From NCBI GenBank assembly GCA_963698415.1, contig CAVOQS010000008.1, positions 197,512 to 261,511 of the forward strand: a stretch of 64,000 nucleotides of DNA, given 5' to 3'. The notes beneath the pieces were generated by a model, which saw only the letters and a program-made list of their open reading frames with translations, searched no databases and was not told the DNA's origin. The position numbers were made by a program, and so were the translations under genes. Source of the DNA: an uncultured Gammaproteobacteria bacterium. GTDB lineage: Bacteria > Pseudomonadota > Gammaproteobacteria > Steroidobacterales > Woeseiaceae. Below, piece after piece: positions 1 to 64,000 of this stretch. The stretch's first letter is position 1, and every line of letters starts with the position of its first letter.

Positions 1-1
1 C

Positions 2-1069
2 GACCCCGTGCTGCGCGTCGGTCTCGAGAACTACCCCACTGATGGGAGCGGTTTCTCGGCCGAGGGCATGACCCAGGCAAGACTCGGAATACGGCAGGCC
101 TTTCCCCGAGGGCGTGTTCGCGAGCTGGGCAGCGAGCAGATGCTCGCGCGGGCCGATGCCTTCGATAGCAGTGCCGACGCGAGGTTGCGCGAAGTCCTGA
201 CGTCTGTTCGCAGCACCTGGCTAAAGGCGTACTACTCGCAGCAAGCCTGGTCGCTGGTCAATGAATCGCGGCCATTTTTTGCCGATCTCGTGACGATCAC
301 ACGTTCGATGTACGCCGTTGGACGAAAGTCACAGCATGACGTGTTGCGCGCGGAACTCGAACTCAGCCGGCTCGACGACCGTCTGATCGAAGCCGATCGA
401 GCGAGGTCGGAGGCGCAGGCCAGGCTGTCGCGATGGTTGGGGCAAGACGCCTGGCGTCCGATCGCGATGAAGCTACCTGCCTGGGAGACGTTGCCACAAC
501 AAGCCGAGCTGCGGGAGGGTCTCGCCAGCCACCCGGTTCTTGCAGCCGCGACGGCGGAAGTATCGGCACAGCAAGCCGCGGTCGACATGGCGGAGGAAAA
601 CCAGAAACCGGGCTGGGCGCTCGATATTGGCTACGGCTATCGCGAGGGGTATCAGCCAGGCGGTGCACCGCGTTCGGACCTTGTCAGCCTGGCGGTCACC
701 GTTGATTTGCCGTTCTTCGGGAAGAATCGCCAGGACCGCAAGCTTGCTGCGGCGCTGAGCGAACGCAGCGCGGCGAAACACTCGCGAATCGCATTGGAGG
801 CACAGCTACAGAGTGAGCTCGATGCCGAGTACGCGCGCTGGTTGGACCTGACGCGCCGGCTCGAGCTTTACGAGGCACGGATTCTCCAACAATCGAAGAG
901 CCAGGCGCAGGCCGCATTGCTTGCTTACCAAAGCGACACGGCAGATTTCTCGGACGTCATGCGCGGCTTCATCGACGATCTGAATACCCGGCTTGAACAC
1001 ATTCGCCTGCAGGTCGAGCGCGCGCAAAGCTATGCCGTTCTCGCCAACCTCGGAGGTCTGGAACAATGA
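2..1069 (+). CDS. cusC: Outer-membrane efflux factor (TolC/CusC family), 5' end cut by window edge
   Basis: Frame is open from nt 2. Sequence is helical-repeat OMF-like. Its stop overlaps the next start (ATGA), making it first gene of a C-B-A efflux operon. Confidence 0.75.
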   Translation, partial: DPVLRVGLENYPTDGSGFSAEGMTQARLGIRQAFPRGRVRELGSEQMLARADAFDSSADARLREVLTSVRSTWLKAYYSQQAWSLVNESRPFFADLVTITRSMYAVGRKSQHDVLRAELELSRLDDRLIEADRARSEAQARLSRWLGQDAWRPIAMKLPAWETLPQQAELREGLASHPVLAAATAEVSAQQAAVDMAEENQKPGWALDIGYGYREGYQPGGAPRSDLVSLAVTVDLPFFGKNRQDRKLAAALSERSAAKHSRIALEAQLQSELDAEYARWLDLTRRLELYEARILQQSKSQAQAALLAYQSDTADFSDVMRGFIDDLNTRLEHIRLQVERAQSYAVLANLGGLEQ

Positions 1070-2265
1070 AGACAAAAATTCTGGTCGCAGTCGCGATCCT
1101 GGCAGCACTTGCCACAGGCGTGCTTGTGGGTCGGCAGCAGCCTGGCGATAAGCCGGCACCCGCAACAGTCGAGAACGACATCCTGTACTGGGTCGCGCCG
1201 ATGGACCCGGACTACAGGCGCGACGGGCCTGGCAAGTCACCGATGGGCATGGATCTCGTACCGGTCTACGCAAATGCAGCCGCAACGCGGCCCGGAGTGG
1301 TCTCGATTGATCCGACGCTGGTCAGCAATCTTGGCGTTCGTACTGCCCTGGCAGAGCGCGGGACCTTACCGCGCCGGATCGAAACCGTGGGCTACATCGG
1401 CTACGACGAGGATACCCTGCAGCACATCCACACGCGCGTCGACGGCTGGATAGAGACGCTCGCAAAGACCGCGACAGGCGACGCCGTCAAGCAGGGTGAG
1501 CTCTTGTTCGAGCTTTATTCGCCGACGCTCGTCAATGCACAGCAGGAATTCCTGACCGCGCTGGCGAGCAATAACCAGGGACTGAAGGATGCCTCGAGTG
1601 ATCGACTGACAGCGCTGGGGGTCACCAGGAGTGAGGTTGCGCGGCTCCAGCGTGAACGCACGGTTAGCCAGCGCATCCGTGTCTATGCAGAGTCGGATGG
1701 TGTCGTTGCGCACCTCGGTGTCCGCGAAGGCATCTTCGTAACGCCCGCCACCGAGGTCATGTCGGTGGCGCGCCTCGATCGGGTCTGGGTGCTGGCCGAG
1801 GTATTCGAGCGGCAGTCGGCCTGGGTGCAGCCCGGCCAGGAGGCAAGCGTCGAGCTGGACTTTCTGCCGGGCAGGATACTGCAGGGCTCAGTCGATTACG
1901 TGTATCCGGAACTTGATCCCGTGACGCGCACACTGAAAGTTCGGCTGCGCTTCGACAATGAAGGGGAAACACTCCGGCCGAACATGTTCGCCCGTGTTGT
2001 GATCGACGGCAGCGCAATTGACGATGTCGTTCATGTACCGCGCGAAGCCGTCATTCGGGGCGGCTCGTCGAACCGGGTTGTGGTCGACCTTGGCGACGGC
2101 CGATTCGAGTCGCGCAAAGTGCTGATCGGGATCGAGTCCGGCGAGCGCGTAGCGATTCGCCGGGGCCTGGCGGAAGGAGAACGCGTCGTAACGTCGGCCC
2201 AGTTCCTGATCGATTCCGAGTCGAACATTAACAGTGCCCTGAATCGATTGGAGACCTCGAAATGA
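1066..2265 (+). CDS. cusB: Heavy-metal efflux RND periplasmic adaptor (CusB-like)
   Basis: 399-aa ORF with an N-terminal signal/anchor and the CusB-type Met motif GKSPMGMDLVPVY. ATGA-coupled to both neighbours. Confidence 0.85.
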   Translation: MKTKILVAVAILAALATGVLVGRQQPGDKPAPATVENDILYWVAPMDPDYRRDGPGKSPMGMDLVPVYANAAATRPGVVSIDPTLVSNLGVRTALAERGTLPRRIETVGYIGYDEDTLQHIHTRVDGWIETLAKTATGDAVKQGELLFELYSPTLVNAQQEFLTALASNNQGLKDASSDRLTALGVTRSEVARLQRERTVSQRIRVYAESDGVVAHLGVREGIFVTPATEVMSVARLDRVWVLAEVFERQSAWVQPGQEASVELDFLPGRILQGSVDYVYPELDPVTRTLKVRLRFDNEGETLRPNMFARVVIDGSAIDDVVHVPREAVIRGGSSNRVVVDLGDGRFESRKVLIGIESGERVAIRRGLAEGERVVTSAQFLIDSESNINSALNRLETSK

Positions 2266-5200
2266 TAGCCGCACTCATTCGTTGGTCAATCCGCAACCGG
2301 GTCCTTGTGGTGATTGCCGCCGTTATCGTGGCGGCCGCAGGCGTGTATGCGGTCAAGGAAACACCGGTCGATGCGCTCCCGGATCTTTCCGATGTGCAGG
2401 TGATCGTCAAGACATCGTTTCCGGGGCAGGCTCCGCAGGTTGTCGAAGACCAGGTCACGTATCCGCTGACGACCGCGATGCTGTCAGTGCCGAAGGCCGT
2501 CACTGTCCGGGGCTACTCGTTCTTCGGTGACTCCTACGTCTATGTCATTTTCGAAGACGGTACGGATCTCTACTGGGCGCGATCCAGGGTTCTTGAGTAC
2601 CTGAACCAGGCAGCGTCCAGCTTGCCATCGGACGCTACGTCGTCGCTGGGACCCGACGCAACCGGGGTGGGCTGGGTCTTCCAGTTTGCGCTCGTGGACC
2701 GGACAGGGCAGCACGACCTCGCTGAACTGCGCAGCCTGCAGGACTGGTTTATCAAGTACGAGTTGCAGACCGTGGCGGGCGTTGCCGAGGTTGCAACGAT
2801 CGGTGGCATGGTTCGCCAGTACCAGGTCGTGGTCGATCCGGACAAGCTCCGCGCGTTCGGAATTACGCTGGCAAAACTCAAGGAAGCCATCCGCAACGGC
2901 AACCAGGAAACCGGCGGGTCCGTGATTGAAATGGGCGAAGCCGAGTACATGGTGCGCGCGACCGGGTACCTGCAGGGCATCGACGATCTTGCGGCTATCC
3001 CGCTCGGCGTGAACCCGCAGGGAACGCCGCTACTGCTTGCCGACGTCGCCGAGATTCGGATAGGACCGCAAATACGACGCGGTATAGCCGACCTCAACGG
3101 CGAGGGTGAAGTCGTTGGCGGCGTGGTTGTCATGCGCTGGGGTGAAAATGCCTCGGCCACGATCAATGCAGTCAAAGCGCGCCTGGCCGAGCTGGAGAAG
3201 AGTCTCCCGGATGGTGTGGAGATCGTCACGACCTACGATCGCTCGGAGCTGATCGAACGCTCGGTAAACACGCTCAAGAGCACGCTGATCAAGGAGTTCA
3301 TTGTCGTTGCGCTGGTCTGTGCGCTGTTCCTGTTTCACCTGCGCTCATCTGCCGTCATCGTGCTGAGTCTGCCTCTCGGTGTGCTGGTTGCGTTCATCGT
3401 CATGCGGGTGCAAGGGCTCAACGCAAACATCATGTCGCTGGGCGGCATCGCGATTGCGATTGGCGCTATGGTCGACTCGGCGATCGTCATGATCGAAAAC
3501 GTTCACAAGCATATTGAGAAAGAACCACTGACGCGCGAGAACCGCTGGCGAATCATGGGCGAGGCAGCAGCCGAAGTGGGTCCACCGCTGTTCTTCTCGC
3601 TGCTGATCATAACCTTGAGCTTCCTGCCGGTATTTACGCTCGAGGCCCAGGAAGGTCGCCTGTTCGCGCCGCTCGCGTTTACAAAGACCTACGCGATGGC
3701 TGCGGCTGCAGTCCTGTCGATTACGCTGGTACCCGTGCTCATGGGCTACTTCATTCGAGGCACGGTTATTCACGAGGACAAGAACCCGGTGAACCGCGCA
3801 TTGATCGCTGTGTATCGTCCCGTTATCAGCGCTGTCATTCGTTCGCCGAGAGCCACCCTGCTTGCCGCGGCGATCATTCTCATCATCGGCCTGTGGCCGG
3901 CCACTCGCCTGGGATCGGAGTTCATGCCCCCGCTTGATGAAGGCGATCTCATGTACATGCCCACAACGTACCCGGGTGTGTCCATCGGCAAGGCGCGCGA
4001 AATTCTGCAGCACACCGACAGGATGATCAGCCAGGTGCCCGAGGTTAAACAGGTGTTCGGCAAGATTGGACGTGCGGAGACCGCGACGGACCCGGCGCCC
4101 CTGACCATGATCGAGACAGTCATTCAGCTTAAGCCTCGCTCTGAATGGAGAGCTGGCATGACTCCCGGGAAATTGCGTGCGGAGCTCGACAAAGCCGTCC
4201 AGTACACGGGCCTGACCAATGCATGGGTAATGCCAATCAAGACGCGCATTGACATGCTGGCAACCGGTATCAAAACGCCGGTCGGCATCAAGGTTGCAGG
4301 CCCCGACATTAGGGTAATCGAAGGCATCGGCCAGCAGCTTGAACAGATACTCAAAGGAGTGACTGGTACCGCTTCGGTGTATTCGGAACGGGTTGCAGGT
4401 GGTCGCTATGTGGACGTCGACATCGACAGGCGTCGGGCATCGCGCTTCGGATTGAACATCAGCGACGTACAGGACGTTATTCGTACGGCTGTCGGTGGCA
4501 TGAACGTGACGCAGACCGTGGAGGGCCTCGAACGCTATCCTGTGAACGTCCGCTACCCGCAACGCGTCCGCGATTCGGTGCAACAGCTACGCCTGCTGCC
4601 AATCGTCACGCCATCGGGTGCGCGAATTGCACTGGCCGATGTCGCTGACGTGACGGTTGTCGATGGCCCCCCGGTCATCAAGAGCGAGAATGCTCGCCCG
4701 AACGGCTGGACGTACGTGGACATAGTGGATCGCGACCTCGGATCCTATGTTGCCGAAGCACAGCAGGTCGTTGCCGAGTCGATCGAAATGCCGGCGGGCT
4801 ACTCCCTCGCCTGGTCCGGACAATATGAGTACATGGTGCGGGCCCAGGAACGGCTTGCCGTGCTTGGGCCGATTACACTGGCAGTGATCGTCTTGCTCCT
4901 GTTTATCAATTTCGGACGATTCGGCGAAGTGGCGATTGTCATGGGCACATTACCGTTTGCGCTGATCGGTGGCCTTTGGCTGCTGTACTTGCTTGGCTAC
5001 GATTTGTCGGTAGCAGTCGGGGTCGGCTTCATCGCCCTGGCTGGTGTTGCGGTCGAGATCGGCGTGATCATGCTGGTGTACCTCAACCAGGCACTCGAGC
5101 GACGGACGATCACTGGCGTGCAGGATATTGAGACGGCTGTCATGGAGGGTGCTCTGCTGCGCATCCGGCCGGTGGTGATGACGGTGGCGGCGACCATTGG

Positions 5201-5366
5201 TGGCTTGCTGCCGATCATGTTGTCCGGCGGGACGGGTTCCGAGGTGATGCGGCGCATTGCCGCACCCATGGTGGGTGGCATGGTCAGTGCTACGGTGCTG
5301 GCGCTTGCCGTGATTCCGGCGTTGTTCCTGCTCTGGCGTCGGCGACAAGTGCAGGAACAGGCCTGA
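2262..5366 (+). CDS. cusA: CusA/CzcA family heavy-metal efflux RND permease
   Basis: 1034-aa ORF, collinear with E. coli CusA as I recall it (DALPDLSDVQVIVKTSFPGQAPQVVEDQVTYPLTT, GGIAIAIGAMVDSAIVMIEN, 12-TM RND layout). Confidence 0.95.
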   Translation: MIAALIRWSIRNRVLVVIAAVIVAAAGVYAVKETPVDALPDLSDVQVIVKTSFPGQAPQVVEDQVTYPLTTAMLSVPKAVTVRGYSFFGDSYVYVIFEDGTDLYWARSRVLEYLNQAASSLPSDATSSLGPDATGVGWVFQFALVDRTGQHDLAELRSLQDWFIKYELQTVAGVAEVATIGGMVRQYQVVVDPDKLRAFGITLAKLKEAIRNGNQETGGSVIEMGEAEYMVRATGYLQGIDDLAAIPLGVNPQGTPLLLADVAEIRIGPQIRRGIADLNGEGEVVGGVVVMRWGENASATINAVKARLAELEKSLPDGVEIVTTYDRSELIERSVNTLKSTLIKEFIVVALVCALFLFHLRSSAVIVLSLPLGVLVAFIVMRVQGLNANIMSLGGIAIAIGAMVDSAIVMIENVHKHIEKEPLTRENRWRIMGEAAAEVGPPLFFSLLIITLSFLPVFTLEAQEGRLFAPLAFTKTYAMAAAAVLSITLVPVLMGYFIRGTVIHEDKNPVNRALIAVYRPVISAVIRSPRATLLAAAIILIIGLWPATRLGSEFMPPLDEGDLMYMPTTYPGVSIGKAREILQHTDRMISQVPEVKQVFGKIGRAETATDPAPLTMIETVIQLKPRSEWRAGMTPGKLRAELDKAVQYTGLTNAWVMPIKTRIDMLATGIKTPVGIKVAGPDIRVIEGIGQQLEQILKGVTGTASVYSERVAGGRYVDVDIDRRRASRFGLNISDVQDVIRTAVGGMNVTQTVEGLERYPVNVRYPQRVRDSVQQLRLLPIVTPSGARIALADVADVTVVDGPPVIKSENARPNGWTYVDIVDRDLGSYVAEAQQVVAESIEMPAGYSLAWSGQYEYMVRAQERLAVLGPITLAVIVLLLFINFGRFGEVAIVMGTLPFALIGGLWLLYLLGYDLSVAVGVGFIALAGVAVEIGVIMLVYLNQALERRTITGVQDIETAVMEGALLRIRPVVMTVAATIGGLLPIMLSGGTGSEVMRRIAAPMVGGMVSATVLALAVIPALFLLWRRRQVQEQA

Positions 5367-5384
5367 CGCGCCTGCCAGGAAAAC

Positions 5385-6494
5385 TCAGCCGGGGACCGGA
5401 TAATTATTCAGCCCGCCGCGCAGCACTGCGGATTGAAAGCCCCTTTTGATCAGAATGAAGGCCGCAGCGGCACTGCGTCGCCCAGTGTCACAATAGACAA
5501 TGTACGGTGTTGCCCGATCCAGCTTGTCCAGCTTGTGGCGAAGAAGATAAAGTGGAACATTCAAGGCTCCAGTCTTACCGTTGGCCTCGAATTCACTCGG
5601 CAACCGAACGTCAAGCCACTTGGCGCCCTGGGCGGCCGCTTCGTCGGCTTCTTCATGATCCAGCAATACCACCAGGGGTTCATTCAGAAGCTCCTGGAAA
5701 TCTGCCCTTCCCAATTGCATTAGAATGCCGTCGGTCTGCATCTTTACCGTGGCATTGCGCTCGGCCTCGCTAATTAGTGCCTCCTCGCCGAACGTTCCGC
5801 CAACGCGCAGCACGGCAAGATCGATGTCTTGCTTACCAGCGGGCGTCTCACGAGTGACCACGCACCGCCCACTGCGAATAACATAGAAGTAGTCGCCAGC
5901 ACTGCCTTGCTGGATGACGACGTCACCAGCCTTGAAGTCCCGTCGCTGCATGCGCATAAATATCTTCTGAATGCAGTGCGGCGGTATTTGCTGGAAAAGC
6001 TCTGTCCGCAAAAATGACGTCATCCAGTCACACTCTCCGGCATCCGGTGCGGAACGAAAATCGGATACTTCGTAGACCCCGGTTTGATCCAGCATCAGCG
6101 TCATATCCAGCAAGTCACTGTCGATCGTGAAGTATCGGACATTGTCAACGGCGACGGCGGTCTCCTGGCGTGGAAACTGCGGGGCTATCGGGTGCTTTGC
6201 CTCGTCGGTCCCGCCAGTGATGCGGCGCCTGGTGGCGTCATCCCCTGCCAGTTCGATGGTTCCCAAAAGCAGGTAAACGGATCGCTTATCGGAGTCGCCC
6301 TGGTTAAATAGCGCCTGGCCCTGGCTGGCCTGCAGCGTCTTGACGTTCGCCAGAAGACTCTCAAGATTGTCCGTCTTGAGCCCGCTAAAAGGCGAAAAAG
6401 CGCTTAGGCGTGCAACATCCATGTTACTGATCATTGCCGTAGTATTCTCCGAATTCATGCGAGCCAATCGTCGCGAGCGGAAGAATCCTAGCAT
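5385..6494 (-). CDS. Protein with two cyclic-nucleotide-binding domains and a C-terminal rhodanese domain
   Basis: 369-aa ORF. Two CAP-effector-like segments (second contains FGEEALISEAERNATV), then a rhodanese-like end (IVYCDTGRRSAAAAFIL). Confidence 0.7.
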   Translation of the reverse strand: MLGFFRSRRLARMNSENTTAMISNMDVARLSAFSPFSGLKTDNLESLLANVKTLQASQGQALFNQGDSDKRSVYLLLGTIELAGDDATRRRITGGTDEAKHPIAPQFPRQETAVAVDNVRYFTIDSDLLDMTLMLDQTGVYEVSDFRSAPDAGECDWMTSFLRTELFQQIPPHCIQKIFMRMQRRDFKAGDVVIQQGSAGDYFYVIRSGRCVVTRETPAGKQDIDLAVLRVGGTFGEEALISEAERNATVKMQTDGILMQLGRADFQELLNEPLVVLLDHEEADEAAAQGAKWLDVRLPSEFEANGKTGALNVPLYLLRHKLDKLDRATPYIVYCDTGRRSAAAAFILIKRGFQSAVLRGGLNNYPVPG

Positions 6495-6706
6495 GCGGTG
6501 TTTCAGTTCTTACCATGAAAGCTTTCCGGTTCCTGGCTGCGCGCACATGGCTCTGCCCAACGGTGACATATGGGAAAACGTGACCTGCAGAGCGCAGATT
6601 CATTGTCATTTTTCAGCCGTTGATCGAGCTGCGAGATGGGTTTGCACGCGCGTTACCAGTCGACTTGCGCGAATCCTGTGGATAGTCCTGACGGCAACGC
6701 CAGCGG

Positions 6707-6922
6707 TCAGGCGTCGAGATCGGGAATCAGTTCGCTCTCGAGCATTGCGATCATGTCTTTCAGCAGGAGTTTTCGTTTCTTGAGCCTGCGGATGCGCAGC
6801 TGATCCACCATGGGGTCTTCCTGCAGGCGGTCGATCAGGTAGTCGAGGTCCCTGTGGCTGACCCGCAGCTCACGTAATCGCTCCAGTTGAGCAAACGATT
6901 CTGTGTCTACCTTGTCAGTCAT
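6707..6922 (-). CDS. YdcH/DUF465 family small protein
   Basis: 71-aa ORF with an ATG start and a coiled pattern typical of DUF465 (HRDLDYLIDRL ... RRLKKRKLLLKD). Confidence 0.6.
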   Translation of the reverse strand: MTDKVDTESFAQLERLRELRVSHRDLDYLIDRLQEDPMVDQLRIRRLKKRKLLLKDMIAMLESELIPDLDA

Positions 6923-6931
6923 ACTTCCATG

Positions 6932-7735
6932 CTACTCGCTGACAGGCAGCAGTGACAACCAGTCTTTGTCAGCCGCACCGATGACCAAAAAGTGCGGATT
7001 CAGGATGTCTGCTTTCGCATTATATTTCATCGGCTTGCCGTCAAGCGTCACGACGTGGCCGCCGGCCTGTTCGACCACCGCCTGGGCTGCCGCGGTGTCC
7101 CACTCGGATGTCGGACCGAGGCGGGGGTAGAGGTCCGCACCGCCCTCGGCGACGACACAGAATTTCAATGAGCTGCCCATCGGAACCATGTCGTAGTCGC
7201 CCAGGTTTTCGAGGTAAGCGTCGAGGCTCGCGCCGCGGTGCGAGCGGCTGCCCACGATCCTGGGCGGCTTGCCTGCAGTCGCAGCGACCTCTATCGCGAC
7301 CGCCTCGGTGTCGCCGTCACGACGCCGAGCACCGATTCCCTTGCAGCCCACGTAGGTCTTGCCGGATACCGGCACGTGCACCACCCCGAGCACGGGCCGC
7401 TGGTTCTCGATCAGCGCGATATTGACCGTGAATTCGCCATTGCGATTGACAAATTCCTTGGTCCCGTCGAGTGGATCAATGAGCCAGTAGCGCGTCCATT
7501 GGCTACGTTCCTCAAAATCCGGGAGGCCGGATTCTTCTGAAATGATCGGGATATCCGGGGTGAGCGACTTGAGGCCCGCCTCAATCCAGCGGTGCGATGC
7601 AAGGTCGGCCTGGGTGAGTGGCGATTCGTCGTCCTTGCTTTGCACCTCAAAGTCGGTCGAGTAGACTTCGAGGATCGCGCGACCGGCATCTTCGGCCAGC
7701 GCCACGATCGGATCAACGAGGGACTTCAGGTCCAT
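6932..7735 (-). CDS. cysQ: 3'(2'),5'-bisphosphate nucleotidase
   Basis: 267-aa inositol-monophosphatase-fold ORF with EESG and WLIDPLDGTKEF motifs. ATG at 7735. Confidence 0.85.
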   Translation of the reverse strand: MDLKSLVDPIVALAEDAGRAILEVYSTDFEVQSKDDESPLTQADLASHRWIEAGLKSLTPDIPIISEESGLPDFEERSQWTRYWLIDPLDGTKEFVNRNGEFTVNIALIENQRPVLGVVHVPVSGKTYVGCKGIGARRRDGDTEAVAIEVAATAGKPPRIVGSRSHRGASLDAYLENLGDYDMVPMGSSLKFCVVAEGGADLYPRLGPTSEWDTAAAQAVVEQAGGHVVTLDGKPMKYNAKADILNPHFLVIGAADKDWLSLLPVSE

Positions 7736-7774
7736 GTCTTATTCCTGCAGGACAACCGGGCGCGCAGTATAGCA

Positions 7775-8440
7775 ATGATTTTTGACCCGCAAATGACACT
7801 CGAGCGATGCGAAACGCTGATGCTCGACATGGACGGGACCATCCTCGATCTCGCCTTCGATAACTACATCTGGAAAGACCTCGTTCCCCGCCGATACGCC
7901 ACCGCCAATGGCATGACACTCGAAGCGGCACGGGCGCATCTCTTCGCGCAGTACTCGGCTGTGCAGGGCGACCTGGAGTGGTACTGCCTCGATCACTGGA
8001 ACGAGCGCCTGGGTATTGATGTGGTCAAAATCCACCACGATGTGACACACCGTATCGGCTACCTGCCAGGCGCGCTGGATTTTCTTCGCCGCGTGCACCA
8101 GTCTGATGTGCGCGTACTACTCGTCACCAACTCGCACCCGGACACCCTGAATTTGAAAGACGCCGTTACCGGGCTGGCCGATTATTTCGACGGTGTGTAC
8201 AGCTCGCATACCTATGGTCACGCCAAAGAATCGCAGTCTTTCTGGGACGCACTGCAGGCCGATGTGGGTTTCGATGTCGAGACGACGCTGTTTGTCGACG
8301 ATAGCCAGCCGGTGCTGCGCAGCGCACAGGAATTTGGCGTGGAGATGCTCGTCACCGTAACCCGGCCCGATACCTCAGAGCCCGTGAAACGGGGCTCCGA
8401 ATTCCGCGGCGTCGAAGGCGTGAAAGACCTGTTGCTGTAG
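7775..8440 (+). CDS. yrfG: HAD-family GMP/IMP nucleotidase (YrfG-like)
   Basis: LMLDMDGTILDLAFDNYIWKDLVP ... LFVDDS is collinear with E. coli YrfG as recalled. I chose ATG 7775 because the ORF-track start at 7592 would overlap divergent cysQ. Confidence 0.75.
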   Translation: MIFDPQMTLERCETLMLDMDGTILDLAFDNYIWKDLVPRRYATANGMTLEAARAHLFAQYSAVQGDLEWYCLDHWNERLGIDVVKIHHDVTHRIGYLPGALDFLRRVHQSDVRVLLVTNSHPDTLNLKDAVTGLADYFDGVYSSHTYGHAKESQSFWDALQADVGFDVETTLFVDDSQPVLRSAQEFGVEMLVTVTRPDTSEPVKRGSEFRGVEGVKDLLL

Positions 8441-8462
8441 GCAGCCCGCCTTGCGGGCGACC
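8436..8462. repeat. REP-like hairpin, family B (TGTAGGCAGCCCGCCTTGCGGGCGAC)
   Basis: 6-bp GC stem GCCCGC/GCGGGC in the 25-nt gap between convergent yrfG and rhlB. A near-identical motif lies at 11797-11822. Confidence 0.45.
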
Positions 8463-8465
8463 ACA

Positions 8466-9752
8466 TTATCGCCTGGGCGGGCGTCGGCTACCGCCGCCGG
8501 ACCGCGATCTGCCACCACCGCCGGATTTGCCGCGCGGTCCGTCTTTCCTGGGTTTGCGGGGACGTGGCTTCGGCTTCACAATTTCGGGCAGGTCTTCGTG
8601 ATTGTAGGTCGCAACCGGAATCTTGTGACCGATGTATTTCTCGATCTCCGGCAAGGTAATGACGTAGGTTTCACAGCCGAGGCTGATCGCGTCTCCGGCT
8701 GCGCCGGCTCGCGCGGTGCGGCCGATCCGGTGAACGTAGTCCTCGGCGTCCTGGGGCAGATCGTAGTTGATGACGTAGTGCACGTCCGGAACGTGCAGGC
8801 CACGGGACGCAACATCGGTGCCAATCAGCACCGGCAGCGTGCCGGCCTGGAAATCCATCAGCATGCGCAGCCGTTTCTTCTGCGGAACGTCGCCCGAAAT
8901 CGCCGCGGCCTGAATGCCGTTCGCCTCCAGGAAGTCCTGCACGCGTTCGGCCTCACGCTTCATATTCACGAAGATCATGATGCGTCCGTCACCCATCTCG
9001 CGAACCAGGCCGATGAGCAATCGCATCTTGTCTTCGTTGGACGGAAAGAAGATGGCCTGGCGCACGCGGTCCGCAGTGACCTTGTCAGGCTCTATACGGA
9101 TCAGCTCCGGCTCGTTCATGTGCTCGTATGCGAGCTCCATGACGCGTTGTGACAGCGTGGCGGAAAACAGCATGTTCAGGCGCTTGTCAGGATCGGGCAA
9201 GCGGCGCAGCAGGTAACGAATGTCCTTGATGAACCCGAGGTCGAACATGCGGTCGGCCTCGTCGAGGATCGCCACTTCAACCTGGTCGAGCTTGAACACG
9301 CCTTGCTTGAAGTAATCGATGATCCGCCCGGGCGTGCCAATCAGAAGATCGACGCCACCCTCGAGCGTCTTGCGCTGCTTTTCATAGTCTGTGCCGCCAA
9401 AGGCGAGCGCAATCTTGAGGCCCGTGTGTTTGCCGAGCACTTCGGCATCGTTGGCGATTTGCACCGCGAGTTCGCGAGTTGGCGCGAGCGCGAACACTCG
9501 AGGCTGCCGCTTTCTCTCGGGGTCGGGTTCCGTGTTCAGCAGGCGCTGGAAGGCGGCGATCAGGAACGCGGCGGTCTTGCCCGTGCCGGTTTGCGCCTGC
9601 CCGGCGACATCGTGCCCTTCAAGGGCAGTTGGCAGCGTACTTGCCTGGATGGGTGTGCAGAATTCGAAGCCTGCATCACGGATGCCCGCCTGGATGCGTT
9701 CATCCAGAGGCAATGAGTCGAATCTGAGGTCGCTCAGATGGTTTTCAGACAT
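8466..9752 (-). CDS. rhlB: ATP-dependent RNA helicase RhlB (DEAD-box)
   Basis: 428-aa ORF with Q-motif, AQTGTGKT, DEAD, SAT and HRIGRTAR motifs plus an Arg/Gly-rich tail. Sits divergent from trxA-rho, as in enterobacteria. Confidence 0.9.
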   Translation of the reverse strand: MSENHLSDLRFDSLPLDERIQAGIRDAGFEFCTPIQASTLPTALEGHDVAGQAQTGTGKTAAFLIAAFQRLLNTEPDPERKRQPRVFALAPTRELAVQIANDAEVLGKHTGLKIALAFGGTDYEKQRKTLEGGVDLLIGTPGRIIDYFKQGVFKLDQVEVAILDEADRMFDLGFIKDIRYLLRRLPDPDKRLNMLFSATLSQRVMELAYEHMNEPELIRIEPDKVTADRVRQAIFFPSNEDKMRLLIGLVREMGDGRIMIFVNMKREAERVQDFLEANGIQAAAISGDVPQKKRLRMLMDFQAGTLPVLIGTDVASRGLHVPDVHYVINYDLPQDAEDYVHRIGRTARAGAAGDAISLGCETYVITLPEIEKYIGHKIPVATYNHEDLPEIVKPKPRPRKPRKDGPRGKSGGGGRSRSGGGSRRPPRR

Positions 9753-10034
9753 AAAATTAGAACCGGAAAATGTGCGTTAAAAGCTTGCAAAATGGCTCAC
9801 GAAACGGTCAAATTGGCCCTAATTCGACGCGACAACCGTCGCACCCGCCAATTTCGCTTTTCAACGACCCAGAAAAAAGCCGGAAAAGTTACCGGAATTC
9901 GTCGGCAATAAAGCTGCGACATAGTGCCTGATAGTTTAGGCAGCGTCACCCATTTTTGAAATGTTCGTTCGTCAGTTGTTGGCGGCGGGCAATTCCATTA
10001 TCAACCTTAATGATACGTTTGAAGGAGTTAGCCG

Positions 10035-10361
10035 GTGAGCGACAAGATTGTGCACACCTCGGACGGCACGTTTGATGCCGATGTTTTACAGAACAGCAAG
10101 GCAGTACTGCTCGACTTCTGGGCCGAATGGTGTGGCCCCTGCAAGATGATCGCGCCGCTGCTTGATGAGATGGCTGACAAGTACGAAGACAAGCTTGCGG
10201 TCGTCAAACTGAATGTTGATGAGAACCCGAACACCGCTCAAAAGTTCGGTATTCGCAGCATTCCCACTTTAATCCTGTTCAAGAACGGCGCCGTTGAGGC
10301 GCAATTGATGGGCGCGATGCCGAAATCGCAGCTCGAAGAGTTCTTAGACACTAATCTGTGA
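10035..10361 (+). CDS. trxA: Thioredoxin
   Basis: 108-aa ORF with the WCGPCK active site. GTG start is 7 nt after GAAGGAG. Confidence 0.95.
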
Positions 10362-10528
10362 GAGGGTACTTGGCTAACTCAACTGGTAATCGCCCGGCCA
10401 AGTCGGGCAACAAGGGAAAGGGAAATCCGAATCGCCGCAGGCGCCGCCGTCCGGCGACCGAGATGTATCCGGATGACGAGGGCAGCCTCGAGGTAATACC
10501 GCCCGAGCAACTCGAGGCGAGCAAGACA

Positions 10529-11788
10529 ATGATGAACCTGACGGAGCTGAAAACCCGTCCGGCCGCAGCACTTGTCGAACTCGGAGAGTCGCTGGGCGTC
10601 GAGAACATGGCGCGTTCGCGCAAGCAGGACATCATATTCTCGATCCTCAAGGCACATGCCGCTCTGGGAGAAGACATCTACGGCGATGGCGTTCTCGAGA
10701 TTCTGCAGGACGGCTTCGGCTTCCTGCGCTCCTCGGACAGTTCCTATCTCGCCGGTCCGGACGACATCTACGTCAGCCCGAGCCAGATTCGACGTTTCAA
10801 CCTGAGAACCGGTGACACGGTGTCAGGCCTGATTCGCCCGCCGAAAGAAGGCGAGCGCTATTTCGCCTTGCTCAAGGTTGGTGAAATCAACCACGACGCG
10901 CCGGAGAACGCACGTACGAAGGTTCTCTTTGAGAACCTGACGCCGCTGTTTCCGAAAGACCGGCTCGTCCTGGAGCAGGGTAACGGCAGTACCGAGGACC
11001 TTACGGCCCGCATCATCGATATGGTCGCGCCAATAGGCAAAGGCCAGCGTGGCCTGATCGTGTCGCCGCCGAAGGCCGGTAAGACGATGCTGCTGCAGAA
11101 CATCGCTTCAGCGATCTGTGCGAACAATCCCGAGGTCGACCTGATGGTACTGCTCATCGATGAGCGCCCTGAGGAAGTCACCGAGATGACACGCACGGTG
11201 CGTGGCGAAGTGGTTTCATCGACTTTCGATGAGCCAGCCAGCCGCCACGTCCAGGTTGCCGACATGGTGATCGAGAAGGCAAAGCGCCTTGTCGAGCACA
11301 AGCGCGATGTCGTCATTCTGCTCGATTCGATTACGCGACTCGCACGTGCCTACAACACGGTTGTACCGAGCTCCGGCAAGGTCCTGACCGGTGGTGTCGA
11401 TGCCAATGCGCTGCATCGTCCGAAACGTTTCTTCGGCGCTGCCCGCAACATCGAAGAGGGCGGCAGCCTGACGATCCTGGCGACGGCACTTGTCGATACG
11501 GGTTCCAAGATGGACGAAGTGATTTACGAGGAGTTCAAAGGCACGGGCAACATGGAGATCCACCTGGATCGCCGCATTGCCGAGAAGCGCGTCTTCCCCG
11601 CAATCAACATCAACCGTTCCGGTACGCGCAAGGAAGAGCTGCTGACGGAGGACAGCGAGTTGCAGAAGATGTGGATTCTCAGAAAGGTCCTGCATCCGAT
11701 GGACGAGCTTGCCGCTATCGAGTTCCTGCTCAACAAGCTGCAGGACACCAAGACGAATGCGCAGTTCTTCGAGGCAATGAAACGCTAG
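10529..11788 (+). CDS. rho: Transcription termination factor Rho
   Basis: From MMNLTELK the protein is collinear with E. coli Rho (PPKAGKT Walker A, RNA-binding OB region). The ORF is open back to GTG 10358, but the conserved protein starts at ATG 10529/10532. Confidence 0.95.
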
Positions 11789-11796
11789 ACCCACAG

Positions 11797-11822
11797 TTGT
11801 GGGAGCCCGTTTTGCGGGCGAC
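11797..11822. repeat. REP-like hairpin, family B (TGTGGGAGCCCGTTTTGCGGGCGAC)
   Basis: Second copy of the AGCCCG-N4/5-GCGGGCGAC motif, immediately downstream of the rho stop. Confidence 0.45.
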
Positions 11823-11833
11823 AAAATGTGAAG

Positions 11834-11859
11834 AACGGGGCCTATAGGCCCCGTTTTTC
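11834..11859 (+). terminator. Rho-independent terminator after rho
   Basis: AACGGGGCC-TATA-GGCCCCGTT palindrome followed by TTTTT. Confidence 0.7.
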
Positions 11860-11896
11860 GTTATGATGCTGCTTTCCGCGCAAACGTAAGAAAAAT

Positions 11897-13723
11897 ATGG
11901 GATTTCTGGGGGAGCTCAAACGACGCAACGTAGTCCGTGTAGGCCTCGCCTACGTCGTGATCGCGTGGTTGCTCGCCCAGGTCGCGGAGTTCGCTTTCGA
12001 AAATTTTGGTGCGCCGGAATGGGTCTTGAAGACCTTTGTTGTCGTACTGCTTCTCGGTTTGCCGCTTGCCTTGTTCTTCGCGTGGGCGTTCGAGTTGACG
12101 CCGGAAGGTCTCAGGCTCGAGAAAGAGGTCGATCGCAGTACATCGATCACACCGCAGACGGGCCGCAAGCTGGACCGGGTGATTATTGTTGCGCTCGCAG
12201 TCGCGCTGGTCTATTTCATCTGGGACGGTCGCGATACGCCTGTGGTCGACGAAGTACAACCGACCAATGCTGAGATTGTAGAAGCGCCAACAGCACGATC
12301 GATCGCCGTGCTGCCTTTCGTCAACATGTCGTCGGACCAGGAGCAGGAGTGGTTCGCCGACGGGCTGACGGAAGAACTGCTCAATTCCCTTGCGCGCATG
12401 CCCGACCTGCTGGTTGCAGCGCGGACCTCGTCTTTCGCCTACAAGGGCTCGAACGAAAGCGTCATGGCGATAGCCGAAGCGCTTGATGTGGCGCATGTGC
12501 TGGAAGGTTCGGTGCGGCGCGGCAAGGACCGACTGCGCATAACGGCGCAGCTTATTCGAGCGTCGGACGGGTTCCACCTGTGGTCAGAGACGTATGACCG
12601 CACGCCCGATGATGTCATTGCGATCCAGGAAGACCTTGCGATCGAAATCGCGGGGGCTCTTGAAATCGCGATGGATCCGGAGGCCCTGGCGGATATGGTC
12701 TCGGTGGGCACCGCGTCAGTTCCTGCGTACGAAGCGTACCTGGAAGGGCTCGCTCACGACTCGCAAGCGAACCGGACCGGCGACCAGACTCTTAACCTGA
12801 AAGCGAAAGAGTCCTTTGAACGCGCGCTGGCGATAGACCCGAAATTCACGTCGGCTCACATCGAACTCGCCTTTTTCTGGACCGCGGAAATGACATTCAA
12901 CAATATTGGCTCGCAGTTGGTGGATATCTCGCCGGCCGAGAAGATGGCGGGTTTCAGGCAGCACATCACTGCTGCGATTGACAACTCCACAGATGAAATC
13001 GGTATAGACCATTTGCGTGCCTGGGTGGCCACCGTGGATTTGCGGTTTAACGACGCGCTTGAATTGCTGAACAAGTACGTGCAGGCGCGACCGAATGATA
13101 GCGATGCTGCGCAATCGCTGGTCAACATCAAGATGCGGCTCGGGCGATGGGATGAAGCCCTGGAGCAGTTGGGAAATGCAGTCGAGCTGAACAGGGATGA
13201 CCCGCAGCCAATGAACTGGCTGATTGCGACGCACGTCTTTGCGGGTGACTACCAGGGCGCATCGGCACTTGCGAAAGACATGGTCAGACGGTTCCCGGAC
13301 AACGCGCTGGTTCTGTACCAGGCGCACCGCGCGTTGATCTGGAACGGCGAATACGACGCGGCCAGGGAACTGGTCCCGCGAATCGAGGCCAGTCAGCTGC
13401 CGCCCGTCAATTTCGCGTTCGTAAATCTCCGCCAGGCCTGCGCCGATGACGATCTGGATGCGGCGCGAGAGATCATGGATGCCCTCGAGAGCGAGTACGC
13501 TGATGACACGCTCTGGATTCCCTACCACGTGACCGGGCAGCTGGAGAAAGTCGAAGCAGTGATGCGGCCGATCCACGATAGTGGCCAGCTGTTCGCGCTG
13601 TCCGAGTTCCTGAATTACCCTTATTTCGACCCGTATCCGTACCCCAGGCTGATGGCGGTACTGGAAAGAGAGGGAATCAACCGACCAGATCCGATCGAGA
13701 TCCCATTCGCCTGCAGCTTCTAG
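11897..13723 (+). CDS. Membrane-anchored TPR-repeat protein
   Basis: 608-aa ORF. It has the widespread N-terminal motif FLGELKRRNVVRV..AYVVIAWLLAQV with 2-3 TM helices, then a long TPR-like helical-repeat region. Confidence 0.6.
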   Translation: MGFLGELKRRNVVRVGLAYVVIAWLLAQVAEFAFENFGAPEWVLKTFVVVLLLGLPLALFFAWAFELTPEGLRLEKEVDRSTSITPQTGRKLDRVIIVALAVALVYFIWDGRDTPVVDEVQPTNAEIVEAPTARSIAVLPFVNMSSDQEQEWFADGLTEELLNSLARMPDLLVAARTSSFAYKGSNESVMAIAEALDVAHVLEGSVRRGKDRLRITAQLIRASDGFHLWSETYDRTPDDVIAIQEDLAIEIAGALEIAMDPEALADMVSVGTASVPAYEAYLEGLAHDSQANRTGDQTLNLKAKESFERALAIDPKFTSAHIELAFFWTAEMTFNNIGSQLVDISPAEKMAGFRQHITAAIDNSTDEIGIDHLRAWVATVDLRFNDALELLNKYVQARPNDSDAAQSLVNIKMRLGRWDEALEQLGNAVELNRDDPQPMNWLIATHVFAGDYQGASALAKDMVRRFPDNALVLYQAHRALIWNGEYDAARELVPRIEASQLPPVNFAFVNLRQACADDDLDAAREIMDALESEYADDTLWIPYHVTGQLEKVEAVMRPIHDSGQLFALSEFLNYPYFDPYPYPRLMAVLEREGINRPDPIEIPFACSF

Positions 13724-14094
13724 CCCCGGCTGGCCAGCCAGCGACGCGCCTCAAATTCATCGGTAAACAGTCGGCCATTCAACAGGCCGCGATTCAGCAA
13801 TATCGTTTCGGCCACTTCGGTCATCTTGAGTGCGTCCGGGTTTAACTGCACCCAGGCGATGCGGTGATCGATCGTGACGCCCGCCTCGAGAAAGATCGCC
13901 TGGTGGTCGATGGCATCGGACAGCTTGAGCGGCCGGTCCATATTGCTTAGCCCGAGTATGGAAAAGCAGTGGTGCTCTGCGCTGGCGGCGACGATATCTT
14001 TCCACATCCGCGTGACCGATTCGCGATCCGGGATCCCGGTAGCCCGGACTTCGATCGTCGAGTGGACAAAGGCGATGCTGTAGGCCGCGGTCAT
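13720..14094 (-). CDS. Hypothetical protein
   Basis: 124-aa ORF filling the gap, with plausible composition. No family recognised with confidence. Its stop overlaps the convergent TPR gene stop. Confidence 0.4.
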   Translation of the reverse strand: MTAAYSIAFVHSTIEVRATGIPDRESVTRMWKDIVAASAEHHCFSILGLSNMDRPLKLSDAIDHQAIFLEAGVTIDHRIAWVQLNPDALKMTEVAETILLNRGLLNGRLFTDEFEARRWLASRG

Positions 14095-14125
14095 GTATCA
14101 AGTCTAGTAGCTGCGACCGTTTTTT

Positions 14126-14527
14126 TCATCCGATTTTCTGTTCGTAGACAGGCAAGTCGTCGCCGATCTGCATCCAGGGCTGCTTGTCTTCTGTCCAGAT
14201 GTGGGCGCGCAGTACCGGTGCTGTCGGATCGTCGAGCGTATTCAATGTGAGGTCAATGTCACCCGGGCGATTCTCGTTTTCGTAAGAGATCGAAGAGCCA
14301 CAGTCGCGGCAGACGCCGCGGGTCACGCCGGGAGAAGAGTGCAGCCAATGCATCGAGCCAGCCGTGACCTCAAACGTGGCCCTGGCGTAAGTCGCCCATG
14401 CGACAACCGGGGCCCCGGCCGCTCGCTGACAGCTTTCGCAATAGCAGTAGCAGGCAAATTGCTCCGGGCCGTCCACGGCAAACCGGACGGCACCGCAGAA
14501 GCAGCGCCCGGTGATTCTCTCAGACAT
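14126..14527 (-). CDS. GFA (glutathione-dependent formaldehyde-activating / CENP-V) family protein
   Basis: Cys motifs CFCGAV ... CYCYCESCQRAAGAP ... CRDCGS. Start chosen at MSERITG. An upstream in-frame start at 14554 is possible. Confidence 0.7.
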   Translation of the reverse strand: MSERITGRCFCGAVRFAVDGPEQFACYCYCESCQRAAGAPVVAWATYARATFEVTAGSMHWLHSSPGVTRGVCRDCGSSISYENENRPGDIDLTLNTLDDPTAPVLRAHIWTEDKQPWMQIGDDLPVYEQKIG

Positions 14528-15116
14528 CCAGAAACTGGACTTTGCCGCTCTCAATGGAGTAATTGGCGCCGACGATCGTCAGCTCACCGGACTCCACCAG
14601 TTGCTCGATGATCAGCGAGCCGTGCTGCAGGCGCCTGACCGACTGGTGGACATTGGCGACCACGGCTTCCTGCAGGCTGATGTGCCGCTCGCCAAGGGAA
14701 TCGATGGCGGGCCGGATGCGGTCAACAATGGCACGCAGGTTCGGTGACCGCACTTCCTGATCCGCCGCCAGTTCCTTGAGCGTCGCATCGACCGCACCGC
14801 AGTTGCTGTGGCCGAGCACGACGACCAGTCTCGTACCCAGTTGGGCGGCTGCAAACTCGACACTGCCAACCTGTGACGGCGCAACGATATTGCCCGCTAC
14901 CCGGATTACGAACAGGTCACCGAGACCCTGGTCGAAAACCATCTCAACCGGTACACGCGAGTCGGAGCAGGCGAGGATGATCGCAAACGGCGTCTGCCCC
15001 GCGGAGAGTTCGGCTCGATTGGCTTGCGTGCCAGAAATGTTCTTGCCGCCTTCGCCATTGGCGAAACGGCGGTTGCCTTCGCGAAGGCGTTTTAGTGCGT
15101 CAACAGCAGAAATCAT
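14520..15116 (-). CDS. Beta-class carbonic anhydrase
   Basis: 198-aa ORF with CSDSRV ... VIRVAGN ... GHSNCGAV zinc-ligand motifs. Confidence 0.85.
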   Translation of the reverse strand: MISAVDALKRLREGNRRFANGEGGKNISGTQANRAELSAGQTPFAIILACSDSRVPVEMVFDQGLGDLFVIRVAGNIVAPSQVGSVEFAAAQLGTRLVVVLGHSNCGAVDATLKELAADQEVRSPNLRAIVDRIRPAIDSLGERHISLQEAVVANVHQSVRRLQHGSLIIEQLVESGELTIVGANYSIESGKVQFLDV

Positions 15117-15125
15117 GCCTGAAGA

Positions 15126-16322
15126 TTACCACCGATGGAGACGAACTGACGTACCGGCTGGAAACTGACTTTGCTCCTGCGCCAGTTCGGCGTACCCGTC
15201 AGTCGCCGAGAGGGCGGTGAAATCGCCAGAGGTATTGGTTTTCACTGGTATGGCGAGAACCTGCCCCGCGGCACTGGAGGCGAGTTTTACCGGCTGGAAG
15301 CAGGTCAGGTCGGGCATGAACGTGACCTCGCTCGCCAGCGATGCGAATTCGGGTGGCGCGGGTACTGCAGCCGAGGCCTTGTCGAGTGCAGGAATGACAT
15401 ACTGCCGACAGCAGACGAGCGCCGACACGGGATTGCCCGGCAGCGCGAACACGGCCTGCCCACCGGGTCCGGTTCCAAACCACATCGGTTTGCCAGGTCG
15501 CTGGCTGACTTTGTGGAATACCACCTCAACGCCGAGATCGCCGAGCACGGCCGGCACGTAGTCGGCTTTGCCCATGGAAACGCCGCCGCTGAGAACGAGG
15601 ACATTCGAGGCATCGAGGTGTGCGCTGATTCGCTCTCGTAGCAGCTCGGGCTCGTCCGCAATATGATCGTGGGCGCAGTTGTCATAGCCGTGCCGCGAGA
15701 GCATCGCCCGGATCGCAGGTCCGTTCGACATCCGGATCTGGTGTGCTTGAATCGGTTCGCCCGGTGGAACCAGCTCGTTGCCCGTTGAGATGACCCGAAT
15801 AACGGGTGCGCAACTGACGCTGGCCGCGGTCAGGCCGCAAGACACGATGACCGCGATGTCCATCGGCGAGATGCACTTGCCGGGTCTCAGCAGCTCCGCA
15901 CCCGCCGCATAATCGGAGGCACGGGGGTGAATAAACTGCCCCTGCCTGGCTTCGTACCCGTCCTCGAGCGTCGCCGTACCGCCTGCAGCGCGAACGCGCT
16001 CGACCGGAACAATGCAATCGGCATTCCCGGGCAATGACGCGCCGGTCATTATCTCGATCGCCTTGCCGGCGTCCAGGGTCAGTGCCGGATCCCCGGCGGC
16101 CTGTGACGCCTGGACTGGAAAGCTACGCGCGCCACCTGCGTAGTCCGAATACGCGATGGCAATGCCGTCCATCATGACTCGATCGAAAGGGGGCTGGTCT
16201 CGTTCCGCAACGATGCTCTGTCGCAGCACCCGTCCAGTCAGGTTCGCAACGTCGACCGTTTCGGCAGGAAATTCCGGCATCGCTGCCAGGACGGCTTCCA
16301 GCGCCTCGGCGGTCGTCAGCAC
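15126..16322 (-). CDS. moeA: Molybdopterin molybdotransferase MoeA
   Basis: 398-aa ORF with MoeA-type N-terminus and a central MoCF-biosynthesis domain (LSGGVSMGKADY). GTG start is 3 nt after the purD stop. Confidence 0.85.
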   Translation of the reverse strand: MLTTAEALEAVLAAMPEFPAETVDVANLTGRVLRQSIVAERDQPPFDRVMMDGIAIAYSDYAGGARSFPVQASQAAGDPALTLDAGKAIEIMTGASLPGNADCIVPVERVRAAGGTATLEDGYEARQGQFIHPRASDYAAGAELLRPGKCISPMDIAVIVSCGLTAASVSCAPVIRVISTGNELVPPGEPIQAHQIRMSNGPAIRAMLSRHGYDNCAHDHIADEPELLRERISAHLDASNVLVLSGGVSMGKADYVPAVLGDLGVEVVFHKVSQRPGKPMWFGTGPGGQAVFALPGNPVSALVCCRQYVIPALDKASAAVPAPPEFASLASEVTFMPDLTCFQPVKLASSAAGQVLAIPVKTNTSGDFTALSATDGYAELAQEQSQFPAGTSVRLHRW

Positions 16323-16325
16323 GGT

Positions 16326-17612
16326 TTACGCAGTCTCCCGCGCAATTGCGCGATGGCCAATATCACGCCGGTAATACACGTCTTCCCAGTCAATCTTCGC
16401 AACGGCCGCATAGGCATCGGCAGCGGCGTCTGCGACCGTGTGACCGAGCCCGACGACGCACAAAACACGGCCGCCACTCGTTACCACGTCATCGTCGACC
16501 AGTGCTGTACCGGCATGAAACACCTTTTGCGTATTGCTGTCGGCGTTCTCGAGACCGGAAATGACCTTGCCCTTCTCGTAGCTCGATGGGTAACCGCCGG
16601 CTGCCATGACCACGCCGAGCGCCGCGCGCGTATCCCATATCGCGTCACGTTGATCGAGATCGCCCTCGATCGTCGACAGGCAAAAATCGACGAGGTCGGA
16701 TTTGAGCCGCGCCATGATCGGCTGTGTCTCCGGGTCGCCCATTCGACAGTTGAACTCGATGACCTTGGGCGTGCCGTCCGCCATGACCATGAGGCCAGCG
16801 TAGAGGAAGCCCAGGTAAGGATTGCCATCGGCCTTCATGCCCTCGAGCGTCGGCCGAATCACCTCGTCCATGATGCGTGCTTCGATGTCCGGCGTGACGA
16901 CCGGGGCCGGGGAGTAGGCGCCCATGCCGCCCGTGTTCGGACCAACGTCGCCGTCGTCGCGAGCCTTGTGGTCCTGTGAGGTCGCGAGCGGCAGGATGGC
17001 ATCACCATCGGTTATTACGATGAAACTTGCTTCCTCGCCTTCCAGGAACTCCTCAACGACAATCCTGGCCCCGGCCTCGCCGAAGCTGCCACCGGCGAGC
17101 ATGTCCGTAGCCGCCTGCTCGGCTTCTGCGAGTGTCTGCGCAACAATGACGCCCTTGCCGGCCGCAAGGCCATCGGCCTTGATGACAATCGGCGCCCCCT
17201 GGCGACGTATGTATTCGAGGGCGGGCGCGAGCTCGGTGAAGTTCTGGTAGTCAGCCGTCGGGATATGGTGACGGGCGAGAAAATCCTTGGTAAATGCTTT
17301 GGATCCCTCGAGCTGTGCCGCGGCTGCCGTTGGGCCAAAACAGGGCAGACGGAGCTCGTTGAAACGATCCACGATACCTGCGACCAGCGGCGCTTCAGGG
17401 CCAACGATCGTCAGCGCGACGGCTTCATCCTGAGCAAGCTGCGCAAGGGCCTCGATATCGTCGGAAGAAACCGCGACATTGCGAACCTTGTCTTCCCTGG
17501 CCGTTCCGGCGTTGCCAGGCGCGACCAGCACCTCCTCGACCCGGGGGGACTGGGCACATTTCCAGGCCAGTGCGTGTTCGCGACCGCCGGAGCCTATGAT
17601 CAAAACATTCAT
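16326..17612 (-). CDS. purD: Phosphoribosylamine--glycine ligase
   Basis: 428-aa ORF beginning [18 protein letters not shown], with an ATP-grasp core. Its start overlaps the purH stop (TAATG). Confidence 0.95.
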   Translation of the reverse strand: MNVLIIGSGGREHALAWKCAQSPRVEEVLVAPGNAGTAREDKVRNVAVSSDDIEALAQLAQDEAVALTIVGPEAPLVAGIVDRFNELRLPCFGPTAAAAQLEGSKAFTKDFLARHHIPTADYQNFTELAPALEYIRRQGAPIVIKADGLAAGKGVIVAQTLAEAEQAATDMLAGGSFGEAGARIVVEEFLEGEEASFIVITDGDAILPLATSQDHKARDDGDVGPNTGGMGAYSPAPVVTPDIEARIMDEVIRPTLEGMKADGNPYLGFLYAGLMVMADGTPKVIEFNCRMGDPETQPIMARLKSDLVDFCLSTIEGDLDQRDAIWDTRAALGVVMAAGGYPSSYEKGKVISGLENADSNTQKVFHAGTALVDDDVVTSGGRVLCVVGLGHTVADAAADAYAAVAKIDWEDVYYRRDIGHRAIARETA

Positions 17613-19174
17613 TAGTGACGGAAGTGTCGCATGCCCGTAAAGACCATGGCCAGACCGTGCTCGTTGGCCGCCTGGATAACCTCGTCATCGCGCATGGAGC
17701 CGCCGGGCTGGATGATCGCCGAAATACCGGTTTGGGCCGCGGCATCGATGCCATCGCGGAACGGGAAGAAAGCGTCCGAGGCCATCACCGAACCGGCGAC
17801 GTCGAGTCCTTCGTCGGCTGCCTTGATGGCAGCGATCTTCGTCGAGTAGACGCGGCTCATCTGGCCGGCGCCAACACCGATGGTCATATTGTCCTTGCAG
17901 AATATGATCGCGTTGGATTTCACGTACTTCACGACCGTCCACGCAAACAGCATGTCCTGAACCTGCGCCGGGGTCGGCGCTTTTTCGGTGACGACCCTGA
18001 GGTCGTCGGCGGTGATGCTTCCGAGGTCACTCGTCTGGACCAGAAGGCCGCCGGAGACTTTCTTGAAATCAAAAGATTCGCCTGCAACGCGGGCTCCCAC
18101 TGGTGCCCAATCGCCGACTTCCAGGACTCTGACGTTTTTCTTCGCTGCGCACGCCTTTTGGGCGCCCGAATCGATCGACGGCGCGATGATCACTTCAACA
18201 AACTGGCGGTCAACGATAGTCTGTGCCGTCTCCGCATCGAGCGGCCGATTGAATGCGATGATTCCGCCGAACGCCGAGGTCGGATCTGTCTTGAACGCCT
18301 TCTCGTAGGCCTCGAGGATGTCACCGGCTACCGCCACACCGCACGGGTTGGCGTGCTTGACGATCACGCAGGCGGGACTCGTGAATTGCTTCACACACTC
18401 GAGCGCCGCATCGCTGTCGGCGATGTTGTTGTAGGAAAGCGCCTTGCCTTGCAGTTGCTTCGCGGCGGCCAGTGAACCCGCGGGAGCCTGTTGATCAACG
18501 TAGAACGCTGCTTGCTGGTGCGGGTTTTCGCCGTAGCGGAGTCTCTCGGAAAGGCCACCGGAGTAGAGGAAGCGTTCGCCAAGAACGTCATCGCCCAGCG
18601 ATGCCGACAGGTATTTCGTAATCGCCGTGTCGTAACTCGCGGTATGCGCATAGGCCTTTGCGGCAAGTCTGCGCCTGTCAGCCAGTTCGAGACCATTGCC
18701 CTGGAGTTTTTCGAGCACCGCGTCGTAGTCGTCGGGGCTGACGCAAACAGCGACGCCGTCATGATTCTTGCTGGCCGCACGAATCATCGCCGGACCGCCG
18801 ATATCGATGTTCTCGATAGCGTCGTCGATCGTCGCGTCTTCGCGTGCGATGGTTTGTTCAAACGGGTACAGGTTGACGACGAGCAGGTCGATCGGTTCGA
18901 TGCCGTGCTCGCTCATCACGGCCTCATCGGTCCCTCGGCGACCGAGCAGTCCGCCATGGATGACAGGATGCAGCGTTTTGACGCGGCCATCCATGATCTC
19001 CGGGAACCCGGTTTTCTCTGCAACCTCGATGACGTCGAGGCCGGCCTCGCGCAACTGGCGGCAGGTGCCACCCGTGGAAAGGACTTCAACGCCAAGACCG
19101 GCAAGGCCCTCTACAAAAGGAATAAGTCCACGCTTGTCAGAAACACTGACGAGCGCACGTCGTACTTTGAACAT
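17612..19174 (-). CDS. purH: Bifunctional AICAR transformylase / IMP cyclohydrolase
   Basis: 520-aa ORF beginning [12 protein letters not shown] and ending MRHFRH. Full-length PurH pattern. Confidence 0.95.
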
Positions 19175-19203
19175 GCTTGCACCTGGGTAGCGATTGGGGG
19201 TGG

Positions 19204-19482
19204 CTATTGAATGAGGGAATAGGTCCTGAGTTTCTTGCGCAGGGTCCCGCGATTAATTCCAAGAATACCCGCAGCCTGGCTCTGGTTGCCGTCGGTGAAA
19301 TCCATGACGGCCTTGAACAATGGCCGCTCTACCTCGCCGATTACGAGATCGTACAAATCGCCGGGACGATCGCCGTTCAGAGCGGCGAAATACTGGTCGA
19401 GTGCGTCTTCGGTGTGCTTACAAAGCGGCTTCTTGTTGGTTTTTATCCCGGTGTCTTTCTTCTTGTTTTGTTTCTGTGCCAC
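19204..19482 (-). CDS. fis: DNA-binding protein Fis
   Basis: 92-aa ORF. The C-terminal [27 protein letters not shown] matches Fis. GTG start lies 65 nt inside the dusB 3' end. Confidence 0.85.
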
Positions 19483-20464
19483 TTCGGTTGTTCCCCAAGA
19501 AATACTGCTTCGTCAGTCTCAGCTGTTCGGAAGCGCTGTCAACGCGCACCACCTGATGCCGAAAATCTTCAGCGTCATACAGGTTTTCGCAATACCAGGT
19601 CAGATGTTTGCGGGCCACTCGAACGCCGGTGGTTTCCCCATAAAACCGGTGCAGATCATTCAAGTGGCCGAGCATAATATCACGCAATTCATTTTTTTCT
19701 AGCTGCGTATTTTCCACAGTTGGATCAAGCGCAGCGACGAGTTCGCGAAAGATCCACGGGCGCCCCTGGGCGCCCCGCCCAATCATCAAGCCATCTGCAT
19801 TAGTTAGGCGCAGAACTTCAAGCGACTTCTTCACTGTCGTAATGTCGCCGTTGGCAATAACGGGAATCCCCACGGCCTCTTTGACGCGCGCAATTGTTTC
19901 GTATTCCGCGGAGCCCCTGTACCGATCCTCACGAGTTCTGCCATGAATGGCGAGCGCTTGAATGCCGGCATCCTCTGCGATGCGCGCGATCTGGAGTGCA
20001 TTGCGATGTTCCCGGTCCCAGCCGGTGCGAAATTTCAGCGTGACCGGTACTTCGACGGCGGCAACGACGGCAGCCAGGATTTCAGCGACCAGCTTTTCGT
20101 CCTGGAGCAATGCCGATCCGGCGAGCTTCTTGCAGACCTTTTTCGCCGGGCAACCCATATTGATATCAATGATTTGGGCGCCCCGATCGACGCATGCCCT
20201 GGCCGCGATCGCCAACTGGCCGGGTTCCGAACCCGCAATCTGCACGGCGACGGGCTCGGCGTCGAGGTCCAGGTCCAGACGGTGTCGTGATTTCGCCGTC
20301 TGCCAGAGGCTGGTGTCGGCTGTCGTCATCTCCGAGGTCGTCATCCCGGCCCCGTAGCTGCGGCAGATGCGCCGGAACGGTGCGTCGGTCACGCCGGCCA
20401 TCGGCGCGAGCACGAAGGGACTCTGCAGCGTGTAGGGGCCGATTTTGAGGGGTGCGGGGGTCAC
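19418..20464 (-). CDS. dusB: tRNA-dihydrouridine synthase B
   Basis: 348-aa ORF with LAPMAGVTD ... DINMGCPAKKV Dus motifs. Classic dusB-fis pairing. Confidence 0.9.
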   Translation of the reverse strand: MTPAPLKIGPYTLQSPFVLAPMAGVTDAPFRRICRSYGAGMTTSEMTTADTSLWQTAKSRHRLDLDLDAEPVAVQIAGSEPGQLAIAARACVDRGAQIIDINMGCPAKKVCKKLAGSALLQDEKLVAEILAAVVAAVEVPVTLKFRTGWDREHRNALQIARIAEDAGIQALAIHGRTREDRYRGSAEYETIARVKEAVGIPVIANGDITTVKKSLEVLRLTNADGLMIGRGAQGRPWIFRELVAALDPTVENTQLEKNELRDIMLGHLNDLHRFYGETTGVRVARKHLTWYCENLYDAEDFRHQVVRVDSASEQLRLTKQYFLGNNRSGTETKQEERHRDKNQQEAAL

Positions 20465-20510
20465 TCGACGGATTGTACTGCTGCGGCCCCGCGTGGGCGA
20501 CCTGCAATGC

Positions 20511-22715
20511 CTACTTGAAGCCGTCGTCCTTGCAACGCAGCGAGCTGTCGGCGTTGCGGTAGCATGCCCTCAGCCGGAAGCTCTCGGCGTCTGGCGACAG
20601 GGATCGTATCGTCATGACGGCATTGAAGGAATTGCCCGGTTCCACGAGCTTGCGTGGGTCGAGATCATCGGGAAGGTATTCTGCCGGATCGAGCGTAAAT
20701 CCGCCGACGGGTTCCTCGTAGCGATCGGTAAACGAAATGCCGATGATGGGGTAGGGGAGCGGCTTGTCGGAATTGTTGCCCATGCGAGAGAAAATCACGA
20801 CGCTGCTGTCGCTCTCGTCCACGCTGGGCGTTTCCGCTTCGTCTGTGGTTTCCACGCTGCTTCGAGTTGTTTCAAAGCGCCAGCCGGTTACATCCCAGTC
20901 TGGCTGCAACGGCATGCCGAGAGCACGATACAAGGGACCTGCAACGTTGTTGAACGCAGGAATGGTGGCCAGCGCCTCGCGCGACTGGTGCAGGGCCTGG
21001 ATACTCAGCAGCAGGACCAATGCCACCGCGCCACCGATCATGCCCCACCGCCGGCCGCCCGTGCGAGCAGCCATCTCGGCTTCGCGTTCGGCCGCCGCCG
21101 CGGCAGCCAGGCTGGCGGCCGCTGCCACGTTCAATTCTTGCTTGTCACCGTCGAACCCGGTACTGAAATCTTCGCCTTCCATGACGATGGTTTCAAAACC
21201 CGCACTGGTGTCAGTGAGGTCCAGCGCAGCCCGCTTGTCTTTCTTTTTCTTTTTCTCGCGCGCCTTCGACTCGGCCGCGTCTTCAGCAATAACGATCGTT
21301 GACGCGAAACCGTCCTCGTCCTGCACGGCAAGGGCAAGAAGGTCCTGATCGATCTGCATATTGATCGTCTGTTCTTCTTCAGTTAGCGGCGCGATGTCGA
21401 ATTCGTAGACCGCGGCCGAGCTCTCGACGTCCTCGACGTCCTCGAACTTGTCCTCGGCGTCATCGATCAGTGCGAGCTGAGCGTTCTCGTCGGGTTCGCC
21501 GGGATCCGCATCAGCCTCCCGCTGTTCATCCTTGCCTGCCTCTTCCGCTTCCTCATAAGGCCCATCTTCGAGAAATTCGTCTTCATCAACCTCCTGAACG
21601 AGGTCCTCGTCGAGGAGGTCTTCGATGTCCTTGTCTTCTTCGGCACTGTCCTCAAGCAGCAGTTCGAGGTCGACGTCTTCTTCAACTTCAGGCTCTTTGA
21701 GCGATTCGTGCATGCCACTGAGGTCTATTCCCATGGCCTCGGCCTGCAATGCAAACTGAGAATCCATGTCGAGCAACTCGTCGATATCACTGACAACGGC
21801 TTCCGGCCCTTCCGGCGCGCGCTCGAATTCTTCCGGCCCGGACTCGATTTCGTCGGGTTCGAGGTCGGGCTCTTCTGCCTCGTCCTCCTCCAGCGCTTCC
21901 AGGTCATCGAGTTCAGCGTCAAGTGGGGCTGGTGCGGCGACTGCGTCGACGAGGTCCTCGAATTCGCCGAGGATATCGGTCCATTCGTCGGGCTCGCTCA
22001 GGTCGAGATCCGCCTGCAATCCCGCTTGTATGTGTTTCGCAGGCTCAGCCGGCTGGTCCACCGTCTCGGCGACCGGCGCTCGTGAGAACCAGGACTCGTC
22101 GTCCAGATCGAAATCATCGGGTAACGGAGTGTTGTCGTCGAAGCGCAGTTCGTCGACCGACGTTTTCGCGGGTTCGTCATCCGGCTCTTCGAAAATCTCG
22201 GGCGCGTCGACTTGCGGCGGCGTGTTAGTCAGGAACTGGTCGACTGGCGTTGGCGATTCGTCAAGCAACTCGTCTATGTCCAGCGAAAGCGCGCCCAAAT
22301 CATCTGCCCGCAGATCGTTTGCCGGGGATGCATCGGCATCTTCCTCATTCGCGACCGAGTCCGAGGCGGCCTCGCCGACATCGTCGTCATCGAGTACGCG
22401 CCATTCGACGCCCGTATCCTCGATGCGAATATTGGAGCCGGCAAGTTCATCCAGTGTCTTTAGCAACGCGGCGCTTTGTTCGGCCGAAATTGAGGCAGGC
22501 AGGCCGCTGTCTTTGGGCAAGGGTTCAGGCTTGAGTTCGGGCAGTGCGGCGTCCGCGTCCCTGGGGGCAGGTCGTTCGGGCATCGACTCCGAGAGGTAAT
22601 CGAGGGCGTTGAACGCATTGCCGCAGCCACCGCAACGGACTTTGCCGGCGGCCATCTTGAGCACATCCGCAGTGACGCGAAATGCGGTGCTGCAATCAGG
22701 ACATTGCGTATACAT
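20511..22715 (-). CDS. Zinc-ribbon (MJ0042-type) / DUF3426 protein with a very long acidic linker
   Basis: N-terminal CPDCSTAF...CGGCGNAF zinc ribbon, about 420 aa of D/E-rich low complexity, one TM helix, then a C-terminal DUF3426-like beta domain. It occupies the prmA-dusB slot, as in pseudomonads. Confidence 0.7.
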   Translation of the reverse strand: MYTQCPDCSTAFRVTADVLKMAAGKVRCGGCGNAFNALDYLSESMPERPAPRDADAALPELKPEPLPKDSGLPASISAEQSAALLKTLDELAGSNIRIEDTGVEWRVLDDDDVGEAASDSVANEEDADASPANDLRADDLGALSLDIDELLDESPTPVDQFLTNTPPQVDAPEIFEEPDDEPAKTSVDELRFDDNTPLPDDFDLDDESWFSRAPVAETVDQPAEPAKHIQAGLQADLDLSEPDEWTDILGEFEDLVDAVAAPAPLDAELDDLEALEEDEAEEPDLEPDEIESGPEEFERAPEGPEAVVSDIDELLDMDSQFALQAEAMGIDLSGMHESLKEPEVEEDVDLELLLEDSAEEDKDIEDLLDEDLVQEVDEDEFLEDGPYEEAEEAGKDEQREADADPGEPDENAQLALIDDAEDKFEDVEDVESSAAVYEFDIAPLTEEEQTINMQIDQDLLALAVQDEDGFASTIVIAEDAAESKAREKKKKKDKRAALDLTDTSAGFETIVMEGEDFSTGFDGDKQELNVAAAASLAAAAAAEREAEMAARTGGRRWGMIGGAVALVLLLSIQALHQSREALATIPAFNNVAGPLYRALGMPLQPDWDVTGWRFETTRSSVETTDEAETPSVDESDSSVVIFSRMGNNSDKPLPYPIIGISFTDRYEEPVGGFTLDPAEYLPDDLDPRKLVEPGNSFNAVMTIRSLSPDAESFRLRACYRNADSSLRCKDDGFK

Positions 22716-22728
22716 CAGTCTTGCAAAC

Positions 22729-23619
22729 CTATCGTTTCAAACCCGTCAATCGTGACCAAATCTGGCCATCCTGCTCCCTGAAAACGGGTTCCTCGAACTC
22801 GATCCAGGCCTTGTATGCTGCCATTACCTCGTCGGCTTGTTCACATAATACGCCGGACAATGCAAGCATACCGCCCCGCGCGAGCAGAGATGTGATGGAA
22901 TCGGCAAACTGGGCAAGCGGACCGGCCAGAATATTGGCCACGACGACGTCGAATTGGCCCTCAATGCCGTCCGGACTGCCCGTAACGAGCAGCTTTTGGT
23001 CCACATCGTTGGCGACAGCGTTCTGGCGTGTGGCGATGACAGCCTGGGGATCGATGTCCATAGCCGTCGCGGCAGGGCAGCCCAGCTTGAGACCCGCGAT
23101 TGCGAGGACGCCGGAGCCGCAGCCGTAATCGAGCAGAGTCCTGCCGGTGAGATCGATTTCGTCGAGCCACTCGAGGCAGAGCGCTGTCGTGGCGTGCGTG
23201 CCGGTGCCAAAGGCGAGGCCCGGGTCCAGATTAATGACGATCGCGTCATCGTCATCGACCTCACTGCCTGTCGGGCAGATCCACAAGCGCTCGCCAAAAC
23301 GCATCGCTCCGAAGTCGCGGAGCCACTCGCGCTCCCAGGCGCGGTCGGCAAGCGCTTCGATACGGTGTTGAGGTAATTCGTCGAGGCCGAGCTCGGCCAG
23401 CAGTGCGGCTCGAAAAGCCTGCATATCGGTGTCGCCCGGAAACAGGCCTGTAATGCGGGTATTGGTCCACAGCGGGGTCTCGCCCGGGCCCGGCTCGAGC
23501 ACAGGGTCGTCGCCCGCATCGGACAAGGTGACTGAACTCGCGCCAAGTCGGCCGAACAGCTCCTCGACAGTGGCAGGGTCAAGCGATTCGAGGTCCATGA
23601 CGAACTGGCACCAGTCCAT
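22729..23619 (-). CDS. prmA: Ribosomal protein L11 methyltransferase
   Basis: 296-aa ORF with the SAM motif LDYGCGSGVLAIA and a PrmA N-terminal domain. Confidence 0.9.
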   Translation of the reverse strand: MDWCQFVMDLESLDPATVEELFGRLGASSVTLSDAGDDPVLEPGPGETPLWTNTRITGLFPGDTDMQAFRAALLAELGLDELPQHRIEALADRAWEREWLRDFGAMRFGERLWICPTGSEVDDDDAIVINLDPGLAFGTGTHATTALCLEWLDEIDLTGRTLLDYGCGSGVLAIAGLKLGCPAATAMDIDPQAVIATRQNAVANDVDQKLLVTGSPDGIEGQFDVVVANILAGPLAQFADSITSLLARGGMLALSGVLCEQADEVMAAYKAWIEFEEPVFREQDGQIWSRLTGLKR

Positions 23620-23635
23620 CCCTTACCGCTCCAGG

Positions 23636-24979
<1,344 letters not shown>

Positions 24980-24993
24980 GTTGGCGGTCTCGC

Positions 24994-25458
24994 TTAGTCA
25001 CCGTGGCGCTGGTCGATGACGAACAACACCTGCCCAAATTCGACAGGCTCGCCATTCTGGATGCGGATCGACTTGATGACGCCCGAGACGTCCGATTCGA
25101 TCTGGTTCATCATCTTCATCGCTTCGATAATACAAAGCGTGTCGCCCTCGCTGACGCGATCGCCGACTTGCACGTATGCCGCTGCGCCAGGTGATGAGGC
25201 TGAATAGAATGTGCCTACCATCGGCGCCGTGACCTCAAAGCCGTCTTCTTCGACGACCGCGGCCGGCGCCGCAGCAGGCGCTGCTGCGGACGGGGCGGCG
25301 GCAACTGGCGCCGCGGCAACCGCGGGTGCCGGCGCGGCTGGTGCATGCGCCGAGTAACGGCTGATTCTTACCGATTCCTCTCCCTCGGTAATCTCAATTT
25401 CCGCTATGCCGGATTCATCCAGCAGTTCGATCAGCTTTTTTACTTTTCTAATATCCAT
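24994..25458 (-). CDS. accB: Acetyl-CoA carboxylase biotin carboxyl carrier protein
   Basis: 154-aa ORF with an Ala/Pro linker and the biotinylation motif EAMKMMN. Confidence 0.9.
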
Positions 25459-25460
25459 CT

Positions 25461-25910
25461 CTACCCCTCGGCCTTTGCGACGTATCGACTGGCGGCCTGC
25501 AACGCCAGTTCGTAGCCGTATGCCCCAAACCCAAACAGGCAGCTACTCGCGATATCGCTAAAGTAGCTGTTATGCCGAAAATCCTCCCGCGCAAAGGTAT
25601 TGCTGAGGTGGATCTCGATAAACGGAATCTGAACCGCGAGCAACGCGTCGCGCAAGGCGATGCTCGTGTGCGTAAACGCGCCCGGGTTCAGGATAATGAA
25701 AGCGATCCCATCGGTCGCAGCCTGTTGCACGCGATCGATGAGTTCATGTTCGGCATTGCTCTGAAAACAAACCAGTGAATGCCCGAGCGCTTTCGCGGCC
25801 TGCACGCAACGAGCCTCGATGTCGGCCAGGCGGTCCGCGCCATAGACCTCGGGCTCGCGTGAGCCGAGCAGGTTCAGGTTTGGGCCATTAATTAGCAGAA
25901 AATCGGACAT
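25461..25910 (-). CDS. aroQ: Type II 3-dehydroquinate dehydratase
   Basis: 149-aa ORF with [20 protein letters not shown] ... SNAEHELID motifs. Confidence 0.9.
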
Positions 25911-25980
25911 CGTATTGTTGTTCTGGTGATTTAGCCGACGATGGCGGCAATTCTACCCCTTTTTTCCGATTTTTGTGCAA

Positions 25981-26038
25981 CCAATAAGGTACCGGACACC
26001 CTATTTCGGAGGGAATAGGGTGTCCGGTACCCTATTGG
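25981..26038. repeat. REP-like perfect palindrome, family A copy 1
   Basis: GGTACCGGACACCCTATT (25988-26005) and its exact reverse complement (26014-26031) flank an 8-nt loop. Flanks CCAATA/TATTGG extend the stem. It abuts the stop of the TlpA-like gene. Confidence 0.8.
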
Positions 26039-26641
26039 TTAGAGGAGGTCGAAGGCGCCGCGCGCTTCGTCTTTGCTGATCTCGCCCTTGTCGAGGAGGG
26101 TCAGGATGCGAACCACGTCGTCGAGGTGGGACTGGTGCAGTTCGCCAATGTACGCACCCACGTACTCACCGTCTTTCGCCACGAACATCGTGAACGGCAT
26201 GCCGATAAATTCGATCCCGGACGACTCCGCGACTGCCATGGCATCCTGCTGGCCGACCAGCACCGGGTAGTTGAATTGCGCTTCTTCAGCGTAGTTCGCA
26301 ACCTGTTCCGGGTAGTCCACTGCGATGCCGAGTACCTGGTAGTCGTCGTCGCCATGTTCCGCCTGGAAATCTTTCAGGAGCGGAATCTCGCGCCTGCATG
26401 GCGCGCACCAGGTCGCCCAGAAATTCACCAGCCGGTGCTTGCCATCCCATTCGGAGAAATCCCGAGCCACACCTTCAATGTCCGGAAGTGTGAACGCCGG
26501 ATGCGAAACCGCTTCCAGTTGCGCGGGTTGGGGCGGCGCGGGAGGCGCTTCGACTTCGACGGGAATGCGCGCGGCATAAAACAACGCGCCTGCCATCAAG
26601 GCAAGCAGTGCCGTCGCGAAGATCAGCATGACTCGTGACAC
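26039..26641 (-). CDS. TlpA/ResA-family thiol:disulfide oxidoreductase (membrane-anchored thioredoxin-like)
   Basis: 200-aa ORF with an N-terminal TM helix and the WATWCAPCRRE active site. Start is either GTG 26641 or ATG 26629. Confidence 0.7.
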   Translation of the reverse strand: MSRVMLIFATALLALMAGALFYAARIPVEVEAPPAPPQPAQLEAVSHPAFTLPDIEGVARDFSEWDGKHRLVNFWATWCAPCRREIPLLKDFQAEHGDDDYQVLGIAVDYPEQVANYAEEAQFNYPVLVGQQDAMAVAESSGIEFIGMPFTMFVAKDGEYVGAYIGELHQSHLDDVVRILTLLDKGEISKDEARGAFDLL

Positions 26642-26653
26642 GGTGAAACCCGG

Positions 26654-28888
26654 TTAGTTGCGTTGGGCGACAGTCTGAGCCGTACCGAGGGCCTGTTGCA
26701 AGTGCAGGACGAAATCTTCTGCTTTCATGTAACCCACGACTTCGTAGCCATTGCGCTGCTCGCCGTCCGTCCCGAAAAAGATAATGGTCGGTGGGCCGAA
26801 TACGCCGAAACGATTCAGGAGTTCCTGATCCGCCTCGTCATTGGCCGTGACGTCCGCCTGAATCCAGACGGTATTCGACAGCGCGGCCTGAACTTCCTCA
26901 TCGGTGAATGTGTAGGCCTCCATTTCCTTGCACGAGACACACCAGTCCGCATAGAAATCGAGAAATGCCGTCTTGCCCTGGCTCGACGCGGCAGCGAGTT
27001 CGCGATCGAGGTCGGCCACGGTCTTGATGCGTTTGAATGGCAACTCGTGTTCGGCCTCGGCGACCATGGTCGCGCCACCGAGGTTGACGCTCGCGAGTGG
27101 CTTCAGCGGATTGCTGCCACCGGTGAGCGCGCCGAGCAGCAGCACGACGCCGTAGATGATGGCGAGAAATCCGAATCCCTTGCCGAGTTTCTGTGCGGCG
27201 GACGATTCACTCGTCAATGTTGTCAGGCCACCGAGGAATACGCCGCTCATGAAGATCAATACTGCCCACAGCAACATGGTCACTTCGCCCGGCAAGATGC
27301 GAGACAACATCCAGATAGCGAGACCCAGCATCATGAAGCCGAATGCGTTCCTGACAGCGACCATCCACGGGCCGGCCTTCGGCAGGAACTTGCCCTGTGC
27401 GGCACCGACGAGCAGTAGCGGGGCGCCCATGCCGAGGCTCATCGCAAACAATGCGCTGCCGCTTCGCACCATGTCGCCGGTCTGTGCCATCACGGTCAAC
27501 GCGGCGATCAATGCGGGTGCAACGCAGGCCGTCACGATCAGCGCGGACAATGCGCCCATGATGAAAGCACCAACCGTTGTGCCGCTCTTCTGGTTACCGC
27601 TGACTCCCGCGAGTTTGGTCTGGATGCCGCTTGGCATTTGCAGCTCATAGACGCCGAACATGCCGAGTGCCAGTACGACGAACAGGCCCGAGAACAGGAT
27701 CAGGATCCATGGCTGGTTAAACGTCGCCTGCAGTTGCATGCCGGCGGCCGCCGCCGCGATTCCCGCACCCGTGTATACGAGTGCCATGCCAAGGACGTAG
27801 CTCAGTGCCAGGGTAAAGCCACGCATGGGTGTGACGTCTTCTCCCTCACCGGCAATGATTCCGGACAGGATCGGGACCATCGGCAGCACGCAGGGCGTAA
27901 AGGCGAGGCCGAGTCCGGCGAGGAAGAACAAGCCTGCCGCGACCCAAATGCTTGATCCGGTGATGATGTTTGCGAGCCGGGCCTGTTCGCTGACCGGTGC
28001 ATCCGGGGTTGTCGCCAGCGCACCGACAGTCGTCGCAGTGGGCAGACTGACCGTGAGCACTCGCGTCTGCGGCATGTAGCAAAGACCGCCTTCGGCGCAG
28101 CCCTGGTAGCCAAATTCGATGTCGAGTTCCATGGCATCCGGCGTCGCGCGAGCGATGGCCAGCGGCGCGATGAAACTGTCGAGATAGACCTCCATGTCGC
28201 CGAAGTACTCGTCGTTCTTCATCTTGCCCTTGGGCAGGTCCCAGCGACCGGTCTGCGCGTTCTCGCTGAGCGAACGAACGGACAGCTTGTCTTTGTAAAT
28301 GTAGAAGCCCGGGACGATGCGAATGCCGATCTCGACGGCATTGCCATCGACCGCGAAGATCTCAGGAAAGAACACTTCGTCGACCGGCGGGAACTCGCTG
28401 TTGGCACCCAGGTTGCCGAACCCCAGTTCGGCCTTGCCGCTGAGGGTGCTTACCTTGCGCAGCTTGACTGACTCGGTCCAGGTCTGGGGCGGGTAGCAGA
28501 TGCCGATGTTGTCGTCGCAGCCCTGGCTCTTGATGATGAGGTCCGCCGTCGCAGGGCGGTCGCCCTCGACGGTGTACGGGATCGTTACAAAGAAGAAGTC
28601 CCGGTAGATATCCTGTTTGCCGAAGAACTCGTCCTCGTGGGGAATCCCGTCCGGCAATTGCGGCTCGCCAAGAACGATGCCCGCGGTGCCGCTCTCGAAG
28701 GCCAGCTTGTTCTTGTAAAGATAGGCGTGTTTGTAGATTGCCCAGTCAATCTCGAATGCGTCGCCCGTATCGGTCACGACGTACTTGTAGGCTTCGGTGG
28801 CCGGCAGCAACTCATCCTCGGCCATAGCGGGGGCGGCCAGCGACAATGCCAGGGCAAGGGCGAACAGTGCTTTCAAAGTCTTTCTCAT
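26654..28888 (-). CDS. dsbD: Protein-disulfide reductase DsbD with duplicated N-terminal domain
   Basis: Signal peptide from ATG 28888. Two nDsbD-like modules (QGCDDNIGICYPPQ and QGCAEGGLCYMPQ), a TM core with the CVLPM motif, and a C-terminal thioredoxin domain WCVSCK. Confidence 0.85.
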   Translation of the reverse strand: MRKTLKALFALALALSLAAPAMAEDELLPATEAYKYVVTDTGDAFEIDWAIYKHAYLYKNKLAFESGTAGIVLGEPQLPDGIPHEDEFFGKQDIYRDFFFVTIPYTVEGDRPATADLIIKSQGCDDNIGICYPPQTWTESVKLRKVSTLSGKAELGFGNLGANSEFPPVDEVFFPEIFAVDGNAVEIGIRIVPGFYIYKDKLSVRSLSENAQTGRWDLPKGKMKNDEYFGDMEVYLDSFIAPLAIARATPDAMELDIEFGYQGCAEGGLCYMPQTRVLTVSLPTATTVGALATTPDAPVSEQARLANIITGSSIWVAAGLFFLAGLGLAFTPCVLPMVPILSGIIAGEGEDVTPMRGFTLALSYVLGMALVYTGAGIAAAAAGMQLQATFNQPWILILFSGLFVVLALGMFGVYELQMPSGIQTKLAGVSGNQKSGTTVGAFIMGALSALIVTACVAPALIAALTVMAQTGDMVRSGSALFAMSLGMGAPLLLVGAAQGKFLPKAGPWMVAVRNAFGFMMLGLAIWMLSRILPGEVTMLLWAVLIFMSGVFLGGLTTLTSESSAAQKLGKGFGFLAIIYGVVLLLGALTGGSNPLKPLASVNLGGATMVAEAEHELPFKRIKTVADLDRELAAASSQGKTAFLDFYADWCVSCKEMEAYTFTDEEVQAALSNTVWIQADVTANDEADQELLNRFGVFGPPTIIFFGTDGEQRNGYEVVGYMKAEDFVLHLQQALGTAQTVAQRN

Positions 28889-28995
28889 AGGGTGGCTCGA
28901 GTGTTTGGACCCCAACGGGATGCCGATTGTTACGCCTCAGGCGCACGATGTCATGGGTCTGAGTCTTATTTCTTAGAAATTCCCTCACTATCGCC

Positions 28996-29024
28996 CTTGA
29001 AATTTGGCGCTTCATGCCTATCAT
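28996..29024 (+). promoter_or_regulatory. Putative sigma32-type promoter of groESL
   Basis: CCCTTGAAA (-35, TTGAAA at 28997-29002), a 13-nt spacer, then GCCTATCAT. Compare consensus CTTGAAA-N13/14-CCCCATNT. Confidence 0.5.
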
Positions 29025-29050
29025 TAGCACTCCTTGAGGCCGAGTGCTAA
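29024..29050. promoter_or_regulatory. CIRCE operator (HrcA binding site)
   Basis: TTAGCACTC-CTTGAGGCC-GAGTGCTAA is a perfect match to the CIRCE consensus TTAGCACTC-N9-GAGTGCTAA. It lies 66 nt upstream of the groES ATG. Confidence 0.85.
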
Positions 29051-29115
29051 CAACACGCGGTCCGAAAGCCGACAAAATACGGTTTTAAATCAATAGTTTA
29101 TAGGAGAAATGCACC

Positions 29116-29406
29116 ATGAAGATGCGTCCGCTTCATGACCGGGTCATCGTTAAGCGCACTGAAGAAGAGCGCACGTCACCTGGCGGAATCGTCATTCCTG
29201 ACGCCGCAGCTGAAAAGCCCATTAAGGGAAAAGTTGTAGCCGCAGGTAACGGCAAAATACTCGAGAACGGCGACATTCGCCCTCTCGATGTCAAAGTTGG
29301 TGACCAGGTTCTGTTCGGTAAGTACGCCGGTACAGAGGTCAAGGTTGATGGTGAAGAACTGCTCGTGATGAAGGAAGACGACATCATGGCGGTAATCGAA
29401 AAGTAA
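29116..29406 (+). CDS. groES: Co-chaperonin GroES
   Basis: 96-aa ORF beginning [14 protein letters not shown]. Confidence 0.95.
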
Positions 29407-29417
29407 AGAGGGACTAG

Positions 29418-31064
<1,647 letters not shown>

Positions 31065-31141
31065 GAGCGCGCCTCTGATTTGACAGAGGTCGCTCGCGCA
31101 CATCCCTGTGCTCCGCGACATAAGGCCATTCATGGCCAAAA

Positions 31142-31168
31142 AGCCCGGCCTCGCGCCGGGCTTTTTTT
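31142..31168 (+). terminator. Rho-independent terminator after groEL
   Basis: AGCCCGGC-ctcgc-GCCGGGCT followed by TTTTTTT. Confidence 0.8.
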
Positions 31169-31207
31169 GGCCGCTTGTCGCTACAATGGACCGCAGAGGA
31201 GGACGTC

Positions 31208-32458
31208 ATGCAGGTTTTTGTCGTTGCGGTTTCTGTGGCACTCATCGTGTCTTTCATGTGCTCGATCTTCGAGTCCGTGCTGTTGTCTCTCAGTCACGCC
31301 CAGGTCGAGGTGCTGGCAAATAAGGGAAAACCCTCCGGCCGGATTCTGAAGGCCTTTAAAGAACGGATTGATATTCCAATTTCGGCGATTCTGATTACGA
31401 ATACGGCGGCCCACACTATTGGCACGGCCGTGGCCGGCGCGAGCTATTCGGAGGCATTTAGCCCCGACTCGCTGTGGATATTTACGGTCGTGTTTACGAT
31501 CGCCGTGCTGTTGTTTACAGAAATCATTCCCAAAACTCTCGGGGTCGCCTATGCAAGACAGTTGGCCAAACCGGTCGCCTACGGGATTCAGGCGCTGGCA
31601 GCCATACTTCGGCCGCTGGTACTGGCGAGCGAGGCCATTTCCCGGTCTCTGCGCAGCGACAAGTCCGGCCCTGTCACCTCGCTCGAAGAGATTCGGCTGC
31701 TCGCGACGATTGGACACAGCGAAGGCGTCGTCGGGACGCAGATCGCACAAATGATCGTTGGCGCGTCGGAGCTGCGTAAGTTGTCAGCGACGAATGTGAT
31801 GGTGCCCCGGCAAGATGTCGCGTTCCTGTCGAGCGAGGATGCCCCTGACAGGGTAATACGAAGGATCAACGAGTCAGGCTTCAGTCGCTTTCCGTATTCT
31901 CCCACCGGAGATCTCGATCAGGTTATCGGGGTCGTGTACGCAAAGGAAATCCTGGCCCAGCTCGTCGTGGCCAGGGCCGACCTGATCGAGTGGCAACAGC
32001 TGGTGCATGAGCCCGTGGTTGTGCCGGAAACAGTGGCGCTTGACTCGTTGCTGCGCACGTTCCGCCAGACGCGCAGGCACATGGCACTCGTCGTCGATGA
32101 GTACGGGGATTTCCAGGGCATCGTGACGCTTGAGGATGTCATCGAGGAAATCGTTGGAGACATTTTCGACGAATCGGATCTTCCCAGCGAGGACCTTTGG
32201 CAACGGCCGGACGGCTCGGTGCGGGCGTTCGGGACCGCCGAGCTACATCGGATTTGCCGCATGCTGGGCGAGGAAATGCCCGGCGGTACCGAGATCGCGA
32301 CAGTCGGTGGACTGTTGAGCGAATCACTGGGCCGTATTCCCGAAGTCGGGGATACGCTCGACTGGCGGGGCCATCGCCTGACCGTCCTGTCGGCAGGGCC
32401 GCGGGGCGCCGACCTCGTGTCCATTGGTCGGCAGCGAAAGACGGAGGTGGAGCAGTGA
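31208..32458 (+). CDS. CNNM/HlyC-CorC family transporter (DUF21-CBS pair-CorC_HlyC)
   Basis: ATG 31208 follows GGAGGA. N-terminal 4-TM DUF21, then CBS pair, then a C-terminal CorC_HlyC-like domain. Confidence 0.8.
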   Translation: MQVFVVAVSVALIVSFMCSIFESVLLSLSHAQVEVLANKGKPSGRILKAFKERIDIPISAILITNTAAHTIGTAVAGASYSEAFSPDSLWIFTVVFTIAVLLFTEIIPKTLGVAYARQLAKPVAYGIQALAAILRPLVLASEAISRSLRSDKSGPVTSLEEIRLLATIGHSEGVVGTQIAQMIVGASELRKLSATNVMVPRQDVAFLSSEDAPDRVIRRINESGFSRFPYSPTGDLDQVIGVVYAKEILAQLVVARADLIEWQQLVHEPVVVPETVALDSLLRTFRQTRRHMALVVDEYGDFQGIVTLEDVIEEIVGDIFDESDLPSEDLWQRPDGSVRAFGTAELHRICRMLGEEMPGGTEIATVGGLLSESLGRIPEVGDTLDWRGHRLTVLSAGPRGADLVSIGRQRKTEVEQ

Positions 32459-32523
32459 CAAGAGCCGTCTATCGAAGCCGAAGGCCCTGAAGGGGGCGCA
32501 TCTCCTCCTGCTGGTCCTCGATC

Positions 32524-33405
32524 TCAGGGATTCTGCAGAGCCGCAATCCGGTCAGCGATCGGCGGATGGCTCATAAAGAGCTTCTTGAGCCCGGCGGCGC
32601 GACCGCCAGAGATGCCGAATGCCGCAAGTTGCTCAGGCAGTTCAGCAGGCTGCCCGCGCCCAAGGCGCTCGAGCGCCCGAATCATCGGCTGGCTGCCATT
32701 CAGGCTTGCGGAACCCGCATCGGCGCGGAATTCACGCCGGCGCGATACCCACATGACGATCGTGCTCGCCAGGATGCCGAGGACTATCTGGGCAACGATC
32801 ACGGTCGCGAAGTGGCCGATTCCATGGCCCGAGTCGTTCTTCAGGATGACCCGGTCGACGAAGTAGCCGACCACGCGCGACAGGAAGATCACGAAGGTGT
32901 TGACGACGCCCTGGACGAGCGTGAGCGTGACCATATCGCCGTTGGCAACATGCGAAATCTCGTGCGCCAGGACCGCCTCGATCTCATCGCGCGGCATGCT
33001 TTGCAGCAGGCCAGAGCTAACGGCAACCAGCGCAGCGTTCCGCCGGGCGCCCGTGGCGAATGCGTTCATGTCCGGCGACGGGTAGATAGCGACCTCGGGC
33101 ATATCGATACCCGCCTGTTGGGCCTGACGCGCAACGACGTTGAGAAGCCAGGACTCGACCTCGTTACGAGGCTGCGTGATGACCTTGGCGCCGGTGGCGC
33201 GCTTCGCCATCCACTTGGATATGGCAAGCGAGATAAATGAGCCGCCAAAACCAAAGACCGCCGAGAAGATCAGCAAGGCCTCGACGTTCAGGCCCGACCC
33301 GGTCTCTTCGAGGTAGGAATCAACGCCAAGTACGCGCAACGCGATACTCAGTACCAGGATGACGGCCACGTTGGTGGCCAGGAACAACGCAATGCGCTTA
33401 AACAT
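32524..33405 (-). CDS. htpX: Membrane zinc protease HtpX
   Basis: 293-aa ORF beginning [12 protein letters not shown], with the [11 protein letters not shown] (HExxH) motif and M48 topology. AGGAG lies 8 nt before the ATG. Confidence 0.9.
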
Positions 33406-33447
33406 TCAAAAAGCTCCTGAAAGCAATAAATCCGAAACTACGGTGAG

Positions 33448-33476
33448 AATCTGGGTCCGGCTTGCCCGTTTTCAAG
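33448..33476 (-). promoter_or_regulatory. Putative sigma32-type promoter of htpX
   Basis: The minus strand reads CTTGAAAA-N13-CCCAGATT, compared with CTTGAAA-N13/14-CCCCATNT. It is about 45 nt upstream of the htpX ATG. Confidence 0.4.
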
Positions 33477-33617
33477 CCTCCGGCGCCATCCGGAAATCGC
33501 GAAAATTGTCAAATCCTGTCAATGAGAGGATGTCCGAATTGCCAGATTCCAGGGTGCGAGTATAAATGATCTGCTGGCGCCAATTCGCCAGTGTTGTACG
33601 GGAAGGAGGTGGGTTAC

Positions 33618-34106
33618 ATGTCAATCCTGCGCAAGATCGAGCCCGGTAAAAGGGCGATTGATGTAAGACGGACCACGCCTCTCACCCACAGCATGGAGGA
33701 GTTCTTCGAGGACTTCCCACCACGCCGCTGGATGGAGACGTTTGAGCCCCTTGGCTGGAAGTGGCCGGTAGGTATCGATTATGAACGGGCATTCCGTTTG
33801 GATATCGTCGACCGCGACAAGGAACTCATAGTCCGAGCCGAGCTGCCCGGCGTCGAGAAAGATGACGTCGAGGTGACGATCTCAGGTGATCGCCTGATGA
33901 TCGAAGCCGAAAGGGAGTTCGAGGAAGAAGACGAAAAGGACGACTTCTATCGGCATGAGATGGGCTACGGCAAGCTGTCAAGAACGGTTGCCCTGCCTGT
34001 TGAAGTGGATCCTGAAAAAATCCACGCCGAACTGAAGGAAGGAATCCTGACAGTCACGCTTCCTAAGATCCGGGTGGCGGAACGACACACAGTGAAAGTT
34101 GCCTGA
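33618..34106 (+). CDS. Hsp20/alpha-crystallin small heat-shock protein (IbpA-like)
   Basis: ATG 33618 follows GGAAGGAGG. Alpha-crystallin domain (DIVDRDKELIVRAELPGVEKDDVEV ... GILTVTLPK). Confidence 0.85.
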   Translation: MSILRKIEPGKRAIDVRRTTPLTHSMEEFFEDFPPRRWMETFEPLGWKWPVGIDYERAFRLDIVDRDKELIVRAELPGVEKDDVEVTISGDRLMIEAEREFEEEDEKDDFYRHEMGYGKLSRTVALPVEVDPEKIHAELKEGILTVTLPKIRVAERHTVKVA

Positions 34107-34128
34107 CGAAGTAACTGTGTTGTGAGTA

Positions 34129-34162
34129 CCGGGGCGACTAGCCATGGCCGCCCCGGTTTTTT
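34129..34162 (+). terminator. Rho-independent terminator after hsp20
   Basis: CCGGGGCG ... CGCCCCGG stem followed by TTTTTT. Confidence 0.7.
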
Positions 34163-34214
34163 ATTGGGTACCGGACACCCTATTTCCGGAAATAGGGTGT
34201 CCGGTACCTAATAA
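34161..34214. repeat. REP-like perfect palindrome, family A copy 2
   Basis: GGTACCGGACACCCTATT (34167-34184), loop TCCGGA, exact reverse complement (34191-34208). Flanks TTATT/AATAA. It overlaps the last codons and stop of msrQ. Confidence 0.8.
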
Positions 34215-34788
34215 TTCGATATCCGAGAAGGATCGCCAGTATCACCGCGTAGATCATCGGTTCGGTGATGTCCTTCTTCACCTGCCACCAGTAGTGCCAG
34301 ACTCCGAGTATGCCGATCAGGTAGACCGCATTGTGCAGCGTCTGCCAGTGGCGGCCCATGCGGCGGCGAATCCCGTTGGTCGACGTCAGGGCCAGCGCCG
34401 TGAGAAGGAGCAGCGCGGCGAACCCGATGGTGATGAACGGCCGTTTGATGATGTCCTCGAGAATGGCAGACACCAGGAACCCCTGGTCCAGAACCAGCCA
34501 CGTCAGGAAGTGCATCAACACGTAGAAGAACGCGAACAGCCCGAGCATGCGTCGAAACCGGGCCAGCCAGTTCCAGCCGGTGAGACGGCGCAGTGGGGTA
34601 ACGCTGAGCGTAACCAGTAAGAAGCGCAGTGACCAGTTGCCGAAGCGATCCATGATCGCCTCGATCGGATTGGCGCCGAGTCCTCCGGTGATCTCCAGTG
34701 CATCGGTCACGACGTGTGTGAATGGCAACAGGCAGGCCAGGAAGACCAGCGGTTTCCAGACAAACCGGATTTGCTGCAACGTGTTCAA
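34180..34788 (-). CDS. msrQ: Protein-methionine-sulfoxide reductase heme-binding subunit MsrQ
   Basis: 202-aa multi-TM ORF similar to YedZ. TTG start is 5 nt after the msrP stop. The C-terminal RYRTPYFRK is encoded inside palindrome copy 2. Confidence 0.8.
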   Translation of the reverse strand: MNTLQQIRFVWKPLVFLACLLPFTHVVTDALEITGGLGANPIEAIMDRFGNWSLRFLLVTLSVTPLRRLTGWNWLARFRRMLGLFAFFYVLMHFLTWLVLDQGFLVSAILEDIIKRPFITIGFAALLLLTALALTSTNGIRRRMGRHWQTLHNAVYLIGILGVWHYWWQVKKDITEPMIYAVILAILLGYRIIRYRTPYFRK

Positions 34789-34793
34789 GGGGC

Positions 34794-35753
34794 TTAGAAG
34801 TTGCGCCTTAAATCCAGGCCTTCATAGAGATGCGCCACCTCGTCACCGTAGCCGTTAAACATCAGGGTTGCCTGCTTGCTCGCGAACGCGCCTGCGCCAA
34901 TGCGGCGTTCCCGCGCCTGGCTCCAGCGAGGATGACTGACGTCCGGGTTCACATTGGCATAAAAACCGTATTCGCGTGGCTGGGACATATTCCAGCTCGT
35001 CTTTGGCATGCTCTCGGTGAAACGAATCGTCACGATGCTCTTGATGCCTTTGAAGCCGTATTTCCAGGGCACCACCAGCCTGATCGGCGCGCCGTTCTGG
35101 TTGGGCAGGACTTCGCCATAAAGTCCCACCGCGAGAATGGGCAGCGGATTGGTTGCCTCGGCTATCGTCAGACCTTCCCGGTAGGGCCATTCGAGCACGC
35201 GACGACGTACGCCGGGCATTTGCTCCGGATCGTTAAGCGTTTCAAAGGCCACGAATTTCGCTTTCGAGGTCGGTTGCAGGTGCTTCACGACCTGCGCGAG
35301 GGAGATGCCTACCCACGGGATGACCATCGACCACGCTTCGACGCAACGCATGCGATAAATACGTTCCTCAAGGTCGAAGGGCCGGACGAAATCGTCGAGA
35401 TCGAATGTGCCGGTCTTCTCCGCGTGACCCTCCACGCGAATCGTCCAGGGCCTTGGTTCAAAGTCCCGTGCGTACACGACCGGGTCCGCCTTGCCAGTGC
35501 CGAACTCGTAGTAGTTATTGTAGGTCGTGATGTCATCGTAGCTATTCGGCGCCTCGTCTGTGCTGAACGCACTGCTGCGGACATCCTTCAGCTTGGCGAG
35601 TTGCCCCTCCGGGATAACAGCAGCCAGTGTGGATGAGGCGAGCAGGGAGCCACCGGCGATCGCGCCCGCGCGGATGAACTCGCGGCGGTTGAGGTAGTTG
35701 GCGTGGCTCGTGATCTCGGACGGGCGAATATCGGACGGTTTCTTGATTAGCAC
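34794..35753 (-). CDS. msrP: Protein-methionine-sulfoxide reductase catalytic subunit MsrP
   Basis: 319-aa ORF with a Tat signal (RREFIRAGAIAGG) and a YedY-type molybdopterin domain. GTG start is 7 nt after AGGAGG. Confidence 0.9.
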   Translation of the reverse strand: MLIKKPSDIRPSEITSHANYLNRREFIRAGAIAGGSLLASSTLAAVIPEGQLAKLKDVRSSAFSTDEAPNSYDDITTYNNYYEFGTGKADPVVYARDFEPRPWTIRVEGHAEKTGTFDLDDFVRPFDLEERIYRMRCVEAWSMVIPWVGISLAQVVKHLQPTSKAKFVAFETLNDPEQMPGVRRRVLEWPYREGLTIAEATNPLPILAVGLYGEVLPNQNGAPIRLVVPWKYGFKGIKSIVTIRFTESMPKTSWNMSQPREYGFYANVNPDVSHPRWSQARERRIGAGAFASKQATLMFNGYGDEVAHLYEGLDLRRNF

Positions 35754-35813
35754 AGACGGCCTCCTGTTACCTGTAGCCTATACAGACCGGCAACTCGACT
35801 ACAATATTGCACG

Positions 35814-36269
35814 ATGATGAATATTGCCCGAATCCTGCCCTGGTATTACGCCGCGACTGCCGTCTTCCTGGCGCTCGACTACGGGCTGGGCATCAACGTC
35901 CGCGTCGCGTTTCTCGATGCGTTCCCGGCCGGTCGCGCGGCTTACTACGGCATCTGTTTCAGCTGCCTGGCGCTGATGGTGTGGCGACCCGGCTGGGCCG
36001 TCCTCATCGGTACATTCGAGTCGCTCGTGACGCTGGTCGCCCTGATCCTGAGCATGGCCCTGCGCGTAATGGTGCCAAATGACGCGATCTTCGAGGAAAA
36101 TGCAGCATTCGTGAACGTTCAGGAGATTGTTAACTTCGTTATCTCCGGCAGCGTGGCTTACCTCGCCTGGTTAAGGGGCCTGCAAACGCTTAAAAACGGT
36201 AGTTCCTGTTCAGTTTCGGTTCAAGCGGCCCTGGCTAAGCTTGATATCAGGCGGCGGGACCCTATGTAA
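35814..36269 (+). CDS. Hypothetical membrane protein
   Basis: 151-aa ORF with about 4 predicted TM helices. No family recognised. Confidence 0.4.
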   Translation: MMNIARILPWYYAATAVFLALDYGLGINVRVAFLDAFPAGRAAYYGICFSCLALMVWRPGWAVLIGTFESLVTLVALILSMALRVMVPNDAIFEENAAFVNVQEIVNFVISGSVAYLAWLRGLQTLKNGSSCSVSVQAALAKLDIRRRDPM

Positions 36270-36294
36270 CGGGCTAATGAGGAGGATCGGACAC

Positions 36295-37017
36295 ATGGGC
36301 GAATTATTTTCCAATATCGTTCACAGCGATGACCGGGTTACCCCGACGGCAGCACTGCATGTCGAGGTGATCGCGGATTTCGTGTGCCCGTTCTGTTTTA
36401 TTGGCAAGCGCCGTCTCGATGAGGCACTCAAGGCAGTTGAGGGTCCGTCCGAGGTCAGCTGGTATCCATTTCAGTTGAATCCGGATATGCCGCCTGAGGG
36501 CCTGCCGTTCGATGTGTACATCAAGAACCGCTTTGGCAGCCCCGCCAATATCGAGCCCGTGCTCGAGCACCTTGCTGAAGAGGGTCAGACGTCCGGCATT
36601 CGGTTCCGCTTTGACCGGATACGCCACGTACCGAACACGATCCCTGTGCACCAACTCATGCAACTGGCAGAGACACTGGGTGTGGATCAATCAGCGCTGG
36701 CCGAGGACCTCATGTCTGCATTCTTCGAGGAAGGGCGCAACATCGGCGAACGCGGCGTGTTGATCGATGTGGCCGAGCCCCATGGCATTTCGGCAACAGA
36801 AGCGGGCAAGGCCGTCGTCAACGACCAGCTTCGCCAGATGGTTCTGTCGCGTGAAAACCAGGTTCGCGCCAGTGGCTTGTTGGGCGCGCCCGGGTTTCTT
36901 ATCAATCGCCGCCTGCTGGTTGTAGGGGCGCAGTCGACGGACAATATTGTCAATGCCTTCGATCGGGCGATGTTTGGCGAGGGAACGGACTCGCTGGTAT
37001 CACCGGCGCTGCATTAG
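36295..37017 (+). CDS. DsbA-family oxidoreductase (FrnE / HCCA-isomerase-like)
   Basis: ATG 36295 follows GAGGAGGA. Active-site motif VIADFVCPFCFIGKRR. Confidence 0.75.
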   Translation: MGELFSNIVHSDDRVTPTAALHVEVIADFVCPFCFIGKRRLDEALKAVEGPSEVSWYPFQLNPDMPPEGLPFDVYIKNRFGSPANIEPVLEHLAEEGQTSGIRFRFDRIRHVPNTIPVHQLMQLAETLGVDQSALAEDLMSAFFEEGRNIGERGVLIDVAEPHGISATEAGKAVVNDQLRQMVLSRENQVRASGLLGAPGFLINRRLLVVGAQSTDNIVNAFDRAMFGEGTDSLVSPALH

Positions 37018-37944
37018 CCACTCGATCATCAGGCGATTTACCTCGTCCGGTTTCTCCTGCTGCGTCCAGTGCCCACAGTCGTCCAGCATGTGCACAGCGA
37101 GGTCGTTGACGAGCGCCTTCATTCCCTCGATGTACTGCGGGTCGATCAACACGTCGTTCACAGCGCCGATGAACAGCGTCGGAATGTTTACTTGCTGACT
37201 GACACCCTGCAATTGCTCCCAGTTGTGCGTCCAGTTGCGATACCAGTTGATCGGACCGCCTAGCCCGGATCGCGCGAAAGCGTCGGCGTAGTAATCGAGC
37301 TCGTCGTCACTGAGCAAGGCATCGCCACTTGCGTGTGGGTCCCGGACGATCTTGAGCAGACTGACGATCCGGTACTCGAGCGGGAGTTTCTCGAATTCCT
37401 CGCGCGTGACCTGGTTCTTGCGCATCAGGCGATTGATGAAGTGCCGCGTATCCGCAGTAAAGACACGATCGGCTTCGTCGGAATCCTGGAAGTTCACGAT
37501 GTAGAAATCGTCGCCGAAACGCTCGCGCATGAGCCCAATCGGGTCCACCGGAAACCGTGGATACAGCGGAATATTCAGAATGACCAGCTTGTCGATGCGC
37601 TGTGGCGCCAGCATCGCCATTTGCCACAGCAAAAGGGCGCCCCAGTCATGGCCAACGAAGACCGCAGACTCGAGTTCCAGCGCGTCGAGCAAGCCATGGA
37701 TGTCTGCGATAAGTTCGCTTGCCCGGTAATCGGCAACGTTTGGCGGGGCGGTAGTTCGGCCATAGCCTCGCTGATCGGGTGCAATTGCCCGGAAGCCCGC
37801 GTCGGCCAGGGCCGGTAGCTGGTGTCGCCAGGAAAAAGCGAGCTCGGGAAAACCGTGCAGGAGGATGACCGGCGGCCCTTCCCCCTGCTCGTAGACGGCC
37901 ATTTCAAGGCCGTTTGTCGCGACTGTCCGGGGCGCAGGAAACAT
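37000..37944 (-). CDS. Alpha/beta hydrolase (epoxide-hydrolase-like)
   Basis: Start chosen at MFPAPRT. Motifs PVILLHGFPELAFSWRHQ and VGHDWGA (nucleophile elbow). The 3' end overlaps the convergent DsbA-like gene by 18 nt. Confidence 0.75.
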   Translation of the reverse strand: MFPAPRTVATNGLEMAVYEQGEGPPVILLHGFPELAFSWRHQLPALADAGFRAIAPDQRGYGRTTAPPNVADYRASELIADIHGLLDALELESAVFVGHDWGALLLWQMAMLAPQRIDKLVILNIPLYPRFPVDPIGLMRERFGDDFYIVNFQDSDEADRVFTADTRHFINRLMRKNQVTREEFEKLPLEYRIVSLLKIVRDPHASGDALLSDDELDYYADAFARSGLGGPINWYRNWTHNWEQLQGVSQQVNIPTLFIGAVNDVLIDPQYIEGMKALVNDLAVHMLDDCGHWTQQEKPDEVNRLMIEWLMQRR

Positions 37945-38014
37945 GCGGGCATTTGACAGCAAAAGCCTGCAAACCGCAAAGTGGCCCGATCCGACAGAGA
38001 AGCGGAGACAGGCG

Positions 38015-39370
38015 ATGGTCCAGCGACTGATCAAGGCGCTGATTCGCACGATCACGAACACGTTCTTCCGCAACGTCGATGTTGTCGGCCTGGAAAACGT
38101 GCCCGTCGAAGGCCCGGTCATATTTGCAGGCAATCACCCCAACGCGCTGATGGACGGTTGGCTGCTGACGGCACGCTGCGGTCGATGGCCGCTCCACTTT
38201 ATGGGCAACGCCAAGCTCTGGCGCTACCCATTGCTGGGAAGGGCACTGGACGCGATGGGGGCAGTGCCGGTCTACCCGAGGTCCGAGTACGGCGATACGG
38301 CGAATAACCAGGCGGCATTCGAAACGCTCTACGAAGTCATCGAGTCCGGCAACTGCATGGGCGTGTTTCCCGAGGGTATCAGCCATGCGGAATCCCAACT
38401 CACGGCGCTGAAGACCGGCACCGCGCGCATCGCGCTGGAGGTCTCGGCTCGCGGTAAGGCAAATGTCGTCATCGTCCCGTCCGGTCTGAACTACATCAAT
38501 CGACACCGGTTTCGCAGCCAGGTGCTTATCGAATTTGGCGAGCCAATCGTTATCGATGATGAGTGGGTCCGGCGATTCCACGACGACCAGGCAACAGCTG
38601 TGCAAGATCTCACCGACGAACTTGCACAAGCACTTGTCGGGGTAACCCTGAATGCGCCCGACTGGCGGACGCTGCGTTTTGCACAGGCGGCGAGACGCCT
38701 GTACAAACCGACCACTACTCGCCTGACGCCGAAACAATACATCGAGCTCAACAAGCGATTCGTCGATCGCTACCTTAAATTACAGGACGACCCCGAATTG
38801 CTCGCCTTTCGCGACGATGTCGAAGAATACGAGGCGCACCTGCAACTCCTGGGACTCAAAGACCACCAGTTACGCAAGCCAGTCAAACTCGGACCCGCGT
38901 TTCGTCGTATCCTGTGGCGGGGCCTGCGCATGTTGATTCTGTTGCCGCTCGCCATACCGGGCGCGATCCTGCACCTGCCGGTTGGCTGGATTGCGGCTTC
39001 GGTCGGTGAGCGGTTCAGCTATGAAATGGACGATGTCGCGACGCTCAAGGTGTTTGCCACCATCGCCTTGCTGCCGCTCATCTACGTGCTGATCGGGTTT
39101 TGGGTCGGCAGTAAGTTCGGGTGGCCCTGGGGCGTTGCCACGGTTGCTGGTCTGACAGTCAGCTTTTCTGCGACTATTGCACTGCTCGAAGCCGAAGCAG
39201 GCCTGTATTGGTCGGCGATGTCGCTATTCAAGTTGGCGAGGCTCCGCGAAGAGGTGGCAGAACTCAGGGACCAGCGCACGTTGCTGGTGACCAAGGTAAG
39301 GGACCTGGCGAACAGGTTGTCCGACCCGGATGTACCGCGAATATTTACTGACGAGGACTTTTCTTCATGA
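38015..39370 (+). CDS. Lysophospholipid/glycerol-phosphate acyltransferase family protein with C-terminal TM region
   Basis: Start chosen at MVQRLIK (GGAG upstream). Acyltransferase block GNHPNALMDG and FPEG motif, then C-terminal hydrophobic helices. Confidence 0.65.
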   Translation: MVQRLIKALIRTITNTFFRNVDVVGLENVPVEGPVIFAGNHPNALMDGWLLTARCGRWPLHFMGNAKLWRYPLLGRALDAMGAVPVYPRSEYGDTANNQAAFETLYEVIESGNCMGVFPEGISHAESQLTALKTGTARIALEVSARGKANVVIVPSGLNYINRHRFRSQVLIEFGEPIVIDDEWVRRFHDDQATAVQDLTDELAQALVGVTLNAPDWRTLRFAQAARRLYKPTTTRLTPKQYIELNKRFVDRYLKLQDDPELLAFRDDVEEYEAHLQLLGLKDHQLRKPVKLGPAFRRILWRGLRMLILLPLAIPGAILHLPVGWIAASVGERFSYEMDDVATLKVFATIALLPLIYVLIGFWVGSKFGWPWGVATVAGLTVSFSATIALLEAEAGLYWSAMSLFKLARLREEVAELRDQRTLLVTKVRDLANRLSDPDVPRIFTDEDFSS

Positions 39371-41100
39371 TGACGATTCTGAAACGTACGGCGCTTCTTC
39401 TTTTCGCGGTGGTCGCGTCTGGATGTTCGCAGGGCCCGGCTCCGGAAAACTACGATGTAATCATTCGCGGTGGCAGCGTCTACGACGGGTCGGGTGTTGC
39501 GCCGATGCAGGCCGACGTTGCGATCAATGGCGATCGGATTGCGAAAATCGGTGACTTGTCCGCAGCAACGGCTACCCGGGAAATCGATGCCACTGGTAAG
39601 GCTGTGTCTCCCGGGTTTATCAACATGCTGTCCTGGGCGACAGAATCGCTGATCATCGATGGCCGCGGCATGAGCGATATCAAGCAGGGTGTCACGCTCG
39701 AGGTCATGGGCGAAGGCTGGTCCATGGGGCCTCTGAATGATGCACTCAAAGCGTTGGCCTCTGCCCAGCAACGCGAGTTCAAGTACGAGCTCGAGTGGAC
39801 GACACTGGGTGAATACCTGGCATTCCTCGAGAATCGCGGCATCTCTCCCAATGTTGCATCCTACGTAGGCGCTACGACGCTGCGCATCTACGAAATCGGC
39901 TTCGACAATGTGCCAGCCACCGATGAGCAGCTTGCTCGCATGCAGGAGCACGTTCGCGTTGCCATGCGAGAGGGGGCGATCGGTGTCGGATCGTCACTGA
40001 TCTATGCGCCTGCAAACTTTGCCAGCACCGAAGAACTGATCGCGCTTGTCGGAGCGGCTGCGGAGTATGGCGGTCGCTATATTTCCCACATCCGCTCAGA
40101 AGGCAACCGTCTGGAAGAGAGTGTCGAGGAATTAATCGAAATCGCCAGAGCGACGGGAGCGCCGGCAGAGATCTACCACTTGAAGGCCGGTGGCCGGGAC
40201 AACTGGCACAAGCTGGATAATGTGTTCGCGATGGTTGAGCAAGCGCGCGCTGACGGGCTCGCGATTACAGCGGACATGTACACCTATACCGCCGGTGCGA
40301 CCGGACTGGATGCGGCGATGCCGCTGTGGGTGCAGGAAGGTGGCGACGAGGCGTGGTTCGCGCGGCTTGAGGATCCGGCGATCCGCGAGAAAGTGCTCGC
40401 GGAAATGCTTGAGGACCAGTCGGAGTGGGAGAATCTTTTCTACCACGCAGGACCTGACGGGGTCATGTTCATCGGCTTCCGTAATCCAGAGCTGCGCCAC
40501 CTGACCGGCAAGACGCTCGCAGAAGTCGCCGACATGTGGGAGGTCACACCGGCCGAGGCGGCGATTGACCTGGTTATCAAGGACCGCAGCCGCGTCGATA
40601 CCGTGTACTTCCTGATGTCCGAAGAGAACGTTGCGAAGAAAGTGGCCAAGCCGTGGGTCAGTTTCGGCTCCGATGCGGAAGCGTCGGCGCCGGAAGGCGT
40701 ATTTCTCAACTCGAGCACGCATCCACGCGCCTACGGAACATTTGCCAGGGTTCTTGGCAAGTACGCACGCGACGACGGCGTGATTACCCTGGAGGAGGCG
40801 ATTCGGAAAATGACGTCGCTGCCGGCAGCAAATATCGGCATCCGTGAGCGCGGCAGCCTGACCGAGGGTTACTTTGCCGATGTCGTGGTGTTCGACCCGG
40901 CGACTGTGCGCGATCATGCGACCTTTGAAGAGCCACTGCAGTACGCCACGGGCGTGGAGCACGTGTTCGTCAACGGCGAGCAGGTATTGAAGGACGGTGA
41001 GCATACCGGGGCAACGCCGGGCCGTGTTGTTCGCGGACCCGGTTGGACCGGGTGGGAAGAACAGGAGGCGAAAGAAGCTGTGAGCAAGCGGGAGCAGTGA
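39367..41100 (+). CDS. N-acyl-D-amino-acid deacylase (D-aminoacylase) family amidohydrolase, lipoprotein
   Basis: 577-aa ORF with lipobox LFAVVASGC and the D-aminoacylase-type opening YDVIIRGGSVYDGSG. ATGA-coupled to the upstream gene. Confidence 0.8.
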   Translation: MMTILKRTALLLFAVVASGCSQGPAPENYDVIIRGGSVYDGSGVAPMQADVAINGDRIAKIGDLSAATATREIDATGKAVSPGFINMLSWATESLIIDGRGMSDIKQGVTLEVMGEGWSMGPLNDALKALASAQQREFKYELEWTTLGEYLAFLENRGISPNVASYVGATTLRIYEIGFDNVPATDEQLARMQEHVRVAMREGAIGVGSSLIYAPANFASTEELIALVGAAAEYGGRYISHIRSEGNRLEESVEELIEIARATGAPAEIYHLKAGGRDNWHKLDNVFAMVEQARADGLAITADMYTYTAGATGLDAAMPLWVQEGGDEAWFARLEDPAIREKVLAEMLEDQSEWENLFYHAGPDGVMFIGFRNPELRHLTGKTLAEVADMWEVTPAEAAIDLVIKDRSRVDTVYFLMSEENVAKKVAKPWVSFGSDAEASAPEGVFLNSSTHPRAYGTFARVLGKYARDDGVITLEEAIRKMTSLPAANIGIRERGSLTEGYFADVVVFDPATVRDHATFEEPLQYATGVEHVFVNGEQVLKDGEHTGATPGRVVRGPGWTGWEEQEAKEAVSKREQ

Positions 41101-41639
41101 AAACCTGGGTCGCGCTGCTCCGCGGGATCAACGTCGGTGGGCGCAACAGCCTGCCGATGAGAAGCTTGTCGCAGATACTTGGGTCAGCTGGTTGCGAGCA
41201 GGTGAAGACCTACATTCAGAGCGGTAATGTCGTATTCAAAGGGGAGGTGAAGTCTGCTGCCCGGTTCAGCGAGGAGATCGGCCGGGAAATCGAAAAGGAA
41301 CACGGTTTTTGTCCTGCTGTGCAACTGATTGGTGCCGATGAACTGGGGCAGGCGATTGTGTCCAACCCCTACCCGCAAGCCACGCTCGAGCCGCAGACGC
41401 TGCACCTGTTCTTTCTCGAATGCCCGCCCCAGGAAGACCGGGTCAGCGCTGCGCAAGCGCTTCTGTCGGAGACCGAGTCTTTCACGGTCCTCGGGAATCT
41501 TCTCTATCTGCACGCGCCGGATGGCATCGGCCGATCGAAGTTTGCCGGCGGAATCGAACGAGTATTGCGGGTGAAGATGACCGGGCGCAACTGGCGCACG
41601 ATTGGGAAGCTTGGGGAATTGGCCAGTTCAATCGAGTGA
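41097..41639 (+). CDS. DUF1697 family protein
   Basis: GTG 41097 overlaps the preceding stop (GTGA). N-terminus KTWVALLRGINVGGRNSLPM is the DUF1697 signature. Confidence 0.7.
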   Translation: MKTWVALLRGINVGGRNSLPMRSLSQILGSAGCEQVKTYIQSGNVVFKGEVKSAARFSEEIGREIEKEHGFCPAVQLIGADELGQAIVSNPYPQATLEPQTLHLFFLECPPQEDRVSAAQALLSETESFTVLGNLLYLHAPDGIGRSKFAGGIERVLRVKMTGRNWRTIGKLGELASSIE

Positions 41640-41694
41640 CTGCTCGTCGACCATACCGGGGCTACATCCGACGACAACAACAAAGGCAGTGCAA

Positions 41695-42081
41695 ATGACC
41701 AACAAAGAAATTATCCAAGGCCTGTACCAGAGTTTTGCGAGCGGCGACGTACCCGCCGTTCTTGCGAAGTTCAACGACGACATCGCGTGGACCGAGTCGG
41801 ATGGCTTCCCACTCGCAGGCACTTACGTCGGTCCCCAGGCAGTTCTCGAGGGCGTCTTCATGCGTCTCGGCGAGTTCAGCGACAACTGGGCGGTTGTCGT
41901 TGACCGACTTATCGCCGATGGCGACACGGTCGTCGCGGATGGCAAGTACACCTGGAACCACAAGGAAACCGGCGAGTCTTGCGAAGTGAGGATGGCGCAC
42001 GTCTGGACGCTGGTTGACGGCAAAGCTACCGCTTTCCTGCAGCACGTCGACTCCGCAACGGTTCGCGAGCTCATCAGGTAG
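41695..42081 (+). CDS. SnoaL-like / NTF2-fold protein
   Basis: 128-aa ORF from ATG 41695 (MTNKEIIQGLYQSFASGDVPAVLAKFNDDIAWTE), typical of the ketosteroid-isomerase-like fold. Confidence 0.65.
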   Translation: MTNKEIIQGLYQSFASGDVPAVLAKFNDDIAWTESDGFPLAGTYVGPQAVLEGVFMRLGEFSDNWAVVVDRLIADGDTVVADGKYTWNHKETGESCEVRMAHVWTLVDGKATAFLQHVDSATVRELIR

Positions 42082-42088
42082 CTATTCG

Positions 42089-44325
42089 CTATTCCCGCAG
42101 CGTCAGTACCTTGAGTTCCGGGTCCGCCAGGATTTCTTCTTCTGTAAACGGGAACTCAATCAACTCACCCCGGGCATACAGTCTGGTCTGATCCGCATAG
42201 TGCGGCGAGTCCGGTTCCGGCGACTGCGAATAGGTCAGCAGCCCACGCGCGTCCAGGTTGCCGTCCTCATCCCAGCCGATAACCTGGATGTAACTGTTGC
42301 CGTGCATGATGGGCGTGTAGCCCTTGCCTTCGGTGAACTGGGTAACGATGTAGCTGAACGATCCGTGGTCCCCAACTGCGCCGGGAACGCCGATACGCTC
42401 GCCATTGCGCTCGGCGAACTGCACGTCACCCCAGCGCGCATCCAGTGCGATGCCGGCATCCGTCAGCTTCTTCTGGGCTGTAGCCAGGGCGCTGAGCATC
42501 GCCTGCCGAACCTCGAGATTGTCGAGTGCGAGGCCGCGAGGCGTGTTTACCGGATAGGCCACATCGAATGGCACGGCGTACAGGTTTGGCAGGCTTTGCA
42601 CCTGCTCCCAGAACTCGGTCCAGACGTGTGTTCCCCGGCTGTCGACATTTGACGTCCGGTCCCACTTTGCCAGCACTTCGCAACTGGCGGCTATCTCGTC
42701 AGCGGGCTGTTCGCAAAGCGTCAGGACCCCTTCGAGAAAGAGTTCCGCGCTAAAGTGCCGATGGCTGAGGAGAATCTGCCGCAAATCGTCAGGTTCGAGT
42801 TTGGCACCGTCCGCGAGTGCTTCGTCGACATACGTCAAGCCGGCACGAGTACGCAGACTTCGTACCGTTCTTTCATCGCCGATAACGGGCGAGTACCCTT
42901 CGAGCCGCCGGTCCGGATTCGACAGCCAGTAGCTGTCATTCGAATTCGTAAAATAGTCGGTGGACGTGGCCCTCGGCATTTTCTCCGGCGGCAGATTTCC
43001 GGGAACAGGGCTGCCCGGTGTCACCTTCCAGTCACAGCCGGGGTCCGAGCCATCCAGGATGACAACCGGCCGGGCATGCCTTCCACTGCCTTGCGACATT
43101 TGCTGATCGTCTCGACGTCGAGATTCGGCGTGGCGGACAGGTCGCCATAGAACGCGTTGCCGTGACGATCAGCGGCAATCGTATTGACAAAGAAAGTCCC
43201 CTGGTGACTGATTGCGGCTTCCACGTCGGCAACCGATTGCGCGGTCTGCAGGGCGAAATAGGTTGGTACCGTCGCGTTGTTATTGACAATAGCGTCGCGG
43301 ATTGCGAACGCCTTTTCTCCGGTCCAGGCGAGCCCTTCACTGGCGATGACCGGACCAAAGTGCGTCATGTAGATGCTGTGTTCTCGCGGCGCCGAATCTT
43401 CACCGGCGCCCGGCACCAGCACGGCCATCTCTTCGATGTCGCGGAACTCATCGCCGTATCGGTATTGCATCGGATTTTCCGGGTTGAGTTCAAGCTCAAA
43501 CAGCGTGAAGCGCGCTGCCGTCGACACCGTGTGGGTCCAGGCAATATCGCGATTGAAACCAATGCCGATGAAGTTGCCGGCTATGAGTCTCGCGCCCATG
43601 ACATCGACGACGCCGGGAATTGTTACGTGAACGATGTGGAATCTGGATGGGCCGTGCCACGGGTAGTGCGGGTTGCCAAGCAGCAAGCCGCGCCCCGAGG
43701 CGGTCAGGCTGCTGCCGACAGCTATTGCGTTACTGCCGATGCCTTGTACCGGCCCCGCATCGAATGCCACCTGCAGAAGGGCTTCACCTGGCGGCGCTGC
43801 CGCTGCCATCTCTTCCTTGAAGAAACCGAGGCCATAACGAATGCCGAAAGCAACCATCATTCGGTCGAGGTCACCGTCCTCGAGCGGTCGCGCCCAAGCC
43901 TGGCCATTGCAGGAAGCGGGCATCTTGCCGGCGTAGTCCTGCAAGTACCGGTTGTATCCAGCCCTGAACCCTTCGTTGTATTCGGCCGCCTCGGCCGGGA
44001 CCGCAGCACGATGATGCGCGAGCCTCTCGTCAGTCAGGATGCTGCGATGAAATACATCGCTCGCAAAGTGCTCGTCGGATGGCCCGAAGTCCGCCGACAG
44101 TGTCCCCTTGGCTGTGGCCAGTTCCTTTGCGAAGACACAAACACCGTCGACCGCGGTTGCATAGGCGAATCCGTAGCCGAGGCTCCCCCAGTCATCCGCG
44201 AGGACATGGGGTATGCCATAGCTCGTCCACCGGATATCGGCGGAGTATTGGTGCTCCGGCTGTCTTTCTGTGCAGGAGGTAAGCAGGGGAATCGCCAGCA
44301 ACGTGGCGATGAGACGACAATTCAT
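42089..44325 (-). pseudogene. Penicillin/AHL-acylase family Ntn hydrolase, split by a frameshift near 43066-43074
   Basis: Lipoprotein N-terminal part (ORF 43021-44364, with nucleophile motif GSNAIAVG) and C-terminal part (ORF 42089-43099, VVILDGSDPGCDW ... NSNDSYWLSNP) overlap in different frames. Together about 745 aa, a normal family length. Confidence 0.8.
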
Positions 44326-44370
44326 AATCACTCCGGATATTCGTGTTTCAGGATGTTGAAGCAAACGGTC

Positions 44371-44902
44371 TTACGTTCCCCAGGTTCCGTGCTTTTCTCG
44401 TCGCGTGCCAAAACGAGACTCGATGCTCTCGATAAATTCTTCTTGTGCGCCAGAAGCCTGGCCATCGGCTGAAGCGACCTTGCGCATCATTTCGATCAGA
44501 GACTTTACCTGGTCCGGAGAAAACCGGTCGCCATTGCGGTCGGCGAGCTTTTCAAGTTGCGTGCTGACCAGTTGCGGCGCGGCCAACAAGTGCGCGGCAG
44601 AGCCAAATAGCCCCGATGCCTCACTGGGCTCGATCGAGAAATTCGTTGCGAACTGTTCCAGAGCAGTCTCCTTCTGGCCAGACGTGATATCGCCATCGAG
44701 CTTTGCCGTTCCAATGACGAGCAGAGCAGCGATGTGAACGGGGTCCTCGATTGAGTAGACCGGGTCGGCGCCGAACTTCTTGGCAAATGCGTGCCGGCGA
44801 TACCAGTAGAACGGGTTCAGTCCGCCAATATCTACGCCCAAGTCGGTCGAGCAAGTAGAAAATCGTAACCAGACCTCCCAGCAGCCCAATAATCACGTGC
44901 AT
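44371..44902 (-). pseudogene. TerB-family (tellurite-resistance-like) membrane protein, frameshifted near 44836-44840
   Basis: ATG 44902 encodes the family-typical TM start MHVIIGLLGGLVTIFYLLDRLG. The continuation VDIGGLNPFYWYRRHAFAKKFG... lies in the +1 frame (ORF 44371-44889). Confidence 0.65.
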
Positions 44903-44914
44903 GCGTTGCGTCTC

Positions 44915-45686
44915 CTAGTTCCTTATGCGAAATCCCTTGAGCAGGCTGCGCATCCAGGGTTGACGGATGACAGGCATCGCAAATCGATACAAGCGCCCGG
45001 ACGTGTACACGGCCTTGCCTTTCTCGAGTGCTGCGAGACCTTCACGAACCACGACGTCTGCGTCGTACCAGATGAAGCGGGGCAGGCCGGCTTTCATGGT
45101 ACTCAGGCGCCTCGGATTGATGAAAATCGGTGTGTGTGAAGCCGGGGCAAAGCGCGAGTACGTGCACACCGTCTTCTCTTACGGTTGCTGACAGCGCCCG
45201 CGACAGGGCAATCAGGTAGGTCTTGGTTGGGCCGTAATTCATATCGCCGGGTACTGTAATTTGCCCGGCGATCGAAGCGACATTGAGAACCCGCCCGAAC
45301 CCACGTTCCTGCATTGCCGGGACAAAGAAATGACACAAGGCCGCGTACGACGTCATCATGAGATCGAGGTGCGCTTTTTGAACCTGCCAGTCGCGCGTCG
45401 TGAGAAGATCGGGTCCGGCTGATCCGGCATTGTTGATAAGAGTGTCGATCTCGAAACCGCGAGCGACGGTCTCGTCGTAAAGCGCCTGCGGCGCGTCTGC
45501 GTCGGATAAATCCGCGGTAATGATGTCCACTTCCACCCCGAACTCGTCATTGAGATTGGTCGCGAGTTTCTCCATCGGTTCGGCCCGGCGTGCGACCAGC
45601 ACGAGGTCTTTTCCACCGGCTGCCAGTTGGCGCGCGAATTCGCTGCCGAGACCTGCCGATGCGCCTGTAATAAGTGCTCTGCCCAT
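44915..45686 (-). pseudogene. SDR-family oxidoreductase, frameshifted near 45095-45125
   Basis: MGRALITGASAGLG ... NNAG ... YGPTK core is in ORF 45042-45752. The C-terminal segment MKAGLPRFIWYDADVVVREGLAALEKGK... is in another frame (ORF 44915-45169). Confidence 0.75.
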
Positions 45687-45714
45687 AATGGGCAGCACTA
45701 TCGCACAATTTCGC

Positions 45715-45743
45715 TTGTTTTTTGGCCGCTGGGCGGCTAATTT
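45715..45743 (+). promoter_or_regulatory. Putative sigma70 promoter of the ileS leader
   Basis: TTGTTT (45715-20), 17-nt spacer, TAATTT (45738-43). It ends about 10 nt before the base of T-box Stem I. Confidence 0.35.
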
Positions 45744-45752
45744 GCCCCGCAA

Positions 45753-46047
45753 GACGCTGATGGGGACGAGTACGCAGCCTGATCAGGCCACAGCGACCGG
45801 AGGATGGTGAGAGCTCCGGGCCCGAAACTGCCGAATATCACCCCGGAGTCGCCAACCGAAAAGCTCAGCTGAGTAAGCCTGGCCGACTGATCCACGATAC
45901 GGATGTCGGGTCGCAAGACCCTTGAGGCGGCCGTTGCCGCGAAGCCGGGTGGTACCGCGATGAATCCTTCGCCCCGGGAATCAGGTACCGGACACCATAT
46001 TTCTTGTTGAATTATGGTGTCCGGTACCTGATTCCCGGGGCGGTTTT
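45753..46047 (+). promoter_or_regulatory. T-box riboswitch leader, AUC (Ile) specifier
   Basis: Stem I spans 45753-45850: K-turn GAC-GCU-GA-UGGGG / CCCCG-GA-GUC, S-turn AGUA / GAA, codon AUC 45837-39 followed by A, AG bulge AGCGA 45792-96, distal loop GGUGAGAG 45806-13. T-box core GGGUGGUACCGCG is at 45947-59. The antiterminator (CCGGG/CCCGG and GCG/CGC around bulge UGGUACC) competes with a 29-31-bp terminator hairpin (45969-46043) followed by UUUUGU. ileS lies downstream. Confidence 0.8.
45984..46028. repeat. REP-like palindrome, family A copy 3 (inside the T-box terminator stem)
   Basis: GGTACCGGACACC at 45984-45996 and its reverse complement at 46016-46028 match the core of copies 1 and 2. 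The outer stem GCCCCGGGAATCA/TGATTCCCGGGGC is locus-specific. Confidence 0.7.
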
Positions 46048-46049
46048 GT

Positions 46050-49000
46050 ATGCAGGAGCTTGAATTGAAATTTAAGGAAGTAACCGGTCGTTACGATGGA
46101 CCAGCCCTCGAGGAAGAGGTGCTGGAATTCTGGCGTGAGCACGATGTCTTCGAGCAGACGCTCGAGCAGACGAAGGGCGGCCCGCAATTCAGTTTCAATG
46201 AGGGCCCGCCGACGGCGAACGGCAAGCCCGGTATCCACCATGTACTGGCACGTTCATTCAAGGACATCTTCCCGCGCTACAAGACCATGCGTGGCTACCA
46301 TGTGCCGCGCAAGGCGGGCTGGGATACACACGGTCTTCCCGTCGAGCACGAAGTCGAAAAACTCCTGAAGAAAGAGGGCAGGATCGAGAGCTACGACAAG
46401 GCGGAAATCGAAGCGAAAGTCGGCATCGCTGAGTTCACGCGACTGTGCCGCGAGTCGGTCATGACCTACGTGGGCGACTGGGAGAAGATGACCGAGCGCA
46501 TGGGCTTCTGGGTTAATCTCGACGAGGCCTACTACACGCTCAACAACACCTATATCGAGTCGGTCTGGAACCTGCTGCAGAGGATCTGGGACGAGGACCT
46601 CATCTACAAGGGTTACAAGGTTGTCCCCTACGATCCACGCATCGGCGCAACCCTGTCTTCGCACGAACTTGCGCTTGGCTACAAGGAAGTCGAAGACCCG
46701 TCGATCACTGTCCGCTTCAAGCTCGCCGACGCCGACGACACTTACTTCCTGGTCTGGACCACGACGCCGTGGACGTTGCCGTCCAACCTCGCACTCGCTG
46801 TTGGCGATGACATCGACTACAGCTACTGCGAATCTGACGGTCAGACACTAATCGTCGCTGAAGCTCTGCGCGCGTCCGTGTTCCGCGATATCGAACACGA
46901 AGTCGTGAAGACCGTGAAAGGCAGAACGCTTGTCGGTATGCGCTACGAGCAGCTGTTCGACTACATCGAGGTGGACGCCGGCAATGCATTCACCGTGATG
47001 TCGGCAGACTTCGTCAGTACCGAAGACGGTACCGGCATCGTGCACACGGCGCCCGGCCTACGGCGTGGACGATCTCGCACTTGGTCAGGCGAACGACCTG
47101 CCAGTCGTGCATGGCGTCGGTCTTGACGGCAACTTCATCGACGATGTCGAGCCCGTCAAAGGACTGTTCTTCAAAGATGCGGACAAGCCGCTGATCCGTA
47201 TCCTCAAGGATCGCGGCATGATGTTCCGTTCGGAGCGCTTCAAGCATAACTACCCGTTCGGCTGGCGCACCGGCGACCCGATTCTCTATTACGCAAAGAA
47301 CGCGTGGTACATCCGCACGTCGAAATTCCGCGAACGCATGGCAGAGTTGAACCAGACGATCAACTGGGTTCCGGATCACATCAAGGATGGTCGCTTCGGC
47401 AACTGGCTCGAGAATAACGTCGACTGGGCATTGTCGCGCGAGCGCTTCTGGGGCACACCACTGCCTGTCTGGACGGACGGCGAGGACGGATTCAAGTGCA
47501 TCGGGTCAGTCGCGGAACTGGAAGGGCTGACGGGCAGGGAGCTCAGCGAGCTGGACCTGCATCGCCCCGCGGTTGACGACGTGACCTTTGAACTCGATGG
47601 CAAAACCTGGCGTCGCGTACCGGAGGTCATCGACTGCTGGTTCGATTCGGGCGCGATGTCTTATGCGCAATGGCACTACCCATTCGAAAACAAGGATAAG
47701 TTCGAGGCGCATTTCCCGGCAGACTTCATTTGCGAAGCGATCGACCAGACGCGAGGTTGGTTCTACACGCTGCACGCAATCTCGACACTCGTCTCGGACA
47801 GCGTGGCCTTCAAAAACTGTATCTGCCTGAACCTTATCGTCGACAAAGACGGCAAGAAGATGTCGAAGTCGGTGGGCAACATCATCAACCCGTACGATGT
47901 GTTCGACACGGTCGGTGCCGACGCGCTGCGCTGGTATTTCCTGGCGCGCCTCGCGCCGGATGCGCCGAAGCGCGTGTCTGTCGACATCGTTGCCGACGTG
48001 GCCAGCTCATTCATCAATACGTTCTGGAACACGTACGGCTTCTTCGTGTTGTATGCGCGTCTCGACGAAATCGACCTGACAAAAGACATTCCGGTCGCAG
48101 ACCGTCCGGAGATCGACCGCTGGGCACTGGCGCTGTTGCACAAGACCATCACCACGGTCACCGAGTCGCTGGATCACTACGACGCAAAGACCGCTGGCGA
48201 GGCCATCGAGTCGTTCGTCGATCAACTGAGTAACTGGTACGTGCGCCGCAACCGTCGCCGCTTCTGGAAGTCGACGGATCCACGGGACAAGCAGGCAGCG
48301 TACCTGACGCTATACGAGTGTCTGAAGGGCGTGCACGAGCTGATGGCGCCGTTCGTGCCATTCCTCGCCGAGAAGGTCTACCAGAACCTGGTTCGCTCAG
48401 TGGACCCGGATGCCTTGCCATCCGTGCACATGGGGAACTGGCCCGAGGCCGACGCCTCCTGGCAGAACGACAATCTGCTCCACGACATCGACGTCGTGCA
48501 GAAAGTCGTTGGCCTGGGTCGCGCGGCTCGCAGTCATTCCGGCGTGCGCACGAGGCAGCCGATTTCGCGCCTCCTGGTGCGCGCGCCCAACGACGCCGCC
48601 GCCAGGGCACTCGAGAGCCACAAGGACCAGATTCTCGAAGAGCTCAACGTCAAAGCGATCGAGTTCATCGCACGCGACGCCGGGCTGGTTAGTTACAACA
48701 TCAAGCCGAACCTGCCCAAGCTCGGCAAGCAGTACGGCAAGCTGATGCCGAAGATTCGGCAGGCACTCGTGGATGCCGATGGCGCCGCGATTGCGAGTGC
48801 CGCGGCCAATGGCGAAGCGTTCGAGATCGAAGTGGCCGGGCAGACAATTCCGCTCGAAGGCGACGATATCCTGATCGAAACGCATTCGGCAGAAGGCTAC
48901 TCCTGCGAGGCGGATTCCGGCTACCTCGCCGCATTGGATACCACGCTCAACGATGAACTCATCGCAGAGGGGCTCGCTCGCGAGATCGTGCGTTCCGTCC

Positions 49001-49215
49001 AGGACGCCCGCAAGCAGGCGGGCCTGGAGGTTTCGGATCGAATCACCCTGGGTGTATCGGGGTCCGAGGCGGTCGAGAATGCGCTCGAAGTGCATCGCGA
49101 CTACGTGATGAACGAGACACTCGCGACGACATGGAAGATCGGCCACCCGAACGCGAGGTTCAGCGCCGACCGGGATCTCGGCGACGATCACTGGAAGATC
49201 GAAATAAGCTTGTGA
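46050..49215 (+). pseudogene. ileS: Isoleucine--tRNA ligase, type 2, interrupted by a 1-nt insertion at about 47055-47056
   Basis: ORFs 46050-47126 and 47065-49215 together are collinear with Thermus-type IleS as recalled (PPTANGKPGIHH, KMSKS). The junction reads HTAP|AYGVDDLA only if one G of GCGCCCGGCCTAC is skipped. An alternative start is TTG 46065, 6 nt after AGGAG. Confidence 0.9.
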
Positions 49216-49216
49216 T

Positions 49217-50836
49217 CTAGAAGCTCTGTCGCGACTCGACCAGAAATTGCACGCTGTCGATCGACGGGTCGCCATTGAGCGGAAAGGCCACGTCGATGTG
49301 GACGACCTTGCTTGACGCGCTGCGCGTGAACGCGAGGCGCAGCCCAAGGCCTGCGTCCGCCAACCAGTCCAGGCGTTCTTCACCGACCGGGCTCTCGCCC
49401 CAGACGCGGCCTGCGTCGACAAACACGGCGCCGCCGACACGGAAAAGTCGAAACGGGTACCAGTCCGTGTAGTAGCGCTGCTCCAGCGTCGTTACGAAAC
49501 TGGATTCGCCGTTCTGGTAGCGCAGCGGAAAACCGCGCAAGCCCGTGTCACCACCCAGCCGTACCAAATTGTCGAGATCCAGCTCAAGGCCTGCGGTCGC
49601 CCGCATGGAGGCAAAGAACAGGCGCTTTTCTGACTGCTTGCGGTAGTAACGCGCAAAGACCTGCGCCAGCGAGTTCGCAGCATTGCCGGATTCGATCCGC
49701 CCGTTGACGGCAATGCCGAACTGCAGCGCGTTGCCAGACATGCTGCCAAAGCCCTGGCTGATCGACCCGAAGTAGATCAGGGCGTCGCGGTCCGCACCGA
49801 GCGACGTATCCGACCAGCCAAGCGAGGCAACCAGGTGCCTGCCCATCAGGAAATCCTCGGTCTCACTTATCTGTTCACGGTTCGTTGCTGTTTCGAAGTG
49901 GTCCTCGATTTGCTCGAAGCCGAGAAACGGGTAAACCAGCTTGCGGTCCGAGGGAATAGCGGGCGGCAAGCTCCCGTTCGGCACCGCCGAGAACGCATTG
50001 TCGTCGTACACAAAGCCGGCCGTCCAACGGTTGGCTCGCCCTTTGCGCAACCCCCTGGACCAACCGAAGAAAGCGGAGTGGTACTGCCGCTCTTGCTGAT
50101 ACTCGGCAGCCGGGTTGCCAAGCTCGTAAAGCGTCTCGGCCCGATCGCTGTCCGAGAAACGCATGCCGGCGCTCCAGCGTGCGTCCAGCTGGTAGAAAGG
50201 CCGGACGGCTGACAGCAGGTGGGTATGCCCATCCGAATTCTCGGAGATGGACAGGGCTGCTGAAACCCAGCTGTGTCCAATGTGCTTGTCTGAGTATTCG
50301 AAGGTCTGTGATCGCCGATCGACATCCTTGTCGCTGACAAAGGCGATTCTCTGCCCGTTGCCGAGCAGGTTGGATTCAACCAGGCCAATGCGGGTCTTGT
50401 TCTCACCACCGGACCGCGACAGCGAGAACGCCGGCAGCAACGACCACGTGTCGCGCGTGGTCACCTCCAGATCGACAACGCCATTCTCGTAGCTGATCGG
50501 GACGATATCCGCATCGTAAAGGTAACGGTTATTGCGCAGGATGCGTTCTGACTCATCCGACAGCCGCTTCGAGTAGTCATCTCCGCTGGCTATCAGGAGT
50601 TGCTTGCGGATGATCTTGTCGCGCGTGACGAGGTGCACGCGGTTGGCGAATCGATATAGCCAGTTGTTTTCCTTGGGAATCGAGAGGTCAAATACGTTCT
50701 CGCGCTCGATGACAATCTTGCCAATGACCGCTCCGCTCGCTACGAGCGTCTCCTCATCCGGGATCGAGTCTGCCAGCCCGGGTGTCGCGGCGAGCAGTCC
50801 CGGAATGAGAATGAATGTCAGGCAGCGAAGCTGCAT
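49217..50836 (-). CDS. Omp85/BamA-TamA family outer-membrane protein (single POTRA-like region plus beta-barrel)
   Basis: Start chosen at MQLRCLTFILIPGLLAATPGLA (GGAGG upstream). Alternating beta-strand C-terminal barrel ends in an aromatic residue (...ESRQSF). Confidence 0.7.
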   Translation of the reverse strand: MQLRCLTFILIPGLLAATPGLADSIPDEETLVASGAVIGKIVIERENVFDLSIPKENNWLYRFANRVHLVTRDKIIRKQLLIASGDDYSKRLSDESERILRNNRYLYDADIVPISYENGVVDLEVTTRDTWSLLPAFSLSRSGGENKTRIGLVESNLLGNGQRIAFVSDKDVDRRSQTFEYSDKHIGHSWVSAALSISENSDGHTHLLSAVRPFYQLDARWSAGMRFSDSDRAETLYELGNPAAEYQQERQYHSAFFGWSRGLRKGRANRWTAGFVYDDNAFSAVPNGSLPPAIPSDRKLVYPFLGFEQIEDHFETATNREQISETEDFLMGRHLVASLGWSDTSLGADRDALIYFGSISQGFGSMSGNALQFGIAVNGRIESGNAANSLAQVFARYYRKQSEKRLFFASMRATAGLELDLDNLVRLGGDTGLRGFPLRYQNGESSFVTTLEQRYYTDWYPFRLFRVGGAVFVDAGRVWGESPVGEERLDWLADAGLGLRLAFTRSASSKVVHIDVAFPLNGDPSIDSVQFLVESRQSF

Positions 50837-51049
50837 CGAATCAACCTCCGGAACCCATTCTAGTCGGTAATGACCGACACTTGCGCGTACTTTGCCAACT
50901 CTGTTATAAAAACCCTGCGCAAGGTTCTGAATCATCAGAAGTACTTAAAGGACTTGCGAGGCTCTGCAGGGAGCCCCGGACTACAGGATGTAGTCAATTC
51001 TGAATAAGAAAAGCGTAGACAAAAAATAAAACCATACGCTGGAGTGGCA

Positions 51050-51385
51050 ATGACGGACCCCCTCGATCGCTTTCACGCGGCACTTACCGTGCTCGCTGGG
51101 CATGGCCATATAAAACAAAGACTTATAAAGGCCTACGAAGAGAACCTCGTCGAGATTCACGAGGACGAATTACCCATCACGATGAAGCAGTCATTTGCCG
51201 ACCTCAGGCGCGAGATGCACCGCGTCACACCGCTCAATGGTGAAGGCCCGATTTGCGCGTCGGTCAGGAAGATGTCGCTGGACGAGGCGAGCGAGTGCGC
51301 CGGCAGGATCGTTTCTTTTTATGGTCAGATTGCCGGATCTCGCGACGAGCTCCAGAGCAGCCTCGCCCTTGAACGACGGCGATGA
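51050..51385 (+). CDS. Hypothetical protein
   Basis: ATG 51050 is 5 nt after GGAG. About 111-aa helical ORF. No family recognised. Confidence 0.4.
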   Translation: MTDPLDRFHAALTVLAGHGHIKQRLIKAYEENLVEIHEDELPITMKQSFADLRREMHRVTPLNGEGPICASVRKMSLDEASECAGRIVSFYGQIAGSRDELQSSLALERRR

Positions 51386-51408
51386 GGTTCGCGTTCCGCC
51401 GTTTCTCG

Positions 51409-52422
51409 TCAAGTCTGTTTGATCGGGTAGTAAACGTAGGTCAGCAATTCAGCTTCCGGCGTGTTGCCGGGGTCGCTGACGTACGACTCCCAGGCTGCGC
51501 CATTGCGCTCGATTCCGAGTGCGGCCAGGTAGGCCGTAATTTTCCGGTGTGTCGCACTGAGATCGCGATACGAGCCCACGTGCCGAACCCGGATGACCGG
51601 TCCCCCATAGGTCTTGCCGATCTTCACGCTCGCCCCGTCGCGTGGCGTGGTCTCGGTCAGGCCCCGAACCGGAATTGCCGAGTCAAATACGAGCGCGGAA
51701 CCGCTGAAGGTGCGAGTGATTGACATCGGGGCCCCCGCATCCTGCAGGTCGTGCTCATCAATAAACGTCAGAATCTCGAAGTACGCGCGGCCCATGGCTT
51801 CCGAGATCGCCGCCGGCTCGGGCCGTGACGTGGTTGGCAAGTAGGCGATATCAATCGGCTCGACCACCAGGTGTTCGATTTCTATATCGCTGAAGTCCGC
51901 GCTCGGCAGGCTCTCGGCCAGTTCCTTCAGGCTGGTGAGACCCAGCGTGTAGTCACGTGCGACGACGCTGCCGAGCATCGATGCGAAGTAACGCCCGACA
52001 ATATTCAAGCCGTAATCGACTTCGAAGCCCCAGTGCACGATCGTCGTACCGACGCCGGGCGTGAGACGGAACCAGGAGCGAGCCTCGCCGGCCTCGCCGG
52101 GGTTCATGGTGATGCCGACGTACTCAAACGGCCGGCTTTCCGTGATGGCTTGCGCGCCGCTGCCAATAATGGCGCCGTCCCAGGTCATGGTCGCGCCGAC
52201 CCCGCGGTTATTGCCGGAGTAGATAAAGCGCGCATTCGGATCCGTATCGGCCCATGGCGCCCACAGTGAGAATCGCCTGAAATCGTTGACGAGTGCGAAC
52301 ACGGTGGCGGGCTGTGCGTCGATTTCTGCGGATACCTCGAAGCTGTGTGTGCGCGGCATCGCAAAGCCGACGGCGATTATCATGGCAAGTACAGCCATGA
52401 CCCAATACAACACTTTTTGCAC
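51409..52422 (-). CDS. SRPBCC (START/polyketide-cyclase-like) plus GyrI-like effector-binding domain protein
   Basis: Start chosen at GTG 52422 (VQKVLYWVMAVLAMIIAVGF membrane anchor), because longer starts run into divergent murI. Domain calls are from sequence pattern only. Confidence 0.6.
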   Translation of the reverse strand: MQKVLYWVMAVLAMIIAVGFAMPRTHSFEVSAEIDAQPATVFALVNDFRRFSLWAPWADTDPNARFIYSGNNRGVGATMTWDGAIIGSGAQAITESRPFEYVGITMNPGEAGEARSWFRLTPGVGTTIVHWGFEVDYGLNIVGRYFASMLGSVVARDYTLGLTSLKELAESLPSADFSDIEIEHLVVEPIDIAYLPTTSRPEPAAISEAMGRAYFEILTFIDEHDLQDAGAPMSITRTFSGSALVFDSAIPVRGLTETTPRDGASVKIGKTYGGPVIRVRHVGSYRDLSATHRKITAYLAALGIERNGAAWESYVSDPGNTPEAELLTYVYYPIKQT

Positions 52423-52495
52423 TTCGCAATCCTGCTGGTCTGTTGATCCGGGCTGAATTATTCCACAGTTGCCGCTACTTCGGCACAATGCGTCA

Positions 52496-53329
52496 ATGAG
52501 CAACGATTCTCGAAATGACTCTCGCAACAATCTGCCCATTGGCGTGTTCGACTCCGGCGTTGGTGGACTGACCGTTCTCAAGGCGATCCAGGAAGAACTG
52601 CCCAACGAGCACCTGGTCTACCTGGGCGACACGGCGCGCCTGCCTTACGGCACCAAGAGCCCGGCTTCGATCGAGCGCTATGCGACACAGGCAGCGGCGA
52701 AATTGCAGGAGCAGGGCATCAAACTCCTGGTCATCGCGTGCAACACGGCGTCGGCGGTGGCGCTGGATACATTGCGCAGGGAACTGGCACCGCTGCCGGT
52801 GGTTGGCGTCGTCGAGCCAGGGGCGATCGCGGCCGTCAATGCGCATCCGGGCGGTGAACACCTGGTCCTTGCGACCGAGGCAACGGTCGCTCTCGGGGCT
52901 TACAAAACTGCAATTCTCGCGCGTGACCCAAAAGCCACTGTGCGTGAGCAGGCCTGCGAGATGCTCGTATCGCTTGCCGAGGAGGGCTGGAGCGACGGCG
53001 AGATCGCCCGCGCGATCGTGCGTCGTTACCTGGACGAAGCGCACGGAGCGTCGGTTGACACCATCATCCTGGGCTGCACCCATTTTCCGTTGCTCAAGGC
53101 AGCGATTCGGGACGTCGCCGATGCTGGCGTGACCATCGTCGACTCAGCCAGTACGGCCGCAGGCGTCGTCCGCGCAGCGCTTGAGACAGAAGGCGCTTTG
53201 CGCAGCGAAGATTCGCCAGGCACCTTGCGCCTTCTTGCCACGGATGGTGCGACCCGGTTCGCGCGAGTCGGCGGCCAGTTCCTGGGGCACGACCTCAGTT
53301 ACAGCGACGTGGAACTCGTCGATCTCTGA
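52496..53329 (+). CDS. murI: Glutamate racemase
   Basis: IGVFDSGVGGLTV ... LVIACNTAS ... LGCTHFPLL motifs. ATG at 52496. Confidence 0.9.
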   Translation: MSNDSRNDSRNNLPIGVFDSGVGGLTVLKAIQEELPNEHLVYLGDTARLPYGTKSPASIERYATQAAAKLQEQGIKLLVIACNTASAVALDTLRRELAPLPVVGVVEPGAIAAVNAHPGGEHLVLATEATVALGAYKTAILARDPKATVREQACEMLVSLAEEGWSDGEIARAIVRRYLDEAHGASVDTIILGCTHFPLLKAAIRDVADAGVTIVDSASTAAGVVRAALETEGALRSEDSPGTLRLLATDGATRFARVGGQFLGHDLSYSDVELVDL

Positions 53330-53385
53330 GCATCGGTCGAGTCTTGTGCGATAATTGCACACCAGGTTCTTTGCAGGGGTAAGCC

Positions 53386-55047
53386 GTGAAAATCCTCAAC
53401 CGCATTCGCCCAATGGGCGTCGTTCTGCTGTCTACCGTCCTGATTTCCTGCGGGCAAGAGGCACCGCCCGAGGTGTCTGTCGAGATGCTCGAAACCGTCG
53501 AGGTGCGTCCTGAAATCTACGCCGACTTCACGCTGACAGCCAATCTCGACCACCTTAGCGACGACCAGAAAAAAATGGTCGCATTGCTGATCGATGCGTC
53601 GCAGATCATGGACGACCTGTTCTGGAGGCAGTCATTTGGCGACAACTACGAAGAGTGGCTGGATTCGATTGCCGATGACCGGACGCGGCGTTTTGCAGAA
53701 TTGAACTACGGTCCCTGGGACGGGCTCGCTGACGACAAGCCGTTCATGCCTGGCTTTCGATCGAAACCGCTCGGCGCAAGATTCTATCCGCAGGACATGA
53801 GCAAAGAGGAGTTCGATGAAGCCTTTCTCCCCGGGAAGGAGGGCCTCTACACATTCGTGCGTCGTGACGAGGCAGGCAGGCTGAAACTGGTTCCCTACCA
53901 CGTCGAATACGCCGAAGAGCTTGCGGCGGCGGCACGGCTCCTGCGTGAAGCTGCCGCGCTGGCAGAGAGCCCGGATTTCGCGAATTACCTGAAGCTCCGT
54001 GCCGCTGCGCTGATCAGCGACGATTTCCAGCTCAGTGACAGCTACTGGATGGACGTCAAGGACAATGAAGTCGATGTCGTTATCGGTCCGATCGAGACCT
54101 ACCTCGACAGGCTTTACGGCTACCGCGCAGCGTATGAAGCCTACGTGCTGATCAAAGATCTCGAGTGGAGTGAACGCCTGGGCCGATTCGCCGAATTCCT
54201 GCCGCAACTGCAGGAAGGGCTGCCGGTGCCCGACGAGTACAAACGGGAATCGCCCGGGACCAACGCGGACCTGAACGCCTATGACGTCGTCTACTACGCA
54301 GGCCACAGCAATGCCGGCTCCAAAACAATCGCCATAAACCTGCCAAACGACGAGCAGGTGCAGCTGGAGAAAGGTTCACGTCGCCTGCAACTCAAGAATG
54401 CGATGGAAGCAAAGTACACGAAGATCCTGGAGCCTATCGCCGACGTACTGATCGCCGAGGACCAGCGCGAGCACATCACCTTCGATGCGTTCTTCTCGAA
54501 CACGATGTTCCATGAGGTTGCGCATGGCCTCGGCATCAAGAATACGATCGATGGCCGGACCACGGTTGGATTGGCGCTCAAGGACCTCGCCTCGAGCATG
54601 GAAGAGGGCAAGGCCGATATCCTCGGGCTGTATATGATCACCGAGTTGCACAAGGCCGGCGAGTTGGGCGAAGCGGATCTGCGCGATTTCTACGTGACGT
54701 TCATGGCGGGCATCTTCCGTTCGATCCGCTTCGGCGCGGCCAGTGCACACGGCAAGGCCAATATGGTGCGCTTCAATTTCTTCCTGGATGAGGGCGCGTT
54801 TGTTCGGGATGCTGAGACCGGACGCTACAGCGTCGACTTCGACCGCATGGGTGTGGCCATCGCCAACCTGTCACGCGTGTTGCTGACTCTGCAGGGAGAT
54901 GGCGACTACGAAGGCGCGAAGAAACTGACGGAAACGAAAGGGATCATTGCGCCGCAATTGCAGGCGGACCTTGACCGCCTGACGCAGGCCTCGATCCCGG
55001 TCGATATCGTATTCCAGCAAGGTGTTGCGGAGCTGGGCCTGGACTGA
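53386..55047 (+). CDS. Zn-metallopeptidase lipoprotein, DPP III (M49)-like
   Basis: Lipobox VLISCG. Motifs FHEVAHGLG (HExxH) and EEGKAD resemble the two M49 zinc-binding blocks. Confidence 0.6.
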   Translation: MKILNRIRPMGVVLLSTVLISCGQEAPPEVSVEMLETVEVRPEIYADFTLTANLDHLSDDQKKMVALLIDASQIMDDLFWRQSFGDNYEEWLDSIADDRTRRFAELNYGPWDGLADDKPFMPGFRSKPLGARFYPQDMSKEEFDEAFLPGKEGLYTFVRRDEAGRLKLVPYHVEYAEELAAAARLLREAAALAESPDFANYLKLRAAALISDDFQLSDSYWMDVKDNEVDVVIGPIETYLDRLYGYRAAYEAYVLIKDLEWSERLGRFAEFLPQLQEGLPVPDEYKRESPGTNADLNAYDVVYYAGHSNAGSKTIAINLPNDEQVQLEKGSRRLQLKNAMEAKYTKILEPIADVLIAEDQREHITFDAFFSNTMFHEVAHGLGIKNTIDGRTTVGLALKDLASSMEEGKADILGLYMITELHKAGELGEADLRDFYVTFMAGIFRSIRFGAASAHGKANMVRFNFFLDEGAFVRDAETGRYSVDFDRMGVAIANLSRVLLTLQGDGDYEGAKKLTETKGIIAPQLQADLDRLTQASIPVDIVFQQGVAELGLD

Positions 55048-55072
55048 GCGAGCCTGCTGTCCCTGCAGCTAT

Positions 55073-56155
55073 TCAGAGGTCGCTCTTGGCGACCACCGGC
55101 AGTTGATGACCAAATAGCGTCGTCAGGTACAGTGACCGCTGCGTTTCGAGTACCCCCGTGAGCATCGGGAAGCGCGCGTTCGGCTCGTGCATGTTCATGA
55201 GTATCTCACCCTCGCCATTGAATGCGACCACATGAGAAGCAGGAATCGCTTTTGGTCGAAGTGCGCCGGGCAATCGCTGGATGACTTTCCGCAGCCAGGG
55301 CTTGTCCGAGATCTTGTCGATCAGGTTGTTGCGAGGCGCCGCAAGCCCCATCCAGAAGCGGCCTGATCTTCCAGTCTTCAGGTTGTCCGGGAAACCAGGC
55401 AGGTTGTCGAGAAGTATCTCCGTATCACCCTGGCGCGGACCTGCCAGCCAGTGCTTGAGAACCCGGTAGTTGCTCGTCTCCACGATGACCAGGTAGTTAT
55501 CGTCTTCACTGATTGCGATGCCGTTCGCGTAGTTCAGGCCACCGAGTAGCTGGCGGCTCGTTCCGCTTCCGGGATCGAACACAAACACGCTGCCGTGCCC
55601 GCCGTGTTCCATGATGTCGAGTAGTGAAGCGTCGTAGGAGCCACGGTATTTATCGGCGCCAAACTTGCTACTCGCCTCTGTGAAGTAGATCTTCCCGTCT
55701 CGCGCGATCGCCAGGTTGTTCGGCCAGACCGGCGTATTGCCGTCGATGCTGCTGAGAATACTTGTGACCTTGCCCTGTAAGTCGATGCGCTGCAGCCCGA
55801 GGTAGGCGTTGGCGACGACGAGAGTGCCGTCTGCGTCCGCCTCAATGCCGAGTGGCCGGCCGCCTGTATCCGCGAAGGTCTCGACCTGGCGATTCCGGAT
55901 GCGCAGGACGTGACCGCTCTCGGTCGTTACATAGACCAGGTTATCTCGGCCCAGCGTTGCATCTTCGGGGCCCTGATGGTCCCCCAGGTCGATTGTTGTG
56001 GCCGCCTTGAGGAGGTCGTTGGCTTCGAATGGATCAACCAGACCCCGGTCGGCAGGCGCTTGCCACGCAACCGGGTCGACCGGGACAGGCCATGCGAGCA
56101 GGTAAATGGTGATGCCGGCGAGGAGAATCCCAAGGTATCCGAGGGCACGCTTCAC
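55073..56155 (-). CDS. Strictosidine-synthase-like / SGL beta-propeller protein, membrane-anchored
   Basis: 360-aa ORF with GTG start and an N-terminal TM helix. Repeated propeller blades (GRPLGIEADADG..., NGIAISEDDNYLVIVET). Confidence 0.7.
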   Translation of the reverse strand: MKRALGYLGILLAGITIYLLAWPVPVDPVAWQAPADRGLVDPFEANDLLKAATTIDLGDHQGPEDATLGRDNLVYVTTESGHVLRIRNRQVETFADTGGRPLGIEADADGTLVVANAYLGLQRIDLQGKVTSILSSIDGNTPVWPNNLAIARDGKIYFTEASSKFGADKYRGSYDASLLDIMEHGGHGSVFVFDPGSGTSRQLLGGLNYANGIAISEDDNYLVIVETSNYRVLKHWLAGPRQGDTEILLDNLPGFPDNLKTGRSGRFWMGLAAPRNNLIDKISDKPWLRKVIQRLPGALRPKAIPASHVVAFNGEGEILMNMHEPNARFPMLTGVLETQRSLYLTTLFGHQLPVVAKSDL

Positions 56156-56167
56156 GGTAACCCGGGC

Positions 56168-56761
56168 TTAGCGTTTGGTATCGAGCATGCGCAGGAATTC
56201 GGCGCGCGTCCGGGCGTCCTTGCGGAAGCCGCCGATCATCTGGCTGGTAACCATTGACACCCCGGGTTTGTGAACGCCACGCGTCGTCATGCACTGGTGC
56301 TTGGCATCGACCACGACGGCAACCCCCTTCGGCTGCAGGACCTCCTGAATGCAGTTGGCGATTTGCGCCGTCATCTTTTCCTGCACCTGGAACCGCCTGG
56401 CAAAGGCTTCCACGACCCGGGCGAGCTTGCTGATGCCAACGACCTTGTTACGTGGCAGGTAGCCCACGTGAGCGACGCCAATGATGGGTGCCATGTGGTG
56501 TTCGCAATGTGATTCAAAGGAAATGTCACGAAGCACGATCATCTCGTCGTAACCTTCGACTTCCTCAAACGTGCGCTCGAGGAACTCATACGGGTTTACC
56601 TTGTAACCGCTGAACCAGTCTTCGTAGGCGCGAGCGACCCTTTTGGGTGTATCGATCAGGCCTTCCCGGCGCGTGTCCTCGCCTGCCCATAACAATAGCG
56701 TGCGGATAGCCTCTTCGGCCTGCTGGCGACTGGGTTTGCGTGGCTTGGGTTGTTTTTTCAT
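56168..56761 (-). CDS. folE: GTP cyclohydrolase I
   Basis: Start chosen at MKKQPKP. Motifs [12 protein letters not shown] and HQCMTTRGV. Confidence 0.9.
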
Positions 56762-56772
56762 GCGTAACAATC

Positions 56773-57423
56773 CTACGCAGACTTCTGACTGAGGTCGAGG
56801 CCGATCGGGCAACTCACACCGGTACCGCCGATCCCGCAGTAGCCCGCGGGATTCTTGGCCAGGTACTGCTGGTGGTAGTCCTCGGCATAGTAGAACGTCT
56901 CAAGCGGCGTAATTTCGGTCGTAATCTTACCAAGGCCCGCAGCGCGCAGCTCTGCCTCGTACACTGTCAGCGATTGCCGGGAAAGCGCCTGCTGGTTGTC
57001 ATCCAGGGTGTAAATCGCGGAACGATACTGGGTCCCAATGTCATTGCCCTGCCGCATGCCCTGGGTCGGATCGTGGCTCTCCCAGAAAACCCGGAGGAGT
57101 TTGTCAAGACTGACAAACGCAGGGTCATAAACAACGAGAACGGCCTCGGTGTGCCCGGTGTCCCCTGTACAAACTTCCTCGTAGGTCGGGTTGGGCGTTA
57201 TGCCGCCTGCGTAGCCGACCGCTGTCGTAAACACGCCATCGGACTCCCAGAATCGCCGCTCGGCACCCCAGAAACAACCAAGGCCGAATACGATCTGTTG
57301 CATATTGTCAGGGAAGGGGGGCTGCAGCGGATTGCCGTTGACAAAGTGTTTCTGCGGAACCGGCATCGCCGTATCCCGGCCGGGCAGTGCGTCGCTGCGC
57401 AGAGGTAAGGTGGTTTTTCTCAT
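56773..57423 (-). CDS. msrA: Peptide-methionine (S)-S-oxide reductase
   Basis: 216-aa ORF with the GLGCFWGAE active-site motif. ATGA overlap with the upstream gene. Confidence 0.92.
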
Positions 57424-58883
57424 CAGGTCTTCTCGGTGGGCTCGCGGGTTGCGGCCTCTCTCAGTGCGTCAAGCTCGGCCTGCTGATACAGGAACTCGTG
57501 TATGAATACCTGGTTTTCTGCATCTGTCGGTATGCCATCGACCATCGGGGGCCGGAAGAAGCGTCCGCGAACTTCGCGGTGCACCATTCGTTGCATGTCC
57601 GTGAATTCGGCCGGATCGGCTTCCGTTCTAATATTCTTGACGCGGCCGCGTGCTGAAATAGAGTAGTCCACGCGGATGGTTCCTTGCAGCATGGCCTCAC
57701 CGGATGCCGCTTCGCTGCTGTTGCCGGCGTACAGGGGGAGCGGCTGTGTGAGCAAAGCTATCGGCTGCTCGAGCAGGTCCCTGCGAACTTCGAGCCGATC
57801 TTCATCGACGGAGAGCTCGTCCCAAACTTCCTGGTACAACTTGCGTGCGCGGCTCTGCCCGTCGAAATACGCGTAGTGGTCTGCCAGCGCGAGCTTCGTC
57901 GTAGCCAGTTCGAGCCAGGGAAAATCGTCAATTTCTTCGGCGATTCGAACGGCGCGTTTGAAATAGGCTTCACCGCTTGCTCCAGCGGACCCGCCCAGGG
58001 TGTCCGTTGCCACAGGGCTATAGTAATAGTAGGTCTCGCCGAGCTTGACCAGGGGCGTGACAAGGCGAGGGTCTTCCTTGCCAGCCGACGTTTCGATAAT
58101 ACGGATAGTGCGACGATACGTTGCGCGTTCGTCGTTGTAATAGCCAGCACGATGCTGCCATTCGGCGCGTCGCATCAGCGAAGGCAGCAAGCCCAGCGCA
58201 TCGTCCTCAAAATGGCGGACGTTTAGCGCATGAATGCGATCGAGTATGTCGCGGGCCGATTCGACTTCCCCAAGGCGTACATTGGCTTCCGCGAGTGACT
58301 CGAGGATTTCGATCTGTTCTATGTTGTGCGGTCCCTCGTTGACGTGCGTGATATGAGCCGCGCGGCCGAACGTCTCTGTGGCGAGGTCGGGTCGGCCACT
58401 GTTCAGCTGGGCTGCACCGAGGCCCTTCAGCGGATTAACCAGCTGCTCATTCAGGCGATCTTCGACTACCTCGAGAATCTCGATCGACGAAGTGAAGTTC
58501 TGGATGGCTGCGTCATACTGTTTATTGTTGTACTGCACGAGCGCAAGGTTGCTGAGCGCTTTCGATGTCTCGACAGACTGAGGGCCATGGATTCGTATCG
58601 CCATTTCGACGACGCGCTTTGCCGATGCGTCGGCTGCGTCGTAGTTGCCTTCTTCGACCAACTCGCGAAAGTAGGAAAACTCCTCGATCAGGGCATCTTC
58701 CGGAGACAGCGTGATGGCCTCACCGCTTGTCTCACCGGCGGGTTCAACACCCTCGACGGCAACAGGCACCGTCTGTTCCAGGGGTCCGGCATCGTCTTCC
58801 GCGGTTTGCGTATCCTGGCTGTGGGCGGCCACGGAAATGGCCAACAGCAAAGCAGCGAAGCTTGTTGATCGGATGGCTCTCAT
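57423..58883 (-). CDS. Secreted TPR-repeat protein with TonB-C-like C-terminal domain
   Basis: Signal peptide from [25 protein letters not shown]-like repeats, and a C-terminal TonB_C-like segment ([19 protein letters not shown]...). First gene of an apparent operon with msrA and folE. Confidence 0.55.
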
Positions 58884-59031
58884 TCGCTGGAACAATTCTC
58901 CTGGCAACGCCCTGCAGCGCCGGTATCGATGTATTTCAGACACGATCCGGCTTGATTAGTTCTGTGATTGCCGATGCGTGTGCGACCTACTATACCGGCT
59001 GCCCGGGCCCTGCGGTAGCGCCGTCAAGGCA

Positions 59032-60096
59032 TCAAAAATCGAGGCCAAGTTGTTGCGCGCCGGGCCTGGAAAAGCGGCTGCAATCAAGAGGATGCTGATA
59101 GGAATCTGCCGCCAGCCCGAGCTTGCGGCTGGCCGCGCGAAAGCGGCTCGCCAGCATATCAGCGTATGCACCACGGCCCGTTTGCCGGACGCCGAAACGG
59201 GCGTCGTAGTGACGGCCACCACTTGCCTGGCGCACGAGGCTCAGGACGCGTTCCTTGCGGTCCGGGAAATGCGTCTCCAGCCAGGCCGAAAAAATCTCCA
59301 GCAGCTCGTGCGGCAATCGCAGGAATATATAATGTGCCTGCCTGGCGCCGGCGCCGGCGACAGCCTCAAGAATCGATTCGATCTCATTGTCATTGATTGC
59401 CGGGATGACGGGTGCGAGCAGCGCGCTGGTTGGAACGCCGTTCTCGGCAAGCAGCTGCATGGCTTTCAGGCGCGAGCTGGCTGACGGAACGCGCGGCTCC
59501 AGCAAACGCTTCAAGTTGTCGTTCATCGTGGGAATGCTGATCGCGACGGAACACAGATTGTCCGCTGCGAGATCGGTAAGCAGGTCAAGGTCCCTGGCGA
59601 TCAGGTGGCTCTTGGTGATGAGGTTGACAGGATGGCGGTACCTGACGAACTGCTCCAGCAGCTGCCGTGTAATCTCCAGCGTCTTTTCGGCCGGTTGGTA
59701 GGGGTCCGTGTTGGCGCCGATGGTTATCGGTTTGCACTCATAGGACTTCTTCTCCCATTCCTCGAGCAAGCGGGTGGCGCCGTTGGGCTTGTAAAATATC
59801 TGCGTTTCGAAATCGAGGCCCGGCGACAGGTCCAGGTAACTGTGACTTGGGCGCGCATAACAATAAACGCAGCCGTGCTCACAGCCCTGGTAGGGATTTA
59901 TCGACCGGTCAAACGGGACATCGGGTGAGTTATTGCTGCTGATAATCTGCCCGGCACGCATGGCCCGCAGCACGGTTTGCGGTATCTGCCCGGCTTTCTC
60001 GTGCGCGGCCTCAGGTTCCAGTTCGACCGGTCGCTGATCGAATCGTCCGAGCGGCGCCGATACAGCGCCACGTCCCTTGTGTGCGTGAGTGGTCAT
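59032..60096 (-). CDS. PA0069-family radical SAM protein (SplB/COG1533-like)
   Basis: CEHGCVYCYARPSH radical-SAM Cys triad, full-length family pattern. The ORF-track start 60111 lies inside the predicted -10/LexA box, so ATG 60096 is preferred. Confidence 0.8.
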   Translation of the reverse strand: MTTHAHKGRGAVSAPLGRFDQRPVELEPEAAHEKAGQIPQTVLRAMRAGQIISSNNSPDVPFDRSINPYQGCEHGCVYCYARPSHSYLDLSPGLDFETQIFYKPNGATRLLEEWEKKSYECKPITIGANTDPYQPAEKTLEITRQLLEQFVRYRHPVNLITKSHLIARDLDLLTDLAADNLCSVAISIPTMNDNLKRLLEPRVPSASSRLKAMQLLAENGVPTSALLAPVIPAINDNEIESILEAVAGAGARQAHYIFLRLPHELLEIFSAWLETHFPDRKERVLSLVRQASGGRHYDARFGVRQTGRGAYADMLASRFRAASRKLGLAADSYQHPLDCSRFSRPGAQQLGLDF

Positions 60097-60110
60097 GGTT
60101 GCGACCATCA

Positions 60111-60130
60111 TACTGTATGGATGTACAGTA
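60111..60130. promoter_or_regulatory. LexA (SOS) box
   Basis: TACTGTATGGATGTACAGTA, compared with the gammaproteobacterial consensus TACTGTATATATATACAGTA (CTGT-N8-ACAG intact). On the minus strand it fills the 18-nt spacer between TTGTCA (60136-60131) and TATGAT (60112-60107). Confidence 0.75.
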
Positions 60131-60161
60131 TGACAAACTCTGTGGGAAAAGAGCCTCGCCG

Positions 60162-60518
60162 CTAGTTGAGGACGCGGTAGCCTCGGCCACGCAGGCAGCG
60201 CTTGAAGACCTGCTGCTTCTCGCGGTCTGCGTCGAGACCGGAGCGCGTACCACCGTAAAGCGCTCCATTGGCCGCGCCGCGCGCGACGTCGTTGTTAATC
60301 GCTCCGCCAATAGCGCCAACCGCGGCGCCCGTCGCGCTGCCTTTTGCAACGCCCTGGCTGATCAGGATTTCTTCGGTATAGGCTTCGCACTCGTCCCAAT
60401 CCCGGGCGAACTTCTCCGGATCGACGCCCTTGGTGTCGACGATGGGGTCCGGGTGCGCCGCGCAGGCAGCCAGCGCAGCGGAAATGATCAAGAGGCTGAG
60501 AATAGTTCTACGCATCAT
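60162..60518 (-). CDS. Glycine-zipper lipoprotein
   Basis: Lipobox LAACA. Gly-zipper segment GSATGAAVGAIGGAINNDVARGAANGALYGG. Confidence 0.6.
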   Translation of the reverse strand: MMRRTILSLLIISAALAACAAHPDPIVDTKGVDPEKFARDWDECEAYTEEILISQGVAKGSATGAAVGAIGGAINNDVARGAANGALYGGTRSGLDADREKQQVFKRCLRGRGYRVLN

Positions 60519-60561
60519 GCTATCAACGCACTACAGGAAAATTCGTTTACAAGGCCCTGCA

Positions 60562-60814
60562 ATGCCTGGAACCTCACACGACTCTACTGTTCGAGCGATA
60601 CTCTACGCTTTTCTCGCAAATTTCGGTATCGCGATCGCCAAGACCTGGGCCGCCATCGTTACCGGTTGCAGTATGTTGGCCGAGGCGATTCACTCATACG
60701 CGCGCCGACGCGAAGCATCCGCTTGGCTACGGCAAGCTGAGTTACTTCTGGAGCTTTATCGTCGCGATCCTGCTGTTCAGCATGGGTGGCCTGTTCTCGA
60801 TCTACGAGAGATAA
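60562..60814 (+). pseudogene. Cation diffusion facilitator (CDF) transporter remnant
   Basis: N-terminal CDF pattern ILYAFLANFGIAIAKTWAAIVTG.SMLAEAIHS, then an internal deletion plus frame change. HPLGYGKLSYFWSFIVAILLFSMGGLFSIYE continues in another frame, followed by a premature TAA. The rest of the gene is absent. Confidence 0.75.
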
Positions 60815-60835
60815 CACAAGTTGACGCATCTCCGA

Positions 60836-61180
60836 TTAGCGGAATAGTCTGCGGAAAAACCTGATCGTAACCAGCAGGACCACGGCCACTGCGGCGGCAA
60901 CGCTGTTGATGGGAGAGACCAGCTGCCCAATCCAGTCATCCTGCAGCTCCACGAGCGACACTGGCAGTAACTGGGTCGCCATGTTTACCGCGGCGACCAA
61001 CGGCGCCGCGAATGCTGTAATGCACGCGACGATGAACAGGCACAACGCAATCCAGACGAGCAGGGTTCTCCGTCGTTCGCGGTCAATCTGACTCATTACA
61101 CCGTCGACGAATGCGTCATTGTCAAACTGCTGTTCGGCCTGGGCGAACAAGGCGATGAGATCCTGGTCCTGGTCTTTCAT
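60836..61180 (-). CDS. Putative anti-sigma-factor-like membrane protein
   Basis: Start chosen at MKDQDQDLIALF. Single TM helix, position immediately downstream of an ECF sigma gene. No conserved motif recognised. Confidence 0.45.
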   Translation of the reverse strand: MKDQDQDLIALFAQAEQQFDNDAFVDGVMSQIDRERRRTLLVWIALCLFIVACITAFAAPLVAAVNMATQLLPVSLVELQDDWIGQLVSPINSVAAAVAVVLLVTIRFFRRLFR

Positions 61181-61742
61181 CGTTCGGTTCCTCTTCGGGC
61201 GTAGCATAGTCGGCCAGTCGCTCCTGCAACAGCCTCGTGCCGCGGCGTATATGGGACTTGACCGTCCCGAGCGGAATACCGGTGTGACTCTCAATTTCTC
61301 TGTGAGTCATCTGCTCGTGATAGCTCAGCACGATACACAGGCGGACATCATCGGGCAGTGTTCCGAGCGCATGGTCGAGGTCCATCGCGATGCCGGGGTC
61401 TCTCTGCACACCGAGTCCGTATCGACGAGTTCGTCAGCTCCGCGGAGCGCATCATTCCTGCGCTGATATTGCAGCCAGACATTGATGGCCATGCGCTTTG
61501 AGCCAGGGGCCGAATCGATTGGCATCCTGTAGCTGGCGTATCGAGCGCCAGGCCTGCATGAATACCTGCTGTGACAGGTCGTCCGCCAGCACTGCATCGC
61601 CGCAGCAGCGGCGCATCAGGTTACGAATCCAGGCCTGCCGTCTCGTCACGAGTTCCGCGAATGCGTCACGGTTCCCCGTGCGCGACAGGCCAACGAGGAC
61701 CGCCTCCGGGCTCTTGCCGAACAGGTCTGGCGCAATGCGCAC
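61122..61742 (-). pseudogene. ECF (sigma-70 family) RNA polymerase sigma factor with at least two frameshifts
   Basis: Region 2 (DLSQQVFMQAWRSIRQL...FGPWLK) is in ORF 61452-61742. RMAINVWLQYQRR is in a second frame. Region 4 (LPDDVRLCIVLSYHEQMTHREIESHTGIPLGTVKSHIRRG) is in ORF 61122-61409. The junctions look like a 1-nt insertion near 61496 and a TG dinucleotide insertion near 61407. Confidence 0.75.
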
Positions 61743-61756
61743 GCGGGTCGCCCCGA

Positions 61757-62162
61757 CTACCGAATGGTCGGTGTGTTATTCGCTGAATCGGCCTCGCGAG
61801 CCCTCTTCATGAAGTGCGCAGCAGTCAGCAGCCCGAGGCCTACGAATGCCACGAGCATTGCGACGCCAAGGAGCGGCATGATCGGCATCGTCGCCAATCA
61901 ACCAGCCCATCACGGCAAGTCCGGGTGCTACGAAAAGGACAATCAGTCCCGCGACTTTGAGGTCGCGTTCCGGTGCCTTGTTGTAGCCCAGGAGCTTGTC
62001 CATGAGCTGCTGGTCGGGCTGCTTGCCGCTCTCAATGATGCGGCGCAGCGTCTCGTGCTCTGCATCACGCTTGCGAATGCCGTCCCAGATGCCCCCTACC
62101 GTCGCCGCGGCAATGAACATCCAGAACCCAAAGGCGGCGAGGCCAAATATTCCGCTATCCAT
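61757..62162 (-). pseudogene. Small membrane protein upstream of the ECF sigma gene, frameshifted near 61885
   Basis: ORF 61776-62162 loses its hydrophobic character after ...GWLIGDD. The +1 frame continues with a clean TM helix MPIMPLLGVAMLVAFVGLGLLTAAHFMKR... to TAG 61757. Confidence 0.5.
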
Positions 62163-62242
62163 ACTGCTCTCCTGAATAAAGTGGTCTTACACTAGTGGAG
62201 ATGCGAGTTTTCTTCTCCCGGATGCGCCCGGCCGAAAATAAA

Positions 62243-63091
62243 TCAGTCTTTTACGGTATACAGGTGCACATCCTGCTGCGGGAACGGGAATGAAATGTCC
62301 TCCTGGTCGAAGCGCTTCTTGATCGCCTCGGTCAGATCGAACATGACGCCCCAGTAGTCGGCCGTCTTGACCCAGGGCCGTACGACGAAATTGACACTGC
62401 TGTCTGCCAGCGCGGAAACCGCGATTGTGCAGGCCGGCTCGTCGAGAATGCGTTCTTCTGCGTCGACGAGTGCCTGCAGCGTCGAGCGAACCTTGTCGAG
62501 ATCGTCGCCATAGCTGACACCCACCACCATATCGACGCGGCGCGTTTCGTTGGCCGAGTAGTTGGTGATGATGCTGTCCATGATCTGGCCGTTAGGGACG
62601 ATGATCTGCTTGTTGTCACCGGTCTTCAGGACCGTGGTCAGAATCTGTACCTGTTCTACGACGCCGGCAATGCCTGCTGCTTCGATGAAATCACCCACCT
62701 TGTAGGGTCGGAACAGAACGATGAGCACGCCGGCAGCGAAGTTCGACAGGGAGCCCTGCAATGCCAGGCCGACTGCGAGTCCCGCGGCACCGAAGATTGC
62801 GATAAATGAAGTCGTCTGGATACCGAGCTGGCCAATCGCTGCGATGGCAACGATAACGAGCAGCACCATGCGCACGAGATTGCAGACGAAGGTCTCGAGC
62901 GTCTTGTCCACGTTCTGGGCCCGCATGACCTTGGAAATACCGCGCACGACCAGGCTGATAACAAACTTACCGGCATAAAAGATCGCGAGAGCGATGGCGA
63001 CATTGATACCGAAGTCGATGCCCTTGGTCTGCGCCAGTAGCAGCAGCGCGTCCCAGTCGAAGCCAAGATCGGGGATATTTGCAGCGTCCAT
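62243..63091 (-). CDS. Small-conductance mechanosensitive channel (MscS family)
   Basis: 282-aa ORF with 3 TM helices then the MscS beta domain (PYKVGDFIEAAGIAGVVEQVQILTTVLKTGDNKQIIVPNGQI). Confidence 0.85.
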   Translation of the reverse strand: MDAANIPDLGFDWDALLLLAQTKGIDFGINVAIALAIFYAGKFVISLVVRGISKVMRAQNVDKTLETFVCNLVRMVLLVIVAIAAIGQLGIQTTSFIAIFGAAGLAVGLALQGSLSNFAAGVLIVLFRPYKVGDFIEAAGIAGVVEQVQILTTVLKTGDNKQIIVPNGQIMDSIITNYSANETRRVDMVVGVSYGDDLDKVRSTLQALVDAEERILDEPACTIAVSALADSSVNFVVRPWVKTADYWGVMFDLTEAIKKRFDQEDISFPFPQQDVHLYTVKD

Positions 63092-63105
63092 TTATTCGTC
63101 CTTAT

Positions 63106-64000
63106 TTATTGTCCTGGAACTCCCTCGAAGCCGGGGCGGAACCGAAAAATTCGATAGGGCCCGCTCGCCTCGATGTGTTCACGAGATTGCAGAATTAGTT
63201 CGGGCAGCGCGCTGTCCGCAAGGTACAGGTAGCCACCGGGACCGAAGGATAATGCATCCGGCCACCGGATGTCCGGCGACTGAATGAGCGTCCTGAGCGC
63301 TCGTTCCTGCCCGACGACAAACACCGAACCGTGTTCGACGTCCGTGATGTAGACGTTGCCCTCAAGGTCGATGCTCATACCGTCGCTTAGCGGCTTGTCA
63401 CTGTAGCGCTCGACCCGGTTTGCGAGTTGCCCCGGTGGCAAACCTGTATCGCGAAGATCGGACAGCTTGACGCGAAACAGGCTGGATCCACTGAGTGCGC
63501 CGAAGTAAAGCCATTCATGGTCCAGGGCTATACCGTCGACGCCACCGCGCAGCGACGCGATACCGCCGAGGAACTTCATATCCCGATCCTGGCTGCGGAT
63601 CAGGTAATCCTCGGCCGATACGGTCCAATGCGACTCGAGAACGCGGCGCGCATCGCCAGTCTCGATGTCGTACACGATGATGGCGGGTGACTTGCGCCAG
63701 AAACTCGCGTCGGCGATAACAATCGTTCGGCCATCCACCGAAATCTGTAGGTCTTGCAGGAACGAGCCGGCCGGGGCGATATCGGGGCTCAATACCTGGT
63801 GGCGGAGAACTTCGTTCGTGTGCAGGTCGATGGCGACGATGCGAGCCGGACGCAGCCCGTGGTTGCCGTGGTCAATCGTCCAGAGCCGATCGAAGCGATC
63901 GATCGCAACGCCCAGTACCGTATCGAACAACTCCGCCTGCGCGGCACCGGACGGAAAGGGAACCGCTGCACCGCGTACGAATTCCAGCAACTTGTTGCCG
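63106..64000 (-). CDS. Beta-propeller protein (major royal jelly/yellow-like or SGL family), 5' end beyond window
   Basis: Reading frame is open to the window edge. Repeated propeller-blade pattern (GVAIDRFDRLWTIDHGNHG, GMSIDLEGNVYITDVEHG). Family assignment is tentative. Confidence 0.5.
   Translation of the reverse strand, partial: GNKLLEFVRGAAVPFPSGAAQAELFDTVLGVAIDRFDRLWTIDHGNHGLRPARIVAIDLHTNEVLRHQVLSPDIAPAGSFLQDLQISVDGRTIVIADASFWRKSPAIIVYDIETGDARRVLESHWTVSAEDYLIRSQDRDMKFLGGIASLRGGVDGIALDHEWLYFGALSGSSLFRVKLSDLRDTGLPPGQLANRVERYSDKPLSDGMSIDLEGNVYITDVEHGSVFVVGQERALRTLIQSPDIRWPDALSFGPGGYLYLADSALPELILQSREHIEASGPYRIFRFRPGFEGVPGQ

Follow-up and report, generated by a model that had tools for sequence, protein, structure and literature searches.

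The 64-kb stretch of DNA analyzed here (the window) carries, on its plus strand, the type-2 IleRS gene ileS and, upstream of it, a leader with the complete anatomy of a T-box riboswitch. From 5′ to 3′, the leader comprises a Stem I with its K-turn, specifier loop, AG bulge, and distal loop, then Stem II, a Stem IIA/B pseudoknot, an extra hairpin, Stem III, an antiterminator containing the T-box sequence, and an intrinsic terminator (Table 1); its GC content is 64%. The neighboring genes are Gram-negative in type, encoding DsbD, an Omp85-family protein, and a CzcA RND pump. An earlier reading of the same DNA, made by eye from the letters (the sequence-only reading), had listed the Stem I motifs, the T-box core, and the antiterminator pairing; on re-reading positions 45500-46300, all of its motif coordinates proved exact, and every one of the Stem I elements that it named can be read off where it had placed them. 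Four elements absent from its list (Stem II, the IIA/B pseudoknot, the extra hairpin, and Stem III) are all present, and the Rfam alignment itself positions Stem II, Stem IIA, and Stem III.

At the 5′ end, a probable sigma-70 promoter would place the transcription start at about 45748-45751. Its hexamers each match the consensus at 3/6 positions, and a consensus promoter scan missed it; at most Woeseiaceae loci, however weak the match here, the pattern CTTGTnTTTT-N17-TA(A/G)TTT recurs at a fixed distance upstream of Stem I. At the 3′ end, the proteins of relatives align from residue 6 of the open reading frame that begins with the ATG at 46050, and their starts read M-x-F-K-E-V; the start codon of ileS is likely the TTG at 46065, which the sequence-only reading had overlooked.

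Table 1. Features of the leader and of ileS, in window coordinates.
Feature	Position	Strand	Detail or basis
Probable sigma-70 promoter	45715..45743	+	-35 TTGTTT 45715-20, 17-nt spacer, -10 TAATTT 45738-43; conserved spacing to Stem I
T-box leader, Stem I to antiterminator	45748..45979	+	Rfam RF00230
Stem I	45753..45851	+	Covariation in alignment A1; clade model R1
K-turn and base helix	45753-65 vs 45841-50	+	GACGCUGAUGGGG vs CCCCGGAGUC; read from sequence
Stem I K-turn	45759-60 vs 45845-47	+	GA vs GGA
Specifier loop	45769-72; 45833-40	+	AGUA (5′ side); GAA-U-AUC-A (3′ side), GAA at 45833-35
Specifier	45837-39	+	AUC, followed by purine A 45840
AG bulge of Stem I	45792-96	+	AGCGA
Distal loop of Stem I	45806-13	+	GGUGAGAG
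Stem II	45851..45883	+	S-turn-like internal loop GAA...AGUA; Rfam alignment and relatives' folds
Stem IIA/B pseudoknot	45884..45904	+	IIB covariation
IIA helix	45884-85 x 45895-96	+	CG x CG
IIB helix	45890-93 x 45901-04	+	Loop AUCC x GGAU
Extra variable hairpin	45908..45921	+	GGGUCGCAAGACCC, between IIA/B and Stem III; folds here and in most relatives
Stem III	45927..45940	+	GCGGC-CGUU-GCCGC; -9.4 kcal/mol, z = -3.0
T-box sequence and antiterminator	45942..45977	+	7-nt bulge UGGUACC 45950-56
T-box core	45947-59	+	GGGUGGUACCGCG, exact
Antiterminator helices	45945-49 x 45973-77; 45957-59 x 45970-72	+	CCGGG x CCCGG; GCG x CGC
Intrinsic terminator	45970..46049	+	Hairpin, then GUUUUGU; arms 45970-46003 / 46009-46042
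REP-like palindrome	45978..46034	.	Core GGTACCGGACACC.TAT, nested in terminator hairpin apex
Shine-Dalgarno and probable ileS start	46054..46067	+	AGGAG 46054-58; TTG 46065-67
Type-2 ileS	46065..49215	+	TIGR00392 match, relatives

Rfam match and comparative support

Searching the whole 64-kb window on both strands against 4227 families, we obtained a single Rfam match with an E-value below 1e-3, to the T-box leader family RF00230: 86.1 bits over model positions 1-219 of 219, that is, at full length, with an E-value of 2.8e-17 (2.1e-19 on a 471-nt stretch around the leader). The curated gathering cut-off of this family is 93 bits, 7 bits above the window leader, and a gathering-mode Rfam scan of the window accordingly returned no match; that empty result stems from the 86.1-bit score lying under the cut-off and does not indicate absence. 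The covariance-model search that the sequence-only reading had proposed as a check on its T-box assignment thus gives a significant match, albeit one below the gathering score. The same holds for related leaders. Among the eight gammaproteobacterial leaders that we scored, which range from 55 to 104 bits, only two (L025 at 103.8 and L021 at 99.4 bits) exceed the cut-off, and six (the window leader, L004, L016, L015, L034, and L001) fall below it. Some gammaproteobacterial members of the class are probably already tagged in databases, and most are not; the practical lesson is that annotation at the default Rfam threshold misses six out of eight scored leaders.

Relatives were collected by scanning species-representative genomes with the repaired N-terminal half of the IleRS (the repair is described below). 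The same leader stands 5′ of ileS at 28 of the 30 gammaproteobacterial loci for which upstream sequence was available, with the T-box core about 70-120 nt upstream of the gene. We aligned Stem I, which is 98-102 nt long throughout, from 29 gammaproteobacterial leaders (alignment A1). RNAalifold recovers the canonical Stem I from these 29 sequences, 94.8% of the cells at paired positions are indeed paired (31-50% in slid controls), 18 of the 22 Stem I pairs show compensatory changes, and none of 500 shuffles attained values as high as those observed. A covariance model of Stem I built from A1 (R1) scores the window Stem I at 110 bits; applied to 81 sources, it matches 63 of them, with exactly one match per locus. 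The leader thus recurs upstream of ileS in related genomes, for which the sequence-only reading had proposed to search, and Stem I covaries strongly; a lack of covariation in support of Stem I and the antiterminator was among the outcomes that, by that reading, would count against it.

The comparison also identifies the codon that is read. All 63 leaders have the form GAA-N-AUC-N, and because AUC is invariant while the base preceding it may be U, C, G, or A, the specifier is AUC (Ile), as the sequence-only reading had proposed. Reading the specifier one base earlier, as UAU (Tyr), is ruled out by the same pattern, the first U being variable. Invariance extends to the K-turn (residues GA and GAG) and, in the 29 aligned leaders, to the core residues AGCGA and GUG..AG of the platform.

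Support extends to the modules between Stem I and the antiterminator. Stem II assumes the same folded shape in every relative, and its basal helix covaries (GCCA/UGGC, GCUG/CAGC, AUCAC/GUGAU). The IIB helix, whose partner segment lies four or five bases downstream of the IIA loop, occurs among relatives as ATCC/GGAT, GTCC/GGAC, GCTC/GAGC, ACCC/GGGT, GCCC/GGGC, TGATCT/AGATCA, and TGGCCG/CGGCCG. Stem III covaries too, a hairpin of differing sequence occupying its position in 29/29 leaders, and the extra hairpin preceding it is missing from L016-L019 and L025. Folding of the single sequence is far less informative: relative to shuffles, neither Stem I (z = +0.9) nor the antiterminator (z = -0.6) is significantly stable, and Stem I is not recovered when the leader is folded in its entirety by minimum free energy. 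Because these z-scores are no better than those of shuffled sequence, the support for Stem I and the antiterminator is comparative and not thermodynamic. The window leader shows every sequence and structure feature by which we judged T-box membership; it is a real, complete T-box of a known class and no chance match, so that the identification made in the sequence-only reading holds, on the strength of the RF00230 match together with the comparative evidence.

Two observations on variation within the family deserve mention. In about one-third of Woeseiaceae leaders, the AGUA of the 5′ specifier-loop strand (A1 columns 16-20) is replaced by AACA, AAUA, or AAAA (L001, L007, L009, L010, L015-L018, L020, L025, and L027), L007 additionally having CAA in place of GAA; such variants occur in most leaders that score low with Rfam, and a degenerate S-turn may be tolerated in Woeseiaceae leaders. 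Separately, no T-box was found upstream of type-2 ileS in L026 (an Acidiferrobacteraceae MAG), L029 (a gammaproteobacterial chromosome, OZ244833.1), or L033 (an Eremiobacterota MAG): Some branches adjoining those that bear the leader have either lost it or never had it.

Antiterminator, terminator, and the proposed mechanism

The antiterminator, folded alone, adopts the structure (((((.......((((........))))))))) at -11.8 kcal/mol, and 26/29 leaders form the same shape with its 7-nt bulge, most of them with a free energy of about -10 to -14 kcal/mol. Its helices are almost invariant and hence provide no covariation evidence of their own. The UGGU of the bulge, which the sequence-only reading had pointed out, is present here and invariant across leaders.

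The competing structure is a terminator hairpin with arms of 34 nt that are 97% complementary, folding at -70.5 kcal/mol (z = -13.7) and followed by UUUUGU at 46044-49. Its 5′ arm begins with CGCCCCGG, which is also the 3′ strand of the antiterminator, so that the two structures are mutually exclusive; folding both alternatives bears out the competition, and the shared strand and U-run, that the sequence-only reading had described. Among relatives, a hairpin CGCCCCGG...CCGGGGCG followed by a U-run occurs in 28/29, with an upper stem that varies freely and free energies of about -14 to -66 kcal/mol. The exceptional cases are L016, in which the hairpin is weak (-14.2 kcal/mol), and L034, in which the stem is followed by a short interrupted T-run. 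A consensus terminator scan missed the terminator of the window, which probably lies outside the stem and loop sizes that the scan allows.

The great length of this hairpin, noted in the sequence-only reading, is real, but a palindrome nested in it had been overlooked: The apex is formed by a member of a REP-like family with core GGTACCGGACACC(C/A)TAT and arms of about 27 nt, of which the 64-kb window holds three copies, all intergenic (25979-26040, 34161-34214, and 45978-46034). We considered whether the very long terminator might represent an unusual switch and ruled this out, as, apart from the REP-like palindrome that its loop contains, the terminator is of the standard kind. The terminator of L005 holds the same REP-like element; the long palindromes found there in L001, L003, L006, and L012 are unrelated to it, and the terminators of the remaining relatives are short. 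From these sequences, species-specific palindromes appear to insert preferentially into the terminator loop.

Taking these features together, we consider it very probable that the locus is a canonical full-length transcriptional T-box for tRNA-Ile(GAU), controlling type-2 ileS in a Woeseiaceae gammaproteobacterium. Its anatomy, covariation, conservation across a bacterial family, and agreement between specifier and gene are established here, and it is almost certainly functional as an Ile T-box; tRNA binding and antitermination are inferred. In the mechanism that we propose, transcription would start near 45750 from a weak sigma-70 promoter, and Stem I would capture tRNA-Ile by pairing of AUC with the anticodon GAU, the elbow of the tRNA docking on the platform that the AG bulge and distal loop make up. 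The 3′ ACCA of an uncharged tRNA would then pair with the UGGU bulge and stabilize the weak antiterminator, permitting readthrough into ileS; if the tRNA is charged, CGCCCCGG would instead enter the much stronger terminator, and transcription would stop at the U-run, before the Shine-Dalgarno sequence and start codon.

Because the UGGU of the bulge is invariant, the cognate tRNA is predicted to carry A73, which is the discriminator of bacterial tRNA-Ile. A tRNA search found no tRNA genes in the 64-kb window. The sole tRNA with a GAU anticodon in the related loci (L034:3654-3725; RF00005, 67.7 bits) is atypical, with a C discriminator; it lies in a Steroidobacteraceae MAG, 1.3 kb upstream of the T-box and ileS, and has A1-U72, G3-U70, and no encoded CCA. 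Judging from these residues, it is no canonical tRNA-Ile, and it would mismatch the UGGU bulge.

The leader might alternatively act on translation, as in Actinobacteria, with tRNA binding freeing a sequestered Shine-Dalgarno sequence and no control of termination. T-boxes of ileS outside Firmicutes are often translational (TBDB preprint), and the interrupted T-run of L034 would suit such a switch. In the window, however, the terminator precedes both the Shine-Dalgarno sequence and the start codon, the former lying wholly outside the hairpin, the GC-rich hairpin precedes a U-run in all but one of the 29 leaders, and Stem I is full length with a distal platform, as opposed to the truncated actinobacterial type; we therefore regard translational control as highly improbable here.

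The downstream gene and the probable origin of the leader

The sequence-only reading had named ileS as the downstream gene, and this agrees both with the specifier and with profile searches: Once a frameshift is repaired, the protein matches TIGR00392 (ileS; cut-off 621) at 925 bits, and its C-terminal domain is DUF5915 (PF19302). By these sequence features, it is a type-2 (eukaryote-like) IleRS. Similarity to MupA and MupB extends over the full length, at 814 and 810 bits, and because these scores are far under the cut-offs of 1900, the window IleRS is no mupirocin-resistance allele.

In the assembly, ileS is broken into two open reading frames (46050-47126 and 47065-49215) by one extra C, GCGCC[C]GGCC at 47052-54, which had escaped the sequence-only reading. 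The extra base is absent from all 14 relatives aligned over the site, ileS is uninterrupted at all related loci, and both halves in the window are otherwise intact. A penicillin-amidase/PvdQ-like gene about 4 kb away on the minus strand (42089-44364) likewise switches frame, at 43068-43074. Both breaks fall within the heptamer CCCGGCC (for the amidase, on the other strand), which occurs at 20 sites in the window; the two frameshifted genes are those noticed in the window and do not come from a systematic search. Because they share a heptamer and the relatives are intact, we read both breaks as systematic assembly indels. The pattern suggests that assembly indels arise systematically at a homopolymer or methylation motif, and the extra C in ileS is, on this comparison, almost certainly an assembly error; that it marks a pseudogene or a recoding site is unlikely, given its absence from the 14 relatives and the shared heptamer.

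These data bear on whether the leader could be a decaying relic that was brought in with a transferred gene, no longer regulates, and here fronts a pseudogene. Such a reading could draw on the frameshift in the assembled ileS, on the loss of the leader from two gammaproteobacterial relatives (L026 and L029), and on the degenerate S-turn, AACA for AGUA, of some relatives. Yet every helix is maintained by compensatory changes among species whose IleRS are only 65-90% identical, AUC and UGGU are invariant, and the frameshift is a single C in the heptamer of the only other frameshift seen, which points to the assembly, in a gene whose halves are otherwise sound and whose relatives are all intact. 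We accordingly judge decay even less probable than translational control.

As to the host, the ileS loci closest to that of the window (65-90% amino acid identity) belong to MAGs titled Woeseiaceae, Gammaproteobacteria, Chromatiales, and Steroidobacteraceae, and two closed chromosomes (OZ245060.1 and OX638346.1) are among them; the order ileS, small open reading frame, cyclase-like gene, and M49 peptidase gene is kept across Woeseiaceae loci. The gammaproteobacterial host and synteny proposed in the sequence-only reading are thus substantiated by the nearest loci and by a downstream gene order common to the clade. The next tier of IleRS (51-57% identity) is mainly from Chloroflexota, with some Actinomycetota and Zixibacteria, and an AUC Stem I lies upstream of ileS at 34 of 46 non-gammaproteobacterial loci. 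In a rough, distance-based NJ tree of IleRS sampled from the 80 best matches, the gammaproteobacterial sequences form a monophyletic clade whose sister is the Eremiobacterota sequence (L033) that lacks a T-box, both standing beside the Chloroflexota radiation. At six Caldilineaceae loci (L041, L044, L046, L049, L051, and L053), the AUC T-box and the ileS downstream of it are about 940-1170 nt apart; the interval probably holds another gene, which would imply T-box control of an operon.

The NJ tree and the distribution of leaders lend support to joint horizontal acquisition, as the sequence-only reading had suggested: The leader and type-2 ileS were probably acquired together from a Chloroflexi-like donor. 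A single transfer followed by vertical inheritance in Woeseiaceae, with occasional loss of the leader, would fit both tree and distribution. A fuller scenario, which we hold to be an even call, is that the T-box has been kept by selection throughout Woeseiaceae and Steroidobacteraceae-like relatives, having arrived as a single cassette with type-2 ileS from a Chloroflexi-like donor, and that the incoming gene may have displaced a native type-1 enzyme. Although Chloroflexota are indeed the closest relatives with a T-box beyond the clade, an assembly or binning artefact that fused Chloroflexi DNA with a gammaproteobacterial contig has a negligible probability: More than 25 independent assemblies, the two closed chromosomes included, carry the leader-ileS pair in a syntenic gammaproteobacterial setting, the terminator contains a REP-like element that is specific to the genome and recurs elsewhere in the window, and ileS, with a GC3 of 0.79, is close to its neighbors (0.62-0.81).

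Comparison with known T-box systems

The presence of this leader in a gammaproteobacterium is at odds with the reported range of the class. T-boxes were found in 2 of 125 Proteobacteria, both times as deltaproteobacterial leuA leaders (Wels 2008, PMC2494555), and have been called restricted to Gram-positive bacteria (PMC7270179), in agreement with the rarity in Proteobacteria to which the sequence-only reading had drawn attention; occurrences outside the core phyla have been ascribed to horizontal transfer (TBDB). Our literature search yielded no paper in which Woeseia, or any of the Gammaproteobacteria, is tied to a T-box. Marine sediment is a habitat in which Woeseiaceae abound. If our reading is correct, theirs would be the first T-box lineage to be described from Gammaproteobacteria, tRNA-directed antitermination would work with the gammaproteobacterial transcription apparatus, and most members of the lineage would be invisible to annotation at the Rfam threshold.

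The leuA T-boxes of Geobacter and Pelobacter are the only proteobacterial precedent in the literature examined, and presumably were also acquired horizontally (PMC2494555); they differ in having a Leu specifier, in preceding a biosynthetic gene, and in belonging to another class of Proteobacteria. The SAM-I(Xcc) leader of Xanthomonas (PMC7270179) is, like that of the window, gammaproteobacterial and senses uncharged tRNA. It is, however, no T-box: Both the specifier loop and the T-box sequence are lacking, and it does not read the anticodon.

In Actinobacteria, the IleRS under T-box control is presumably also of type 2. The translational ileS T-boxes of that phylum (TBDB, PMC7778990, and preprint) share with the window leader the effector tRNA and the regulated gene, but have a truncated Stem I, a specifier in the terminal loop, and a sequestered Shine-Dalgarno sequence, in place of the complete Stem I and intrinsic terminator seen here. 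The class-I T-boxes of Firmicutes, such as those of S. aureus and B. subtilis ileS (Grundy et al. 1997, as cited in PMC2494555), have the same modules, logic, and amino acid. Relative to these, the window leader resides in a Gram-negative host, is GC-rich, controls a type-2 and not a type-1 IleRS, and includes an extra hairpin before Stem III and a REP-like palindrome in the terminator.

The closest counterparts are the Chloroflexota ileS T-boxes (Dehalococcoides, Wels 2008, PMC2494555; Anaerolineae and Caldilineae loci L035-L080), whose IleRS are, besides L033, the nearest relatives outside the gammaproteobacterial clade. Chloroflexota leaders and the window have in common a full-length Stem I with GAA-N-AUC, AGCGA, and a GGUG(A/C)GAG distal loop, a UGGUACC bulge, and type-2 ileS downstream. 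They differ in Rfam score (99-108 bits in Chloroflexota, with one at 72, against the 55-104 bits of gammaproteobacterial leaders), in the helix below the specifier (GGAG/CUCC or GGAA/UUCC against GGGG/CCCC), and in the base after AUC (usually C against A); several Chloroflexota, moreover, have an extra gene between leader and ileS. The mechanism is thus already known, and what is new is the taxonomic range of a well-known class: The Woeseiaceae T-box, which is family-wide, covarying, and linked to ileS, extends that class to Gammaproteobacteria, and would offer a clean case of a riboswitch traveling with its gene across phyla and being inherited vertically thereafter.
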